NCBI GenBank assembly: GCA_022703055.1
Contig: JAKLEP010000003.1
Coordinates: 86,238 to 150,237 of the forward strand
Reading direction: 5' to 3'
DNA length: 64,000 bases
Source of the DNA: Candidatus Omnitrophota bacterium
GTDB lineage: Bacteria > Omnitrophota > Gorgyraeia > VGKH01
Shown: positions 1 to 64,000 of the stretch, in pieces
Position numbering within the stretch: position 1 is the first letter of the stretch
Layout of the letters: every line of letters starts with the position of its first letter
Program-made: the position numbers and the translations under genes
Notes under the pieces: model-generated
Seen by the model: only the letters and a program-made list of their open reading frames with translations
Database searches by the model: none
Told to the model about the DNA's origin: nothing

Positions 1-90
1 ATTTTTACCTATGAGCCAATCATTTACCCGTTCAGGATGATAAATAAGCTTATGGCTGTCAATTCTTAAATTATCGTTTATATTCTGCAT
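1..90 (-). CDS. 5' end of an ORF that continues past coordinate 1; possibly a radical-SAM-type sugar-modifying enzyme (identity tentative)
   Basis: ATG at 90..88, 9 nt after the GT9 stop. Translation is MQNINDNLRIDSHKLIYHPERVNDWLIGKN. The family assignment rests only on my recollection of similar N-termini in LPS-locus radical SAM proteins. Confidence 0.3.
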   Translation of the reverse strand, partial: MQNINDNLRIDSHKLIYHPERVNDWLIGKN

Positions 91-99
91 TGTTTGTAT

Positions 100-1033
100 T
101 TAGTCCAGTAATGCCCGTATTTCATGGCCGACTTTCTTAGGATCAATAAAATACATGCAATTTTTTCTACTCCGACAGACAACATTTAAACATGGCATGC
201 AGGAATAATTTACTTTCGGTAATAATTTTACGCCAAGGCCATAAAGATATATTTCTTTATGGGATGTTGGACCAAACAAGGCTATAATTTTTTTTCCTAG
301 CGCTATAGCAATATGAAGCCCTAAACTGTCATTGGTTACAATAAGGCGGCAGGAATTTATCCACTCTATATACTCACGGATATCCTTTAGTCCTTGCTGC
401 CAGGATATTGAGAAATCTTTCTTCATGATATATTCTAATTGCTGCCAATATTGTTTTGGCCAACTTTTATTAGGCCATTTTGGCCCAACCGCCCAATTAA
501 AACCAATATCAAATTTGACCTTAGAATGAGGTTTATATCCGAGCTTATATTTTTCGCCATTCCATTCCTTGCCCAACATATGCATAAGCGCTTGCTGCCA
601 ATATTGCTCATTCTTCCGTTTTTCGGCTAAATCAAAAGAAAGTGCTAAAACACGTTCTGCCCCGTCGTATGATTGAGCTTCGCCGGTAATTTCGTCAAAC
701 CTGAAGCCAAACCTACGCCAGGCATTAATAGAGTCAGACAAGGCACAAACTCCGGGAATTTTTTCAAAATTCAATATAGTATCAAATCTTTCACTCTTAA
801 GCTGCAAAACAGAGCTTAAGTTATAAGCAAGAATCCTGTGTATATATTTATTGCCTTCGAGCAGTGGAAAAGCTTTTTCATCGGTTAGCCAAGTAACATG
901 GTCATTTTTAAAGGCATCCAAAAACAACCGTAGTGCGTAACACATCCCCCAAGCTAATCTCCTTATCTAAATGCCCGTCTAAAGTTTCGCTAAAACCAAT
1001 TTTAATAATAAGTACTTTTGAATGTTTGCGCAT
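100..1033 (-). pseudogene. Glycosyltransferase family 9 (heptosyltransferase-like) gene split by a 1-nt frameshift in an A5 run (920..924)
   Basis: The 281-aa ORF (100..945) carries the GT9 C-terminal signature LIVTNDSLGLHIAIALGKKIIALFGPT. The expected GT9 N-terminus MRKHSKVLIIKIGFSETLDGHLDKEISLGDVLRTTVVF is read from the ATG at 1033 in another frame and stops at 910..908. Removing one A/T from the homopolymer at 920..924 joins them as ...GDVLRTTVVLDAFKNDHVTWLT..., giving about 310 aa. Confidence 0.75.
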
Positions 1034-1060
1034 AATCTTTCCTTTTTTAATTTGCGATAG

Positions 1061-2392
1061 CTATTGTTTAAAGTTCATTAAAAAAACATTAAATATTTTT
1101 TCTATATACTTTAATTTTGTCTTATCAATGCCAGGATATACGCCTACCCAGAAAAGGTTATCCATTACTGAATCAGTATTAGTCAGTTTTCCGCTTACGC
1201 GATATTTGGCCTTTTTGTATGCCGGCTGCTTAATAAGATTTCCTCCGAAAAGCAATCGTGTAGCAATTTTGTTTTTTTCCAAGTAACTTACAATATCTAT
1301 TCGTCTGAATGGAGCTTGTTTCTTCACTAAAATTGGAAACCCAAACCAGCTTGGATCGGAATTTTTAGTTGGTTCCGGCAAAAGCAAATATTTTTGATAT
1401 TTTTCCAAAGATTGTCTCAATGAAGCGAAATTTCTTTTTCGCGCCTTGATAAATCCAGGCAATTTCTCTAATTGGGCAAGACCAACCGCCGCTTGTAAAT
1501 CAGTAATTTTAAGGTTATACCCTATATGTGAATAAACATATTTATGGTCGTATCCATGTGGCAAATCTCCGAATTTTTGGTTAAATCTTTTTTTGCAGGT
1601 ATTATCATACCCTGGTTCACACCAGCAGTCCCTCCCCCAGTCACGAAATGATAAAACAATCCTTCGCAATAATGGATCGTTAGTTAAAACCGCCCCTCCT
1701 TCACCGGTTGTTATATGATGGGCTGGATAAAAACTGCAAGTAGAAATATCCCCGAAAGTTCCGGTATATTTCTTCCGGTATTTTGAACCAAGGCTGTCGC
1801 AGTTATCTTCTATGAACCAAAGTTTATATTTTTTTGCGATAAGCAAAATCTTGTCCAAATCCGCGGGGTTACCAAGCGTATTAGCGATAAAAATAGCTTT
1901 AGTTTTTTTAGAGATAGCCTTTTCAATTTTGTCGGCTTGGATATTATATGTCCCCAGATCGATATCAACAAAAACTGGAACTAAATTATTCTGGATAATA
2001 GGATTTAAGGTAGTTGGAAAACCGCAGGCAGTAGTAATAACTTCATCCCCTCTTCTAAGCCTACGACCTTTTAGTAGCGGAGAAGTCAAGGCAGAAACTG
2101 CCAAAAGATTGGCGGAAGAACCTGAGTTAACAAGCAGGCAATGCTTTACCCCTAGAAACTTTGCCAGACGTCTTTCGAATTCACGTGCGTTTTTGCCAGC
2201 AGTCAACCAGAAATCCAAAGAAGCATCGACAAGGTTTATGAGTTCTTTTTCATTATAGGTTCGTCCGGCATACAAAACCGCATCCTTACCTTTAATAAAT
2301 TTAAACGATCCTTTGCGGATTTTGTATAATTCTTTTATTCGCGAGAATATTTCACTTTTTATTTGTTTTTCTTTTTTTATCATTTTTTTCAA
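1061..2392 (-). CDS. rfbH: CDP-6-deoxy-D-xylo-4-hexulose-3-dehydrase (E1; RfbH/DdhC), DegT/DnrJ/EryC1 family
   Basis: 443 aa. The blocks LVNSGSSANLLAVSALTSP, GDEVITTACGFPTTLNPIIQN, IANTLGNP and WFIEDNCDSLGS match my recollection of RfbH. It sits next to rfbF and an rfbG-like gene. Confidence 0.85.
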   Translation of the reverse strand: MKKMIKKEKQIKSEIFSRIKELYKIRKGSFKFIKGKDAVLYAGRTYNEKELINLVDASLDFWLTAGKNAREFERRLAKFLGVKHCLLVNSGSSANLLAVSALTSPLLKGRRLRRGDEVITTACGFPTTLNPIIQNNLVPVFVDIDLGTYNIQADKIEKAISKKTKAIFIANTLGNPADLDKILLIAKKYKLWFIEDNCDSLGSKYRKKYTGTFGDISTCSFYPAHHITTGEGGAVLTNDPLLRRIVLSFRDWGRDCWCEPGYDNTCKKRFNQKFGDLPHGYDHKYVYSHIGYNLKITDLQAAVGLAQLEKLPGFIKARKRNFASLRQSLEKYQKYLLLPEPTKNSDPSWFGFPILVKKQAPFRRIDIVSYLEKNKIATRLLFGGNLIKQPAYKKAKYRVSGKLTNTDSVMDNLFWVGVYPGIDKTKLKYIEKIFNVFLMNFKQ

Positions 2393-2425
2393 TCTTTACG
2401 TTGCTACTAAATTTTATGAATGAAA

Positions 2426-4168
2426 CTACTTCAATAAGGGAATTAACATATATTTAGAAATTCTTTCTTTTTCTACCTCTGGCAATTGTCCTTCGAGAGG
2501 GTTACCTGGTTTAATTTTTGGATACCCAGCCCAAGAATAATGAACATCAAGCTCCAAAATCGCAGGGCCGTTATGAGATAATAGCCATTTTAATCCATCT
2601 GCTATGTCTGGATTGCTCGCTATTCTTTTTGACTCAATTCCGTAGGCTTGGGCTATCTTTCTTACATCAGGACAGCTATAGCCATCTTCGGTAGCGGGAT
2701 GCTTGCCTCCTGAAAAATTCTCGTTCTGGAAATGCCACATTAAACCTAATATTTTGTTATTTAAAACTATTATCTTAATAGGAACTCGATTGTGCACGAT
2801 CGTCTGCAGTTCTGGCAGACTCATTTGAAAACCGCCGTCTCCAACAATTGCGATTATTTGGCGATCCGGACAGGCAAAGTACGCTCCAATTCCTGCAGGT
2901 ATAGCAAATCCCATGGTACCCAATCCTCCGGAAGTGAGAAAACGTTGTTCAGATTTAATTTTTAGCTCTTGTGCTGACCAGACCTGGTTGTTACCCACGT
3001 CAGTAAGAAATATTGCGTTGCTATTCGCCAGTTCAGATAGTGAGCGTAAAAACTTTTTCGGGTTTACGCCTTTGTCGCTCCCAACCCCATCTATATCAAA
3101 ATCGGCCTTCACGTTTTTAATATACTTTAACCAATCTTGATTTTTCCCCTTGTCTTGAGGCTTAATAGACTTAAGCACTTTTTCTAAGAAAATTCTAAGA
3201 TCAGATTGGATCGCTACATCGCATTTAATAGTGTTATTAAGCTCGTTTCTGTCTATATCTACGTGGATCTTCTTTGCTGCGCGAGCAAATGTCTTGGGAT
3301 TTGCCGTCTGGCGGCTATCCAGCCGCGAACCTAAAGCGATTACTAAATCACAGTTAGCCAAGGTTAAATTCGCATAGCGATTTCCGTAGCTACCGATAAA
3401 ACCGACAAACAAAGGATGGTCATGCGGGAAAGAATCTTTTCCCATCAAAGAAACCACTACGGGTAACTGCAAGTATTCAGCAAATTTAACCAGCAAATCG
3501 TGACTTTTAGAAATCCTTACTCCGCCGCCGACTAACACAACCGGTCTCTTGGAGGATTGGATTAAATCTAGAATGGTATCAAGTTCTTTATCGAACACGG
3601 GATTATCTTGTTCTAATATAACGGGAGAATTCAGTTCTTCTTCGTTCACTTCGCGCCTCTGGATATCTGAAGGGATATCAAGCAATGACGGTCCGGGACG
3701 GCCAAATTTCGCTATCGCAATGCTTTTTTTCAGCATTTCGGCCATTTCTTTTTCTGTACTCGCCAAAGAAGCATACTTGGTGATAGGCTTTACGACACTT
3801 ACGATATCTGTTTCTTGATATCCTAGTTGACGAACCGGCCGCTCGAATTTATAAGTTGAAGTTGTAACTTGGCTCGTTAAAAAAAGTACCGGAACCGAAT
3901 CAAAATAGGTATCGGCGATCCCGGTAATTAAATTTGTGGCTCCGGGGCCACTCATGGTTGCTGCAACGCCTAGGCGGCCAGAAGCCCGCGCATATCCATC
4001 GGCAGCAAAAGCGGCATTTTCCTCATGCCGCATAGCAATAAAATCTATGCCATCAGTCTTACTAATAGCATCGAGCAGCCAAGCGTTTGTCCCTCCTGCA
4101 TAAGTGAAAACATGCGAAACCTTTTCATGATTAATTAGATAATGTAAAATAAAATCTACCCCTCTCAT
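2426..4168 (-). CDS. Thiamine-diphosphate-dependent enzyme of the acetolactate-synthase large-subunit family; YerE-like sugar-branching role proposed from context
   Basis: 580 aa. N-terminal Pyr domain (YAGGTNAWLLDA...GPGATNLITGIADTYFDS) and C-terminal PP domain with GDGGFQMSLPELQT. It lies between an SDR gene and rfbH inside a CDP-sugar cluster. Confidence 0.8.
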   Translation of the reverse strand: MRGVDFILHYLINHEKVSHVFTYAGGTNAWLLDAISKTDGIDFIAMRHEENAAFAADGYARASGRLGVAATMSGPGATNLITGIADTYFDSVPVLFLTSQVTTSTYKFERPVRQLGYQETDIVSVVKPITKYASLASTEKEMAEMLKKSIAIAKFGRPGPSLLDIPSDIQRREVNEEELNSPVILEQDNPVFDKELDTILDLIQSSKRPVVLVGGGVRISKSHDLLVKFAEYLQLPVVVSLMGKDSFPHDHPLFVGFIGSYGNRYANLTLANCDLVIALGSRLDSRQTANPKTFARAAKKIHVDIDRNELNNTIKCDVAIQSDLRIFLEKVLKSIKPQDKGKNQDWLKYIKNVKADFDIDGVGSDKGVNPKKFLRSLSELANSNAIFLTDVGNNQVWSAQELKIKSEQRFLTSGGLGTMGFAIPAGIGAYFACPDRQIIAIVGDGGFQMSLPELQTIVHNRVPIKIIVLNNKILGLMWHFQNENFSGGKHPATEDGYSCPDVRKIAQAYGIESKRIASNPDIADGLKWLLSHNGPAILELDVHYSWAGYPKIKPGNPLEGQLPEVEKERISKYMLIPLLK

Positions 4169-4184
4169 TTTTCTCCTTCCATTA

Positions 4185-5249
4185 TTATCGATTTATTTTT
4201 TTATCCTGGCGCGCCCAAGCGACTGTTCTTGTTACCGCCTCACTTAAATCAAAATTGGGATAAAAATTCAATTCAGATTTAATCCGATTAATATTGGGAA
4301 TGTACCTCGCAGGCTTCTGTCCCGGTTGAGGTTTTTGTTTTACTTCAATTTTGACTTTTTCGCCTAAAACAGATACTACCATTTGCGCTAACTCAAGGAT
4401 TGAGATTGCTTTTTCTGAACCGATATTATATATTCGTCCTTTATCTGCATTAAGCAGAATCTTCCACAATGCAACTGCTAGATCGGCTCCGTAGCAATAG
4501 CTTCGTAACGGAGCGCCATCGCCTTCAATACGAATTACTCCTCCGTTTAACCCCTGAGAGATAAATTGCGTTATTGCGAAACCAGCATCAAGGCTTTGAT
4601 AGGGACCGACAAACGTAAACGGGCGTGCCGTCACAATGGAAATCCCTGAAAGATGAGAAAATATAGAGCATAACATTTCCGCAAAACGCTTTGCCTCGCC
4701 ATATGCGAAAGCCGGGTTCGCGATATTAGGCCCCCCTGAATAATCTTCTGGAATTTGAGGTAAATCCGGAGGTTGTACCCCATATACCGCTCCTGAACTA
4801 ATATATAAAAACCGGCCTATTTTATGCTCTGCGGACTGCTGCAAAATATGACTGGTTCCATTTGTAATTATATCTATGGTTTCTAGCCTGTTACGATTCA
4901 CTTCCAACGGATCAACCGGCGAAGCGGCGTGAATAACATAATCAAAATGCTCCTGGGGAAATACAAATGTGCGTACATCGCCGCTTATTATTTTAATATC
5001 CTGGCGGTTAAAAAGGTATGGTGCGATATCAACTAACCGTTTAGGATTACGCGCTACTGCAGTTACTTGACAAGGCAATGTGTTATACAAATCATTGAAC
5101 AAAGCAACAGTATTTAATAAATGAGTGCCAATAAACCCTGTCGCTCCGGTAAGCAGTATTTTTTTGTTCTGCAATTGGGCTATGTCATTACCTAAGGATT
5201 TAATAATGAAATCCGTATCCTGCTTTATTATATTTTCCATATTCATCAT
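4185..5249 (-). CDS. NAD-dependent epimerase/dehydratase (extended SDR), sugar-nucleotide modifying
   Basis: Rossmann motif LLTGATGFIGTHL and a YGEAK catalytic-type motif; 354 aa; within the sugar cluster. Confidence 0.7.
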   Translation of the reverse strand: MMNMENIIKQDTDFIIKSLGNDIAQLQNKKILLTGATGFIGTHLLNTVALFNDLYNTLPCQVTAVARNPKRLVDIAPYLFNRQDIKIISGDVRTFVFPQEHFDYVIHAASPVDPLEVNRNRLETIDIITNGTSHILQQSAEHKIGRFLYISSGAVYGVQPPDLPQIPEDYSGGPNIANPAFAYGEAKRFAEMLCSIFSHLSGISIVTARPFTFVGPYQSLDAGFAITQFISQGLNGGVIRIEGDGAPLRSYCYGADLAVALWKILLNADKGRIYNIGSEKAISILELAQMVVSVLGEKVKIEVKQKPQPGQKPARYIPNINRIKSELNFYPNFDLSEAVTRTVAWARQDKKINR

Positions 5250-5265
5250 ATAACCTTTTTACCTG

Positions 5266-6240
5266 TTACCTTGAAAGTGTTTTATACCAATCAATAGTCT
5301 TATTAATACCATTTTTCAATGAATACCTCGGCTGCCATCCCAGGATCTCTTTTGATTTCTTAGACGATAAATACTGATTCCTTATTTCATATCTTGCTTG
5401 GTTTAATACCCGAAAATTTGGTTTTTTATTGAATGATTCATATATAATCTTTACAAGTTTTAAAACAGAGATGGGATTTTCATTGCTAAAATTTAAAGCT
5501 TCCCCATATTGCTTTGATTTTCGTATTTTTTCTGCTAAAAGCAAATATGCGTCTACAATGTCGTCTATAAAGATGTAATCTCTGATAAACTTTCCGTCAC
5601 TGCGAATCATTAATCGCCTATCGGTTAAAGCACATCTGATGGCATCCGGCACTATCCGATTGAAATTGAAGTCGCCGGGGCCATAAATATTTCCACATCT
5701 GGTTATCGCTACCGGCAGTCCAAAAGTGTGGAAATATGCATAAGTAATCAAGTCGGCACAGCTCTTGGAAACATCATAGGGATGTTCTCCCCGTAGTGGC
5801 GTGTCTTCTTTATAGGGCAATTTCTTGTGGCTTCCGTAAGCCTTGTCGCTTGAAGCCACAACAATTGATTTGACTGTCTTTGTATATCTGCATACCTCCA
5901 GTAATTCCCATGTCCCTTTTATGTTAGAAATGAATGTTTTTCTTGGATTTTGCAAGCATTTGCCCACAATTGCTTCCGCCGCCAGATGAAAAACTACTTC
6001 TATCTTATTTTTCTCAATAATGTTCTTTATTAGGTGATAATCGGCAATGCTCCCTTTTATTACCTTGATTTTATTATAGTCCGAAGGGCAAAGAATCGTT
6101 TCTTTGCGCCTAACCTTAATATCTAGACCGACAACATCTGCTCCTAGTGAAATTAATTTTTTCGTCAAGTTAGAGCCCAAAAAACCTTCATAACCGGAAA
6201 TAAAAACTTTTTTATTCTTCCAAAATTTTTTATTTATCAT
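5266..6240 (-). CDS. CDP-glucose 4,6-dehydratase-like extended SDR (RfbG family, tentative)
   Basis: The N-terminus FWKNKKVFISGYEGFLGSNL resembles the RfbG FWxGKxVFVTGxTGFKG block. YDVSKSCADL (YxxxK) is present. The gene is immediately downstream of rfbF. At 324 aa it is shorter than typical RfbG. Confidence 0.6.
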   Translation of the reverse strand: MINKKFWKNKKVFISGYEGFLGSNLTKKLISLGADVVGLDIKVRRKETILCPSDYNKIKVIKGSIADYHLIKNIIEKNKIEVVFHLAAEAIVGKCLQNPRKTFISNIKGTWELLEVCRYTKTVKSIVVASSDKAYGSHKKLPYKEDTPLRGEHPYDVSKSCADLITYAYFHTFGLPVAITRCGNIYGPGDFNFNRIVPDAIRCALTDRRLMIRSDGKFIRDYIFIDDIVDAYLLLAEKIRKSKQYGEALNFSNENPISVLKLVKIIYESFNKKPNFRVLNQARYEIRNQYLSSKKSKEILGWQPRYSLKNGINKTIDWYKTLSR

Positions 6241-6248
6241 CTATTATC

Positions 6249-7025
6249 CTATTCCCACGTCTTCCAAGGAGCCCTGCCGGTTTGCCACAGCTGCTCTAAC
6301 CTGATTTTATCCCTTAAAGTATCCATGTAGTCCCAGAATCCATTATGTTTATAAGCCACCAATTGATTATTGTGGCCTAGATCTTGCAAAGGTTTTTTTT
6401 CCCATATGGTCGCATCTCCTGACCTTATATACTCTAGAACCTCAGGCTCAAGCACAAAAAACCCACCGTTAATCCATGAACCTTCATTTTTTGGTTTTTC
6501 TAAAAAATCATGAATAACATCGTTATCGTTGATACCTAATACGCCGAATCTCCCCGCTGCCTGGATCGCCGTCAATGTCGCCAATTTCTTGTGTTCTCTG
6601 TGGAACTTAAGCAATTCTTTTATATTTAAATCTGTCAGGCCATCGCCATAAGTCATCATGAACGTCTCTTTTCCGATATATTTTTCTATCCTTTTAAGGC
6701 GGCCGCCTGTCATCGTATCGATTCCCGTATCTACCAAAGTAATCTTCCAGGGCTCAGAAGCAGTATTATGGATAATGGTGTCGTTTGCCTTCATATCAAT
6801 TGTCACGTCACTCATATGAAGGAAATAATGCGAAAAATATTCTTTAATCATATAACCAAGGTAACCTAAGCAGACTACGAAGTCATTGAAGCCATAGTGA
6901 GAATAAATTTTCATAATATGCCAGATTATTGGTTTGCCGCCAATTTCTACCATTGGCTTGGGTTTAATTTCTGTCTCTTCGCTTATTCTTGTTCCTCTGC
7001 CACCGGCCAAGATAACTACTTTCAT
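6249..7025 (-). CDS. rfbF: Glucose-1-phosphate cytidylyltransferase
   Basis: 258 aa. MKVVILAGGRGTRISEETEIKPKPMVEIGGKPIIWHIMK, TMTGGRLKR and the C-terminal LWQTGRAPWKTWE match RfbF end to end. Confidence 0.9.
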   Translation of the reverse strand: MKVVILAGGRGTRISEETEIKPKPMVEIGGKPIIWHIMKIYSHYGFNDFVVCLGYLGYMIKEYFSHYFLHMSDVTIDMKANDTIIHNTASEPWKITLVDTGIDTMTGGRLKRIEKYIGKETFMMTYGDGLTDLNIKELLKFHREHKKLATLTAIQAAGRFGVLGINDNDVIHDFLEKPKNEGSWINGGFFVLEPEVLEYIRSGDATIWEKKPLQDLGHNNQLVAYKHNGFWDYMDTLRDKIRLEQLWQTGRAPWKTWE

Positions 7026-7063
7026 CTTTTCTAACCTCGCTTTAAATTTTTTTAAGTCTAATT

Positions 7064-7801
7064 TTAAACCCTCAACATCATTTCATCTTTTGTAGAAATA
7101 GTGTTAAAAAATATCTTTTTTGCGCAATTTTCTGCCAAAATACGCTTCTTAAGATTAGGATAATAATAAGCATCGAAATGAATCAAGGCTAACTTCTTAG
7201 CATTGGCTTTCTTTGCAACTCTTGCCGCCGACTCAGGATTAAGATGGGGCCAAGAATTTGCTTGCTGACCAGGCCGATAGGCACATTCGGCAATCAGAAG
7301 GTCTGCATTTTCTGCCAGTCTATACAAATTAGGACAGATACCGGTATCGGCAGCGTAAGCGACAGTTCTGCCCTTGCTAGTCAGACGATAACCATGGACA
7401 AAAGTTGAATGTCTTAGCTTAAAAGACTTAATATCAAAGGGGAGAGAATTAGGGCAAAATTCTTTAACCTTAACTGGAATTTTTAACTTTTTAAAGGGAA
7501 TACTGTAAGGATAATTTATTATTTTCTTTAAAAGCGGGCTTTTCAGAGATGGAACCATTATGGTGATTCCCTGCGAAAATCTGAATTTTGCCAAAATATG
7601 CAGACCGGCAATATGATCAAGATGAAAATGGCTTAAGAAAATATAGATTGGCTTGTTATCTTTTATATACCGATCCAATTTATAGATACCATTGCCGGCA
7701 TCAAAAACGATATGTCCTTTACCAGTTTGAACCAAAATACAAATTGTATTTCCTGTCTTAGTATCGTACCAGCCGTTTGTTCCCAGAAATATAACTTTCA
7801 T
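7064..7801 (-). CDS. MBL-fold metallo-hydrolase
   Basis: HxHxDH motif in FLSHFHLDHIAGL; 245 aa. Confidence 0.75.
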   Translation of the reverse strand: MKVIFLGTNGWYDTKTGNTICILVQTGKGHIVFDAGNGIYKLDRYIKDNKPIYIFLSHFHLDHIAGLHILAKFRFSQGITIMVPSLKSPLLKKIINYPYSIPFKKLKIPVKVKEFCPNSLPFDIKSFKLRHSTFVHGYRLTSKGRTVAYAADTGICPNLYRLAENADLLIAECAYRPGQQANSWPHLNPESAARVAKKANAKKLALIHFDAYYYPNLKKRILAENCAKKIFFNTISTKDEMMLRV

Positions 7802-7807
7802 ATTTAA

Positions 7808-8851
7808 TTAGTCTCTTTTCCACCATCTACCGGGAAATCTTTCCTTTAAGATTTTATCTCCTTCTCCCACGGGATTAAGTCCCAATGCACGCATATCCGC
7901 ATCCATCATTATCTTAACCAACTCTTTGAAAATAATTTTTGGTTTCCAATTAAATTTTTCCTTGGCCTTTGTTACATTAGCTATCAAAGAGTCTACTTCT
8001 GTCGGCCTAAAATACCTCTTATCAATTTTTACATATTTTTGCCAGCGTAGACCTACATAAGAAAATGATTCTTCAGCGAATTCCTTAACTGAATGCGATT
8101 CCCCTGTTCCTAAAACAAAATCTTCAGGATTGTCCTGCTGTAACATCTTATGCATTGCCTCGCAATATTCTGGTGTATATCCCCAATCCCTTTTAGCTTC
8201 GAGGTTGCCTAAATATAAAAAATCTTGTTTTTTTGCCAGAATTGCGGCCACAGCGCGTGTTATTTTACGACTAACAAAAGTTTCTCCACGACGAGGGCTT
8301 TCATGATTAAAAAGTATTCCATTGCAAGCAAAGATATTGAATCCGTCTCGATAGTTTTTCGCCATCCAGTAAGCGTAAACCTTAGCGCAAGCATAAGGAC
8401 TTCTTGGCATAAAACTGCTTTCTTCGTTTTGGGGAGGCTGTGAAGAACCAAACATCTCGCTAGAAGAAGCCTGATAAAATTTTACCCGCTTTGAGCTTCT
8501 TTTTATTGCTTCCAAAATCCTAGTGGTTCCCAATGCCGTAACATTACCAGTGTATTCAGGCACATCAAAACTTACTCTTACATGAGACTGCGCTCCCAAA
8601 TGATAGATTTCATCCGGTTTTATGTTATAAATCATATTGGATATTTGTTCAGAATCCGAAAGATCACCATAATGAAGAAAAAAATTCACGTTTGTGTCAT
8701 GAGGATCGACATATATATGATCAATCCTAGCAGTGTTAAAAGTACTTGCCCGCCTAATAATCCCATGGACTTCATAGTTTTTACTTAGTAAAAATTCAGC
8801 CAAATACGAACCATCTTGACCGGTAATGCCTGTTATCAGTGCTTTTTTCAT
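7808..8851 (-). CDS. gmd: GDP-mannose 4,6-dehydratase
   Basis: [46 protein letters not shown] and [11 protein letters not shown]. The likely start is the ATG at 8851 (MKKALITG). The ORF-track start at 8875 is an upstream TTG. Confidence 0.9.
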
Positions 8852-8884
8852 ATTTTTTCCAAAATTGATAATCAAAAACTTATT

Positions 8885-9259
8885 TTATTTCTCACTCATC
8901 ATCTCAATGTCATTTTTTGCTTCTAGTAAATCGTCCACACTCTTTTTTAATGACTCAATTTCAGTTTTTAATCTATCAAATTCCTCAATTTTTCTTTTTA
9001 AAAATCTATAAGTTAATATGGTCTTCTGCTGAATTCCGTAAGGTGTAAGATGGTAAAGGTATGACGATTTGGCGTGCGAGTTTCTGAAGCGCTTAATCTT
9101 TATTAACCCTTTGTCGATTAAAACTTTAATTAGGAAGTTGATTTTACCGAGACTGATATTAAGGTCGCGCGAGAGTACTCTTTGCGACGTCTCGTTTGTG
9201 GAATGAATCTTTTCAAGGAGTTTTAGGACTTCCTCCTTCTCCAGGTGGGGAGCGTTCAT
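8885..9259 (-). CDS. EPS-associated MarR-family transcriptional regulator (winged HTH)
   Basis: 124 aa. SQRVLSRDLNISLGKINFLIKVLIDKGLIKIKRFRNSHAKSSYLYHLTPYGI matches the MarR_EPS pattern. It is the first gene of the sugar cluster. Confidence 0.7.
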   Translation of the reverse strand: MNAPHLEKEEVLKLLEKIHSTNETSQRVLSRDLNISLGKINFLIKVLIDKGLIKIKRFRNSHAKSSYLYHLTPYGIQQKTILTYRFLKRKIEEFDRLKTEIESLKKSVDDLLEAKNDIEMMSEK

Positions 9260-9268
9260 TAGTTGAAC

Positions 9269-9296
9269 ATTATACCTTTTAAGTTGATTATGTCAA
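9269..9296 (-). promoter_or_regulatory. Consensus sigma70-type promoter TTGACA-16 nt-TATAAT; only 9 nt separate the -10 box from the MarR ATG
   Basis: Minus strand reads TTGACA (9296..9291), a 16-nt spacer, TATAAT (9274..9269), then GTTCAACTA and the ATG at 9259. There is no SD. Confidence 0.5.
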
Positions 9297-9312
9297 GCAA
9301 ATCTTGTGTAGG

Positions 9313-9345
9313 AAAAAGGGCGAATTTCATTATGGAAATCCGCCC
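9313..9345 (-). terminator. Rho-independent terminator after yjbQ
   Basis: Minus strand reads GGGCGGATTTC-CATAAT-GAAATTCGCCC: an 11-bp stem with one G-U pair, followed by TTTTT. Confidence 0.55.
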
Positions 9346-9411
9346 TAACCCTCTGTTTTCTAATATGTTTTATGCTTGAATTAATTCAAATGTTCAGATT
9401 TTGAACAATTA

Positions 9412-9828
9412 CTAATCTCCGATGATTTTAACCATAACCCGCTTCTTACGCTGACCATCAAATTCGCCATAAAATATCTGCTCCCAAGGACCGAAGTCAA
9501 GCTTTCCGGCTGTAATAGCCACCACTACTTCTCTACCCATGATCGTACGCTTTAAATGGCTGTCGCCGTTATCCTCTCCGCTCAAATTATGCCTATATTT
9601 ATCTTTGCCATAAGGCGCCAAAGCTTCTAGCCACCTGTCAAAATCTTGATGCAAACCTGGTTCATCATCATTTATAAAGACGCTGGCAGTGATATGCATT
9701 GCGTTCACCAGGCATAACCCCTCTTTTATCCCGCTTTTCTTAACCAGTTCCTCAACCTTGGGAGTAATATTGATAAATTCCTGGCGATTTTTGGTATTAA
9801 ACCATAAGTATTCACTTAGAGACTTCAT
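9412..9828 (-). CDS. yjbQ: YjbQ/UPF0047 family protein (secondary thiamine-phosphate synthase)
   Basis: 138 aa. Contains [28 protein letters not shown] and [18 protein letters not shown]. Confidence 0.85.
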
Positions 9829-9839
9829 AAGCTTTCCTT

Positions 9840-11204
9840 TTATGATTGAAAATCAGATTTATTTATTTTATTCGTTCTGAATACGATTTTCTTAGTTTTA
9901 TTCACTAAAACTTTGGTTAGACTATCGCTAAATTCTGCCTCTGCCTTATCGATCTCCTCGCCGGTTTTAACAGAAAGAAAAGGCGATTTTTTCATCGCTA
10001 ATATCTGAGACGAATAAACACTGCGATGACCGGTCATAAGGAAACTTATAACGCAGGCAACTGTTGCATAAGGAACGATTTTGGGGCCGAATAGCTCAAC
10101 CGCCATAATGCTGGCAGCAATGGGAGTGTTAGCCGCCCCTGCCAAAACCGCTACCAACCCCACTGCAGCAAAAGTCGCGGGATCAAGCCCAAGAAGCGAG
10201 GCAAAAATAGTCCCGGCGGTTGCTCCCACGAAAAATACCGGAGTGATTATTCCACCGCTACCCCCGAAATTCAATGTTATGCTCGTAGCCACCATCTTCA
10301 ATAAAAATGCATACCAAACGCTCTTTATCCCCTGCAATGACGCCTGTATAGTTTCAAGTCCCAAGCCCAAGTATTGTTTAGAAAAGGCAAGTGTCAGGCC
10401 GATAAGGCCAAACCCCCCTATGATTCCTTTTATCGGCTTGGATAATTTTATCCTTTCCGATAGCTTGCTTCCTAATTTCAATACTTCGATCAAAACAGCA
10501 GAACACAAGCCAAAAAATATCCCGGCAACGACGATTTTCAAAAAGAAAACCTGGTTAAATACCGGGACGAAATTCAGCGGATGATGAAAATATGCTATCC
10601 CCAGACTAGACGAAACCTGGAAACTGACAATTCCAGCAATGAATGAAGGCAAAAGGACATCGTAAAGTATGCTGCCAACAAAAAGGACTTCCACCCCGAA
10701 TATCGCTCCCGCAATCGGAGTTCCGAAGACAGAGGCGAAACCTGCGCTTATGCCGCAAATAACCAGTTTTTTTCTTTCGCGATCATTGAATTTAAACAAG
10801 TCCGCGAATATTGAAGCCAAGCCGCCGCCGATTTGAGCGCAAGGCCCTTCTTTCCCTACTGATCCACCGGCAGCCAAAGTCACTATTGTCGCCACAAGCT
10901 TAACTGGAACCACCGCAGCTTTAATTCTCCCGGAATTCTTATGAATTGCCTCGATCACCTTTTCCGTACCGTGACCTTCAGCGTCGGGAGCCAGGTACTT
11001 AATCATCAAAGCGCTCAGGAACAAAGCTATCGGTAAAAGTAAGAAATAATAGGAATAGTTATCACCAAGTATCCTGCTCCAGGCGAGGATTTTCAAAAAC
11101 AAAGTCGTGGATAACCCGACAATGATTCCTACCACCGTCGCAAGAAACACCCATTTGATAACGGTTAAAAATAAAATTACTTCTTCAGTCAGCCTTCTTT
11201 TCAT
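9840..11204 (-). CDS. ClC-family voltage-gated chloride channel/antiporter
   Basis: 454 aa and polytopic. Has the GKEGP selectivity-filter motif and [12 protein letters not shown]. Confidence 0.85.
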
Positions 11205-11206
11205 TA

Positions 11207-11788
11207 TTAATATTTATTTAAGTGCAGGATTTTATACAGCGGTCTCTTAGGCACATGCAGGACGCCAAACTTATCCTTATGATATTTCTGCGTGCGTTTC
11301 ATAGGGAAAATAACGGATTTTTCATCTGGAACACCGAGAGATACAACGTATTCCACTGAATGAGTTTGAGGAACCGATAAATCTTTGGAAATTTTTGGCC
11401 GATCAATAGAACCAAACCAACAGCTTCCTAATCCTTCTTCCGTCGCTGCTAAAAGCATATTTTCAATTGCAGCACCCATATCCACCTGAGTATAAAATGG
11501 AAATTTAGCCCACTTTTTGTTTATCAGAATGATGATAAGCGCCGTCGGCCTCTGATCCTTGGCCGGAGTGCCTTTTCCTTTTAAATAAACTGCCCAACGC
11601 AGATGCTCGAAAATCTGGTTCACGATTTTCCGTTTATGAAGCAAGATATATTCCATCGGCTGAAAATTCCCGGCCGACGGCGCAACCCTTGCAGCGTCCA
11701 CTATCCTTTTCAAAACAGCCAGTTTAATCGGCTTCTGCCTGTATCTTCTTATGCTTCTTCTTTTAAAAATAGTTTTATATACTGACAT
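11207..11788 (-). CDS. Nitroreductase family protein
   Basis: FKRRSIRRY and ARVAPSAGNFQP motifs. The likely start is MSVYK at 11788. The longer track start at 11824 would overlap the upstream gene. Confidence 0.8.
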   Translation of the reverse strand: MSVYKTIFKRRSIRRYRQKPIKLAVLKRIVDAARVAPSAGNFQPMEYILLHKRKIVNQIFEHLRWAVYLKGKGTPAKDQRPTALIIILINKKWAKFPFYTQVDMGAAIENMLLAATEEGLGSCWFGSIDRPKISKDLSVPQTHSVEYVVSLGVPDEKSVIFPMKRTQKYHKDKFGVLHVPKRPLYKILHLNKY

Positions 11789-11798
11789 ATTTTCCTTT

Positions 11799-14243
11799 TT
11801 ATTGATAACGAATCCTTCCCCCACCAGTTGTCGTACGCGCCGGATTAGTCTGTGTTCCGGTCGTGGTTGTCGAAGACTGAGTCGTTGAAGTTGCGGTCGT
11901 TGCTTGCGTCGCCGTTGCCTGTGCTTGGATTATTGTTGGCGCAATAGGCTTAGTTAAGAAATTACCGCGTTTTGAACGTGCAGTCAAAGTCAGACCGCTG
12001 ATTTTGGCTGCAGGAATTGTTTTAGTGATAGTGTTGATGTTTGTGATTTCAATCGGTTGATTCGCAGCCTGCTGCTGCGGTCTAATCTGGTCTGCATCAT
12101 AACTTGTAGCCCGGACCGTTGTTGTCGCCGAAGGAATCTGGTCGCCTTTTTCTAAGACATATTTCTGGAATTCTTCTGAACGCGGATATTTGTTCCAGGT
12201 TAAAACATAGGTGTTGTTTGCCCCATGCGTTGCCGTAAAATTCCAGTCAATGCTTGAGCCAAACAAAACAAAATCATGAAGCGCAGTTTGAGTTTCAGTT
12301 CCGTTTTGGTCAAGAACCTTAATTTTAATTTTATATAAACCTGCAGGGAGATTAATCTGGTGAATCGAAATCCCATAGGCTGTACCTGTGTTAGCATGTA
12401 AATCTCGGTCCGGAATCCAACTGGTAGTTTTTAGCTGCGAACTTGGTGTATAATATTCCAAGGCTGCGGAAGAAATCTGCCTATCGACACTAAACACTAC
12501 TTCAATAGTCTCAGAATTAAACTGAGATATCTTAGCATTGGATATCGTAGGAGGTTTAACTAACATCTGGGTAGTTACTGGATAAATTCCCGCCCACCTA
12601 TGATTGGCATCAAGCGATGACGACCAAACTTCTTTTTTGCTTGTGTCTCTTGGCCCATAAGGCTTAAAGACTATGGGAAAAATCGGCCGCCAATTTGCAT
12701 TTTGGATCTGGGACAAAGTCATGCCGTATCCCAGCCAATCGCCAGCCAACCCTTCGCCTGCGGCAAACTGTTTGCTGAAATCTATCCCTTTTAATAAGCC
12801 GAGTATCGCTACCTCGCCGGTTAATCCAGACAGCTTTTTGCCTCCAAGCAGGCGCTGCAGTTCTGAAGGCTTCAGCATCATAATCTTGGTAGTAATCACT
12901 GAATTGTATAATGGACCGTTGATGGATGCCAAGAGATCATTAAATTTCGCCTGATTATTCCAGGCATCCCTCCATGTCGCTTCCGACGGAGGATTGCCGA
13001 TATCGGACATGATTTCATTGAATGTTGCCTGCGGGAAAAGCTGCTGGGTTACCTCAGCCGACCAAACCTGGTTAAAAGAGGTTTTGTCCATACCCAGAGT
13101 TAGCTTTAAAAGCGCATTAGTTACATCATCAGTAATTTCCGCGCGCTCTTCAGGCGTCAATCCGATAGCATCCAAAGCCGCTTCAATCTGCGCCCGGTTT
13201 GACGCAACATTCTCTCCTAAATATCTGGTCACGCTCGGCCAGCCTAACATGTCAAAGAAATATGTTAGAGACCACATCCCCAGATAATCGCCCAACGAAC
13301 CAATCATACCCTTGTTTAGCTCCATTACATCTTTGATTGCCCTCTTATTTGCCTCCATCCAGCCAGGAGTTTGTGAAGAGGTAGATTTAAAACCGTTGGA
13401 CAAATCATCGTACCAATAGGCATCGCGGGTCTTATGCGGCGCTGTCATTCCACTTCCCACATTTATGCCTGTTTGGCTGACAGTGCCATAATCAATCTCG
13501 TCTTTATGGGGAAGTTTTTCAAAATATAACCTGGCGAATTTTGAAATTACCGGGTTCATCCCATAAGAAACCGCAGTCTGATTCAAAATCAGAGTATTGA
13601 GCACAAAGTCATTTGGGATATCTATAGCGCTTGAAGAAAGCGTGATACGCTTATCCAGAGTATTTTCTACTGCCATATGTTTGGCGATGACTTGAAGGTT
13701 ATTTGTGGGGTTGGCCTTGATTTCCGCTAACCCGGGAAATGCCTTTCCGGCATAGGTGTTCACCCAGTCATGCGCCCACATGTCGCCGGCTGCGTGGGAA
13801 AAATACCCGAAGGTAAATGCCCAAGCCTGGCGCTTTGGATTATCAGAAGCCATATAGCCAACTTTGACGCCCGGAGGCGTTGGTAAGGCAGTTGCGTTAT
13901 ACGCAGGAAGATTATTCCAGAGAAGTACCAGATACGGATTCGTATTGGGGTGGATGTAGGTCTGTCCGGTCCAGAAATCAGGAAATCCGTCGGGTCCGAT
14001 GGATCCGCCGCGAAAGTAATTCGGGCAAAGCTTGATTGCCTCAGCTACCTCTGGCCTTACCTCAAATTCTCCATAAGGCGGAATCCAGACTTTGCCGTCT
14101 CTGGCATCATCCATGACTATATTGGCAATGTAGGCGTGGGTTTTGAGCTTCCATGCGAAAGCTGGCGTAGAGAAAGAAAAAATGATAGATAAAATGATAA
14201 AGAATAGAATTTGGATTTTGGCACGCTTAACCAAGCTGATCAT
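11799..14243 (-). CDS. Secreted zinc-dependent phospholipase C / P1-nuclease-fold protein with C-terminal beta-rich domains and a Thr/Gln-rich tail
   Basis: The signal peptide ends in PAFA, followed by WKLKTH, so the mature N-terminus is a Trp as in Zn-PLC/P1 nucleases. GGSIGPDGFPD and SHAAGDMWAHDWVN are His/Asp metal-ligand-like motifs. 814 aa. The tail reads ATATQATTATSTTQSSTTTTGTQT. Confidence 0.6.
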   Translation of the reverse strand: MISLVKRAKIQILFFIILSIIFSFSTPAFAWKLKTHAYIANIVMDDARDGKVWIPPYGEFEVRPEVAEAIKLCPNYFRGGSIGPDGFPDFWTGQTYIHPNTNPYLVLLWNNLPAYNATALPTPPGVKVGYMASDNPKRQAWAFTFGYFSHAAGDMWAHDWVNTYAGKAFPGLAEIKANPTNNLQVIAKHMAVENTLDKRITLSSSAIDIPNDFVLNTLILNQTAVSYGMNPVISKFARLYFEKLPHKDEIDYGTVSQTGINVGSGMTAPHKTRDAYWYDDLSNGFKSTSSQTPGWMEANKRAIKDVMELNKGMIGSLGDYLGMWSLTYFFDMLGWPSVTRYLGENVASNRAQIEAALDAIGLTPEERAEITDDVTNALLKLTLGMDKTSFNQVWSAEVTQQLFPQATFNEIMSDIGNPPSEATWRDAWNNQAKFNDLLASINGPLYNSVITTKIMMLKPSELQRLLGGKKLSGLTGEVAILGLLKGIDFSKQFAAGEGLAGDWLGYGMTLSQIQNANWRPIFPIVFKPYGPRDTSKKEVWSSSLDANHRWAGIYPVTTQMLVKPPTISNAKISQFNSETIEVVFSVDRQISSAALEYYTPSSQLKTTSWIPDRDLHANTGTAYGISIHQINLPAGLYKIKIKVLDQNGTETQTALHDFVLFGSSIDWNFTATHGANNTYVLTWNKYPRSEEFQKYVLEKGDQIPSATTTVRATSYDADQIRPQQQAANQPIEITNINTITKTIPAAKISGLTLTARSKRGNFLTKPIAPTIIQAQATATQATTATSTTQSSTTTTGTQTNPARTTTGGGRIRYQ

Positions 14244-14255
14244 TTTTTTCTCCTT

Positions 14256-15518
14256 TTATTCAACTGCATCCCTTCCCGGAGGCGATTTTCGCCAGGAATA
14301 TCCTTCGGACGCCTCTTTAAATCCTAGGTTAAAGAGGTCTATCATTTCTTTCCGGTCAAATAATTCCTTGGGCCTGGTAATATGCGTTGCCGGGATATAG
14401 GCGAGGTTAAAATCGCCGTTTCCGTCCTTGTTAAACATATACAGCTGGTAAAGATCGCCCACGCTCTGAGAATTGGTTATGGCATCAACAGTGCGCTCGG
14501 CGATAGGAATCATCTTATCCGGCACTTCCTTATATACCGGGTCGACATAGCCGTTTCTAATCACGTAAATCTGGAATTTGATCCTTCTTGTATCAATACC
14601 TTTTTCTTTGATCGCCTTATCAAAACCCTTAAGTACATCATGTAGGAAAAATACCTGATGGATCAGCCCGCCGTCGACATGCATCTCATCATAAACATTA
14701 TTTGCAAGTTCGGCTTTAAAATAAACCGGCGGAAAGGCAATGGGCATGGATGATGATGCCAGGATAATTTTACGGAATAATTCCTGCGATTTCTCATCGC
14801 CAACCGAAGCAATCTTACCCATGTCCCAGACTACCATGCGGTCTGCATCTAGATTAGTAGTTCCGATGTAGAGCCTGCGGCCTTTTTTATATTCGGCTGC
14901 CACAGCATCAATAAATTTAGCGTCAAAATACTTCTCAAGCAGCCTCTCTAATGGCCAGCTATCAGCTATAGAATTGCTGAAAGGGATCCTGATACGGGGA
15001 TTGCGCAGGCGGATAATATCTTTAGTGGAATACGAAGTATAAAATTCCTTTAATTTATCGTCATAATCCGGGCCCATAAAAGCAAGTGGCGCGATTACGG
15101 CGCCAGTGCTGATACCGGTGATAATTTTAAAAACAGGCCGTGAACCGGATTTGGTCCAGCCGCATAAAAGCCCTGCCCCGTAGGCGCCGTTAGCCGAGCC
15201 TCCTGAAATCGCCAGCATTGAATAGGTCTTTACGGATTTAAAATCAAAAAATGAGAATCCCTCTTTTTCTTCCTGTTCCAACAGAGAGATAAAATCGTTT
15301 TTGAAGGTATCGCTTGGCTCGCCGCTTATTGCCCGGATATCCTGCAGGCCAGAGATCTTGACGTGCGGCAATAATTCAAGCGGTGTGGCGTGGCGTGCAG
15401 TGGCGCATCCACTCAAAAAAAGGAAAAATGACAACAATATCAAAATATGTATTTTTGATCTATGATGCATTCTTTTAAGAGGGTCGCCCCATCGCAAATG
15501 TTTTTTGAGATGGGGCAC
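14256..15518 (-). CDS. Patatin-like phospholipase, lipoprotein
   Basis: Oxyanion motif GGSANGAYGAG, nucleophile motif GISTG (GxSxG) and the catalytic Asp in VDGGL. Lipobox is FLSGC. The true start may be MHHRSK at 15470. Confidence 0.8.
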   Translation of the reverse strand: MPHLKKHLRWGDPLKRMHHRSKIHILILLSFFLFLSGCATARHATPLELLPHVKISGLQDIRAISGEPSDTFKNDFISLLEQEEKEGFSFFDFKSVKTYSMLAISGGSANGAYGAGLLCGWTKSGSRPVFKIITGISTGAVIAPLAFMGPDYDDKLKEFYTSYSTKDIIRLRNPRIRIPFSNSIADSWPLERLLEKYFDAKFIDAVAAEYKKGRRLYIGTTNLDADRMVVWDMGKIASVGDEKSQELFRKIILASSSMPIAFPPVYFKAELANNVYDEMHVDGGLIHQVFFLHDVLKGFDKAIKEKGIDTRRIKFQIYVIRNGYVDPVYKEVPDKMIPIAERTVDAITNSQSVGDLYQLYMFNKDGNGDFNLAYIPATHITRPKELFDRKEMIDLFNLGFKEASEGYSWRKSPPGRDAVE

Positions 15519-15546
15519 AAACAGGTAATACTCATATAAAATAAAT

Positions 15547-15879
15547 CTATTTATTAATTTTATTTAATTCTTTTTCTGCTTCTCGCTGCTTCTTTTTTGC
15601 TTCTTGCTCAGCTTTTCTTTTAGCCTTTTCTGCTTCTCTTTGGGCTTTCTTTCTGGCCTTCTCTGCTTCTCTCTGCTTCTTCTCGGCTTCCATCTTTGCT
15701 TGTTTTTCCGCTTTTCGAGCTTCTACTTCTGTCTGCTGTGAAGTTTTCTTAGCCTCAATCTTAGCTTTCTTGGCATCCTTTTCCAAACCACCTAAATGCA
15801 GTCCTTTATTTTCGGCAAAAATAAACCGCGGCGATAAAATCAAAGTTATGGCAAAAAGCAATATAACCAACTTTTTCAT
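15547..15879 (-). CDS. Secreted Lys/Glu/Ala-rich repeat protein (function unknown)
   Basis: AAGGAGG sits just upstream of the internal ATG at 15879 (MKKLVILLFAITLIL signal). Repeated EAEKxxKKAQREAEKA units are present. Confidence 0.4.
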   Translation of the reverse strand: MKKLVILLFAITLILSPRFIFAENKGLHLGGLEKDAKKAKIEAKKTSQQTEVEARKAEKQAKMEAEKKQREAEKARKKAQREAEKAKRKAEQEAKKKQREAEKELNKINK

Positions 15880-15942
15880 TTCGCCTCCTTTTTTCTTTGC
15901 GTCTTCTCGCAACATCCCACCCCATTTCTCCCGTTCGCTGTT

Positions 15943-16479
15943 CTATTTTAAATACGCTCTAATAATTTTCTGTTCAAAAAGCGGTTTGTCCATCGGTCCA
16001 GTGGCCGCATTTTCAATCGCCTCAACCACGTCATAGCCTGAAACTACTTCGCCGAAAATCGTATGTTTCATATTCAGATGCGGCGTAGGAACAGTCGTAA
16101 TGAAAAACTGGCTGCCGTTGGTGTTGGGACCGGCATTGGCCATGGCCAAGATTCCTGCTTTATCAAATTTAACATTGGCCTTAACTTCATCCTCGAATTT
16201 TCCTCCCCAGAGCGACTGTCCGCCGCGACCGGTTCCGGTAGGATCCCCACCCTGAATCATGAAACCCTTGATTACACGATGAAAAATCGTCCCGTCATAA
16301 TAGCCCTTTTTTACCAAGCCGATGAAATTTTCGCAGGTCTTCGGCGCTATGTTAGGCATAAGTTTTAACTCGATATTCCCTTGATTGGTTTCTAAAATCA
16401 CGTTTTGCCCTCCTTGTCCTGGCATTTGTGAGCACCCGGCGATAAAAGCGAAAGTAAGTAAAATCAATAACACTTTCAT
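15943..16479 (-). CDS. Cyclophilin-type peptidyl-prolyl cis-trans isomerase, lipoprotein
   Basis: [15 protein letters not shown] and GSQFFIT motifs; lipobox IAGC. Confidence 0.9.
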
Positions 16480-16492
16480 AGCCTTCCTCCTT

Positions 16493-19129
16493 TTATTTTA
16501 ATTCTTTGATAACTTTCTTGAGCTTATTGATTTTATCTTCCAGCTCCAGCGATTTTTGTTTCTCGCTTGCCACCACATCTTTGGGAGCCTTGGATAAGAA
16601 TTGTTTGTTTTTAAGGCGTGCGTTGAGATTCTTCAGGATATTTTCATTTTGTGCGATAAGACTTGATATGCGGTTTTTTTCCTTTTCAATGTCAATTAAT
16701 CCAGCTAAAGGAACAAAAAAACTCACCCTCCCCACAACGCCGGCAACTGAATCCTTTGGTCGGGCGATTTCTTTTTCAATGGTTAGGTTTTCTATCTTGG
16801 CCAAATTTTGGATGATACCTTTATTCTCGTCGAGCAATTTGCCTGATTGTGTATCAGCGGTTTTCAAAATCACATTGATTTTCTCAAGCGGCGGGATATT
16901 CCATTCTGCGCGGATATTCCGAACCGCACTTACCAAATCGATAACCAACTGCATCTGGGACTCAGCCTTTTTATCAATCATCTGTTTTTGTAAATGCGGA
17001 ATACTCTGGAGCATAATCGAGCCGGATTCGGGAGCTAATTTCTGCCAGATTTCTTCGGTAATAAACGGCATAAACGGATGTAAAAGCCGTATTGATTTCT
17101 CCAACACTTTGTAAATTAGAATCTGGATATTCTTATCCGAGATTCTGTCTTTTACGATTTCCAGATACCAGTCGCAAAACTCATGCCAGAAAAATTCGTA
17201 TAGCAAATTCTCAGCTTCGTTAAATGAATAGGTTTCGATGGCTTTATTGACTTTATCAATCGTGGTATAAAGTCGGGATAAAATCCAACGGGATGCTAAA
17301 TCCAATTTTTCCTTTTGGTAAACCTGGCAAAGGTCAGATTCAGCGCTCTTCTCTTTTAGGTTCATCAATACAAAACGCGATGCATTCCAGATTTTATTGG
17401 CGAAGTTTCTACCAACCTCAAATTTTTCTTTTGATAAGAATAAATCCTGGCCACTGTTTATAATCAAGCTGAAACGCAGAGCGTCGGTGCCAAATTCGTT
17501 GATAATATCCAAGGGATCGATGGCATTACCCAAAGACTTTGACATCTTTAAGCCTTTTGAATCGCGTACAGTTCCGTGGATGTAAACATCACTAAACGGG
17601 ATTTCTTTTTTAAACTCCATCCCGGCCATTATCATGCGCGCCACCCAGAAAAAAATGATTTCCGGAGCAGTGATTAGAACGCTGGTGGGATAAAAATACC
17701 TTAAGTCTTCTGATTCTTTCGGCCAATAGAAAGTAGCAAACGGCCATAACCACGACGAGAACCATGTATCCAGAACGTCATCTTCCTGTCTTAGATTACG
17801 AGAATGGCATTTTGGACACTCGGCCGGAGCATTCTGCGAAACGATAATATTATCTGGATCTTTACAATCCTGACAATACCAGACGGGAATTCTGTGGCCC
17901 CACCAGATCTGCCGTGAGATACACCAGTCCTGGATATTTTCCATCCAATTTAGATAAACTTTGGTCCAGCGGCTGGGAGTAAATCTGATTTTGCCTTTTT
18001 TGACCACATCAATCGACGGCTTTGCCAATGGCTTCATCTTTACAAACCATTGCTTAGACAAATACGGCTCAACGATTGTATGGCAGCGATAACAATGGCC
18101 GACAGCATGATCATGGTCAGTGGTTTTTTCTAAGAGATTCCTTTCCTCTAATTCCTCCAAAATCGCTTCGCGGGCTTCAAATCTATCCATACCCATAAAC
18201 TCACCGGCATTCTCATTCAATTTGGCGTCGGGTTGCATGATATTTACGAATTCTAATTTATGGCGCTTACCGATTTCAAAATCATTGGGATCATGCGCTG
18301 GCGTAACCTTTACTGCACCAGTTCCAAATTTAGGATCCACTACAGAATCAGCGATGATTTTGATCGGCCGCTCCATCAAAGGTAAAATCAAAGTTTCACC
18401 AATAAGATTCTTATAGCGTTTGTCCTTAGGATTAACTGCCACGGCAGTATCGCCAAGCATAGTTTCCGGGCGGGTCGTAGCAACAACTACAAATTTGTTA
18501 GGATCATCTTTGAAAGGATACTTTATATAATAGAGTTTGCCTTTTAAATCTTTATGCTGGGCTTCTTCATCTGACAAAGCAGTTTGACAGCGCGGGCACC
18601 AGTTGATAATATATTTCCCCCGATAGATTAATCCTTTTTCATAAAGATGAATAAAGACTTCTTTTACGGTATTGGAATAATCCTCATCCATGGTAAAGCG
18701 AGTGCGCGGCCAATCGCAGGCGCTCCCGAGCTTTTTTAACTGATGGATAATCGTATCGCCGTATTTATTCTTCCACTGCCATAATCGTTCATTGAATTTT
18801 TCTCGACCCAAATCCTGTCGAGTTTTTCCTTCTTGGGCGAGTTCTCTCTCTACGACGTTTTGAGTAGCAATCCCAGCATGATCAACTCCCGGCATCCAGA
18901 GCGATTCGTATCCATGCATCTTTTTATAGCGGATTAAAATATCCTGCAGAGTATTATTAAGGGCATGGCCCATATGCAGGATTCCAGTGACATTCGGCGG
19001 CGGGATTACAATACAGAACGGTTTCTTTTTAGGATTAGCTTTAGCGGCGAATAGATTCTTCTCTTGCCAAAAATTATAGATTCTATCTTCCGTATCTTTG
19101 GGATTGTAACGCGGGGCGAGCTCTGTCAT
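16493..19129 (-). CDS. valS: Valine--tRNA ligase
   Basis: 878 aa. [14 protein letters not shown] (HIGH) and KMSKS motifs, plus a C-terminal coiled coil. Confidence 0.95.
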
Positions 19130-19130
19130 A

Positions 19131-20702
19131 TTATTTTTTTGAAGACTGATCCTTCAATAACTTATATTCAACGGAATCAACTAAGGCTTGCCAGCTGGCC
19201 TCAATAATGTTTTCATGCACGCCGACAGTAGTCCAGGAATCTGTCTCATCTTGCGATTCGATTAAGACGCGCACCTTGGCTGCTGTCCCGGCTTCGGCAT
19301 CCAATACGCGGACCTTAAAGTCCGACAGGTGCATATTCACAAGGTTAGGATAGAATTCTTTCAAGGCTTTTCTTAGCGCGTTGTCAAGCGCGTTTACCGG
19401 GCCATCGCCTTCGGCAGCAGAATAATGTTCCCTGTTCTTGACTCTTAAGCGGACAGTGGCTTCGGAAAATACGCGATTGTCATTTCTTTTTTCCACCACA
19501 ACTTTAAAACCTTCAAGCTCGAAGAATTTTTTATATTTCTTAAAAGCCTTTTTAATCAACACATCAAAAGAACCATCGGCTGCCTCGTACTGATAACCCG
19601 CATGCTCTAAATCCTGCAATTGTTTTAAGAATTTCTTAGCCTGAGGGGATTTTTTATCTAACTTTAGTTCGATTTCCTTGGCTTTTAGGATAATGGGGGT
19701 TTTTCCTGCCAGCTCCGAAACCAGGAATCTACGCTTGTTTCCGACGAGCTTGGGATCAACATGCTCATAAGTCTTGGGGCTTTTCATCATAGCATCGATG
19801 TGCACTCCGCCTTTATGGGCAAAAGCAGACCTGCCCACAAATGGCTGATTGTCATCGTGTTTTACGTTGCTTACTTCGCTAATAAAATAAGAGGCTTGTG
19901 TCAAATCTTTAATTTTTGCCTTAGGAATAGATTCTACATTGGTTTTAGTAGCTAAAATTCCAATAATGGTACAAAGATTGGCATTGCCGCATCTTTCACC
20001 AAGCCCGTTAAATGTGCCTTGAATCTGGACGCAACCCGAATCAACCGCCGCAATGCTATTCGCCACGGCCAAATCCAAATCATTATGGCAATGGATTCCT
20101 AATGACACCTTAACTTTAGATTTTACTTCTTCGATAATACCCATGAGCTCATCGGTAAGTGTGCCGCCGTTTGTATCGCATAGCGACAAAACTTCAGCAC
20201 CGCTAGAAGCTGCAGCCTGCAATGTCTTTAAAGCATATTCGGGATTTGCCTTATAAGCATCAAAGAAATGCTCAGCATCGTAAAAAACTCTTAAGCCGCT
20301 TGATTTAAGATAGGAAACGGAATCAGAAATCATATCGAGGTTCTCATCCAAAGTGGTTTTAAGTACTTCAGTGACATGAAAATCCCAGCTCTTGCCAAAA
20401 ATGGTAACGAATTTTACTTTGGAAGCCACGATTTCTCTGAGGTTTTTGTCTTGAGAAGCTTTTATTCCCGCCCGACGAGTTGAGCCAAAGGCAACTAACT
20501 TAGCGCTCTTAAGATGTACTTTCTGCATCAGCTTAAAGAATTCTTTATCTTTTGGATTAGATCCCGGCCATCCGCCTTCGATATAATGAACTCCCAGCTC
20601 ATCCAATTTCCTGGTGATGCGCAGTTTATCATTTACCGAGAAAGAAATCCCTTCGGTCTGCGAACCGTCGCGAAGCGTAGTATCATATAACTCTACCTTC
20701 AT
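19131..20702 (-). CDS. cimA: Citramalate synthase (LeuA/CimA family, type 2)
   Basis: 523 aa. [23 protein letters not shown]...[13 protein letters not shown], with the C-terminal regulatory domain present. Confidence 0.8.
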
Positions 20703-20706
20703 TTTT

Positions 20707-21930
20707 TCACCTCTTAATCAGATTGAATTTTTTATCTAATGCTTTTACAGCCAATCGACCTAGTTTTTGTTTGACTATACAGGAGATGCTAATCTCGGAT
20801 GTGGAAATCATCTCGATATTGATTTTATTTTCTGCCAAGACCTTAAACATCTTAGCGGCAATCCCCGGATGAGACTTCATTCCTATTCCGACGATCGAAA
20901 CGCGGGCAATGGCACTGTCCTTGATAACATCGCCGGCCTTAATCTGCTTGGCGACTTTCTTGGTCATAGCTAAAGCCTTGGGTAAATCGGTCCTTGGGAC
21001 GGTAAATGAAATATCTGTCTGTCGGGTGTGGCTTACGTTCTGGACGATCATATCGACGTTGACTCCGACTTTGGAAATATCTTCAAATATCCTGGCGGCA
21101 ATGCCGGGCTTATCAGGAACATTACATATTGTCAGTTTTGCCTCTTTATTGTTTAAAGTTACCCCTCTTACGAAGACTCCTTCCATCTTTTTTGACTCTT
21201 TAACGATCATTGTCCCCTCCTTAGTGGAAAAAGATGATCTGACATGAATGGGAATATTAAATTTCTTGGCGACTTCTATAGAGCGCGCCTGCATGACCTG
21301 TGCGCCTAAAGATGCCATCTCTAACATTTCATCATAAGTAATTGATTCAATCTTTTTTGCTTTACGGTCTATGCGAGGATCGGAAGTAAAGATCCCTTCA
21401 ACGTCGGTATAAATCTCGCACATTTTTGCATTTAAGGTTTCAGTCAAAGCGACAGCAGTCAAATCAGAACCGCCGCGACCAAGAGTGGTAATATCTTCAT
21501 TCTTGGTAACGCCCTGAAAACCAGCAACAATAACCACCTTATCTTCTTTTAGGGCGTTAACAATCCTTTTAGCATCGATTCTTACAATTCGCGCCTTGGT
21601 ATGAGTGGAATCGGTAATGATACCGACCTGACCGCCAGTAAAGGAAATAGCGTCGTGCCCCAGCTCTTCGATTGCCATGGCTAGGAGCGCACAAGAAATC
21701 TGCTCACCAGTAGCCATTAACATATCCATTTCGCGCTCGGGCGGGTTTTGAGAAATCTTATCTGCCAGTTCAATTAGCTCATCTGTGGTATCGCCTAAAG
21801 CCGAAACCACTACCACCAAGTCGTATCCATCTTTTTTATAGGATGCGACGCGCTTGGCAACCTCTTTTATCCTTTCGGGATTGGCGACCGAGGAGCCGCC
21901 ATATTTCTGTACAATTAAACCTTTCGACAT
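20707..21930 (-). CDS. lysC: Aspartate kinase
   Basis: [10 protein letters not shown] and [12 protein letters not shown] motifs, tandem ACT domains, 407 aa. Confidence 0.9.
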
Positions 21931-23513
21931 AGTAGCCCCTTTTTGAAAACGTGTTTTGCTTCCATTGCCATTACCAAACCCAATATTATTAAAATTAATG
22001 CAATCGAAAATAAAAAGTAATTACCACTTCTCAAATAGCTGAATGATTGATAAAGAAGCGCTGTAATCGTGGTAATTATCATAAAAACTGCAGGTATCAC
22101 AGTATAAATAAGTGGTTTATTCTTGCATAGCAGCCATGCACTGATGACAATCAACGCAAGAGCTGCAACCAATTGATTTGATGCGCCGAATATTGGCCAG
22201 ATCTTATTCCATTGACCGGATAAAGCCAAGGCCCCGCCGCAAACAACAATTATAAAAGTGGAAAGATAACGGTTTTTAATCCCGGTTAATTCCTCAGTTA
22301 GATAACGCGCGATACGAGCAGCAGTATCAAGCGTAGTCAGGATAAAGGCATTCAATATGGTTATGGCAATAAATCCTCCATATTGCCCCAAAACCGGTTT
22401 AGATATACCGTCGAATCCAAGGCCGAATAATCTTACCGGGCCCATCTCTTTTAGGGATATAGACAAGTTTGCCGACGAGATTCCTGCAGTGACTGCAATA
22501 ACTGCCAACAGCGCTACAATCCCTTCGGCAACCATTCCGCCATAGCCGATTTTTTTAGCATCAGCTTCAGTTGCAATCTGCTTGGAACTTGTGCCCGATG
22601 CAATAAGTGAATGGAATCCCGAAATCGCCCCGCAGGCAATGGTCACGCACATCATCGGCCATAATGCCCCTTCTGTTGAACGCCAACCGACAAAAGCAGA
22701 AGAATTTAAATTAGGATGAAGGATACATAAACCTAAATATCCGAAACCAACTCCGGCAAAAAGCAAAAAGCTAGAAAGATAATCTCGCGGCTGCAAAAGT
22801 ATGTTTACCGGCAAAATCGAAGCAAAAAAACAATAAGCTAATAAAACTACCGACCATATAAGCATCCCGTTATTTTGTATATTTACTGGGATAATATTCC
22901 CTAAGAAAATTAAAGCCACAAGACATGACAAACCTATAACGGTCGCAACAACGGTATTCATTCTTAAACGATACAGCATAAAACCCACTACCATAGCTAC
23001 CGGAATTAAGCCTAATGAAGGCAAAACAATCTTTGGCTCTTTGACAAAGGTATCGGCGCAAAAATAAACAAACACTGCAATGACAAGAATCAAAGTCATC
23101 CAGACAAAACAGGAAAAAATCATTTTTGCCCTTCGGGAAATTGTCTGGTTAGCGATATCTGCAATAGAACTCCCGCCCTCTCTTACCGAAGTAATAAGCG
23201 AACCGAAATCATGCACACCGCCGATTAAAATTGACCCAAGAACTATCCAAATTAACGCCGGAAACCATCCCCATAGCACACAGGCAATGACCGGCCCGAT
23301 TATCGGACCTGCGCCGGCAATTGATGCAAAATGGTGGCCAAAAAGTACCAGCCAATGCCTGGCTGGTACATAGTCCACCCCGTCAAATTTGGTATTGGCC
23401 GGAGTGGGACGCTTAGGATCAATTTCCCAAAGCCTTTCAAATTTCCCGCCATAATATTTGTAGCCGATAAAAAATAAAAGAAATGCAGCAATGATTATGA
23501 TTAGCGAATTCAT
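21915..23513 (-). CDS. cstA: Carbon starvation protein CstA (peptide/pyruvate transporter family)
   Basis: HFASIAGAGPIIGPV motif; polytopic; 532 aa. Confidence 0.85.
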   Translation of the reverse strand: MNSLIIIIAAFLLFFIGYKYYGGKFERLWEIDPKRPTPANTKFDGVDYVPARHWLVLFGHHFASIAGAGPIIGPVIACVLWGWFPALIWIVLGSILIGGVHDFGSLITSVREGGSSIADIANQTISRRAKMIFSCFVWMTLILVIAVFVYFCADTFVKEPKIVLPSLGLIPVAMVVGFMLYRLRMNTVVATVIGLSCLVALIFLGNIIPVNIQNNGMLIWSVVLLAYCFFASILPVNILLQPRDYLSSFLLFAGVGFGYLGLCILHPNLNSSAFVGWRSTEGALWPMMCVTIACGAISGFHSLIASGTSSKQIATEADAKKIGYGGMVAEGIVALLAVIAVTAGISSANLSISLKEMGPVRLFGLGFDGISKPVLGQYGGFIAITILNAFILTTLDTAARIARYLTEELTGIKNRYLSTFIIVVCGGALALSGQWNKIWPIFGASNQLVAALALIVISAWLLCKNKPLIYTVIPAVFMIITTITALLYQSFSYLRSGNYFLFSIALILIILGLVMAMEAKHVFKKGLLCRKV

Positions 23514-24712
23514 TTAATCCCTTTTATCAAATAATCCATTAGCTGATATCCATGTTCAAACTTAAGCTGAGCGTCTTTAGCGCTTTTTTCATCAAAAGTG
23601 GTAATTGTCCCAGCTGGAATATCAGTTCCGTAAACTGCAAAACACACCGGGTCGCTGACATGAGTTCTCGCGGAAATCGGCGTGGCGTGGTCTGGTACAA
23701 CCATAATCCGAAAATCTTCTTTATTTTCAAAATGTTTTAAGATAGGACCAATTATCTCGCGATCAATTCTTTCAAAACAAGCAATCTTCATGCGCAGGTC
23801 TCCATTATGGCCAGCTTCATCTGTGGCCTCCACGTGAATGAATACAAAATCATTGGTTTTTAAGGCTTTAATCGCATGCTCGGCTTTACCGCTGTAATTC
23901 GTATCGTAATATCCAGTTGCGCCCGGGACATTAATAACCTCTAATCCCATGATTTTCCCCATACCCTTGATTAAATCAACGGCGGAAATAACCGCTCCGC
24001 TAACACCATATTTATCTACAAAACTAGGGATGTTCGCTGTCTTACCGGGGCTCCAAAGCCAAATCATATTAGCCGGATTTTCCTTTAAGTCAATCCTGAC
24101 ATGATTTATATCCTGGCTCAACAACACTTCCTTAGAAGCATTCATTAAATTGATTAATTCTCCCGCGCCTTTTCCCCTTGGCAAATACCTAGCTATGTCT
24201 TTACCGAGAATATCATGCGGTGGAGTACAATTTATTCGAGAAAAATCTACATCTTGGGTATTTTTTATCACCATCAGATGGCGATAGCTTACGCCGTGGT
24301 AAAATTTAATTGTCTTGCTACCTAATTTTACATCCAAAGATTTTATAAGGATACTGGCTTCTTTGCTGGTAATATGCCCTGCGCTATAATCAACCATTTT
24401 GTCATTTTCGATTGTCACAAGGTTGCAGCGAAAAGCCACATCACCTTCGGCAAGTTCTACCCCCAAATTTGCCGCCTCCAGCGGGCCTCGCCCTGTGTAA
24501 TATTTTTTAGGATCGTACCCCAATATCGAAAGATTGGCCACATCTGATGCCGGAGTCATACCAGCAGGAACAGTGCTTACCATTCCTACCTGACCGTTAG
24601 CAGCGATAAAATTTATATTGTCTTTGTGTGCAACCTCTAATGGTGTTCTCCCCTGCAATTCCTCAAGAGGATAGTCGCACATTCCATCGGGAACCAGGAC
24701 AACGTATTTCAT
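23510..24712 (-). CDS. Cofactor-independent phosphoglycerate-mutase homolog (ApgM family); proposed non-canonical homoserine kinase from context
   Basis: 400 aa. MKYVVLVPDGMCDYPLEELQGRTPLEVA...GMTPASDVANLSILGYDP. The gene is embedded between thrC/hom and lysC, and no thrB is present in the operon. Confidence 0.75.
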   Translation of the reverse strand: MKYVVLVPDGMCDYPLEELQGRTPLEVAHKDNINFIAANGQVGMVSTVPAGMTPASDVANLSILGYDPKKYYTGRGPLEAANLGVELAEGDVAFRCNLVTIENDKMVDYSAGHITSKEASILIKSLDVKLGSKTIKFYHGVSYRHLMVIKNTQDVDFSRINCTPPHDILGKDIARYLPRGKGAGELINLMNASKEVLLSQDINHVRIDLKENPANMIWLWSPGKTANIPSFVDKYGVSGAVISAVDLIKGMGKIMGLEVINVPGATGYYDTNYSGKAEHAIKALKTNDFVFIHVEATDEAGHNGDLRMKIACFERIDREIIGPILKHFENKEDFRIMVVPDHATPISARTHVSDPVCFAVYGTDIPAGTITTFDEKSAKDAQLKFEHGYQLMDYLIKGIK

Positions 24713-25350
24713 AGCCTCTCATCTATCCTTTTTAATAATAACTTCGTAAGTTGATTTTTATTTTTTGCCTGCCCAATTATTTTTTTATCCCTATCAACGA
24801 TATATGCATTATAATTATTGCCTTTAAAAGTATTTGCCACTACCAAATCTGCTTCGGTGGCTTTTAATAATTTGAATGCGCGCGCAATCAGTGCAGCTTT
24901 TGGAACATTAAGCTCTAACTTAAATAAAACTAAGAATATTTTAGAGTTAATCTTCTTGACTCTATCTGCCAGCTTGGGAGTCAGGATTAAATCAAGCGAT
25001 AATCTCTTGAAATCTGATTTAATCTTACCCGATGAGCTTTTTTTCGGCTGATAATCAGAAACAGCGGCTGAATGTATTAAAACTGAATAATTTTTATTTA
25101 TTTCTCTGGTGAATGTTTCCTTAAAATCATCAAAATATTTAAAAGGTTTCACTTTGATGCAGTTATTAATTATCGTATTTTCAGTAGGCCCCATAAGCAG
25201 GGTAACATCTGCCCCTAGTTTTTTTGCCTGGCGAGCCAACAAAAGGCCAGTTTTACCTGAGGCAATATTACTTATTACTCTGACTTCATCAATAGGAACC
25301 CAGGTTGGCCCAGCAGTAATTAATATTTTCTTCTTCTTAAAGTCCATCAA
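24709..25350 (-). CDS. coaB: Phosphopantothenate--cysteine ligase (stand-alone CoaB domain)
   Basis: ILITAGPTWVPIDEVRVISNIASGKTG and HSAAVSDY motifs. At 213 aa it has no CoaC flavoprotein domain. Confidence 0.8.
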   Translation of the reverse strand: MMDFKKKKILITAGPTWVPIDEVRVISNIASGKTGLLLARQAKKLGADVTLLMGPTENTIINNCIKVKPFKYFDDFKETFTREINKNYSVLIHSAAVSDYQPKKSSSGKIKSDFKRLSLDLILTPKLADRVKKINSKIFLVLFKLELNVPKAALIARAFKLLKATEADLVVANTFKGNNYNAYIVDRDKKIIGQAKNKNQLTKLLLKRIDERL

Positions 25351-26405
25351 ATAATCTCTTTTAATATAGCTTCAGTTGTTGGTTTAACGACTTTGGGATT
25401 TTTAATCGATTTAATCGCCCTGTCAGGATCTTTAAGCCCATGTCCGGTCAAAATACAGGCGATACGAACCTTAGCGGAAGCACCTTTAAAAAATCCTTTT
25501 TGATTTAACTTAATCAAGCCGGCAACTGAAGCTGCCGACGCCGGCTCAACAAATACTCCTTCATTGGCCAATAGCTTATATGCATCAAGGATCTCATCAT
25601 CCGAAACCATATCAATCATGCCGCCAGATTCATCGCGCGCAGCCTCAGCATGTTTCCAGCTTGCAGGATTTCCGATTTTAATCGCTGTGGCAATTGTCTT
25701 AGGATCTTTGATTACCATTTTCTTCACGATTGGCGCAGCCCCTTCGGCTTGAAAACCCATCATCTTAGGCAAGGCTTTAATCTTCCCGATTCTCTGGTAT
25801 TCTTTATAGCCTTTCCAGTAAGCGGTGATATTGCCGGCGTTTCCGACGGGAATAAAATGATAATCGGGCGCGCTGCCCAGATAATCGCAAATTTCAAAGG
25901 CGCCGGTTTTCTGTCCTTCGATGCGATAAGGATTAAGCGAATTGACCAAAGTGATCGGATGTTTAGCAGTTATTTCTTTAACAATATTTAACGCGTCATC
26001 AAAATTGCCCTTGACCGCCAAGACTTTTGCTCCGTGAATGAGCGCCTGCGCTAATTTTCCTAAAGCAATCGCTCCTTCAGGGATAATGACGATACATCTT
26101 AAGCCAGCTTTCGCAGAATACGCTGCTGCCGAAGCTGAAGTATTCCCGGTTGAAGCGCACATCACAGCCTGTGATTTTTCCTCTTTAGCCTTGGATATTG
26201 CCACAGTCATGCCTCTGTCTTTAAACGAACCCGTCGGGTTTAAACCTTCATATTTTAGATAAACTTCGAAGTTATTACCTAATAATTTAGATAGGTTCTC
26301 AGAATAAATAAGCGGGGTATTTCCTTCCTGGAGGCTTACCACCGGAGTCTTTTCGCTAATCGGTAAATATTCGCGGTATCTATCGATAACGCCTTTGTAA
26401 TTCAT
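25347..26405 (-). CDS. thrC: Threonine synthase
   Basis: YEGLNPTGSFKDRGMT PLP-lysine motif; 352 aa. Confidence 0.9.
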   Translation of the reverse strand: MNYKGVIDRYREYLPISEKTPVVSLQEGNTPLIYSENLSKLLGNNFEVYLKYEGLNPTGSFKDRGMTVAISKAKEEKSQAVMCASTGNTSASAAAYSAKAGLRCIVIIPEGAIALGKLAQALIHGAKVLAVKGNFDDALNIVKEITAKHPITLVNSLNPYRIEGQKTGAFEICDYLGSAPDYHFIPVGNAGNITAYWKGYKEYQRIGKIKALPKMMGFQAEGAAPIVKKMVIKDPKTIATAIKIGNPASWKHAEAARDESGGMIDMVSDDEILDAYKLLANEGVFVEPASAASVAGLIKLNQKGFFKGASAKVRIACILTGHGLKDPDRAIKSIKNPKVVKPTTEAILKEII

Positions 26406-27706
26406 TAAAGCTCCTTTTCTATCCTGATAGCGACGGGATAATCCCTAATAACGGCTAATTTATAAATTTTCTCAAGCGCCAAGCGTAAGTTCTTTTCCTT
26501 TGATTCATGGGTCAACATTATAATAGGCACTATTTTAGCTCTTCTTCTTCCTTTTTGAGTCACAGAAGATATGCTTATGCCAAATTTTCCTAAAACGCCT
26601 GCAATTCTTGCCAAGACTCCTGGCTTATCAATCGCCATAAATCTAATGTAATATTTTGATTGGATATCGGCGATCTTAACCAATTTTTCCAATTCCGGCT
26701 TTCTTAAAAACAATTTTTCGCTGAAGGTATTGCTTGAAGACTGCAAATCCCTGGCTAAATCTATCAAATCGCTGGCAACGCCAGATGCAGCAGAAAGCTG
26801 CCCCGCGCCTTGGCCGTAAAGAAGCAAGTCCCCCATCATGTCAGTATTGATGTAAACTGCATTAAAAATTCCGTTGACTGAGGACAGCATATTTTCTTTT
26901 GGCACCATCGTAGGATGGACTCTTACGTCTAGCGCCTTACCTTCCTTTTTTGCGATAGCCAATAATTTAATTACTAAATTCATTTCTTCGGCAAACTTGA
27001 TATCGGAAAGCGAAATCTTAGAGATTCCTTCAATATAAATATCTTCTAATTTGAATAGTTTTCCAAATGCCAAATATACCAAAATCAATAATTTATGGGC
27101 GCTATCAATTCCTTCAATATCCAAAGAAGGGTTTCTTTCGGCGAATCCTTTCTTTTTAGCATCCAAAAGTGCGTTATTAAATGAACATCCTAATTCTGAC
27201 ATCCTGGTAAGGACAAAATTGGAAGTCCCGTTTATCACGCCAAATATACCTTCGACTTTATTAGCTATTATTGATTCGCGCAAAGTCTTTATAATGGGGA
27301 TGCCGGCACCGACAGAGGCTTCAAAATAAATATTCCTCTTATAATGCCTGGCGGCTTTGAAGATATCCTTCCCTTCCTGTGCAAGAAGGGCCTTGTTGGC
27401 AGTAACCACGTGCTTCTTCTTGGAAAGAGAATTTATAATTATATCTTTGGCAGGATTGATCCCGCCAATCAACTCCACAACCACATCAATTTCCGGATCG
27501 TTAATGATATCATTGACGTTTTTAGTCTTTATGTATCTGTCCAATTTAACCGGACGGCGAGTAATAAAATCCTTGTCGCATACGCGCTTTACCACAAATT
27601 CAAAACCCGTTTTTTCCTTTATTAAAGATTTTCTTTCTCTTAATATCTTAAGCAGGCCTACGCCTACGGTTCCAAAGCCTACCAGCCCGATATTGATTTT
27701 TTTCAT
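26405..27706 (-). CDS. hom: Homoserine dehydrogenase
   Basis: INIGLVGFGTVG Rossmann motif and a C-terminal ACT domain. The ATG at 27706 forms an ATGA overlap with the PilZ stop. The track start at 27712 is a TTG. Confidence 0.9.
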   Translation of the reverse strand: MKKINIGLVGFGTVGVGLLKILRERKSLIKEKTGFEFVVKRVCDKDFITRRPVKLDRYIKTKNVNDIINDPEIDVVVELIGGINPAKDIIINSLSKKKHVVTANKALLAQEGKDIFKAARHYKRNIYFEASVGAGIPIIKTLRESIIANKVEGIFGVINGTSNFVLTRMSELGCSFNNALLDAKKKGFAERNPSLDIEGIDSAHKLLILVYLAFGKLFKLEDIYIEGISKISLSDIKFAEEMNLVIKLLAIAKKEGKALDVRVHPTMVPKENMLSSVNGIFNAVYINTDMMGDLLLYGQGAGQLSAASGVASDLIDLARDLQSSSNTFSEKLFLRKPELEKLVKIADIQSKYYIRFMAIDKPGVLARIAGVLGKFGISISSVTQKGRRRAKIVPIIMLTHESKEKNLRLALEKIYKLAVIRDYPVAIRIEKEL

Positions 27707-28071
27707 TTCCAACCTTCTCCTTTGGTTTTTCTTACGAAGAAATCGACGGTTTCCTTCAATAATTCCCTGGAAGACACATCCAATTCAACAAAGCTGACAC
27801 GAGTATTGTAAATCAGGCCGTCGACTACAAGCTTTGACTCTATAACCTTAGCCTCAAGGTTAATCCCCATCACGGAAATAGGAGTTTTTAATTCGACCTC
27901 TAAAATAGTCCCTGGAAGGAAATCTTCGGAGGTAGTAAAAAACATGCCGCCTTCTGAGATGTCTTTAATCTGGGAGACTTCGCGTTTACCTTCTTTATTC
28001 TTTACTTTGTAGGTAACTACGAATTGGCGTTTTATTCTTTCATGAGTCCTGCGTTCTTTTTTGTCTGCCAT
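27703..28071 (-). CDS. Single-domain PilZ protein (putative c-di-GMP receptor)
   Basis: RRTHERIKR (RxxxR) and DISEGGMFF (DxSxxG). AAGGAGG lies 6 nt before the ATG at 28071. Confidence 0.75.
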   Translation of the reverse strand: MADKKERRTHERIKRQFVVTYKVKNKEGKREVSQIKDISEGGMFFTTSEDFLPGTILEVELKTPISVMGINLEAKVIESKLVVDGLIYNTRVSFVELDVSSRELLKETVDFFVRKTKGEGWK

Positions 28072-28129
28072 TTTCAACCTCCTTTAAAAGAGATTGCCCT
28101 ATCTTAAGCTGGGTTATTTTTAAATAATC

Positions 28130-28150
28130 GAGTCGGGGAGGCGGGAATTG
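28130..28150 (-). repeat. Diverged third copy (17/21) of the tRNA-Pro 3'-terminal 21-mer
   Basis: Minus strand CAATTCCCGCCTCCCCGACTC against the tRNA's CAAGTCCCACCTCCCCGACCA. It is preceded by the same GAGCCTYGGSACTT + stem motif seen in copy 2. Confidence 0.7.
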
Positions 28151-28205
28151 CGAGCCGCATTTAATTTTATTTCGGCTGCTAAGTCCCAAGGCTCCACCTC
28201 GTCAT

Positions 28206-28475
28206 CTATTTCTTAAGCCGAGTGAAACTGCCTTCTTTCATTAATCTTTTTTTATTCTCTCGGCTAAGAGTTTTAACCTCTATTTCTCGCTTTTTAGCCT
28301 CAGACTGAGATTTAATCTTTTCGGTATATACCAACTTTACTGGCCTTCTTGACCTAGTATATTTGGCTCCGTCTCCCGAATTATGCCGTACTATCCTTTT
28401 CTCTAAGTCTGTAGTAATACCAGTATAAAAAGAGCTATCCGAACACTTAAGAATATATAGATACCAGATTTTCAT
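28206..28475 (-). CDS. GIY-YIG nuclease family protein (UPF0213/COG2827-like)
   Basis: 89 aa from the ATG at 28475. WYLYILKCSDSSFYTGITTDLEKRIVRHNSGDGAKYTRSRRPVKLVY carries the GIY...YIG-type motifs. A GAGGGG SD is upstream. Confidence 0.85.
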   Translation of the reverse strand: MKIWYLYILKCSDSSFYTGITTDLEKRIVRHNSGDGAKYTRSRRPVKLVYTEKIKSQSEAKKREIEVKTLSRENKKRLMKEGSFTRLKK

Positions 28476-28545
28476 TCCGTTTGCCCCTCGCTGTATAATT
28501 AAAAACAATTCAGCTCGGGATCATTTTTGCTGAAAAATAAAACTA

Positions 28546-28573
28546 TAGCAAAATGGTCGGGGAGGTGGGACTT
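28546..28573 (-). repeat. Exact 28-nt duplicate of the tRNA-Pro 3' end plus 7 downstream nt (same sequence as 28731..28758)
   Basis: agcaaaatggtcggggaggtgggacttg occurs identically at both positions on the plus strand. Confidence 0.9.
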
Positions 28574-28737
28574 GCGAGTCGCCTCCTCTTTTATTCTAGC
28601 GACGAAGTGCCGAGGCTCTTAATGCAAATTTAAGAGCTGAGGCAAACCTTCAGTCTTTCAACTTGTTGTCCCTCGTTGTCAAAATAAACCCGTGAACAGC
28701 TCGGGATCATTTTGCTTAAAATCAAAGCAAAAGCAAA

Positions 28738-28816
28738 ATGGTCGGGGAGGTGGGACTTGAACCCACGACCTTTTGAACCCCATTCAAACGCGCTAAGCCA
28801 AACTGCGCTACTCCCC
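28738..28816 (-). tRNA. tRNA-Pro (anticodon GGG), CCA encoded
   Basis: Cloverleaf: CGGGGAG-TA-GCGC-AGTTTGGCTTA-GCGC-G-TTTGA-ATGGGGT-TCAAA-AGGTC-GTGGG-TTCAAGT-CCCAC-CTCCCCG-A-CCA (79 nt). Confidence 0.9.
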
Positions 28817-28880
28817 GAATAGCCATAATTTTCAATTTTTGCGATTCGATACCGAGCCTGCTAAGGCGAGGTGCCGATTT

Positions 28881-29876
28881 TTAAAATTCGCTCTTCCTTC
28901 GTCTTAGCATCAAATCGTCAACTGCCCGAATAGGCGTTTTATTTTTATATAAAACTAAGTATATCTCTTTAATAATGGGCATATCGACTTTGTGTTTACG
29001 GCTTAAGAAATATGCTGATTTTGCCGTTGGAACTCCCTCGGCAACCATCTCTGTATCCTTTAAAATATCTTTGAGTTTCCTGCCGCGGCCAATCTGTTCA
29101 CCAACATATCTGTTTCGGCTAAACGGGCTGATGCAGGTAGTGACTAAATCTCCCAAGCCGCTTATCCCACTAAAAGTCTTAGCTTCAGCGCCCAAAACAA
29201 CACCCAGACGAGTTATTTCGGCGAGACCGCGAGACAGAATCGCTGCTTTAGTATTAGTGCCAAACCTTAATCCATCCGAAATTCCGCAGGCAATAGCGAT
29301 AATATTCTTAAGGCTGCCTCCTAATTCCACACCGATGACATCGCTATTGGTATAAACCCTAAATCTATCAGTAATCAAAATATCCTGAATTTCTTTTGCC
29401 AGTTTTATATCTTTGCTGGCCACAACTGCGGTAGTGGGGACGTATCTTGCAACTTCATAGGCGATAGTTGGCCCAGACAATACCGCTAATTTAACTTTCC
29501 CCAATACGTCAAAGACGACTTCCGACATACGTTTTAATGTTGATGTCTCAATTCCTTTAACCACGCTTAAGAATATTTTACCGGGCTCGTTGTATATCCT
29601 TAACTTAATCAAAACATTCCTTAGATATTGCGAAGGGACTGCCAGAATAATCAAATCCGCATCCAAAACAGCTTCTTTTAAGCTATCAGTAATCAAAATT
29701 CCTTTCGGGATTTTTACGCCGCTCAAGAATTTTGTATTTATCCTTCTTTTATCCAAAAGTCCGGCGTAATCTTTGAAGGCGCTCCAAAGTTTTATCTTGT
29801 ATCCTTTTTTATGAAGAATGATGGCCAAGGTTGTTCCCCAACCACCGTCTCCTATAACTGAAATATTTTTTATCAT
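28881..29876 (-). CDS. gpsA: NAD(P)H-dependent glycerol-3-phosphate dehydrogenase
   Basis: ISVIGDGGWGTTLA and GSLKNIIAIACG motifs; 331 aa. Confidence 0.9.
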   Translation of the reverse strand: MIKNISVIGDGGWGTTLAIILHKKGYKIKLWSAFKDYAGLLDKRRINTKFLSGVKIPKGILITDSLKEAVLDADLIILAVPSQYLRNVLIKLRIYNEPGKIFLSVVKGIETSTLKRMSEVVFDVLGKVKLAVLSGPTIAYEVARYVPTTAVVASKDIKLAKEIQDILITDRFRVYTNSDVIGVELGGSLKNIIAIACGISDGLRFGTNTKAAILSRGLAEITRLGVVLGAEAKTFSGISGLGDLVTTCISPFSRNRYVGEQIGRGRKLKDILKDTEMVAEGVPTAKSAYFLSRKHKVDMPIIKEIYLVLYKNKTPIRAVDDLMLRRRKSEF

Positions 29877-29885
29877 ATTAGTATT

Positions 29886-30266
29886 TTATTTAAAAACTAT
29901 CCCTGGTATAGGTTTTTCTTCCCTGGTTATAAATCTGACTCCAGTATCATAATTCGAGGCAGAAAGTTTTTTCTGCCAGACGACCTTACCCAAAATTCCC
30001 TGCTGAATAACCACACTGTTCTTTTCAATCTCTTTACAAAGCTCAATGGCTCCGGCATCTAATTTTAACCAAAGCACTGTATCCTTGGCGACTTTTTCAT
30101 TTAAATTACAACGGAGCCCGGAATTGCTGATATCTCTCGTATAGCCTTCAAGAATTTTACAGATAGTTGTCCGTTTGCAAAGTTTATACATCAACGGCTT
30201 GCGATAGCTCAAACGGATGAATCTTCTGCGCTCTGCACCTGTAAATTTCTTGCTTTTTGCTTTCAT
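29886..30266 (-). CDS. Single-domain PilZ protein
   Basis: ERRRFIRL (RxxxR) and RDISNSGLR (DxSxxG). The start is taken as the ATG at 30266, because the longer track ORF reads through tRNA-Gly. Confidence 0.7.
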   Translation of the reverse strand: MKAKSKKFTGAERRRFIRLSYRKPLMYKLCKRTTICKILEGYTRDISNSGLRCNLNEKVAKDTVLWLKLDAGAIELCKEIEKNSVVIQQGILGKVVWQKKLSASNYDTGVRFITREEKPIPGIVFK

Positions 30267-30275
30267 TTGATTATA

Positions 30276-30351
30276 TGGAGCGGGCGATGGGGATCGAACC
30301 CACGACATCTTGCTTGGAAGGCAAGTGTTCTACCAACTGAACTACGCCCGC
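30276..30351 (-). tRNA. tRNA-Gly (anticodon TCC), CCA encoded
   Basis: GCGGGCG-TA-GTTC-AGTTGGTA-GAAC-A-CTTGC-CTTCCAA-GCAAG-ATGTC-GTGGG-TTCGATC-CCCAT-CGCCCGC-T-CCA. Confidence 0.92.
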
Positions 30352-30354
30352 AAT

Positions 30355-31104
30355 TTATTCTGCTCTTCTTTTTTTACCCGTTCTTAGCTCTGCTAATTCC
30401 CAACTATAATCATATAGATGCAATCCTTTACTAACCGCTATTATCTCTCCATCTTCTACGCCAATCTCATCAGCCATGTAATTTTTGACTAATTGGAGCC
30501 CGCCGCAATTAGAGGGAAATCCACCCCACAAATCCCAGGAGCGGAAATATAAAATAAAATGTAACTTTCCATAACGCACGCGGGTGTCAATTAGGCGCAA
30601 GCACGGCGGATCTTCAAGTTTTAAATCAGAAGGCATTCCAATTTCCATTACCGCTTGATTCGTGCCAAAACCGTCGCGCTTATACATCTTTATGACTTCC
30701 TCCACCTGATTGCAGTCAAGAGGAATCTCGTGGATCATTTCTTTTCCGTCTTGCATTTCTTTAACCCGGGCTTTGGGCTCAACCAATCTCTCACCATAGG
30801 TGTAGTCTTCGGTTGAGGTCTTAGCTCCTGTCAAAAGATAACTCAAGTAACCATTGATATAATCCATATCTGTAGGAGCGGGTATTGACATTCCTTCCGG
30901 AATAATCGGAATTATCTGATGGCTGGGTTTTTTAACACGCACGGTTACAAAATCAAATTCCAAGCGCTTCTGGCCCTTGTAACTTCCGCGGTCGATGGTA
31001 TAGACATGCCCTTTTTCCAAAATAGCTGACAAACACTGAAACCAGGCATCATCCAAATCAAATGCTTCGATATGAACCGGCTCTAAAAATTCTCTTTTTA
31101 GCAT
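30355..31104 (-). CDS. Divergent thymidylate synthase (ThyA) family protein, archaeal/methanogen-like type
   Basis: DPPCLRL contains the candidate catalytic Cys. YFRSWDLWGGFPSNCGGLQLV matches the TS RSxDxxxGxPxN block. 249 aa. Confidence 0.6.
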   Translation of the reverse strand: MLKREFLEPVHIEAFDLDDAWFQCLSAILEKGHVYTIDRGSYKGQKRLEFDFVTVRVKKPSHQIIPIIPEGMSIPAPTDMDYINGYLSYLLTGAKTSTEDYTYGERLVEPKARVKEMQDGKEMIHEIPLDCNQVEEVIKMYKRDGFGTNQAVMEIGMPSDLKLEDPPCLRLIDTRVRYGKLHFILYFRSWDLWGGFPSNCGGLQLVKNYMADEIGVEDGEIIAVSKGLHLYDYSWELAELRTGKKRRAE

Positions 31105-31116
31105 ATTATAGTTTTT

Positions 31117-31809
31117 CTACTTCAGATTTATTGTCACTCTTTCCATTTTATTGGCGCTATTTAAAATCCCTAATTCAATTTTTTGATAATCTGCCTTGGG
31201 CAAGAAAATAAAACCATTCATAATATAGCCAGGAAAAACTACCCTATCGACCCAAGCCAAATCTTGCATTTCTCTGTCTAAATAAGTGGCAATCGATTCT
31301 TTGCCGCCAGCACCACCGATAACAGCCCCTGCGACGCCGCCGATTGCCGCTCCAGTTGCAGTGCTAGAGCTATTTTTGCCAAATATTGCCCCTCCAGCTG
31401 CACCTGCCGTTGCACCTACAAGCGAACCAACCGCCGCACCACGGGCTGAACCTTTAACATTCTCAAGAAGGCCAATATCTTGCAAAGATTGATCCAGGGT
31501 AAGCGCGTTATAAAAAGAGCCGTCGGCAAGAACACCAAAAACCTGAGATGAGATAATCCTTATGTCTTGCTGGCCACTGTTTCTGACGATTAAACGTACA
31601 GGTAAAATCTTTTTTGCATTGAAGTCTATATTGAATTGCTTCTTTGAAGCTTCTGCAGTATCCAATGTTTCGCAAGCAATAATTGCTCCGTTATAATTAA
31701 CCCGATGCGGATTATTTTCAGGAGCTAAAAAAGATGTTGGTTTGTTCTTCATGGTCGCGCAACCAATCAAAATAAAAATACAAAATAAGAAAATTAGATT
31801 TTTTTTCAT
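31117..31809 (-). CDS. Lipoprotein with a C-terminal glycine-zipper region (function unknown)
   Basis: Lipobox LIGC. Gly/Ala-rich stretch GAAVGSLVGATAGAAGGAIFG...GAAIGGVAGAVIGGAGG. Confidence 0.5.
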   Translation of the reverse strand: MKKNLIFLFCIFILIGCATMKNKPTSFLAPENNPHRVNYNGAIIACETLDTAEASKKQFNIDFNAKKILPVRLIVRNSGQQDIRIISSQVFGVLADGSFYNALTLDQSLQDIGLLENVKGSARGAAVGSLVGATAGAAGGAIFGKNSSSTATGAAIGGVAGAVIGGAGGKESIATYLDREMQDLAWVDRVVFPGYIMNGFIFLPKADYQKIELGILNSANKMERVTINLK

Positions 31810-31836
31810 GCCTGGTCCTTTTCTTTAAAATTTATA

Positions 31837-31923
31837 TGGTGGGCAGGGACGGATTCGAACCGCCGAAGCACGAAGTGCAACAGATTTACAGTCTGTCCCC
31901 TTTAGCCACTTGGGTACCTGCCC
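31837..31923 (-). tRNA. tRNA-Tyr (anticodon GTA), long variable arm, CCA encoded
   Basis: GGGCAGG...ACAGA-CTGTAAA-TCTGT-(GCAC TTC GTGC variable arm)-GGCGG-TTCGAAT-CCGTC-CCTGCCC-A-CCA; 87 nt. Confidence 0.9.
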
Positions 31924-32025
31924 GTATCTAAAAGTCAAAAGTAAAAATTCAAAATTAAAAAAATACACAAGGCAAAAGTAAAAAATTTTTTTGAATTTTG
32001 CCCTTTGAATTTTTAATTTTCAAAG

Positions 32026-32098
32026 AGCTGGCGAGAGGAATCGAACCCCCGACCCATGGTTTACAAAACCATTGCTCTACCGACTGAGCTACGCCAGC
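32026..32098 (-). tRNA. tRNA-Thr (anticodon TGT), CCA not encoded
   Basis: GCTGGCG-TA-GCTC-AGTCGGTA-GAGC-A-ATGGT-TTTGTAA-ACCAT-GGGTC-GGGGG-TTCGATT-CCTCT-CGCCAGC-T, followed by CTT. Confidence 0.9.
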
Positions 32099-32113
32099 AA
32101 TTGTCAACTCTAA

Positions 32114-32995
32114 CTAGCTCTTCTTAAAGAATATCCTTCTAATCAAAGCTACTATCGCACCGATTATGATAACCCATATTAAAATCGGGATTATAGCTGC
32201 GATAATTACAATTATTCCGTAAAAAACATTGATAAATATTTCAAGCGATTCCCTAATTGTCTGTTTAAATTTCTTGAGCATATTTATTGGAGCGGGACTC
32301 ATCGCTTTTTGCTCATAGTGATTGACGGTGATCGTTGCAAGCTCGATATTCCTGTCTAAATATTTCATCCTGCCCTCAATCATTTCAATCTGCTCTCTGA
32401 CACGGGAAAGCTCTCGCTCAACCTCAAGGATATCTTTCACCTGTTTGGCTTTATCTTCAAGGATACTGACCAGCCTTTGCTCAACAAGCTTAAAATTCTT
32501 TAATCTTGACTCCAAATCAACATACTCTTCGGTGACATCCTCTCCTGTAACGCGCTCTAATTCAACCCTTCCCAGCTCTTTTATCCTCTGTATTGCCTCA
32601 TCGAAATACTGAGGCGCAACCTTAAGAACAATTCTTCCTCTTTTGGAGTCGTTTACATATTGATGAATTTCAGAATCTACAATGATACCGGAGAATCCTT
32701 GTGCAATCTGGGAAATCTTTTGGGCAGTTTCATCACAGCTCTTTACTTCTATATTTAAATCGGCTCTTTTTATTAACTTCCTAACTTGTAATAATCTGCT
32801 CGGCGCAGATTGAATCATTTCTCTTGCAGAAAAATCTTCTTTTAGGGCATAACTTGCCATGCCAGCTTTTAATCCCATTGGAGCGGATCTTAGCCTACCT
32901 TGTACGCCGCGTTTTAGCGTCGGACTGGAAACTAAAAATAATGCTACTAAAATTATCCCTGCGCCAATTCCCCAATAAAACCAATTTTTTTTCAT
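32114..32995 (-). CDS. DUF4349-like membrane protein (N-terminal TM, coiled coil, C-terminal TM)
   Basis: Architecture plus the ADLNIEVKSCDETAQKISQIAQGFSGIIVDSEI block recalled from DUF4349; 293 aa. Confidence 0.45.
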   Translation of the reverse strand: MKKNWFYWGIGAGIILVALFLVSSPTLKRGVQGRLRSAPMGLKAGMASYALKEDFSAREMIQSAPSRLLQVRKLIKRADLNIEVKSCDETAQKISQIAQGFSGIIVDSEIHQYVNDSKRGRIVLKVAPQYFDEAIQRIKELGRVELERVTGEDVTEEYVDLESRLKNFKLVEQRLVSILEDKAKQVKDILEVERELSRVREQIEMIEGRMKYLDRNIELATITVNHYEQKAMSPAPINMLKKFKQTIRESLEIFINVFYGIIVIIAAIIPILIWVIIIGAIVALIRRIFFKKS

Positions 32996-33014
32996 GACCC
33001 TCTCCTTTCAACCA

Positions 33015-33860
33015 TCAAGCACACATTTTGATTGATCGAGGAAGCTCTTCAATAATATCAGAAGCTATCATACCAAGCTCGGTTTTCTTACGTGCCGTTA
33101 AATCTCCGGCTAACCCGTGTATATAAACTGCGTACTTTGCCGCATCAAAAGGTTTCAAACCTTGCGCCAAGAAGGATGCGATAATACCTGTTAATACGTC
33201 ACCGCTGCCAGCAGTAGCCATTCCAGGATTACCTGTATTATTAATATAAACCTTGCCTTTGGCATCGGCAACAACCGTACGATTGCCCTTTAAAACAACC
33301 AAACAATTATATTTTTTCGCAAAGCCTAAGGCAATATTTTTTCTATTTTTTTGCACGGCATTTGTCGATGTGCCCAGGAGCCTTGCCATCTCGCCAGGAT
33401 GAGGAGTTAAAATCTTTACTCCCTTCAATCTCTTAACGTGACCCACCAATGCATTCAGGCCATCGGCATCGATAACAACTGGCAACTCGTTCTGCTGAGA
33501 AACTATTTTTCTCGCTAATTGCTTAGTTGAAGCATTCTGAGAAAGACCCGGCCCCACCACCAAAACATCGACTTTAGACAAAAATGTATTGATACTAGAA
33601 TACGCCTTAAGACTTACAGTGCCTTCCTCTGTTTGAGGCAACGGCAATGTCATCACTTCAAAGATTTTCTTCGGAATGGCAAGGCTCAAATCTTCCGGCA
33701 GACCTACGGTGACCAAACCTGCTCCCGAACGCATGGCTGCCTTGGCGCAAAGAATTGCCGCCCCCGGCATATTTCTTGAGCCGGCAAGCATAAATATATG
33801 GCCGAAATCACGCTTGTGTGCGTCAGCTTTTCTTCGTAATAATTGCGCTGGCAACCGCAT
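33015..33860 (-). CDS. nnrD: ADP-dependent NAD(P)H-hydrate dehydratase (YjeF C-terminal domain only)
   Basis: HKRDFGHIFMLAGSRNMPGAAILCAKAAMRSGAGLVTV, TPHPGEMARL and GNPGMATAGSGDVLTG. Confidence 0.85.
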   Translation of the reverse strand: MRLPAQLLRRKADAHKRDFGHIFMLAGSRNMPGAAILCAKAAMRSGAGLVTVGLPEDLSLAIPKKIFEVMTLPLPQTEEGTVSLKAYSSINTFLSKVDVLVVGPGLSQNASTKQLARKIVSQQNELPVVIDADGLNALVGHVKRLKGVKILTPHPGEMARLLGTSTNAVQKNRKNIALGFAKKYNCLVVLKGNRTVVADAKGKVYINNTGNPGMATAGSGDVLTGIIASFLAQGLKPFDAAKYAVYIHGLAGDLTARKKTELGMIASDIIEELPRSIKMCA

Positions 33861-34176
33861 AATCTTTTGTATGAGAAATTGAAATCGTTATCTGAATACC
33901 GTTTCGTTTATCTTTTAATTCGCAAACTGGTTTGCCGTTTTCGTTATTTACAATCTTGATATCCTTAAAATCCATTTTCTGGTTGCTGAATGCCTTAATA
34001 ACCGCCTCTTTGGCAGCAAACCGCGCAGCCAGATGCTCATAGGGAAAACGGCGGTTTTTAGCATAGGCTAGTTCTTCGTCGGTAAAAACCCGGTTTAAGA
34101 AGCCTTTTTTCCATCTCTTGACCGCATCTTTTACTCTTTTTACTTCGATTATATCTATGCCTGAACCAATTATCAT
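33823..34176 (-). CDS. acpS: Holo-[acyl-carrier-protein] synthase
   Basis: GIDIIEVKRV, FAAKEAVIKA and ISISHTKDYAVA; 117 aa. Confidence 0.85.
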   Translation of the reverse strand: MIIGSGIDIIEVKRVKDAVKRWKKGFLNRVFTDEELAYAKNRRFPYEHLAARFAAKEAVIKAFSNQKMDFKDIKIVNNENGKPVCELKDKRNGIQITISISHTKDYAVASAIITKKS

Positions 34177-34178
34177 CT

Positions 34179-34892
34179 CTAACTGTTTATTAAATCAACC
34201 ATTTGTCTTATTGCTTCTTCTAGCCCGACAAAAACCGCGTAAGAAACTATCGAATGCCCGATATTCAATTCTTCCATCCCGGGGATTCTAGCGATGCTTG
34301 CAACATTTTGATAGTTGAGACCATGCCCGGCATTCACTCTTAGACCAACTTTCTTAGCGTATTTGGTGGCTTCAACAATTTCTTGAAGATGCAACTTACG
34401 TTTGCCTACAGTTTTGCTATCGGCGTATCGACCGGTATGCAATTCGATAAACTCACAGCCTGATTTTCTGGAAGCATCAATTTGCCGCCTCTCGGGATCA
34501 ATAAATAAACTGACTACTATATTATTCTTCTTTAGCTTATCAACAACCTTCTTAATTTTTCCCTCATGCAAGACGACGTCCAAACCGCCTTCAGTCGTTA
34601 ATTCCTGCCTTTTTTCTGGAACTAATGTTGCCTGATATGGTTTAAGACTGCAGGCGATATCGACTATGCCGGGATTTATCGACATCTCCAGATTAAATCT
34701 TTTAATCTTCTTCTTTAACAGGATTATGTCTTTATCCTGGATATGACGCCTATCCTCTCTGAGATGTGCTACAATGCTATCTGCGCCGGCTCTCTGGCAA
34801 ATCAATGCAGCCTCTATCGGATCCGGGATAACCCCGCCGCGAGCCTGCCTCAAAGTTGCCACATGGTCTATGTTGACTCCTAGTCTAATCAT
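34179..34892 (-). CDS. pdxJ: Pyridoxine 5'-phosphate synthase
   Basis: MIRLGVNIDHVATLRQARG, EFIELHTG and NAGHGL. The likely start is the ATG at 34892. The longer track start overlaps the mini-ORF below. Confidence 0.9.
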   Translation of the reverse strand: MIRLGVNIDHVATLRQARGGVIPDPIEAALICQRAGADSIVAHLREDRRHIQDKDIILLKKKIKRFNLEMSINPGIVDIACSLKPYQATLVPEKRQELTTEGGLDVVLHEGKIKKVVDKLKKNNIVVSLFIDPERRQIDASRKSGCEFIELHTGRYADSKTVGKRKLHLQEIVEATKYAKKVGLRVNAGHGLNYQNVASIARIPGMEELNIGHSIVSYAVFVGLEEAIRQMVDLINS

Positions 34893-34896
34893 GCTA

Positions 34897-35010
34897 CTAG
34901 AAAATCCCTCTAGCCAGCTCGCTATTAACATAAAGCCAGGTTATAATGGCTAAAACTAGCGAAAGAAGTTTTAAGAAAATATTATGGGTAAATAATGTTT
35001 TTAAGTTCAT
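34897..35010 (-). CDS. 37-aa membrane micro-ORF resembling only the N-terminal TM segment of CdaR/YbbR (remnant or mini-regulator)
   Basis: Its ATG (35010..35008) overlaps the cdaA TGA (35009..35007) as ATGA. Translation is MNLKTLFTHNIFLKLLSLVLAIITWLYVNSELARGIF. No YbbR domains follow it. Confidence 0.4.
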   Translation of the reverse strand: MNLKTLFTHNIFLKLLSLVLAIITWLYVNSELARGIF

Positions 35011-35792
35011 TGTTTTATTTTAGGTTGTTTAATGAGGTTATTCCTAAGCAGTTTTATAAGTTCGTTCTTTTCGTTGGCGCTATGCAACTTCCCATGCAAA
35101 ACAAAAGAAATATTCCCGGTTTCCTCAGAAACAACAACGACTATTGCATCGCTCAATTCTGACAAGCCAACCGCAGCCCTATGCCTGGTGCCGACAGTCT
35201 TAGGGATGTTAGGATTTTCAGTTAAAGGGAACAGGCACACTGCTGAAGCAATCCTATCGCTTTGAACTATAATCCCCCCGTCGTGAAGAGGTGAATTAGG
35301 ATTAAAAATTGTTTGTATTATTTCGGAGGAAATTTTGCAATCCAAAATAATCCCGCTTTCAATATAAGTCTTAAGCCTGTCGGATCTTTCAATAGCGATT
35401 ATCGCCCCGATTTTCCTTTTAGAGAGGATTTCAGCGGCGGAAGCAATCTCATCAATAATAGCCACAATTTCCTGCTCTACCAAAAGCAAAGAAAATAAAT
35501 GGCGCTGTCCCAATTTTGCCAAACCTTGGCGCAATTCCGGCTGAAAAATAATTAAGACAGAAATTATCGATATCGCGAATACCTTAGTCAATAGCCAATT
35601 TAATGTCTCTAGGCCAAGTTTTTGAAAAACGAAAAAAGCAACTACCAGAAATATGATGCCTTTTAGAACCTGAAAGGCTCTAGTGCCCTGGAAGAACACA
35701 AGTATCCCATAAAAGATAAACCAAAGAATTCCTATTTCAATCACGGGTTTCAACATAACCAAATTATCTTTAATAGCATTTAAATCAATCAT
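35007..35792 (-). CDS. cdaA: Diadenylate cyclase CdaA (membrane-anchored DAC domain)
   Basis: Three N-terminal TM helices, then PLHDGGIIV and GTRHRAAVGLSE. Confidence 0.9.
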   Translation of the reverse strand: MIDLNAIKDNLVMLKPVIEIGILWFIFYGILVFFQGTRAFQVLKGIIFLVVAFFVFQKLGLETLNWLLTKVFAISIISVLIIFQPELRQGLAKLGQRHLFSLLLVEQEIVAIIDEIASAAEILSKRKIGAIIAIERSDRLKTYIESGIILDCKISSEIIQTIFNPNSPLHDGGIIVQSDRIASAVCLFPLTENPNIPKTVGTRHRAAVGLSELSDAIVVVVSEETGNISFVLHGKLHSANEKNELIKLLRNNLIKQPKIKQ

Positions 35793-35799
35793 CGTTTTT

Positions 35800-37029
35800 T
35801 TAGTTTGGGTTTAATATTGCGTCAGTCAATTTAACAGTTTCTTTTATTTTCTTCACGTCATGAACTCTTACAATATGGGCTCCGTTTTTTATTGCCACAC
35901 AAACTGCGGCTGCCGTGCCCATCAGCCTATCATTTGCGGGAAGATCTAATACTTTTCCGATAAACGACTTTCTGGAAGGCCCGACCAATATCGGACGGCC
36001 GAGAGTCCTTAGTTCACTGAGTTTCTTTAGAATTTCGAGATTATGTTCTAGGGTTTTCCCAAAACCTATCCCAGGATCGATGATAATCCTTTCTTTTTTA
36101 ACTCCTTGGCCTACAGCAAACTGAATTGATTTATCAAGACTATCGACAATCTCTCCCATCAAACAATTATAGCTAGGATCTTTTTGCATCGTGCGCGGCC
36201 TGCCTTTGATATGCATTAAAACAAGGCCTGCGCGATATCTGGAAGCAACCTTAAGCAATCGCGAATCGTTTTTAACCCCCATTATATTGTTTAGAATATC
36301 GGCTCCCGAATCCAAAGCCGCATGGGCCACTTCCGGTTTATAGGTATCAACCGAAATAGGAACCTTAATCCTTCTTACTATTCTTTTTATAATCGGAACG
36401 ACACGAGCAATCTCTTCTTTGGGCCTTAAAGGTTTTGAGCCAGGCCTCGTAGATTCTCCACCGACATCAATTATGTCGGCGCCGTCTCGGACTTTTTTTT
36501 CAATATCCTGGACAATCATTTCCTGCAGATATCGGCTATTGTGGATATTTTTGAATGCATAAAGGCCGTCTCCGCTGAAAGAATCAGGCGTGAGATTCAC
36601 AATCCCAATAATAAGAGTACGTTTTCTGATATTTATTTTATGTCTCGGAGTATCTATGACAAATTTATCGCTGAGATAATTATCGAGGAGCTCGTTTAGC
36701 CTGTCAGAAAAAACATTCAGCCCAAACGGCTGTCTTTCTAGTTTGCGTGATAGCTGTCTGAGCTGATTTAAATTCCCCATCACCAAGCAATGAGTATCCC
36801 TGCTTTTGCCCAAAATCACATCTTTGGGGACAGCCACTTCTCCGGCTACAGAAAGCATCTCTTGTTTTAAGATATTTGCTGCCACCGAAGAAATACCCTC
36901 AAGGTTAACCAAAAAACAATTCGCTTTTGGGCTCATTATCTTGATTCCGTCGCTGTAGACGTCAAGTCGGCGCATATACTCTTCGACTTCATTCGGAAAT
37001 TCCAAAGACAACATCCTGATATTCATCAT
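35800..37029 (-). CDS. folP: Dihydropteroate synthase with an N-terminal extra domain of about 130 aa
   Basis: Pterin-binding domain: IGIVNLTPDSFSGDG, IIDVGGESTRPG and IIDPGIGFGK. The preceding 130 aa are not part of canonical FolP. Confidence 0.85.
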   Translation of the reverse strand: MMNIRMLSLEFPNEVEEYMRRLDVYSDGIKIMSPKANCFLVNLEGISSVAANILKQEMLSVAGEVAVPKDVILGKSRDTHCLVMGNLNQLRQLSRKLERQPFGLNVFSDRLNELLDNYLSDKFVIDTPRHKINIRKRTLIIGIVNLTPDSFSGDGLYAFKNIHNSRYLQEMIVQDIEKKVRDGADIIDVGGESTRPGSKPLRPKEEIARVVPIIKRIVRRIKVPISVDTYKPEVAHAALDSGADILNNIMGVKNDSRLLKVASRYRAGLVLMHIKGRPRTMQKDPSYNCLMGEIVDSLDKSIQFAVGQGVKKERIIIDPGIGFGKTLEHNLEILKKLSELRTLGRPILVGPSRKSFIGKVLDLPANDRLMGTAAAVCVAIKNGAHIVRVHDVKKIKETVKLTDAILNPN

Positions 37030-37032
37030 GAT

Positions 37033-38901
37033 TTAAGCTGCTGCAGTCCCTTCGATTCCCAAAATCTTTTTTACCTCTTCGCCATCTAAAACTTCTTTTT
37101 CCAATAATTTATCGGCGATAATCTTAAGCTTATCTTTTCGCTCAGAAATTAGTTTCTTAGCCTGTGAATAGGACTCATTGACAATACGGCTTACTTCCTG
37201 ATCAATCGCCTTGGCAGTCTCTTCGGAATAATCCTTTTCCTCAAGCATGTCTCTTCCCAAAAAAACAGGACCGTGCCTTCTGCCTAAAGTAAGATTGCCG
37301 AGCTTCTCGCTCATCCCGTATTCGCAGACCATTTGCCTGGCAATGGAAGTGGCAACTGCTAAGTCATTCTCAGCTCCAGTAGTAACCTCGCCCAAATTAA
37401 TCTCTTCCGAAGCTCTGCCGCCAAGGGTAACTGTGATTCTGCCAACTAATTCTTTTTTGCTGAAGAAATGCCTGTCTTCAATCGGCGGAGTCAAAGTATA
37501 GCCTCCAGCCATTCCGCGAGGAATAATCGATACCTTACTGACCTGATCAACTTCAGGGATCAATAACGAAATTAAAGCATGGCCGGCCTCATGATAGGCG
37601 GTTAACTCTTTTTCGCGTTTTGAAATATTCCTGCTCTTTTTCTCTGGCCCCATGATTACGCGCTCGATTGCTTCTTCCATTTCCTTGGTCTCGACAGTCG
37701 CCTTATTTCTTCTGGCTGCCAAAAGCGCTGCCTCATTGCAGAGATTGGCAATGTCGGCCCCGGAAAAATATACCGTCTGCCGAGCAATGGATCTTAAGTC
37801 AACTTCCGGAGAAAGCTTAATTTTTCTAGTGTGTACCTTTAAAATATCTTCTCGTCCTTTGATATCGGGAAGGTTAACCACTATTCGCCGGTCGAATCTT
37901 CCTGGTCGCAGAAGCGCGGGATCCAAAGTATCCGGTCGGTTAGTGGCAGCAATAAGGATAATCCCCTCCTGGGTATCAAACCCATCCATCTCAACCAAAA
38001 GCGCATTGAGCGTCTGTTCGCGCTCATCGTGTCCTCCGCCGATTCCGGAAAATCTAAGCCTTCCCACCGCATCGATCTCGTCGATAAATATTATCGCACC
38101 TTTTCCATGAATCTTGGCCGCTTTCCTTCCTTGCTCGAATAAATCTCTTACGCGAGATGCTCCAACGCCAACAAACATCTCCACAAAATCAGAACCGCTG
38201 ATGGAAAAAAATGGGACTTTTGCCTCGCCGGCAACTGCCTTGGCAAGAAGAGTCTTTCCTGTGCCCGGAGGCCCGATCAATAAAACACCTTTAGGGATTT
38301 TCCCGCCGAGCCTCTGGAATCTCTTAGGGTCTTTTAAAAATTCTATAACCTCTTTAAGTTCTTCCTTCGCTTCATCGACACCAGCGACATCATCAAAAGT
38401 TATCTTTGTGGCCTCTATTTCAGTAATTACCCTGGCTCTAGACCTCCCGAATGACCATATTTTATTGCCCGCCTGCGTTCCTCGGTAGGCGAAATACCAC
38501 AAGAACACGATAAACAAAACAACAGGCACTAACTGCACAAAAATATTGGCCAAGAGCGTCCTTGCAGGCTTGACGCTAAAATTGTCAACGTTTGTCCTTA
38601 TCAAAGCAATTAAATCCCTGTCCTCTTCGGGGATGTTGACAAAAAATTTCGAACCATTACTCAGTTCACCCTGGAGAACAGAATCAGTCTTAAATAAGGT
38701 TTTAATTTCTTTGGTCTTGGGATTAGCTACTAATTTTTGATAGAACTCACTGTAGGTCAATTCCTTGGGGCTCATCCCCAAAGAAAAAGTAGCGAGATTA
38801 TAAATATAAAGAGTGATCAAGGCAAGCCCCAACCCCAGAAGAATACTCTTCGTTAACTTGTTGTTTTTCTTAGATTTATTGCTTTTTTTATCTAGGTCCA
38901 T
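37033..38901 (-). CDS. ftsH: ATP-dependent zinc metalloprotease FtsH
   Basis: [18 protein letters not shown] (Walker A), the SRH region and the HEAGHAL zinc motif; 622 aa. Confidence 0.95.
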
Positions 38902-38958
38902 AACGACACTTTCCTTTCCGAACTCTGAACTTTAATTATAACAAAAGAATAGATAAAA

Positions 38959-39951
38959 TCAAGTCTTTCTTGAGGATATGATAATTTGATTCTTCTCTTT
39001 TTTAACGTTTAAATGGTTGGGTAAATTGACAATTGATTTGGCGGGTCTTTTAAAAATCAAATCTTCTATCTCCTTCCAATGCTGAAAATTTAATTTTCTG
39101 GTGCTGCCTGCAATATCATTGATTGCAACCCTTATGATCAACCTCTGGATAGCAGGATGGAATTTCTGGATTTTCATAAGGTCAATTTTTAACTTTGTTT
39201 TTTCAGTCCTTAACCCTGCGTCACTTAAAGCCCTGCTTGCCACCTGAAACAAATAATCATAATCAAAGCCGATATTCTCTGCCATATCGCTCAAGACATC
39301 CTTTATATTTCTGTTGTAATTTTTGAGCATAGGCATAAGATTATTTCTGATTTTATTCCTGAAATAGATATCTTCAAAATTAGTTTTATCTTGACGGGGC
39401 TTAACTTTTATTTTTTTCAAATAGTTTTCGATTGCTGTTCTTTCGATGTGGATAAGGGGGCGGATAACCGTAAAGCCTAGGATTTCCCTCCTGGGCAGGA
39501 TTCCGCGCAATCCATAAAGACCTGTTCCTCGTAATACCCTCATTAACACAGTTTCTGCCTGGTCATCTTTAGTATGGCCTAAAGCTATTTTATCTGCATG
39601 GAATTTCTTGGCAGCTTTAAATAAAAATCTTAGCCTTGCTTCCCGGGCGACTTCTTCGACGGAACCTTGCCTTGCAAGTCTCTTGATATTGATACTATCA
39701 CTGATGAAAGGTAAATCGAGTCCGGCTGCAGTCTTCTTTACAAACAATAAATCATCCTTAGCTTCTTTTCTTAGCTCATGATCTAAATGCGCGACACAAA
39801 GAGATAAACCGAATTCTTCTTTAAGCGAATTTAAGAGATAAAGTAAAGCGATTGAATCGGGACCGCCGGAAACGGCGACCAGAATTCTGTCTCCCGGACT
39901 AAACAAATCATATTTTCTAGCTGTGGATTTAAACGCCTTTTGGATATCCAT
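38959..39951 (-). CDS. tilS: tRNA(Ile)-lysidine synthase (short form)
   Basis: AVSGGPDSIAL PP-loop; 330 aa. Confidence 0.85.
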   Translation of the reverse strand: MDIQKAFKSTARKYDLFSPGDRILVAVSGGPDSIALLYLLNSLKEEFGLSLCVAHLDHELRKEAKDDLLFVKKTAAGLDLPFISDSINIKRLARQGSVEEVAREARLRFLFKAAKKFHADKIALGHTKDDQAETVLMRVLRGTGLYGLRGILPRREILGFTVIRPLIHIERTAIENYLKKIKVKPRQDKTNFEDIYFRNKIRNNLMPMLKNYNRNIKDVLSDMAENIGFDYDYLFQVASRALSDAGLRTEKTKLKIDLMKIQKFHPAIQRLIIRVAINDIAGSTRKLNFQHWKEIEDLIFKRPAKSIVNLPNHLNVKKEKNQIIISSRKT

Positions 39952-40013
39952 ATGATTATAGATTAAGCGGGTTGGTATTTTTCGTTTGAGGATAAATCTA
40001 CTATTAAAAGCCT

Positions 40014-40520
40014 CTAGGCCTTAGTTATAGTTATCTTATCACCGGTAATCTTGGCATTAGGTACAATTATTTTTTTATTATCGGCAGCTTGTATAACTGT
40101 GCTAAACACCTGAATTTCTTCAACGATTCCCGTTGCTCCTCCTGCCTCGATATGATCTCCCACCTGAAACGGTTGGAATATTACAATCATAACACCGGCG
40201 GCAAAATTGGCCAGTGATCCTTGTAGCGCCAAGCCAACGGCTAAGCCTGCGGCACCGATAATGGCGATAAACGAGTTAGTTTCTACGCCAAGTTTATTTA
40301 GCGCTGCGATAATTACAAAAACCATCACAGCATAATAGGCCATATTCTTGGTAAATACTGCCAGGGTTTTATTAACCTTTGATTTAACTAGTGCGGCCTC
40401 AATAATCTTGGAAATAAGCCTTGCAATCCATTTTCCAATAATAAAAATTAAAATTGCTGCCAAAATCTTAAGACCATACTGAATAGCGTAATCCTGGATT
40501 TTGAGTAGAGTTGCTTCCAT
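40014..40520 (-). CDS. Short MscS-family mechanosensitive channel protein (no C-terminal alpha/beta domain)
   Basis: LQGSLANFAAGVMIVIFQPFQVGDHIEAGGATGIVEEIQVFST matches the pore helix plus beta domain. At 168 aa, the ORF ends 62 nt before tilS. Confidence 0.7.
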   Translation of the reverse strand: MEATLLKIQDYAIQYGLKILAAILIFIIGKWIARLISKIIEAALVKSKVNKTLAVFTKNMAYYAVMVFVIIAALNKLGVETNSFIAIIGAAGLAVGLALQGSLANFAAGVMIVIFQPFQVGDHIEAGGATGIVEEIQVFSTVIQAADNKKIIVPNAKITGDKITITKA

Positions 40521-40541
40521 ACTGCCTCCTTTGTATTAATC

Positions 40542-40618
40542 TGGTGGCGGAGAGTGGATTTAAACCACCGACCAAGCGGGTATGAGCCGCGTGCTCTATC
40601 AGGCTGAGCTACTCCGCC
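40542..40618 (-). tRNA. tRNA with a CAT anticodon (elongator Met or lysidine-dependent Ile2), CCA encoded
   Basis: GGCGGAG-TA-GCTC-AGCCTGATA-GAGC-A-CGCGG-CTCATAC-CCGCT-TGGTC-GGTGG-TTTAAAT-CCACT-CTCCGCC-A-CCA. It is not initiator-like: positions 1-72 are paired and there is no GGG/CCC in the anticodon stem. Confidence 0.9.
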
Positions 40619-40640
40619 ACAAAAAATATTTTATCAAAAA

Positions 40641-41009
40641 TTAACTTTTTCTTAAAGAAAATAAATACCTATCTATTTTCTTCCTGTCTTCGGGAGCGAT
40701 ATTTATGAATTCAGAGCCGACATCAAAACGCTTTTCCTTATGCATCTCTAGGGGCCTGACCCAGACTACCTTGCTTTTGGCAATAATCGGCAATGTCTCC
40801 TGTGGCATATAAATAGATACGACCAAGACATCATCTTCTTGCAGCTTTTTATCTGTGATTAGCCCAATTCCTCCGGAACTTATGTTTCTGGACTTACCTT
40901 GTAATGCCAGATTCGGATCTTTATCCAATAAGGCATACTGGACATCTACGGAAGAATTAAACCGTACGAATTTGCGGCGTTCATTAAGATTATTTCCTCT
41001 GCCAAACAT
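40641..41009 (-). CDS. Single-domain PilZ protein
   Basis: ERRKFVRF (RxxxR) and RNISSGGIGL (NxSxxG); 122 aa. Confidence 0.7.
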   Translation of the reverse strand: MFGRGNNLNERRKFVRFNSSVDVQYALLDKDPNLALQGKSRNISSGGIGLITDKKLQEDDVLVVSIYMPQETLPIIAKSKVVWVRPLEMHKEKRFDVGSEFINIAPEDRKKIDRYLFSLRKS

Positions 41010-41011
41010 AT

Positions 41012-41800
41012 TTATTTCTTCCTATAAGCGTCAAGAAACGAATCGCAATAAATCTGTTTATTCAAAATCAACTCTGCTGCAATTAACGAATTCATCAATT
41101 CTTTATCTAACGGATCCAAAATTGCCGAATCAAGCCCGGCGCCGATCGCCATTACCAAAAATATCCTATTGATAAGGTTCCTTTCGCAGGTCCCCTGAGA
41201 GACATTACTAAGACCTACGATAACTTTTGGAGCGGGAGATGTCAATAGCTTGAATTCCCTTATTGCCTCGATGACATTTATGCCTTGAGCCTGAGCAACA
41301 TTTACAGGAAGCACCACTGGATCTAATAATAAATCCTCGACGGGAAAACTCGCATCTTGCGCCGCAGCGGCAATAGTTGCAGCGAGCTCAATCCTTCTAT
41401 CTTTATCCTGCGGCACGCCTTTTTTATCCAAGCTTAATCCGATTAAGTAGGTTTTATATTTATTGGCCATAGGCAGTAATTTGTCTAACTTTTCTTGATC
41501 AGCGCTTGTGGAATTAATGACTGCTTTTTGCTTAACCAATTTTAATCCTGCTTCGATTACATCCGGCTTAGTACTGTCTAAAGAAAGAGAGACATCGACA
41601 ACTTCCTGGATGGTCTCCACCAACCATTGCATATCGGATAGTGGATTTTTGGACAGCGGACCGCAATTGACATCGAGCGCCCTTGCACCTGCTTCAACTT
41701 GTCTTTTGGCCAAATCCTGGATAACCTTTTTATCCTTTTCGGCTATAGCCCGTCCGACCTGCTTATACATTCCGTTAATAAGTTCACCGATAATAAACAT
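41012..41800 (-). CDS. acsE: Methyltetrahydrofolate:corrinoid/iron-sulfur protein methyltransferase
   Basis: Pterin-binding TIM barrel: MFIIGELINGM...GARALDVNCGP. 262 aa, adjacent to acsD and acsC. Confidence 0.8.
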   Translation of the reverse strand: MFIIGELINGMYKQVGRAIAEKDKKVIQDLAKRQVEAGARALDVNCGPLSKNPLSDMQWLVETIQEVVDVSLSLDSTKPDVIEAGLKLVKQKAVINSTSADQEKLDKLLPMANKYKTYLIGLSLDKKGVPQDKDRRIELAATIAAAAQDASFPVEDLLLDPVVLPVNVAQAQGINVIEAIREFKLLTSPAPKVIVGLSNVSQGTCERNLINRIFLVMAIGAGLDSAILDPLDKELMNSLIAAELILNKQIYCDSFLDAYRKK

Positions 41801-41801
41801 C

Positions 41802-42767
41802 TTATTTCCCCGTTAATTGATTGATTGTTTTCTGTACTTCCTGGATCGCCTGAGGATGACGCATTACTAAAATATCCGCACCTGCCTGAAGAAGCGCAGT
41901 TGACGTAACCATTTCCCAGGCGATACCTCTTTCCTTTTCTTTTCCCCAAGCTGGAAATTCTTTTTCTGAAGCTTTGGCTTCTTTGGCACGCCAGGCTTCG
42001 TATCCCACAAAACAAATATATGGCATGGCGAGCATCTTATCCCCGTTTAGAGCGGATAATCTTCCTCTTTCCATTATGGAATAGGCATATTCAAGGCCGT
42101 ATCCCAGGGCACCGATCGTAGGATTTATCACGATTCTTTCTGCGGATAAACCCATATCTGAAATCAGGATATTTAATTGCTTGGCGATGTTGATATCTAT
42201 TGGCGATTCGGCAATGATACTATGTCCGTCGGCAAGACAAGCAACGGTCAAGGTTTTATAATTATCCTGAATTGCATTTCCGAAAAGGCATCTTTCGCCC
42301 TTCGCTGCTTCAGCACATTTAGGCAAAACCAAATTATCTTTTTCATTGTCGCCGCATCCGATAATTATCAAAGGCTTATCAACCGCTTTAAGGATATCCT
42401 TAACGACTTGGGCTTCTTTTTCCGGAGAATTATCGCCGTAATCCGAATGCGCGCCCATCAACCTAAGACAAAGCAGTTCCGCTTTAAATTCCTTGACGCA
42501 TTTCTTTGCCCATTCAACCGGTTTTCCCAAAACACTGGAAAAAGGTTCTTTTAAGGCTTCCGGCCAGTCTGCAGGTGCAACATCCCAGATTTCATGTGCG
42601 ATTACCGGAGGATTCGGAATATTTCCCTCGTCGGATAAATACGGCAAGCTCATCTGTCCGCCAACCTTTACTACCGATGAACGGGAACCGCCATCCTGTT
42701 TCGTTGCGCCGATAATCACCTCGTTAATCGCGTTTGACCAACGCATCTTCAAGAGTTCTATGGCCAT
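41802..42767 (-). CDS. acsD: Corrinoid/iron-sulfur protein small subunit (CdhD/AcsD)
   Basis: 321 aa. CdhD-like TIM barrel (VKVGGQMSLPYL, PLIIIGCGD, VMRHP) plus gene context. Confidence 0.8.
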   Translation of the reverse strand: MAIELLKMRWSNAINEVIIGATKQDGGSRSSVVKVGGQMSLPYLSDEGNIPNPPVIAHEIWDVAPADWPEALKEPFSSVLGKPVEWAKKCVKEFKAELLCLRLMGAHSDYGDNSPEKEAQVVKDILKAVDKPLIIIGCGDNEKDNLVLPKCAEAAKGERCLFGNAIQDNYKTLTVACLADGHSIIAESPIDINIAKQLNILISDMGLSAERIVINPTIGALGYGLEYAYSIMERGRLSALNGDKMLAMPYICFVGYEAWRAKEAKASEKEFPAWGKEKERGIAWEMVTSTALLQAGADILVMRHPQAIQEVQKTINQLTGK

Positions 42768-43504
42768 AACTTTCTACAAATCCTTTCTATAGATTTCAAT
42801 GCTGTTGAGCCGCTGCTTAATTCTGAAAGCGGCCTTCCTTTTATGCTTAATTCCAGAACTTCCTGATCGGAAGGTAAGGAATCCAAATATTCGATGCCTG
42901 ATTCTTTGATTTCCTTATTATCGGCGCTTATGTTGCTGCGGTTTAATACCAAAAAGCTTTTATTGGCCTTGATATCCAGCTCTTTAATCAAATCAAAAAT
43001 CCGTCGGGCTGAACGCAAGCCCACCGAAGTATCGTCAGAAACAATTAACACCGTGTCTGCCTGGCGCATGGTCCGGCGCGAAAGATGTTCTAGGCCTGCC
43101 TCATTATCAACTACGATATAATCGTAACTTTTAACTAACTTTTTTACAATATCCCGCAAAAGATTATTCACGTAACAATAACAGCCTGGACCTTCAGGCC
43201 TACCCATTACCAAAATATCAAATGAATCCGCCTCAACCATCTCGGTTTGAATTCTATATTCTATGTATTCTGGCTTGCTCATGCCTTGCGGTATCACCGA
43301 CGGGTTTTTAGAAACCTCATCCAGCATTCCGCCGATACTGGCCTTTGGTTTAAAGCCCAGATTTATCGCCAAATTGGAATTAGGATCGGCGTCCACCGCC
43401 AGAACCCTTGCCTTTTTATTTTTTATAAGCCAATTGACAATCAGGCTTGAAATCGTAGTCTTACCTGTTCCGCCTTTTCCGCAAACCGCGATGATATAGC
43501 CCAT
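42758..43504 (-). CDS. cooC: CooC/AcsF-type nickel-insertion ATPase
   Basis: Deviant Walker A in CGKGGTGKTT and the CxC nickel motif in GPGCYCY; 248 aa. Confidence 0.8.
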   Translation of the reverse strand: MGYIIAVCGKGGTGKTTISSLIVNWLIKNKKARVLAVDADPNSNLAINLGFKPKASIGGMLDEVSKNPSVIPQGMSKPEYIEYRIQTEMVEADSFDILVMGRPEGPGCYCYVNNLLRDIVKKLVKSYDYIVVDNEAGLEHLSRRTMRQADTVLIVSDDTSVGLRSARRIFDLIKELDIKANKSFLVLNRSNISADNKEIKESGIEYLDSLPSDQEVLELSIKGRPLSELSSGSTALKSIERICRKLWP

Positions 43505-43505
43505 C

Positions 43506-45437
43506 TTATTTAACTTGAGAAGGAAACCTCTCTGTGTCTGTATGCGGGAAAAATAAAGCCGCTACATATTCATCCATATAACCAGGCTCGACCGATAATT
43601 CAAAGTAAGTGGTTTTTTTGGCAATCTCATCAGCCTTACCAAAAGCATCGATAGATAAAAGTATGGCCCTTGCCCCGGATAAAGAGCTATTTCCGATAAA
43701 ACTGAATTTCTCTCTTTTTAAATCCGGCAACAAACCGATCGATACCGCTTTTTCGATATCTAAATATGTCCCGAAGCCGCCAGCGATATAAATTTTCTTC
43801 ACATCGTCAAAACTTAACTTTAAATGTTTTAACATCGACGAGGTAGCGGAAAAAATAGCTGCCTTGGCGCGTTTCAAATTATCCAAATCCATTTCAGTAA
43901 TGACGATATCCTGTTTATGCCCGGTATCTTTTTTATCGACCAGGACAAATTCCCTGCCAAATTCTCCCTGCCTTATTCTAGAATCGCGTAGGTTAGTATT
44001 TATTTTGCCGTTTTTATCGATAATGTTCGTCTTCAACAATTCAGAAACAATATCAATGTATCCTGAGCCGCATATGCCGACCGGCGGAGTAGCGCCAATA
44101 GTCGAATAACTGACTTTTAAATCTTTAGGATTGATAGTAAACCTTTGAATAGCGCCTTTAGTGGCTCTCATGCCGCAAACAACACCGCTTCCCTCAAAAG
44201 CCGGGCCAGCAGAAGCAGCGCAGCTTATCATCCAATCTTTATTTCCTAAAACGATTTCCCCGTTAGTGCCGATATCAATCAAAATGCTTAAATCCTCAGT
44301 CTCGGAAATTCCGCTAGCCAGAATTCCGGCTGTGATGTCACCGCCGACATACCCAGAAACACCGGGAACACATGCCAAAAGCCCGCGAGGATTAATCTTT
44401 ATTCCCGCCTCGGATGCCCTGATGACTGGGACAAAATTTGCTGTGGGCACATAGGGTTCCCGTCGGATAAAAGAAGGATCAACTTTTAAAAGTAAGTGAA
44501 TCATGGTGGTATTGCCCGCGCAAAGACAACAGGTCACATCATTTAAATCAACTTGGTTTTCATGCACCAATTCCTCAATCATTGAGTTCATTCCGTCGAT
44601 AACAGCATGATGCAGCCTCTCAAGGCCGTCTTTCTCCTGTGCAAAGATGATTCTAGTAATGATATCGCTGCCAAAAGTCGCCTGTTTGTTAAAAGTGGCT
44701 TTTGTGCCCAAGACTTTTTTTGTATTGAGATTAATGAGCTGCGCAGAAATCGTGGTTGTTCCGATATCAAAAGCAAAACCAAAATTCCGCTCCGACGTAT
44801 CGGATGGTTCAATCAAAACGATTTCAATAGTATCATTTCTCTTGCCTAAAGTAACGGTTACCTTCCAGTCGCTGGAACGCAAAAGCTTGCCTAAATTCCT
44901 TACATTGGACAAGCCCATCTGCATAATCGGGATATCTTTTACTTCTCGTATTGCCCTATTGATCCGCTCCAGATCGCTGATTTTATCGTCCAAATCCGGC
45001 TGGGGTAATTCCAAATAAATTTTTGTCGCTAATGGCGAATGACTAAAAAGTTCCCTTGATGCGATAATGTCTATCTCTTCGACTTCTTCAGGCTCTGCAT
45101 AGATACCTTTAAGCCGAGAAGCAAATTCATCTTCGTCATTGACCTTTTCTAAATCTACTTTTGACTCAACAGGAACCTCTACCACCAAGTCACTCTCGAC
45201 AGTGGTAAGACAAGCCAAGTAATAACCTTGTTTTCTTTCTTCAGCAGAAATTCTGCCTGTAGGTTGAGTGTTGACTTCGCCTTTTTTTAAAATAACCTTG
45301 CACCTTCCGCATACGCCATCGCCGCCGCAGCTGGAATTTATATGCAGTCCGGCGGATATGGCCGCAGCAAGGATGCTTTTGCCTTTTTCGACCTCGATTT
45401 CCTTATTGTCTGGTAAAAATTTTACTTTGAATTTCAT
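43506..45437 (-). CDS. Reductive activator of the corrinoid protein (RACo/AcsV): [2Fe-2S] ferredoxin domain plus ASKHA ATPase
   Basis: N-terminal CGGDGVCGRCKV plant-type ferredoxin motif. The ASKHA core has FDIGTTT and DIGTNGE. 643 aa, between acsC and cooC. Confidence 0.8.
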   Translation of the reverse strand: MKFKVKFLPDNKEIEVEKGKSILAAAISAGLHINSSCGGDGVCGRCKVILKKGEVNTQPTGRISAEERKQGYYLACLTTVESDLVVEVPVESKVDLEKVNDEDEFASRLKGIYAEPEEVEEIDIIASRELFSHSPLATKIYLELPQPDLDDKISDLERINRAIREVKDIPIMQMGLSNVRNLGKLLRSSDWKVTVTLGKRNDTIEIVLIEPSDTSERNFGFAFDIGTTTISAQLINLNTKKVLGTKATFNKQATFGSDIITRIIFAQEKDGLERLHHAVIDGMNSMIEELVHENQVDLNDVTCCLCAGNTTMIHLLLKVDPSFIRREPYVPTANFVPVIRASEAGIKINPRGLLACVPGVSGYVGGDITAGILASGISETEDLSILIDIGTNGEIVLGNKDWMISCAASAGPAFEGSGVVCGMRATKGAIQRFTINPKDLKVSYSTIGATPPVGICGSGYIDIVSELLKTNIIDKNGKINTNLRDSRIRQGEFGREFVLVDKKDTGHKQDIVITEMDLDNLKRAKAAIFSATSSMLKHLKLSFDDVKKIYIAGGFGTYLDIEKAVSIGLLPDLKREKFSFIGNSSLSGARAILLSIDAFGKADEIAKKTTYFELSVEPGYMDEYVAALFFPHTDTERFPSQVK

Positions 45438-46769
45438 TTATCCTAAATTTCTTAGATAATTTGTGATCCCTGCTGCTTCGCGAGGGCCAACCAAAACCTT
45501 CCAGTTAGATTTTTCCTCTAAATCTCCACTCATTGCCGCAACATAACCTGGGATTACCACCCTGTTATGCTTGACAACATCCTTGGCATTCTGTTTTTCC
45601 AAAGCCTTGGCGATAACCTCAGCATTGAATTTCTCCGCTGCCCAGGCAGTCAAAACCGACATGCCCTCAGTATCCACCGCCATAATATATGAAGCCACTT
45701 TGCTAGATTCCACTTCCGATAAAACCGTATAGTAAGTCAACGAGAAATTGGTCGTCACCAGAAACGGCGATTTTTCACCCGGAGTTCCGACGGGATAAAT
45801 CTTTGGCTCGACCTGCAAAGGCTTCTGAGGATCGGTGTAAATGTTTTGCCTTAGAGTCAAAAGCGACAGTACTTCCCATGACTCGAAATTCTTGATTATC
45901 AGGATATTGGCATATTTCGCTAGCAAAGTTGATGCGGCGCTCAATTCTCGGAATAAATCATTCTCTTCGAGCAAAACCATATTGGGGTAACCAAATGGGC
46001 GAAAACTCTTGATGAGAGCAAGCCTTCTTAACTGCGTGAGCTCCTGGATTTTCTGTACCAAAGGCTTACTTCCTGTATCCAAAATTAAATCTGAAACACC
46101 CAAAGAGTTAATCTTAGCCGTGAGCTCAGACATATCGCTTAGGTTATCGCAAGACACAACTAAATTAGAACCAGATTCTTTTGCCAATCTAGCAAAAGCC
46201 TCAAGATTATTTTTCTTGGCGCTATAGATAATCGGTTTCTTATTCTTCAATAATTCCAAAGCCTTTCCAAGCGAAGCCGCATCGTCGCTTACCAGCATTA
46301 TTGCCAAATCCGAAGATTGGGATGCAAGCTTAACTTTATTGACAAAATTCCCAGCGTCTTTGGTCTGCTTTATGGCAATAATATTTACTTCGATTAATTG
46401 ACCTACCCGCTCAAACTTTAAGCGATTTATGCGCTCCAATTTTTCCTTAAACTTGCTATCATCTAAACTATCTTCCAGCAAGAATCCTATTGCTGCCGGA
46501 TGATAAAATTTCTCCTCGTGACGAAACATTACAGTTTCATTCCCGATTTCTACCTCTTTTTCGGCCGCCCCCAATTTAATCAATCTCATCGGAGGAAGCG
46601 AAGCTGATTCCAATTTCATCCTTGCCTCTTCGCTTACATGCTTGCATTTTTCCAGGCTGGTCTGTTTTTTAGCCAAAGCCATAGCAAATGCAAGGCATGT
46701 CGGAAAGCCGCATTCTCTACAATTTGTTTTTGCCAAATGCTTGTAAATATCCAGTCCTGAGAGAGCCAT
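45438..46769 (-). CDS. acsC: Corrinoid/iron-sulfur protein large subunit (CdhE/AcsC)
   Basis: N-terminal [4Fe-4S] motif NCRECGFPTCLAFAMALA; 443 aa. Confidence 0.85.
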   Translation of the reverse strand: MALSGLDIYKHLAKTNCRECGFPTCLAFAMALAKKQTSLEKCKHVSEEARMKLESASLPPMRLIKLGAAEKEVEIGNETVMFRHEEKFYHPAAIGFLLEDSLDDSKFKEKLERINRLKFERVGQLIEVNIIAIKQTKDAGNFVNKVKLASQSSDLAIMLVSDDAASLGKALELLKNKKPIIYSAKKNNLEAFARLAKESGSNLVVSCDNLSDMSELTAKINSLGVSDLILDTGSKPLVQKIQELTQLRRLALIKSFRPFGYPNMVLLEENDLFRELSAASTLLAKYANILIIKNFESWEVLSLLTLRQNIYTDPQKPLQVEPKIYPVGTPGEKSPFLVTTNFSLTYYTVLSEVESSKVASYIMAVDTEGMSVLTAWAAEKFNAEVIAKALEKQNAKDVVKHNRVVIPGYVAAMSGDLEEKSNWKVLVGPREAAGITNYLRNLG

Positions 46770-46770
46770 A

Positions 46771-47184
46771 TTAAGATACCTTTCTTAAGATTTTAAATAG
46801 TGTTTGCGGTTTCATCCTGTAAATTTTATCGGCAAAATCTTCGCTCTCATCGTGGGTTTTGAGGTTTTTAAGTCTGCGAAGAATCTCATCGTCAATACCT
46901 AGAATTATATGATTCCTTTTTATTAAATTTGTAAGTTTAATCTCGATATTCCTGCTGTTTATCACCTTGATATTTCTTTTACCTAGAGTGCAACCGCTAG
47001 AAAGCTGCAGCCCGTCGACAAAACATGAAACCGGCTTTCGATAAGGCAGTTTTGCATCCACCTTCAAACCGAAATATTTCTTGGCTTTGATTTTCTTAAG
47101 CCCGTATTCTCCCAATAAAAGCCCCATGACAAGCCAGGGTCCGAGGTGCCCATGAAATTTTATTGCTGAATTTAATTTATTCAT
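46771..47184 (-). CDS. FmdE-domain protein
   Basis: FHGHLGPWLVMG and CFVDGLQLSSGCTLGKRNI match the FmdE family blocks; 137 aa. Confidence 0.7.
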   Translation of the reverse strand: MNKLNSAIKFHGHLGPWLVMGLLLGEYGLKKIKAKKYFGLKVDAKLPYRKPVSCFVDGLQLSSGCTLGKRNIKVINSRNIEIKLTNLIKRNHIILGIDDEILRRLKNLKTHDESEDFADKIYRMKPQTLFKILRKVS

Positions 47185-47837
47185 CGGTTTATTAAGTTTG
47201 CGAAATACCCTGCGCCAAACCCATTATCGATATTGACTACTGCAACTCCCGGAGAACAACTGTTCATCATCGTAAGCAAAGCAGATAAGCCTTTAAAACT
47301 TGCTCCGTAGCCGCAACTGGTAGGAACTGCTATAACCGGGCATGCCACCAAGCCACTAACCAAACTAGCCAATGCCCCCTCCATGCCGGCGATAACGATA
47401 ATCACGGACGCCATCCTTAAAGAATTGTCATTATCTAAAAGCCTATGGACTCCTGCTACGCCAACATCATAAAGTCTTTTACATTTATTACCGGTGAACT
47501 CTAGAGTAGCGATAGCTTCTTCAGCCACCGGAATATCGGATGTGCCGCCGGTAATAACTAAAACAGTCCCTTTTTTGGTTATCTTCTTTGATTTTTCAAC
47601 GAAGGCGACTTGACCTAGTTTATTATATTTTAGCTTAGGGATGGCGCGTCTTAGATCGCTATAAATGCCGCTAGTAACCTTTGTAAGCAGGACTTGCTTG
47701 TCTTTTTTTAAAAGTTCTTTAGCGATAGATTTTATTTGTTGCCTAGTCTTACCGGGACAGTAAATGACCTCGGGATACCCCCGCCTCATACATCTGTCGG
47801 TATCGACTTTGGCAAAGCCAATGTCGCAGTATCTCAT
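47181..47837 (-). CDS. larB: LarB-type (PurE-like) nickel-pincer cofactor biosynthesis carboxylase/hydrolase
   Basis: RRGYPEVIYCPGKT, ITGGTSDIPVAEEA and AGMEGALASLVSGLVACPVIAVPTS; 218 aa. Confidence 0.8.
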   Translation of the reverse strand: MRYCDIGFAKVDTDRCMRRGYPEVIYCPGKTRQQIKSIAKELLKKDKQVLLTKVTSGIYSDLRRAIPKLKYNKLGQVAFVEKSKKITKKGTVLVITGGTSDIPVAEEAIATLEFTGNKCKRLYDVGVAGVHRLLDNDNSLRMASVIIVIAGMEGALASLVSGLVACPVIAVPTSCGYGASFKGLSALLTMMNSCSPGVAVVNIDNGFGAGYFANLINR

Positions 47838-48130
47838 TTTTGCCTAAATATAAAAAGTAGGATTGTCAGTATGACAATAAGAGTTACGATATAGAAATCG
47901 TTAAAATAAAAAAAGTCTTGGAGTTGTTCCTTGAAACTTGGTTTCGGTTCTGCCCCTTCGGGCCTGAAACGATCCCTCATTACCTGAATCTGATCCAAGC
48001 GGAACCTCAAGAATTCGCCACCGATTTTATAGGCAGGAATTTTGCCCTCATTGGATAAATCGATAACTTGCTTCTCAGTCAAACCCAATATCTCTGCAGT
48101 TTCTCTGATATTAATAAATTTTTCTGCCAT
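47834..48130 (-). CDS. Excisionase/MerR-type HTH domain protein with a C-terminal TM anchor
   Basis: INIRETAEILGLTEKQVIDLSNEGKIPAYKIGGEFLRFR is HTH_17-like. A hydrophobic tail (FYIVTLIVILTILLFIF) follows. Confidence 0.6.
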   Translation of the reverse strand: MAEKFINIRETAEILGLTEKQVIDLSNEGKIPAYKIGGEFLRFRLDQIQVMRDRFRPEGAEPKPSFKEQLQDFFYFNDFYIVTLIVILTILLFIFRQK

Positions 48131-48132
48131 AA

Positions 48133-48636
48133 TTAACGAATCTTACCGCTTGCAACCCACTCTTCGATTTTGTTTCTTTCAAATCTCCAGCTATTTCCCT
48201 CTTTTACCGCCGGGATTTTTCCGGAGTTAGCCCAATCAAGAAGAGAATTCTTATCGATTTCCAGGAATCTCGACACTTCATCAGCATCCAAAAGATCCTG
48301 AATCATATTGCATTTGCCCTGAAACACAGCTCCTTCGACGATATTCAACTTTGGTGTTTTTATGTCTCCATGGAAAACCGCCGTCGGCAAAAACACCAGC
48401 CTTGTCATAGCGGTGACATCGCCCTTAACTTTTCCCGCAATGATGATATTCTCTCCCACGATGTGCGCGGTAACACTTGCCGCCTCTCCGATTGTCAGGT
48501 TTCCTTTTGTTTCTAGTGTGCCGTCAAAATGGCCATTGATTCGCAAGTTAACCGGATCCTTAAAAGACAAAGTACCTTGCATGCTCGCATCAACATCAAG
48601 AATCTTGTCGTCAGTCTTTTTATCTTTAAAAGCCAT
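48133..48636 (-). CDS. Bactofilin (DUF583) domain fused to a C-terminal excisionase-type HTH
   Basis: Beta-helical repeats (INGHFDGTLETKGNLTIGEAASVTAHIVGENIIIAGKVKGDVTA...HGDIKTPKLNIVEGAVFQGKC) are followed by LLDADEVSRFLEIDKNSLLDWANSGKIPAVKEGNSWRF. Confidence 0.7.
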   Translation of the reverse strand: MAFKDKKTDDKILDVDASMQGTLSFKDPVNLRINGHFDGTLETKGNLTIGEAASVTAHIVGENIIIAGKVKGDVTAMTRLVFLPTAVFHGDIKTPKLNIVEGAVFQGKCNMIQDLLDADEVSRFLEIDKNSLLDWANSGKIPAVKEGNSWRFERNKIEEWVASGKIR

Positions 48637-48651
48637 TTCCCCCTCCTTTCA

Positions 48652-49083
48652 TTAATCTTTGCCTAAATGAGTTTCGAATTTTCTAAAGATAAGTAAAACA
48701 ATCAATATTATTACCGTGGAAACGAAAGCCGCATAGAAAAATCCGCAACCGCAAGCCATTCCCACTGCCGCAGTGACCCAAAGGCAAGCTGCAGTAGTCA
48801 GGCCTCTTACTGATCCGCCGTAGCGCATGATAGTACCGGCGCACAAGAAACCGATACCGGTAATGACGCCTGCAGCGATTCGCGACGGATCAACATTAGC
48901 TACATCTTTATATATATCAAAAACATATAGCGATGTCAACATAATCAATGCGGAACCTATACTTACCAAGGTATGTGTTCTGAAACCCGCGCCCCTATGC
49001 CTTAATTCTCTCTCTAAACCGATAAGCCCGCCGAATATAACTGACATCATCAATCTTATTACTAATTCTCTATGCGTTAACAA
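48652..49083 (-). CDS. mgtC: MgtC/SapB family membrane protein (TM domain only)
   Basis: GGLIGLERELRHRGAGFRTHTLVSIGSAL; 143 aa. Confidence 0.8.
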   Translation of the reverse strand: MLTHRELVIRLMMSVIFGGLIGLERELRHRGAGFRTHTLVSIGSALIMLTSLYVFDIYKDVANVDPSRIAAGVITGIGFLCAGTIMRYGGSVRGLTTAACLWVTAAVGMACGCGFFYAAFVSTVIILIVLLIFRKFETHLGKD

Positions 49084-50039
49084 ATAGCACCTCCTGTTTT
49101 AGAAATCTGAAAACCCAACCCTGCAACCATGGCAGCATTATCAAGACATAGATTTCTTTGGGGGAAATAAACTTTTATATCTTGATATTCTGCCTCTTGG
49201 GATAATTTCGTTCTCAGCCTTGAATTAGCGACCACGCCGCCGCCTAAAACCAAACTTCTAATCCGCAGTTTTTTGCAAGCAAAAATCGATTTCTCGACCA
49301 AATTATCGACTACGGCTTCCTGAAAACTTGCAGCAACGCATTTCGGGCTAAAATCTTTTTTATGCTGATTTTTATTAACATAATACAAAACTGCTGTCTT
49401 AAGCCCGCTAAAGCTAAAATTAAAAGTCCCGGGCAACTGAGAATAATTAAATCTTAACCTGTTATTCTTTACCTTGGCAGATATCTTATCGATTATCGGC
49501 CCACCAGGAAATCCCAAATCAAGGATTTTTGCCACTTTGTCAAACGCCTCGCCGGCTGCGTCATCCAAGGTTGTTCCTAAAAGCTTAAAAGAAAAGAAAT
49601 TATTCACCCGATATAAATTGGTATGGCCTCCGGATATAACCAAGCCCACAAATGGAAACCTGGGAGCTGACTTCTCAAAAAAGCTGGCGTACAGATGCGC
49701 CTTTACATGGTCCACTTCAACAAGCGGTTTTCTAAGCGCGAAACTTAACGCCCTGGCAAAAGAAACACCCACTAACAAAGAACCAATCAATCCGGGATCG
49801 CTGGTCACAGCTATCAGATTTATATCTTTAAGTTTCTTTTTTGATTCCTTCAACGCTTGGCTTACCACAAAATTTATCGATTCAAGATGCGCTCTCGACG
49901 CAATCTCTGGAACAATCCCGCCGAATTTCTTGTGCAAGTTAAGACTTGAAGCTACGACATTAGATAAAACTTCCCTGCCGTCTTTGACTACCGAGGCAGA
50001 TGTTTCATCGCAGGATGTCTCAATGCCAAGCGTTATCAT
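49077..50039 (-). CDS. tsaD: tRNA N6-adenosine threonylcarbamoyltransferase
   Basis: ITLGIETSCDETSA and VISGGHTNL; 320 aa. Confidence 0.9.
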   Translation of the reverse strand: MITLGIETSCDETSASVVKDGREVLSNVVASSLNLHKKFGGIVPEIASRAHLESINFVVSQALKESKKKLKDINLIAVTSDPGLIGSLLVGVSFARALSFALRKPLVEVDHVKAHLYASFFEKSAPRFPFVGLVISGGHTNLYRVNNFFSFKLLGTTLDDAAGEAFDKVAKILDLGFPGGPIIDKISAKVKNNRLRFNYSQLPGTFNFSFSGLKTAVLYYVNKNQHKKDFSPKCVAASFQEAVVDNLVEKSIFACKKLRIRSLVLGGGVVANSRLRTKLSQEAEYQDIKVYFPQRNLCLDNAAMVAGLGFQISKTGGAIC

Positions 50040-50819
50040 CTATCTTACCAAATCAGAAACAAAAACCACTTCATATTTGTTTTTATTTATTTTGGGTAGA
50101 AATTCTTTTAGAACTTTCAATGTCAGGATACGGTCATGGCCTATACCGATCGCCTCGCCGTATTTTGAGGCATGGTCCAATAGAGCCATCAATTGGCCGT
50201 TAATATATTCGCTGTCAGCCTCATTATCAAGAAAAATCGACCTCTGGGCAAACTTAACATTCATGCTTCTGGCAAGCTCTTTGCAAACTGTCTTTGGCGT
50301 AACAAAGCTATCCAGAAAATAAAGCTTGCGTTTCTTCAGCTCTGCGAAGATAACGCCCATTATTTTTTTATCCTCTGTCGCCTTTGAACCCATATGATTA
50401 GAGATACCCTTTGCATAAGGAACACTATTGAAAGAGTTGTCCAAGATTTTTAAGACTTCATCTTTTTTCATTGTGGTAAGGATGACATTTTTCTCCAGAT
50501 TAACCTTTCGCCAATTCTGCGGTTCAAGCGGCAAATGAACTATGACCTCTTGATTCGCTTTCTCTGCCTCTTCAGAAATTTCCCTCGAATAAGGCAAGAA
50601 CGGCAACACGGAAATAGTAATCGGGTATTTAACCTCCCGTAAAAAATTAACATGGTTAAGGTTATAGCCCCAATCATCAAGGACGATAGCGATCTTTACC
50701 TTCTTCACCTTAACAGGAGGCTTCTTCTCTTTTTTTAAAAGAGAGAAGATAAAAATAAACTGAACCGCCACAATGCAACAAAGGATAATGACCCAGATAT
50801 TATTTTTTTTCTTTCTCAT
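50040..50819 (-). CDS. Divergent polysaccharide deacetylase (YibQ-like)
   Basis: N-terminal TM helix, IAIVLDDWGYN and SNHMGS; 259 aa. Confidence 0.75.
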   Translation of the reverse strand: MRKKKNNIWVIILCCIVAVQFIFIFSLLKKEKKPPVKVKKVKIAIVLDDWGYNLNHVNFLREVKYPITISVLPFLPYSREISEEAEKANQEVIVHLPLEPQNWRKVNLEKNVILTTMKKDEVLKILDNSFNSVPYAKGISNHMGSKATEDKKIMGVIFAELKKRKLYFLDSFVTPKTVCKELARSMNVKFAQRSIFLDNEADSEYINGQLMALLDHASKYGEAIGIGHDRILTLKVLKEFLPKINKNKYEVVFVSDLVR

Positions 50820-50828
50820 ACAAACTGT

Positions 50829-52097
50829 TTATTTTTTGTCTTGTTGTTTGTAAACGCGGATGCCTTTAAGCAGGTCAATTGCCCTGACCAGCTGATAATC
50901 GGTTTTATAATCCGCTTCGGTTTTATTCTCTTCTTTGGCCGGAGCCTTGCCATCCAGAATTTCTTTAAACAATGTTTCCGTATCTGTCGGCTCTTTAAGT
51001 TCTACGACCTTCTGTTCTACCTTAACATCAGGAGTAACACCTTCTTTGTTTATAGTCCTGCCCGAAGGAATAAAATATTCGCTAGTGGTAAGCCTTAAGG
51101 CCGAGCCGTCGGTAAGCGGGATAACCGTTTGGACCGACCCCTTGCCGAAAGTTTTAGTTCCCATGATTATTGCCCTCTTGTAATCCTGAAGAGCTCCGGC
51201 GACGATTTCGCTGCCTGATGCGCTCCCCTCATTAACCAAAACCACCATCGGCCAGTCAAGTATAGGCTTATCTGAACTCGACTTGTATGTGATATTCTGG
51301 AGAAGTTTTCTCCCTTTGGTATAAACAATCATTTTCCCCGGCTCGATAAAGAAATTTGTTACCTTTACCGCCGAATCAAGAAGCCCACCGGGATTGTTGC
51401 GTAAATCAAGTATCAGGCAATTGGCATTCTGTTTCTTTAACTCAGCCAGCGCCTTCTCCATTGACTTTTGTGTGTCTTCGCGGAATTCGACTAAACGGAT
51501 ATACCCTATATTATCATCCAATATTTTTGCCTCTTTTACATCTTTGATGTTAATAATCGCCCGCTCTAAATCAAAATTCAAAAGCTTTCCTTCGCTTTCT
51601 CTGAGCACAGTGATGGAAACTTTTGTCCCGGGTTTGCCGCGCAATCTTTTAACCGCATCGGTCAATGTAAAATCACGGGTCAGCTCATCTCCAATTTTTA
51701 CAATCCTGTCTCCTGCCTTAATGCCAGCTTTCCAGGCGGGAGTATCTTCTATAGGCGTGATAATGGTAAGCAAGGAATCCTTAATTGAAATCTCAATTCC
51801 CAGCCCGCCGAATCTTCCTTCGGTCTCGACTTTCAATTCGTTATAAGTATCGGGATCCATAAATTGACTGTGAGGATCAAGACCTGCAAGCATGCCTTTT
51901 AATGCGCCGTAGATTAAATCTTTGGGCTTTGGATCGGTCACATATTCTGATTTGATAATAGAAAAAGCATAAGTGAACAACTCAATCTGCTTATAGATGT
52001 CGTCCCTCTGCTTTTTTTCGATCTCCGAAACCGCCTTCGCCGTTACCGTCGCGGTAATACCGATTACCAAGATCCAGATAAAAATCCTCTTTAACAT
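50829..52097 (-). CDS. ctp: S41 family carboxy-terminal processing peptidase
   Basis: PDZ domain (GDRIVKIGD), VNEGSASGSEIVAGALQD and TFGKGSVQ; 422 aa. Confidence 0.85.
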   Translation of the reverse strand: MLKRIFIWILVIGITATVTAKAVSEIEKKQRDDIYKQIELFTYAFSIIKSEYVTDPKPKDLIYGALKGMLAGLDPHSQFMDPDTYNELKVETEGRFGGLGIEISIKDSLLTIITPIEDTPAWKAGIKAGDRIVKIGDELTRDFTLTDAVKRLRGKPGTKVSITVLRESEGKLLNFDLERAIINIKDVKEAKILDDNIGYIRLVEFREDTQKSMEKALAELKKQNANCLILDLRNNPGGLLDSAVKVTNFFIEPGKMIVYTKGRKLLQNITYKSSSDKPILDWPMVVLVNEGSASGSEIVAGALQDYKRAIIMGTKTFGKGSVQTVIPLTDGSALRLTTSEYFIPSGRTINKEGVTPDVKVEQKVVELKEPTDTETLFKEILDGKAPAKEENKTEADYKTDYQLVRAIDLLKGIRVYKQQDKK

Positions 52098-53509
52098 TAA
52101 ATTAACCTCCTCTTAAGAATTTCTCCAACTACTTTAGGATTCGCTTTTCCGCCGGACTTCTTCATTACCTGCCCGACCAGAAACATTATCGCATTTTCTT
52201 TGCCCGATTTATATGACTCGACCGATTTAGGATTTTCTTTTATTGCCTCATCGGCTAATTTCTCCAATGCGCCTTCGTCAGAAACCTGCGCCATCCCCTT
52301 CTCGCTGATAATCGCATGGGCGGACTTACCAGTGTCAATAATCTGAGTCAGCACCTCTTTGGCGACTAAATTACTGACCGTGCCTTTTTCTGTCTCTTCA
52401 ATCAAACCAATCAAATCTTTAGGTTTTAGTTTTAATTCCTGGATATCAACTTTGCGCGAATTAAGCTCTGATAATACCGCTCCGCAAAGCCAATTACTAA
52501 TCTTTTTTGCATTTTTATAAAGCCTGGTGCATTCTTCAAAATAATCAGCGAAGTTCTTATCCTGAATAATTACATTGGCATCATATTCGGACAATTGTAA
52601 ATCTTTAACAAAGCGTTCGAAGCGCATCTGCGGAAGTTCGGGAATTTCTTTTTTTATCTCTTCGATAAATTTATTTTCGATGCTAAACGGCACCAGGTCC
52701 GGCTCGGGGAAATAACGATAATCGTGCGCTTCTTCCTTGGAACGCATGGAAGTTGTAATTTCTTTCTGGTCATCCCAAAGACGGGTATCCTGGATTATTC
52801 GCTCGCCGTTATTCAAAGCTTCGGTCTGACGCTTAATCTCAAAACCCAAAGCTTCTCTTACCGCCTTAAAAGAATTCATGTTTTTAAGCTCAGTCTTAAC
52901 GCCGAGCTCTTTAGCACCCATTTTTCTTAAAGAAATATTGGCGTCGCAGCGCAAGGACCCTTTTTCCATATCGCAATCGGAAATTCCGATGTATTGCAAA
53001 ACTAACTTCAGTTTGGATAAATATTCATATGCCTCATCCGGAGAATTGATATCCGGTTCGCTGACGATTTCCAAAAGCGGCATTCCTGAGCGGTTGTAAT
53101 CAACCAGGCTTGAATCTTTTTCATGGATCAATTTTCCCGCGTCCTCTTCCAGATGCGCGCGCTTAATCCGGATTTTCTTGCCGCTTGTCAAAATTATAAA
53201 TCCGTTGGAGGAAATCGGCATATCGTATTGCGAAATCTGGTAATTTTTCGGCAGATCCGGATAATAATAGTTTTTGCGGTCAAATTTCAAATAATTATTC
53301 ACAGTGCAATTTAATGCCAGGGCGGTCTTAATCGTAAGCTCAAGCGCCATTTTATTTAACACGGGGAGGCTTCCCGGCAAGCCAAGGCACACAGGGCAGG
53401 TTTGGGAATTCGGCTCTTTGCCATATTCCGTCGAACAGCCGCAGAATGCCTTGGTCTTGGTCTTTAAGTGGACGTGAACTTCTAATCCGATAACAGTTTC
53501 GTATTGCAT
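52097..53509 (-). CDS. gatB: Asp/Glu-tRNA amidotransferase subunit B
   Basis: YETVIGLEVHVHL and C-terminal GKANPK; 470 aa. Confidence 0.95.
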   Translation of the reverse strand: MQYETVIGLEVHVHLKTKTKAFCGCSTEYGKEPNSQTCPVCLGLPGSLPVLNKMALELTIKTALALNCTVNNYLKFDRKNYYYPDLPKNYQISQYDMPISSNGFIILTSGKKIRIKRAHLEEDAGKLIHEKDSSLVDYNRSGMPLLEIVSEPDINSPDEAYEYLSKLKLVLQYIGISDCDMEKGSLRCDANISLRKMGAKELGVKTELKNMNSFKAVREALGFEIKRQTEALNNGERIIQDTRLWDDQKEITTSMRSKEEAHDYRYFPEPDLVPFSIENKFIEEIKKEIPELPQMRFERFVKDLQLSEYDANVIIQDKNFADYFEECTRLYKNAKKISNWLCGAVLSELNSRKVDIQELKLKPKDLIGLIEETEKGTVSNLVAKEVLTQIIDTGKSAHAIISEKGMAQVSDEGALEKLADEAIKENPKSVESYKSGKENAIMFLVGQVMKKSGGKANPKVVGEILKRRLI

Positions 53510-54930
53510 TATAATTTTGGTTTTTGTTTATGCCATTCGGTACCCTGTTCATAAGTGTAAGCGACTCTAAATAACGTCTCTTCAGCGAATGGCTTGGCTA
53601 AAATCTGTAAACCTATGGGTAAATTATTCTTCGTAAAGCCGCAGGGAATGGAAATCCCCGGGATTCCAGCTAAATTTGTTGAAATGGTAAATATATCTGA
53701 TAAATACATCGATAAAGGATCTTCGGTTTTCTCTCCGATTTTAAATGCGTCGGTCGGCGATGTCGGAGTGATTATACAATCAACCGATTTAAAAGCTTCG
53801 TCAAAATCGCGCTTGATTAATGTGCGTACTTTTAAGGCCCTTAAATAATAAGCTTCGTAATATCCGGCCGAAAGCGCATAAGTTCCAAGCATGATTCTGC
53901 GCTTTGCCTCTTTACCGAATCCCGCCTCTCGCGTGGCAAAATACATATCGATCAAATCGGAAACTTCCTTTTTCGCGGCTTTGGAACGCAAGCCATACTG
54001 CACGCCGTCGAATCTAGCTAAATTGGAACTGGCTTCAGAAGTCGCTACGATATAATATGTCGGAACCGCGTATTCAGTATGAGGCAATGAAATCTCTTTA
54101 TAATCCGCGCCTGATTTCTTGAGAAGATTTATCGCTTGATCAACCGCGTCTTTTACTTCTTTATCAATTCCTTCGATAAAATATTCTTTGGGAATTCCGA
54201 TTTTTAAACCTTTGACATCCTTGACTAATGACTTGGTGTAATCCGGCACCAGAACATCAACTGAAGTTGAATCATTGGGATCATATCCGGCAATGACATT
54301 TAAGAGCAGTGCGCTATCCTCGACGTCTTTAGTCAATGGCCCGATTTGATCGAGGCTTGAGCCAAAAGCGATTAATCCGTAACGCGAAACTCTGCCATAA
54401 GTTGGTTTTAATCCTACCACACCGCAAAAAGATGCCGGCTGTCTGATTGAGCCGCCGGTGTCCGAACCCAAAGCCATTGTGGCTTCGCCTGCGGAAACCG
54501 CGGCAGCTGAACCACCGCTTGAGCCGCCAGGGACTCTGGTGGTATCCCAGGGATTATGAGTCGGCCCGTAAAATGAATTCTCCGTCGATGAACCGAAGGC
54601 AAACTCATCCATGTTGGTAGAGCAAAATAAACTCGCCCCGGCATTTCTTAATTTCGATATAACAGTCGCGTCATACGGAGGCTTGAATCCATCTAAAATA
54701 TGCGAAGCGCAAGTAGTAAGATTATCCTTAATGCAGATATTGTCCTTGGTGGCAATAGGAATGCCGCTGAGGACGCCTTTGCCGACTTCTGCCTCATCAG
54801 GACAAAGACGCAAAACCGCCTTGACCTTTTTGTCGACCGAGGCAATTCGCTCCTCCAGAGATTTGCGAACTTCTCTCGGATTAACTTTATCCTTGATAAT
54901 CTGGTGGGCAGTTAATTCGTGTAAATTCAT
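53509..54930 (-). CDS. gatA: Asp/Glu-tRNA amidotransferase subunit A
   Basis: Amidase signature [11 protein letters not shown]...[12 protein letters not shown]; 473 aa. Confidence 0.95.
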
Positions 54931-55214
54931 TATTCAATAACTTTTGGTACTTTAAATTGATTCTTATCCTTGACCACTGCTATTTTCATTACATCGCTAA
55001 CCGGCAGGGACTTCTTTAATACATCTTCCCGATAAACGTTTTTAATCGGCAGAACATGGCTGGTCGGCTCCACCTTTGATACATCAAGCTCGTTTAATTT
55101 TCCGATGTACTCCAGGATCGCGCTAAGCTCTTTAGTAAATTGCTCAATTTCGCTCTCGCTAAAGCCGATTCTTGCCAGTTTTGCCACATATTCAACATCT
55201 TTTCTTGTAATCAT
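54930..55214 (-). CDS. gatC: Asp/Glu-tRNA amidotransferase subunit C
   Basis: 94 aa; [16 protein letters not shown]...; ATGA-type junction with gatA. Confidence 0.9.
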
Positions 55215-55274
55215 ATCGTTTTACTATATCACAAGTTATTGCAAAAATCAATCCGACTCTTGGACTTTATCGGA

Positions 55275-58200
55275 CTATTTCTGCTTCTCTTTTTCCTTTT
55301 GTTTTTCCTCTAAGATCCGGTTGGTGATTTCTTGGGGAACCTGGGTATATTTATCAAATTTCATCGAGGCATGGACATGGCCGCTGGTAAGCGATCGGAA
55401 TGCCGAAGCATAACCAAACATTTCAGACAATGGCGCCTCGGCCAAAATCAATTTCTGATTGCCTTTGGATTCCATATTCATGACCTTGCCTCGGCGCGAA
55501 AATATATATCCGGTAATATTGCTGGCATATTCTTCGGGAACATTTATTTCAAGCGCCATGGTCGGCTCCAGTAACACCGGATTACATTTCATAAATCCAG
55601 CTCTAAAACCCCCCATCGCCGCCAACTTAAATGCGATATCTGATGAATCAACTTCATGATACGAACCATCGACAAGATTTACTTTCACGTCAGTGACCGG
55701 ATATCCTGCCAAGACTCCCCGCTGCATCTGTTCTTTGAGCCCTTTTTCCACCGAGGGGATAAAATTCTTTGGGATTGCCCCGCCTTTAATACTATCAATG
55801 AATTCGAATTCTGTCCCGCGCTCACCCGGAGAAATCTCAAAGACAACATGCCCGTATTGGCCGCGTCCGCCGGATTGCTTGACGTGCTTGTATTCTTCGG
55901 TCACCGAACCTAGGATAGTTTCCTTGTAAGCGACCTTGGGACGCCCCACTTCCGGCTGGACATTGAATTCGGTTTTTAATCTATCGACAATAATCTCAAG
56001 ATGCAACTCGCCCATTCCCATGATCACGGTTTCCTTGGTATCCTCGTCGGTGCGCACCAGAAACGTGGGATCTTCTTCCATCAATTTTGCTAAACCTTTA
56101 CCCAATTTGTCCTGTTCTGAGCGGCTCTGCGGCGCGATACTGATTGATACAACCGGCGTGGGAAATTCTATGGCTTCAAGCAGAATCGGCTTCTTCAATG
56201 AACACAGCGTATCGCCGGTAATGGTATGATTCATCCCGATTAATGCCACGATATCCCCGGCAAAAGCCACATCCACTGCCTCACGCTGGTTGGCATGCAT
56301 GCGGAAAATCCTTGAGACTCTTTCCTTTTTATCCTTGCGGCTGTTTAAGATATAAGTTCCATTACGCAGATATCCGGAATAAATCCTGACATAAACCAGT
56401 TTTCCCATGTGCGGGTCAGCCTGGACCTTAAAGGCAAATCCCACAAAGGTATTTTTATAATCCGGCGGGACTTCGATTTCCACGCTGGGATCATCAGCGT
56501 CATGGGCTTTGACCGCCGGTAAATCAACCGGCGAGGGAAGATACGCGATAACAGCATCCAAAAGATTCTGTACGCCCTTATTTTTCAGCGCTGCTCCGCA
56601 AAGAAGCGGCACCATTTTATTAGCGATAGTTCCCCGGCGGATAGCCGCAACTAATTCCTCTTTAGAAATAGAATCCTTGGCTTCCAGGTATTTATTCATT
56701 AACGACTCATCGTGGGTTGCGATTTTCTCAATCAAGATATGGCGATATTTATCGGCTTCGGCTTTTAAATCTTCCGGGATTTCTTCAATTTTGATTTCTT
56801 TGCCCTGAGTCTCTTCGTCATAAATGCATGCCCGCATTTCCAATAAATCAATTACCCCGCGGAATTTATCTTCAGCCCCGATGGGGATCTCAAGCGGAAG
56901 GACATTTGCCTGGAACTTATCTTCGATATCTTTGACCACGCCAAAGAAATTTGCGCCCATGCGGTCCATCTTATTTATAAATGCGATTTTGGGCACGTGA
57001 TATTTGTCGGATTGCCTCCAGACCGTCTCTGACTGAGCTTCTACGCCGCTTACCGCGTCAAAAACCGCAACCGCCCCGTCTAGAACTCTCAGGCTTCGCT
57101 CAACCTCGACTGTAAAATCAACGTGGCCCGGAGTATCGATAATCGTAATCCTGTTATCCTTCCACTGGCAGGTGGTGGCGGCCGCTGTAATGGTGACGCC
57201 TCTTTCCTGCTCCTGCTTCATCCAATCCATGGTCGCTTCGCCATTGTGGACTTCACCAAGTTTATGGGATCGTCCGGTATAAAATAAAATCCTCTCGGTC
57301 AAAGTAGTTTTGCCGGCGTCGATATGCGCCATAATCCCGATGTTTCTGGTTGTTTTGACATCAACCTGAGGCTCAGGCAATGGCTCTTCTTTTTCAGGCT
57401 CTTCTTCTTTTTTCTCGACGACAGGAGCTTCTTGCGGAACTGGAGGCTGTTCTGCTTCCGAGGCCTCGATCGGCTCAGCTGGCGCTTCAACTGGCGGCAC
57501 TTCAACTAATGGAGTTTCAGCCGCAGGGGGTTGCTCTGCGACTGGCGGCGCTTCCTCAATTGGCTTTTCAACTTCAGGAAGCGCCGCCCCTTCGATCTTT
57601 GCCTTATTCTTTAAAACCAATATTTCTTCCTCTAATTCTTTTATCTTATGGTCTTTTGACTCAATGAGCGCTTTTTTGGTTTCAAACTGGTTTTTGATGT
57701 CCTCAAATTCTTCTTTGAATTCTTCGAATTGAATCTCAAGCTTCTTGTGGAATTCAGCAGAAACCCAGCCGCTTTCCTCTTTGGCTTTTTTCATCTTATT
57801 GATGGTTGCAGTATGTTCCTTGATTTCTTTCTGGCGGGTCTTGACCTCTTCGATATATTTCTCTATCTGGGTCTTTAGGCTAAAAACTTCTTCAGAGAGC
57901 TCTTTATTTTTCTTTTCTTCGTTCTCCAGCTCAGTTCTTACATTATGCAATTCTGCAGCCAGCTGTACATTCTTTGAGAATTCATTGCTTACCTCTTGCT
58001 CTTTCTTATGCAGTTCATTCTGGAAGCCGATGCTTCTCTGGTCTGAATTCTTGGCGATCTCGTCGGCTTTTTTCAGCCATTCTTCGCGCTTGGCCAATTC
58101 ATCCAATAACTGCTTCTCTTTTTCTTGCGCACTGTCGGAGATTTTCTTTATAGCCTGGTAATCAACCTTTAATTTCTCCAGCTCCTGGCGATAGGCATTG

Positions 58201-58376
58201 GCCTGGCCCTGGTATTTGGTGATTTCTTTCTCTTCCTGGGCAGGATCAATCTTGATTACCCGGTTTAGAGACGGCCTGGGTTTTTGGGCTTTAGTGTCTT
58301 TTTCAAACAAGGCGACGTAAAAGAAGTAAAGCGCGCCTGCGATTGCCACAAAAGCCATAAAAAAAGTTGCTTCCAT
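55275..58376 (-). CDS. fusA: Elongation factor G with an N-terminal extension of about 333 aa (TM helix, long K/E coiled coil, P/E/A-rich linker)
   Basis: Residues about 344-1033 form a complete EF-G: [28 protein letters not shown] and YHEVDSS. Residues 1-343 are in frame with no stop and include [20 protein letters not shown], heptad-like K/E-rich sequence and [37 protein letters not shown] and ATG are at 58376. Confidence 0.85.
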
Positions 58377-58421
58377 ATTCTCCTCTGAATAAATAACAGT
58401 AATTACTTATTTTGTGTGATT

Positions 58422-58449
58422 ATTATAGCAGAACCACGAAAGTTTTCAA
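58422..58449 (-). promoter_or_regulatory. Sigma70-like promoter TTGAAA-16 nt-TATAAT upstream of the EF-G fusion
   Basis: Minus strand reads TTGAAA (58449..58444), a 16-nt spacer, and TATAAT (58427..58422). That places it about 45 nt before the ATG. Confidence 0.45.
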
Positions 58450-58474
58450 TGAGTTGCGGAAAATATTTTGCCTA

Positions 58475-58509
58475 AATAAAAATGCCCGTCACGTTAACTA
58501 CTGTGGCGG
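58475..58509 (-). terminator. Weak candidate intrinsic terminator downstream of the rhodanese gene
   Basis: CCGCCAC-AGTAGTTAAC-GTGACGG: a 7-bp stem with one C-A mismatch, followed by GCATTTTTATTT. Confidence 0.3.
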
Positions 58510-58651
58510 ACAAAGTCAACACCGGATTTTTATCATCCACTCACCTACCAGACGCACCTCCTTTTTTTGTTCCCCTCCCTGGAAGGATAAGCAAACGAAC
58601 CTTCCAGAGAGGACGCTGCTAGCGGCTCATGTTAAATCATAAGCCACGGAT

Positions 58652-59038
58652 CTAGCAACAGCAACAGCTACTTTCTTTTGCCTTAGAATCCTCTTTTGTG
58701 TCTTCTTTGTGCAGGCTGCCCTCCAGGGGATAACCCGCCTCTTTGTAATCCTCCAAGCCGCCCTTGTAATCAAGGACCCTCTTAAAGCCAAGAGCCAACA
58801 ATTTCTCTGCCGCCTTCGTACTGGCCTGACATTCAAAGCTGGCGCAATAAGTCACCAACTTATCGCTCTTTTTGAACATCGCCTTAGCCGTTTGGTCTAT
58901 CTCATCCACCGGTAGAGAAATCGAGCCTTTGATATGCTCTTGATCATAAGACTCATGGCTTAGGACATCAATCAGCTTAAAAGGTTTCTTCGAAGACATC
59001 AATCTTACCAAATCGTCTCTAGTAATCTTTTTAATCAT
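58652..59038 (-). CDS. Rhodanese-domain protein with a C-terminal tetra-cysteine tail
   Basis: Active-site-loop region VTYCASFECQAS and GFKRVLDYKGGLEDYKEAGYPLEG. The protein ends in KESSCCCC. AAGGAGG SD. 128 aa. Confidence 0.8.
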   Translation of the reverse strand: MIKKITRDDLVRLMSSKKPFKLIDVLSHESYDQEHIKGSISLPVDEIDQTAKAMFKKSDKLVTYCASFECQASTKAAEKLLALGFKRVLDYKGGLEDYKEAGYPLEGSLHKEDTKEDSKAKESSCCCC

Positions 59039-59080
59039 TGTAGCCTCCTTTAGTTAACTCACCTATTCGCTCGCAGCCTA

Positions 59081-59106
59081 CAGGCAATCATTTTCTTGAT
59101 TGCCTG
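59081..59106. promoter_or_regulatory. Perfect 10-6-10 inverted repeat CAGGCAATCA-N6-TGATTGCCTG (operator or RNA hairpin) between the small ORF and the rhodanese gene
   Basis: Read directly from the sequence. It overlaps the small-ORF stop codon and sits about 45-65 nt upstream of the rhodanese ATG. No U tract follows it. Confidence 0.4.
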
Positions 59107-59237
59107 CCTCTCCGCGTGCTGGCTGAATCACAACAAATCAAGGTTGGAAACGCTACACCGAACTGCGAGTAAATGGGGTCAAAACACACTGAACAAACTT
59201 GCGATCTTTGCCTTCTAATCATTCTTCTAGTCTTCAT
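59088..59237 (-). CDS. Unannotated 49-aa basic, Cys-containing small ORF
   Basis: AAAGGAGGGCAAA-ATG provides a strong SD with 5-nt spacing. Translation is MKTRRMIRRQRSQVCSVCFDPIYSQFGVAFPTLICCDSASTRRGRQSRK. It falls below the 60-aa cut-off of the ORF track. Confidence 0.4.
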   Translation of the reverse strand: MKTRRMIRRQRSQVCSVCFDPIYSQFGVAFPTLICCDSASTRRGRQSRK

Positions 59238-59342
59238 TTTGCCCTCCTTTTTTCTTCCAAACTTTAGATGCTGTCATTATCCAAAAGTTTCATTTATTTT
59301 GGGGCAAAATTTTAGAGCTACTTGGGGGGGGCTAAAAAGGGG

Positions 59343-60152
59343 CTATTTTTGGCGTAAAAACTCGAAAAACAGGGAATCAATCTTCTGGTGCAGATCATCG
59401 GGGATATCCTGGCACTGCAGGGCATTGGTGATTTCTATCGCCTTATCATAAGTATGCAAAAAGGCGCTGCATTTAGGGCAATCCTTGATGTGGCTATCGA
59501 AATAATCGGCCTTTTCCTTATCTAAGTGGCCGCGGGCATAATCATAGACAAAACCGGTAAGCTCCTGGCAGTGGTTGGAGGGCTTATGGAGCTTTTCTTC
59601 CTTGTCCTTGTAATAATCGATAATATGGGATTTAATCATCAGAATTGAGCGATGAATCCTGGTCTTCAGTGAATTAAGCTTCAAATCCAGGATTTCTGCC
59701 ACTTCTTCCAGCGGCATGCCTTCGATAAAATGCAGCAAAAGCGGCATGCGGTACTGGATGGGCATTTCGCTGATGGTATCATCCAGGCGAGCCTTAAACT
59801 CCTCATCCAGAAGATGCTTATCGCCTCTCTCCGGCCAGTTCACGTAAAGGCCCACGCGCCGGTCCTTGGTTGAGCGCCTAAGGCTGTTGGCGATATTAAA
59901 CTGGCTGTATCTTTTCCTTAATAGCATCAGCGCCTCGTTGTAGGCGATTTTGTAAATCCAGGTGGAAAGCTTGGATTGCTGGCGGAAACTATCCAGGTTA
60001 TTCATTATCTTGATGATGGTATTCTGGGTGATGTCTTCGGCGTCGCGGTCATTGCCGGATAGCCCCAAGGCCAGGCGGTAGATTTTACCTTTGTATTGCT
60101 TGTAGATTTCCTCGATATTTTCCTTGGTGGGCATGGCTTTATTATTACACAA
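59343..60152 (-). CDS. ECF-type sigma-70 factor fused to a C-terminal zinc-finger anti-sigma (ZAS, zf-HC2) domain
   Basis: Region 2 is DAEDITQNTIIKIM...WIYKIAYNEALMLLRK. Region 4 is LEEVAEILDLKLNSLKTRIHRS. These are followed by CQELTGFVYDYARGHLDKEKADYFDSHIKDCPKC (C...HxxxCxxC). No TM segment is present. An alternative start MPTKEN lies at 60134. Confidence 0.8.
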   Translation of the reverse strand: MCNNKAMPTKENIEEIYKQYKGKIYRLALGLSGNDRDAEDITQNTIIKIMNNLDSFRQQSKLSTWIYKIAYNEALMLLRKRYSQFNIANSLRRSTKDRRVGLYVNWPERGDKHLLDEEFKARLDDTISEMPIQYRMPLLLHFIEGMPLEEVAEILDLKLNSLKTRIHRSILMIKSHIIDYYKDKEEKLHKPSNHCQELTGFVYDYARGHLDKEKADYFDSHIKDCPKCSAFLHTYDKAIEITNALQCQDIPDDLHQKIDSLFFEFLRQK

Positions 60153-62106
60153 TTAACTGCTTAAGTAAATCCTCGATTTTGGCGTCGATTTCCTTGATCT
60201 GGCTTTGGATTTCCTCAAGCTTTAATTCGTAGCCTTTGATCATTTCTTCGTCGCGGTATTTGTGGGGATTGTCGATTGCCTTCTGCATGACTGAAGCTTC
60301 AAGCGACAGTGATTCTTTTTGCCGTTTGAGTTTATTGATTTTATTGCCCAGCGAAGTATTAAAGGCCTTTTTCTTCTTTTTATCCTCTTTGCGCGAGCGC
60401 TCCTTATCACGCTTTAGCCTTTCAGCGTGGGAGATTTTTGGCTCGGCATCTCCTGATTCTTCGGATTCTTCCAATTCTTCATCCGAGATAATTTGCGGCT
60501 TTCTTATGGGAAGTGTGGCGCGGTTTTTATTTTCCAGGTAATAATCGAAACTGCCCGGGAATTCGCGGATCCGTCCGTCTTTGACTTCAAAGACGCAATT
60601 TGCCAAGGCTTGCACAAAATAAATGTCATGGCTGATAAAGACGATTGTGCCTTCGTAGGATTTCAGCGCGCGCACCAGCGCCTCCACCGCGTCCACGTCT
60701 AAATGCGTGGTGGGCTCATCAAGGCAAAGGAAATTCGGCGGATTAATCAGAAGTTTGGCAAGAATCAGACGGCTCTTTTCACCGCCGGATAGAATCTTGA
60801 CTTTTTTATCTACGTCGTCTCCGGTAAAAAAGAATGCAGCTAAAATCGTGCGCACGGTTTCTTCCGGCTTAAAACCCACCGCTGCCGAATATGCTTCTTC
60901 CAGAACTGTGCGATTTTCATTCAGGACATCCATGCGGGTCTGGGAAAAATAGCCGATTTTTACATTGTGGCCGACAGTCCGGCTGCCACTGTCTATTTCT
61001 AAGGCGCCGGCAAGCAATTTCAAAAGAGTTGACTTGCCGGCGCCATTCTCTCCTGCTAAAACTGCTTTTTTGCCTTGGGTAATCTCAAAATCCAAATCTG
61101 CATAAACCTGCACGCCAGGATAGGACTTCGCCACCTTCTCAAACTTTATCACCCGGTAGCCGCTGCGTTTGGTGGGAGGAAATTTAAAAGTGCGGATGCT
61201 TTCCCGGTAATCCTGGGGCACATCAATTTCGTTCTCCGCCATTTTCTCCAGCACGCGTTTTTTGGCACGCACCTGGGCGGCCTTGTTGGGCTGGGCGTGA
61301 AAGCGCTGGACGAATTTGGTCAACTGCTCAGTCTTTTTCTCCTGCTCCTTGAATTGCTTTAAAAGAAAGACGCGCCTTTCTTCCTTAATCTGCTCGTAAT
61401 GTTTGTAATCGCCGGAGACTTTATGAATCTCGCCGTTTTCCAACACCAGAGTTTGATTAGTGACTTCGGTCAGAAAGGCCTTATCGTGGGAAATCATCAC
61501 AAAAGTGCCTTTGAATTTATTCAGATAATCCTTAAGCCACAATGCCGCGTTTAAATCCAGATAATTAGTAGGTTCGTCAAGTAGCAGTAAATCATAATGA
61601 AAGGTCAATAGCTTGGCAAGGAGTGTCCTCATCTGCCATCCGCCGCTTAAATGCTGGATGGGACGATTAAAGTCTGTCTCTTTGAATCCCAAGCCCATTA
61701 AAATCTTTTTGGCTTTATGCTCGATGTCAAAGAATCCCAAGGTTTCTAAATTATGCAGGATATCTCCGTAGCGCATTGAGCCGGCTTCGTTTTTATTTTC
61801 CAGCTCTTCTTTTTCTTTCTTTAATGCCTCAATCCGGCTGTCGCCGCTGGTGAGTTCCTCTAAAACCGTACGCTCTGATGAAAATCCCGATTCCTGGGGC
61901 AAATATCCGATACTTATTCCTTTTAAGACCTCAACGCTGCCGCCAGACGGGCTAATCTCGCCTAATATAAAGGAAAAGAGCGTACTTTTTCCCGCGCCAT
62001 TTGGCCCGACCAAGCCAATCTTCTCTCCGCGGTTAATGCTCAAATTCACATTCTCGAAGAGTGTCTTCGCGCCATAGGTTTTACTAAGGTTTTGGATTAT
62101 AACCAT
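60145..62106 (-). CDS. ABC-F family ATPase (two ABC domains, no TMD; translation-factor type) with a Lys-rich C-terminal coiled coil
   Basis: GPNGAGKST and GENGAGKST Walker A motifs, LSGGWQMR and LSGGEKSR signatures, and an inter-domain linker; 653 aa. Confidence 0.9.
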   Translation of the reverse strand: MVIIQNLSKTYGAKTLFENVNLSINRGEKIGLVGPNGAGKSTLFSFILGEISPSGGSVEVLKGISIGYLPQESGFSSERTVLEELTSGDSRIEALKKEKEELENKNEAGSMRYGDILHNLETLGFFDIEHKAKKILMGLGFKETDFNRPIQHLSGGWQMRTLLAKLLTFHYDLLLLDEPTNYLDLNAALWLKDYLNKFKGTFVMISHDKAFLTEVTNQTLVLENGEIHKVSGDYKHYEQIKEERRVFLLKQFKEQEKKTEQLTKFVQRFHAQPNKAAQVRAKKRVLEKMAENEIDVPQDYRESIRTFKFPPTKRSGYRVIKFEKVAKSYPGVQVYADLDFEITQGKKAVLAGENGAGKSTLLKLLAGALEIDSGSRTVGHNVKIGYFSQTRMDVLNENRTVLEEAYSAAVGFKPEETVRTILAAFFFTGDDVDKKVKILSGGEKSRLILAKLLINPPNFLCLDEPTTHLDVDAVEALVRALKSYEGTIVFISHDIYFVQALANCVFEVKDGRIREFPGSFDYYLENKNRATLPIRKPQIISDEELEESEESGDAEPKISHAERLKRDKERSRKEDKKKKKAFNTSLGNKINKLKRQKESLSLEASVMQKAIDNPHKYRDEEMIKGYELKLEEIQSQIKEIDAKIEDLLKQLIV

Positions 62107-62147
62107 GATTTTATTATATCAGAAAGGTAAGCATTTTGAAAGGGCAC

Positions 62148-62669
62148 TTAGGGCTTGGGTAAACCTAAGAAATCAAAAGGTATTTCATTAAAGAAATAAT
62201 AACAACCGACTGATTTCACAAATTCAAGAACGTCTTTATATTCGTTCTTGGCGAACCAATCATTTAGAACATAGACGTATTTAACGGTTATATTTAGTGG
62301 GGCGAGAAGTTTCTGGTATTGTTTGTTTTTGAAATCGCAAGTCTGAAGTTTCTCATCTACAGATCCGGAAACTTCTTGAAATTTAATCTCAACAATAAAT
62401 AGAGTATTGTTGCTAAAAATAAATATCGCGTCATCTGGAAGCAATTTTTTGGAAATAAGTTTCTTATAATCAACACCTTTGGGCTCAAGTAGATTCTTGT
62501 ATAATTTGTTTTTTGTGTAAAATCTGGCGACTTCCTGGCTTTTAAAATAAACGATGTCTCCGGAAATAGAGTATTCAGGCAATGCCTTGATAACCTCTTC
62601 TAAGGGTTTTCTTGACTCAAAATGCAATCCAGTGGCAGTATGGCTGCCTCCCTTTCCGCCCTTTTTCAT
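62148..62669 (-). CDS. PD-(D/E)XK-type nuclease candidate (putative restriction endonuclease subunit)
   Basis: LLPDDAIFIFSNNTLFIVEIKFQ gives a PD...ExK arrangement. 173 aa. It lies in an AT-rich block downstream of the methyltransferase. Confidence 0.5.
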   Translation of the reverse strand: MKKGGKGGSHTATGLHFESRKPLEEVIKALPEYSISGDIVYFKSQEVARFYTKNKLYKNLLEPKGVDYKKLISKKLLPDDAIFIFSNNTLFIVEIKFQEVSGSVDEKLQTCDFKNKQYQKLLAPLNITVKYVYVLNDWFAKNEYKDVLEFVKSVGCYYFFNEIPFDFLGLPKP

Positions 62670-62701
62670 AAAAGATCCTTTTTGTTTCTAATGAATTTTA
62701 T

Positions 62702-63256
62702 TTAAATATTTCTTATGCCTTCCATAAACATATTCCGGCCCGACCAATTCCAGTATCTTATATCTTGTTCAATAAAGAACCATTTTACGATTTTCAAGAT
62801 TAATTCATTCGATAATCCTTGGTTCAATGAAACTAAATGCTGTATATATCTAGAATATATATCATCGGGATCATTGCAATAAAAAACTTCTTCCAAAGCC
62901 TCTACTAACTTATTATACGCTTGCGCATTAAGCTGTTTTTTATTTTGTAAATCTTGCTTTATATCATCGTGCTTAGGATTATCTTTGCCATTCATAAAAA
63001 TATAATTTTCCACATGAACAATAAAATCAAACCCTTTATTCAAAGGAACTGGCCTTGTTAAATATACTTTTTCTCCAGAAGACAAAGTCTCAACAATATA
63101 TTTATATTTAGAAGTTTCTTCACCTTTTCCTCGCCCCGCGCTTTCACGTATAAAAGTATCGATAACAATTTTTCTTAAATTGTTCCTATTCTCTTCGTGG
63201 TTCTCAGATATTTCTGAAAGCTTTGCTGTCAAATTTATTGTTGGATGCAATACCAT
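62702..63256 (-). CDS. Hypothetical protein between the methyltransferase and the nuclease candidate (possible R-M component)
   Basis: 184 aa. I could assign no confident motif; the role is suggested by context only (13-nt and 32-nt gaps to its neighbours). Confidence 0.35.
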   Translation of the reverse strand: MVLHPTINLTAKLSEISENHEENRNNLRKIVIDTFIRESAGRGKGEETSKYKYIVETLSSGEKVYLTRPVPLNKGFDFIVHVENYIFMNGKDNPKHDDIKQDLQNKKQLNAQAYNKLVEALEEVFYCNDPDDIYSRYIQHLVSLNQGLSNELILKIVKWFFIEQDIRYWNWSGRNMFMEGIRNI

Positions 63257-63269
63257 AAAGGGGCTTCCT

Positions 63270-64000
63270 TTACAACTTCTCTTTAAAGGCGTCTTTTAGT
63301 CTCTTAACAGAAACTTCAAGATATTTCTTTTCAAGCTCAATACCGATATATTTTCTTCCTTGCGAAAAAGCCGAGACGCCTGTCGTGCCGCTGCCGTTAA
63401 AAGGATCAAGGACAATATCGTTTCGCTTTGTTGAGGCAAGGATAATCCTGTTTAAGAGCGCAAGCGGTTTTTGGGTGGGGTGTTTTCCGTAAATTTTCTC
63501 TCCATTTTTTGGCGGGTATATTTCCCAGAAACTCTTCATTTGTTTTCCGCCGGCCATTTCTTTCATCAATGTATAATTGAATAAATGTCGACTATGTTTA
63601 TTTTTGGCTGCCCAGATAATTGTTTCAGTTGAATGGGTAAAATAACGACAGCTTAAATTTGGCGGCGGGTTTATCTTAAACCAGGAAATATCGTTTAATA
63701 TCTTAAAACCTAATTGCTGCATAGCATAACCGACGGAAAAAATAATATGCGAAGTCCCAGAAACCCAAATTGTTCCGTCCGTAGTTAATACTCTTTGGCA
63801 GGCAGAAAGCCATTGTTTATTAAATTCGTGATTAGCCTCGGGACCTTGAGATTTATCCCATTCGCCCTTGTTTACCGAAACCATTCTGCCGGCATGACAA
63901 GTTATTCCGCCATTTGAGAGAAAATAAGGTGGATCAGCAAAAATCATATCTATGGAATTCTCGGGAATTTGAGCGAGGATATTTAAGCAATCTGCTTTGT
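63270..64000 (-). CDS. Beta-class N6-adenine (or N4-cytosine) DNA methyltransferase, DpnA/M.MboIB/HinfI-like; 5' end lies beyond the window
   Basis: Motif IV DPPY (IFADPPYFLSNGG) precedes motif I (DPFNGSGTTG), which is the beta-class order. NLSCRYFTHSTETI and GKHPTQKP are also present. The frame stays open to 64000 (...KADCLNILAQIPENSIDMIF). Confidence 0.9.
   Translation of the reverse strand, partial: KADCLNILAQIPENSIDMIFADPPYFLSNGGITCHAGRMVSVNKGEWDKSQGPEANHEFNKQWLSACQRVLTTDGTIWVSGTSHIIFSVGYAMQQLGFKILNDISWFKINPPPNLSCRYFTHSTETIIWAAKNKHSRHLFNYTLMKEMAGGKQMKSFWEIYPPKNGEKIYGKHPTQKPLALLNRIILASTKRNDIVLDPFNGSGTTGVSAFSQGRKYIGIELEKKYLEVSVKRLKDAFKEKL

Follow-up and report, generated by a model that had tools for sequence, protein, structure and literature searches.

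The window analysed here, a 64-kb stretch of DNA from a Candidatus Omnitrophota bacterium, carries on its minus strand all of the elements that an initial annotation had named, as confirmed when the sequence was re-examined. The largest of them is a gene for an ECF sigma factor with a fused soluble zinc anti-sigma (ZAS) domain (59343..60134, minus strand), which encodes 263 amino acids from its ATG at 60134; the more upstream end at 60152 given earlier is not this start, although an in-frame TTG is indeed found there and would, as an alternative start, yield a protein of 269 residues. Sigma region 2 (residues 10–75; 59910..60107, minus strand; PF04542, Sigma70_r2, E=1.3e-15) and sigma region 4 (residues 116–163; 59646..59789, minus strand; PF08281, Sigma70_r4_2, E=7.8e-13) are the only sigma regions present and are separated by a linker of approximately 40 residues, the organization of the ECF (group 4) factors. 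In agreement with this, the protein matches the ECF superfamily model TIGR02937 with 91.7 bits (cutoff 42.9 bits), while the best matches among the NCBIfam models were PRK11922 and SigW, all of them under cutoff except the superfamily model. The AF2 model of the protein (pLDDT 84.7) has ECF sigma factors as its best Foldseek matches (SigH, SigW and AlgU), a search with the full-length model that returns the sigma part only and does not show where the anti-sigma domain docks.

After a short linker, the polypeptide runs into a class-I anti-sigma (ZAS) domain (residues 187–262; 59349..59576, minus strand) with the motif C189-x25-H215-IKD-C219-PK-C222 followed by C241, the five candidate zinc ligands; all four cysteines of the protein lie within this domain. 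The Pfam matches, the motif and the hydropathy agree with the proposal that the sigma factor continues into a complete zinc anti-sigma motif without a transmembrane segment, none being found in a Kyte-Doolittle profile (maximum 19-residue mean, 0.94). The Pfam family zf-HC2 scored 21.4 bits on the full-length protein (E=2.8e-4), just under the 22.2-bit cutoff, and 23.6 bits on the C-terminal fragment by itself. In the AF2 model the domain forms four helices (187–200, 206–215, 220–236 and 246–262) with pLDDT >90. The H-x3-C-x2-C motif with its upstream ligand, the predicted four-helix fold and the homology to known anti-sigma factors mark it as a ZAS domain, putatively a Zn(II)-binding, sigma-inhibiting unit. 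It is not a separate polypeptide, since a linker of approximately 12 residues joins it in frame to region 4 in all homologues of around 260 residues.

More than 400 full-length homologues of the fusion were found, nearly all labelled Omnitrophota. The pattern C-x24-27-H-x3-C-x2-C is retained in 118 of 120 homologues, and all but three of these 118 (115) have the x25 spacing; the ligands of RsrA (C11, H37, C41 and C44) are likewise spaced C-x25-H-x3-C-x2-C. No variation was seen at C189, C219, C222 or C241 in 119 sequences, at least 90% of which also keep H215, and zf-HC2 matches 17 of 23 family members. When a profile of the domain was compared with the PDB, it retrieved DdvA (1.6e-3), RsrA (4.7e-3, over its full length), RsiW and RslA, and essentially nothing but anti-sigma factors; together with the retained motif, these matches bear out the one-polypeptide sigma/anti-sigma design suggested earlier. 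The motif spacing, the full-length RsrA alignment and an O2-defence neighbourhood would fit the redox-sensing (RsrA/RshA) subclass, in which thiol oxidation reversibly forms a disulfide and releases zinc, although many ZAS domains, for example RsiW, are not redox sensors. A scan of the genome collection with a sigma profile was swamped by generic ECF sigma factors, close relatives accounting for 5 of 80 among the matches listed.

Just beyond the sigma stop codon lies an ECF-type promoter, GAAACTT-N16-TCTAA (59264..59291, minus strand; flanks aTGAAACTTT...gCATCTAAAg), the sole match in the 64-kb window against approximately 0.1 expected. ECF promoters typically have an AAC-containing -35 element some 16 nt from a short -10 element, and the TGAAAC of the -35 element fits the SigW-like core of the sigma factor. 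The consensus tGAAAC(C/T)T-N16-(C)ATCTAAA occurs once per locus, on the same strand and at or just past the sigma stop codon, in 13 of 16 loci; four of the 16 had been held out of the promoter model, and the motif was found in every one of them. The layout is unusual in that the target promoter can overlap the stop codon of its regulator and in some genomes reaches into the final codons as well (E-T-F...K-H-L-N). In the relative L082 the promoter is kept and the surrounding intergenic DNA is not. It may well be used by the sigma-ZAS protein itself, and by appearing to link the sigma gene to the peptide and rhodanese genes it lends weight to the earlier idea that the sigma factor controls a sulfur-transfer and Cys-rich pair. 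A position-weight-matrix scan found no second site in the 64-kb window or among the neighbouring O2-defence genes, and a wider local regulon was rejected on these grounds; nor did the same scan find the motif upstream of the sigma gene, consistent with a lack of autoregulation. The sigma gene follows the preceding gene closely (2–26 nt across loci, 10 nt here), this gene being abcF in the window and genes for 2-oxoacid:ferredoxin oxidoreductase in relatives. Directly 3' of the sigma gene are found a rhodanese gene (10 of 16 loci) and a miniprotein gene (9 of 16), and the sigma and rhodanese genes occur together widely; in two independent assemblies, sigma factor, ZAS domain and rhodanese are joined in a natural fusion. 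On the sequences compared, the module is conserved across the sampled Omnitrophota. Other genes also stand behind the promoter at some loci: in L091 it is followed by a gene for a TPS-domain protein, and in L093 by one for a DUF3568 protein.

The first cistron of the predicted sigma-dependent transcript is an unannotated gene for a 49-aa CxxC...CC miniprotein (59088..59237, minus strand). Its strong Shine-Dalgarno sequence (AAGGAGG, 59243..59249, minus strand) with 5-nt spacing, its ATG 105 nt after the sigma stop and its absence from the gene calls are all as first described; of its cysteines, positions 15 and 18 had been given correctly, whereas the second pair sits at 35 and 36 rather than 34 and 35. 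The proteins on either side have consecutive NCBI accessions (HOX54178 and HOX54177), and the exact 49-aa sequence is absent from a collection of 15 billion proteins. As had also been noticed, a perfect 10-6-10 palindrome (59081..59106, minus strand; arms 59081..59090 and 59097..59106) overlaps the end of the ORF, the 3' arm beginning with its TGA stop. The palindrome occurs just once in the window, was matched in 0 of 100 shuffled sequences and would form a hairpin of 11 bp in the fold (-17.5 kcal/mol, z = -5.25) with no U-tract after it; the hairpin is retained in L082, where an A-to-G change preserves a G-U pair. A role as a repeated operator was rejected, as the window holds no second copy even with 3 mismatches.

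A stable hairpin at the end of the ORF, with a CTGCGAG segment just past it that is conserved in L082, could be taken to mean that the approximately 170 nt between the promoter and the rhodanese gene act as a structured leader or riboregulator and that the ORF is fortuitous. Both CTCGCAG (59163..59169) and CTGCGAG (59070..59076), the proposed arms of an outer helix, do exist, 1–2 nt from where they had been placed, but they are unpaired in the minimum-free-energy structure; in addition, the fold z-score is only -1.46, and Rfam returned nothing meaningful for the region or five related loci. The substitution pattern argues against a leader as well. Compared with the 80%-identical relative L082, the miniprotein has a dN/dS of 0.09 (sigma factor 0.13, rhodanese 0.15), third codon positions account for 12 of the 19 differences (P=0.007), synonymous sites change at a normal rate (dS 0.60, not below the 0.455 of the neighbouring rhodanese), and all other frames across the ORF are interrupted by stop codons. 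With a strong Shine-Dalgarno sequence before it and protein-level homologues in the same operon of eight other genomes, the ORF is, on this comparative evidence, a real gene conserved as a protein, and we consider the leader RNA suggested earlier extremely improbable.

The nine genomes that encode the miniprotein, including the window, define a family of 39–50 aa with the signature CxxC-x16-17-P-x2-3-CC[ED] and a basic tail, a conserved Cys-motif family that had previously been missed. Its members are difficult to detect by similarity. Neither the 49-aa peptide nor seven aligned family members matched anything in Pfam, NCBIfam or the PDB; an exhaustive phmmer search of 1.8 billion representatives brought up three spurious, repetitive ORFs and nothing else, not even the peptide itself; and a word-indexed search with a three-peptide profile recovered only P0246, which is the L092 member. 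The window peptide aligns marginally with that of L092 (E=0.009), and BLASTP gave no alignment with that of L001, the weakest member because it is included by motif only (C-x2-[CA]-G-F-x-P-[IV] ... P-L-V-L-C-E and a basic tail). The single match of a metagenome peptide-pattern scan, L087, was discarded as out of frame inside an unrelated high-GC methyltransferase contig. An AF2 model pairs strand 13–18 with strand 33–38 and brings the CxxC beside the CC, at a confidence too low for use (pLDDT 56.6). Of the eight genomes that came with gene calls, seven lack a call for this gene, a concrete argument for annotating small ORFs.

The second cistron, preceded by its own Shine-Dalgarno sequence (AAGGAGG, 59044..59050, minus strand), encodes a single-domain rhodanese of 128 aa (58652..59038, minus strand; PF00581, E=2.5e-16) with the loop YC65ASFEC70QAST and the tail SSCCCC. 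The tail is present as first reported, but CCCC is not a fixed motif and represents one version of a variable Cys-rich tail: at least one cysteine is found in the last 12 residues of 109 of the 120 listed homologues, all of which share the loop YCASF[ED]CQAST. Judged from this alignment, the tail and the loop are family-wide features and define a rhodanese subfamily with a CX4C loop and a poly-Cys tail. In the closest solved structure, BH2092 (PDB 3nhv), the segment 'itYCwgpac' aligns with 'vtYCasfec' around Cys65, and BH2092 has a CX4C loop too (TYCWGPAC). BH2092, PspE and GlpE share the rhodanese fold and the catalytic cysteine after the central beta-strand, but they are without a Cys-rich C-terminal tail, and the YCASF[ED]CQAST loop is specific to the family described here. 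Sulfurtransferase activity via a Cys persulfide is predicted for the protein, which may serve as a persulfide carrier. A stem-loop after the gene (58574..58612, minus strand; -24.2 kcal/mol, z = -4.0, no U-tract), identical in sequence in the relative L088, is the probable end of the operon.

Among characterized systems, SigR-RsrA of Streptomyces coelicolor and SigH-RshA of Mycobacterium tuberculosis (group ECF12) have soluble ZAS proteins with the same C-x25-H-x3-C-x2-C as here; the Omnitrophota profile aligns with RsrA from C11 through the DDVPGDL helix, and the thiol-stress setting would be similar. In contrast to these systems, sigma and anti-sigma reside here in one polypeptide, no autoregulatory promoter precedes the sigma gene, the local regulon is predicted to consist of a single small operon that has no thioredoxin genes, the core sigma is nearer SigW than ECF12, and the domain has an extra invariant cysteine, Cys241. 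Regulation by soluble ZAS proteins has also been predicted for ECF270 and ECF271, some ECF270 members having a regulatory extension (Casas-Pastor 2021; review PMC8999054). The example proteins given in PMC8999054 come from Acidobacteria, Chloroflexi and Anaeromyxobacter, and the fused ECF270 members are classed there under activation by proteolysis. ECF48, ECF52 and ECF53 (e.g., SCO4117) likewise fuse a sigma factor to a zinc-finger (probable ZAS) domain; there the extension goes on to cross the membrane in helices and to form a long extracytoplasmic region, and activation is presumed to be proteolytic, whereas the Omnitrophota protein stops after the anti-sigma domain, without a transmembrane segment. 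ECF41 (SigJ) reportedly has its regulatory domain fused at the C-terminus, works without a separate anti-sigma factor, is not autoregulated and has one adjacent target gene, with a conserved promoter. The extension of ECF41 and ECF42, however, is a SnoaL_2 or TPR domain and not ZAS, and their targets and phyla differ.

Building on what is directly observed (a conserved domain architecture, a promoter conserved in sequence and position, the coding status of the miniprotein and the linkage of the genes), we propose, with moderate confidence, that the locus encodes a one-component ECF sigma switch that is controlled post-translationally and has two genes as its dedicated output. The sigma gene seems to be the final cistron of a housekeeping operon. 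Extrapolating from RsrA and RshA, the C-terminal 75 residues, an RsrA-like zinc anti-sigma domain, would bind zinc, inhibit the sigma factor intramolecularly and respond to redox changes: in the reduced, Zn-bound state the domain would fold back on sigma2 and sigma4 and block RNA polymerase binding, but once the Cys ligands (C189, C219, C222 and C241) are oxidized or otherwise covalently modified, zinc would be expelled, the domain would collapse and the sigma factor would be freed. The freed sigma factor would then initiate at the tGAAACTT-N16-CATCTAAA promoter just beyond its own stop codon, producing a transcript for the 49-aa CxxC/CC miniprotein and the rhodanese with its CX4C loop and poly-Cys tail, which might jointly act as a thiol/sulfane-sulfur (or metal-thiolate) relay or buffer. 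The signal might be an oxidant, sulfane sulfur or a metal; thiol stress is probably the signal of the module, and in this anaerobe the likeliest trigger would be O2/ROS or disulfide stress.

The case for an oxidant draws on the flanking genes, which across the loci include desulfoferrodoxin, rubredoxin, AhpC/Tpx, DJ-1, a flavodiiron protein, MsrAB and hemerythrin; given that these O2-defence neighbours are without the promoter motif, the argument is one of guilt by association. All of the predicted targets are proteins of a sulfur or thiol type, which is just as compatible with the sensing of sulfane sulfur or of a metal. With the same architecture, sulfane sulfur or polysulfide could persulfidate or bridge the ZAS cysteines, in the chemistry of CstR, SqrR and BigR, and the rhodanese and miniprotein would dispose of or relay it. 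We know of no ZAS domain that senses reactive sulfur, no SQR or persulfide dioxygenase was seen adjoining the Omnitrophota loci, and the neighbours are genes of O2/ROS defence. On the other hand, the habitats of Omnitrophota are anoxic and often sulfidic, the only genes behind the promoter encode a sulfurtransferase and Cys-rich proteins, and in the distant fused relatives L011 and L014 (Eiseniibacteriota and Planctomycetota) the sigma gene is followed by metallo-beta-lactamase-rhodanese fusions of the persulfide-dioxygenase type and a YgaP-like rhodanese. A role for rhodaneses in limiting sulfane sulfur and disulfide stress has been reported (PMC9163753). Taken together, we regard a reactive-sulfur signal as possible but unlikely.

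A metal signal strikes us as less plausible still. Vicinal Cys pairs and poly-Cys tails commonly serve as ligands for soft metals, and the C-terminal Cys/His domain could be a sensor of Zn, Cd, Cu or As(III) like that of CorE and CorE2 (ECF238, formerly ECF44), known metal-sensing ECF factors in which cysteines of the sigma C-terminus form the sensor; the Cys-tailed rhodanese and CxxC/CC miniprotein would then be metal-thiolate buffers or chaperones. However, the CorE/CorE2 sensor is a Cys-rich tail of approximately 20 aa that binds Cu, Cd or Zn to activate, while the domain described here aligns to anti-sigma domains with full ZAS geometry, and the conserved rhodanese catalytic loop argues for sulfur chemistry over pure chelation. 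Metal transporters occur at just 2 of 16 loci, as a cation-diffusion-facilitator-like exporter after the operon in L002 (judged by sequence inspection only) and a ZIP transporter near it in L084. Lastly, the fused domain might be needed constitutively, as a structural or positive part in the binding of RNA polymerase or promoter, a kind of role documented for C-terminal extensions in part of ECF41 and ECF42. The operon would then simply follow sigma expression, and the cysteines would sense nothing. That such domains also have positive roles means that simple auto-inhibition may be too simple here, but an invariant zinc-ligand set and homology to bona fide anti-sigma domains tell against a purely constitutive element, and constitutive output from the end of a housekeeping operon would make a dedicated sigma factor pointless; we find this last explanation very hard to credit.

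If the thiol-responsive one-component switch is correct, the sensing of thiol stress may be built, in a phylum that is largely uncultured and mostly anaerobic, into 1 protein, 1 promoter and 2 tiny effectors, a minimal stress circuit whose parts are small enough for direct test in a heterologous host. The soluble sigma/ZAS fusion, conserved in the sampled Omnitrophota, joins the known one-component ECF designs. More speculatively, and in our view improbably, the sigma-ZAS protein and its two effectors, the rhodanese with its Cys tail and the CxxC/CC miniprotein, could form a closed three-part circuit. Both effectors would then be dedicated to resetting the ZAS domain of this same sigma factor, by reducing it again, removing its persulfides or restoring its metal, in a private negative-feedback loop that takes the place of thioredoxin in SigR-RsrA, and the miniproteins would represent a new class of shuttle for zinc or sulfur that is specific to Omnitrophota.

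At the centre of the module, the minus-strand gene at 59343..60134 encodes a 263-residue protein in which an ECF sigma factor (Pfam Sigma70_r2, E=1.3e-15; Sigma70_r4_2, 7.8e-13) is joined to a zinc anti-sigma (ZAS) domain (zf-HC2, 2.8e-4); the small ORF and the rhodanese gene lie on the same strand, and position 60152, the end coordinate in the initial annotation, is an in-frame TTG upstream of the sigma ATG. Consistent with that annotation, the ZAS motif is complete (C189-x25-H215-IKD-C219-PK-C222) and a scan of all 263 residues found no membrane-spanning hydrophobic stretch; the only cysteines are C189, C219, C222 and C241. A homology search returned 438 significant matches; nearly all of the best 120 measure 250-290 residues, and they cover 91-100% of the query and carry the label Candidatus Omnitrophota wherever a name is given. 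The signature C-x24-27-H-x3-C-x2-C is present in 118 of these best 120 (with a spacing of exactly 25 in 115 of the 118), and an alignment of 119 homologues shows no variation at the four cysteines or at D243 and keeps H215 in at least 90% of sequences. Searched against the PDB, a profile built from the last 78 residues matched anti-sigma factors (DdvA, 1.6e-3; RsrA, 4.7e-3; RsiW; RslA), the sole exception being the computationally designed protein 8tl7 (E=0.69), and the RsrA alignment spans the first ligand cysteine through the D-D-V-P-G-D-L helix. The AF2 model (mean pLDDT 84.7, >90 in the C-terminal domain) predicts four helices within residues 187-262, preceded by a short linker, and both Foldseek and NCBIfam place the sigma core nearest to SigW, SigH and AlgU-type ECFs. 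Judged by these comparisons, the protein is a conserved sigma/anti-sigma fusion, and we consider it very unlikely that the fused domain is a structural extension with no sensing role.

Comparison with the closest relative, locus L082 (L088 is the same organism; sigma 80% identical), points to a promoter abutting the sigma gene. Past the sigma stop the intergenic DNA is unalignable between the two apart from a conserved island, TGAAACTTT-N-CATCTAAA; beyond a variable 5' UTR, the Shine-Dalgarno, small ORF, hairpin and rhodanese gene are all conserved. GAAACTT-N16-TCTAA has one match in the 64-kb window (~0.1 expected), while the relaxed pattern G[AG]AAC[CT]T-N16-TCT[AT]A has exactly one in each of seven loci from other genomes (L001, L004, L005, L082, L083, L084 and L085), always on the sigma strand and at or just past the sigma stop codon. 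A weight matrix built from these eight sites was tested on L090-L093, which were obtained afterwards, and its best match on either strand fell at most 15 nt from the sigma stop in 4/4; with L094, the motif is found in 13 of the 16 loci that carry the sigma family, window included. In several genomes the -35 element includes the sigma TGA, and in others the promoter lies within the 3' end of the sigma coding sequence, translated as E-T-F...K-H-L-N. By position and conservation, this putative promoter ties the sigma gene to the genes downstream. In L082, a non-conserved insertion between sigma gene and promoter (925..1040) consists of short repeats, (A/T)ATCTGCG(T/A), none of which occurs in the window. 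The output of the family is not fixed, since in two divergent members the promoter is followed not by a rhodanese but by a very large TPS-domain (two-partner-secretion exoprotein) gene (L091, 3779..) or a DUF3568 gene (L093, 3839..). In L004 the promoter precedes a ~230-nt GC-rich leader (2090..2320), with no convincing ORF or Rfam match, and a gene cut by the contig end; this leader could be a structured RNA.

The first gene behind the window promoter had escaped annotation. As originally described, a strong Shine-Dalgarno (AAGGAGG, 59243..59249, minus strand) stands 5 nt ahead of a 49-codon ORF (59088..59237, minus strand) that starts 105 nt past the sigma stop; its cysteines at positions 15 and 18 were placed correctly, and the second pair lies at 35 and 36, not 34 and 35. 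The peptide is absent from a collection of 15 billion proteins, and the NCBI proteins flanking it bear consecutive accessions. Between the window and L082, dN/dS is 0.09 for the small ORF, 0.13 for sigma and 0.15 for the rhodanese (dS 0.60, 1.03 and 0.455, respectively). The 19 differences in the ORF comprise 13 synonymous changes and 6 conservative replacements, third codon positions hold 12 of them (P=0.007), the synonymous rate is not depressed in this pair, and every alternative frame contains stop codons.

Related ORFs of 44-47 residues (counted from ATG), each with a strong Shine-Dalgarno, occupy the 180-300-nt "gaps" behind the rhodanese gene in L002, L083, L085, L090 and L092 and share the motif M-basic-C-x2-C-x16-17-(P-x2-3)-CC-[ED]-basic tail. 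A shorter ORF in L094 (39 residues) retains no more of the motif than P-x-CC and the basic tail, and L001, which has no rhodanese, carries a 49-residue member immediately behind the promoter. Run on 94 loci and the window, the family regex matched only miniprotein ORFs, all on the sigma strand in the sigma-adjacent operon. The L092 protein, the only one already called as a gene, lacks the second cysteine of CxxC; its alignment to the window peptide (E=0.009) brings FDP and CC[DE]S into register. No relatives of the family were found in Pfam, NCBIfam or the PDB. Coding pattern and recurrence thus identify the 49-residue ORF as a gene and a member of a family. A called 50-residue gene (2180..2332) lies ~670 nt upstream of the L090 sigma gene and encodes MARLKKGTKLVCQPCGRQVSVDCCGVSETTIWCCGRPMKNKNKAKSSQKK. 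This peptide contains a CxxC as well as two CC pairs and ends in a basic tail; it is similar to the L083 miniprotein and may be a paralogue of the family.

The perfect 10-6-10 palindrome reported over the small-ORF stop is indeed present (59081..59106, minus strand; the TGA opens its 3' arm). It is single-copy in the window, was matched by 0/100 shuffles and folds into a hairpin of -17.5 kcal/mol (z = -5.25) that has no U-tract. The alternative that this region is a leader RNA can appeal to that fold; set beside the protein-level conservation of the small ORF, it has in our view almost no chance of being correct. In the window lineage the miniprotein gene precedes the rhodanese gene instead of following it, and intrinsic terminators stand behind four of the ORFs (L083, L090, L092 and L094); as a speculation, the hairpin might be a remnant of such a terminator.

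The rhodanese gene (58652..59038, minus strand) follows, and its product ends in SSCCCC, as first noted. All 120 homologues listed share the two-cysteine loop [VT]YCASF[ED]CQAST, and 109 of the 120 have at least one cysteine, usually 2-5, among the last 12 residues. Because the tails differ among the homologues listed (CCCC, CSSC, CSCC, CCxC), the Cys-rich tail is variable and CCCC one of its forms; the tail holds family-wide, the exact CCCC does not. The closest solved structure, the uncharacterised BH2092, also has a CX4C loop. The rhodanese lies directly behind the sigma gene in 10 of the 16 loci, and in L094 (3001..4179) no stop codon separates them, giving a 392-residue sigma-ZAS-rhodanese protein (P0013) that occurs in two independent assemblies (also ENA ERZ27297570). 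This triple fusion arose by loss of the sigma stop codon; the internal promoter, Shine-Dalgarno and rhodanese ATG are all kept.

On its upstream side, the sigma gene starts 2-26 nt behind the preceding gene in the window, L083, L085, L086 and L094. In the window this is the ABC-F ATPase gene abcF (60145..62106, minus strand; two ABC_tran domains and ABC_tran_Xtn), whose end is separated from the sigma start codon by 10 nt; in the other four it encodes a 2-oxoacid:ferredoxin oxidoreductase beta subunit. Given the 10-nt gap and the same gene order in L081, sigma is probably co-transcribed with abcF. No ECF-type promoter motif was detected upstream of the sigma genes at any locus scanned, which, together with the tight spacing, argues for constitutive transcription and post-translational control of activity.

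The module is conserved across the Omnitrophota loci sampled; it is real, and it hangs together better than the initial annotation could show. What the comparisons establish is its architecture and conservation, where the promoter lies, that the small ORF is coding and how the genes are linked; zinc binding, cis-inhibition, the signal and the effector chemistry are inferred. In the proposed mechanism, the reduced, Zn-bound anti-sigma domain would hold sigma2 and sigma4 clamped in cis, thiol oxidation or modification would release the zinc and free the sigma factor, and this would fire the promoter next to the stop codon of its own gene. The resulting miniprotein and Cys-tailed rhodanese might serve as a thiol/sulfane-sulfur (or metal-thiolate) relay or buffer. 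We lean slightly towards this mechanism as a whole.

As to the signal, an oxygen or oxidant trigger is favoured because the neighbours in relatives are genes such as desulfoferrodoxin, rubredoxin and AhpC/Tpx-type peroxiredoxin, along with DJ-1/PfpI, flavodiiron protein, FNR-like reductase, MsrAB, hemerythrin and the oxygen-sensitive 2-oxoacid:ferredoxin oxidoreductase; none of these neighbouring genes carries a copy of the promoter motif. Against that background reactive sulfur is an unlikely signal, kept alive by distant fused ECF sigmas from Planctomycetota, Eiseniibacteriota, Acidobacteriota and Gemmatimonadota (L009, L011, L014, L015, L028, L032, L038, L051 and L066), whose related extension lacks the histidine (C-x24-C-x2-C-x14-C...LP): in L011 and L014 the sigma gene is followed by a metallo-beta-lactamase-rhodanese fusion, and L011 additionally has a YgaP-like rhodanese. 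A metal signal, which we regard as quite improbable, draws on the cation-diffusion-facilitator-like exporter in L002 (by sequence inspection only) and the ZIP transporter in L084, both in module context.

Among the ways in which ECF sigmas are controlled, C-terminal regulatory extensions rank second in frequency. The zinc-finger fusions of ECF48, ECF52 and ECF53 have transmembrane helices, whereas the window sigma has no membrane-spanning stretch; soluble ZAS proteins partner ECF270 and ECF271, with a fused form listed for some ECF270 members (PMC8999054). With such fused ECFs in the literature, the underlying principle, an ECF sigma with a fused regulatory domain and ZAS thiol chemistry, is already known. 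The literature searched made no mention of the Omnitrophota family, and what appears undescribed, as far as we found, is a ZAS fusion that is soluble and has one adjacent target promoter, overlapping its stop codon, a miniprotein family that annotation missed and a distinctive rhodanese subfamily.

Downstream of the rhodanese, the next gene (55275..58376, minus strand) encodes a 1033-residue EF-G homologue with five EF-G domains (residues 342-1020) and is served by a near-consensus sigma-70 promoter of its own (TTGAAA-16-TGnTATAAT, 58449..58422, minus strand). Its ~340-residue N-terminal extension has no Pfam match; by inspection, the translated extension is hydrophobic at its N-terminus and contains a long stretch rich in Lys/Glu as well as a stretch rich in Pro/Glu, and a membrane-tethered EF-G paralogue, if true, would be unusual. 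At the far end, three adjacent ORFs of 173, 184 and 225 residues (62148..63947, minus strand), the last with a DPPY N-methyltransferase motif (MIFADPPYF...), look like a small restriction-modification cassette.
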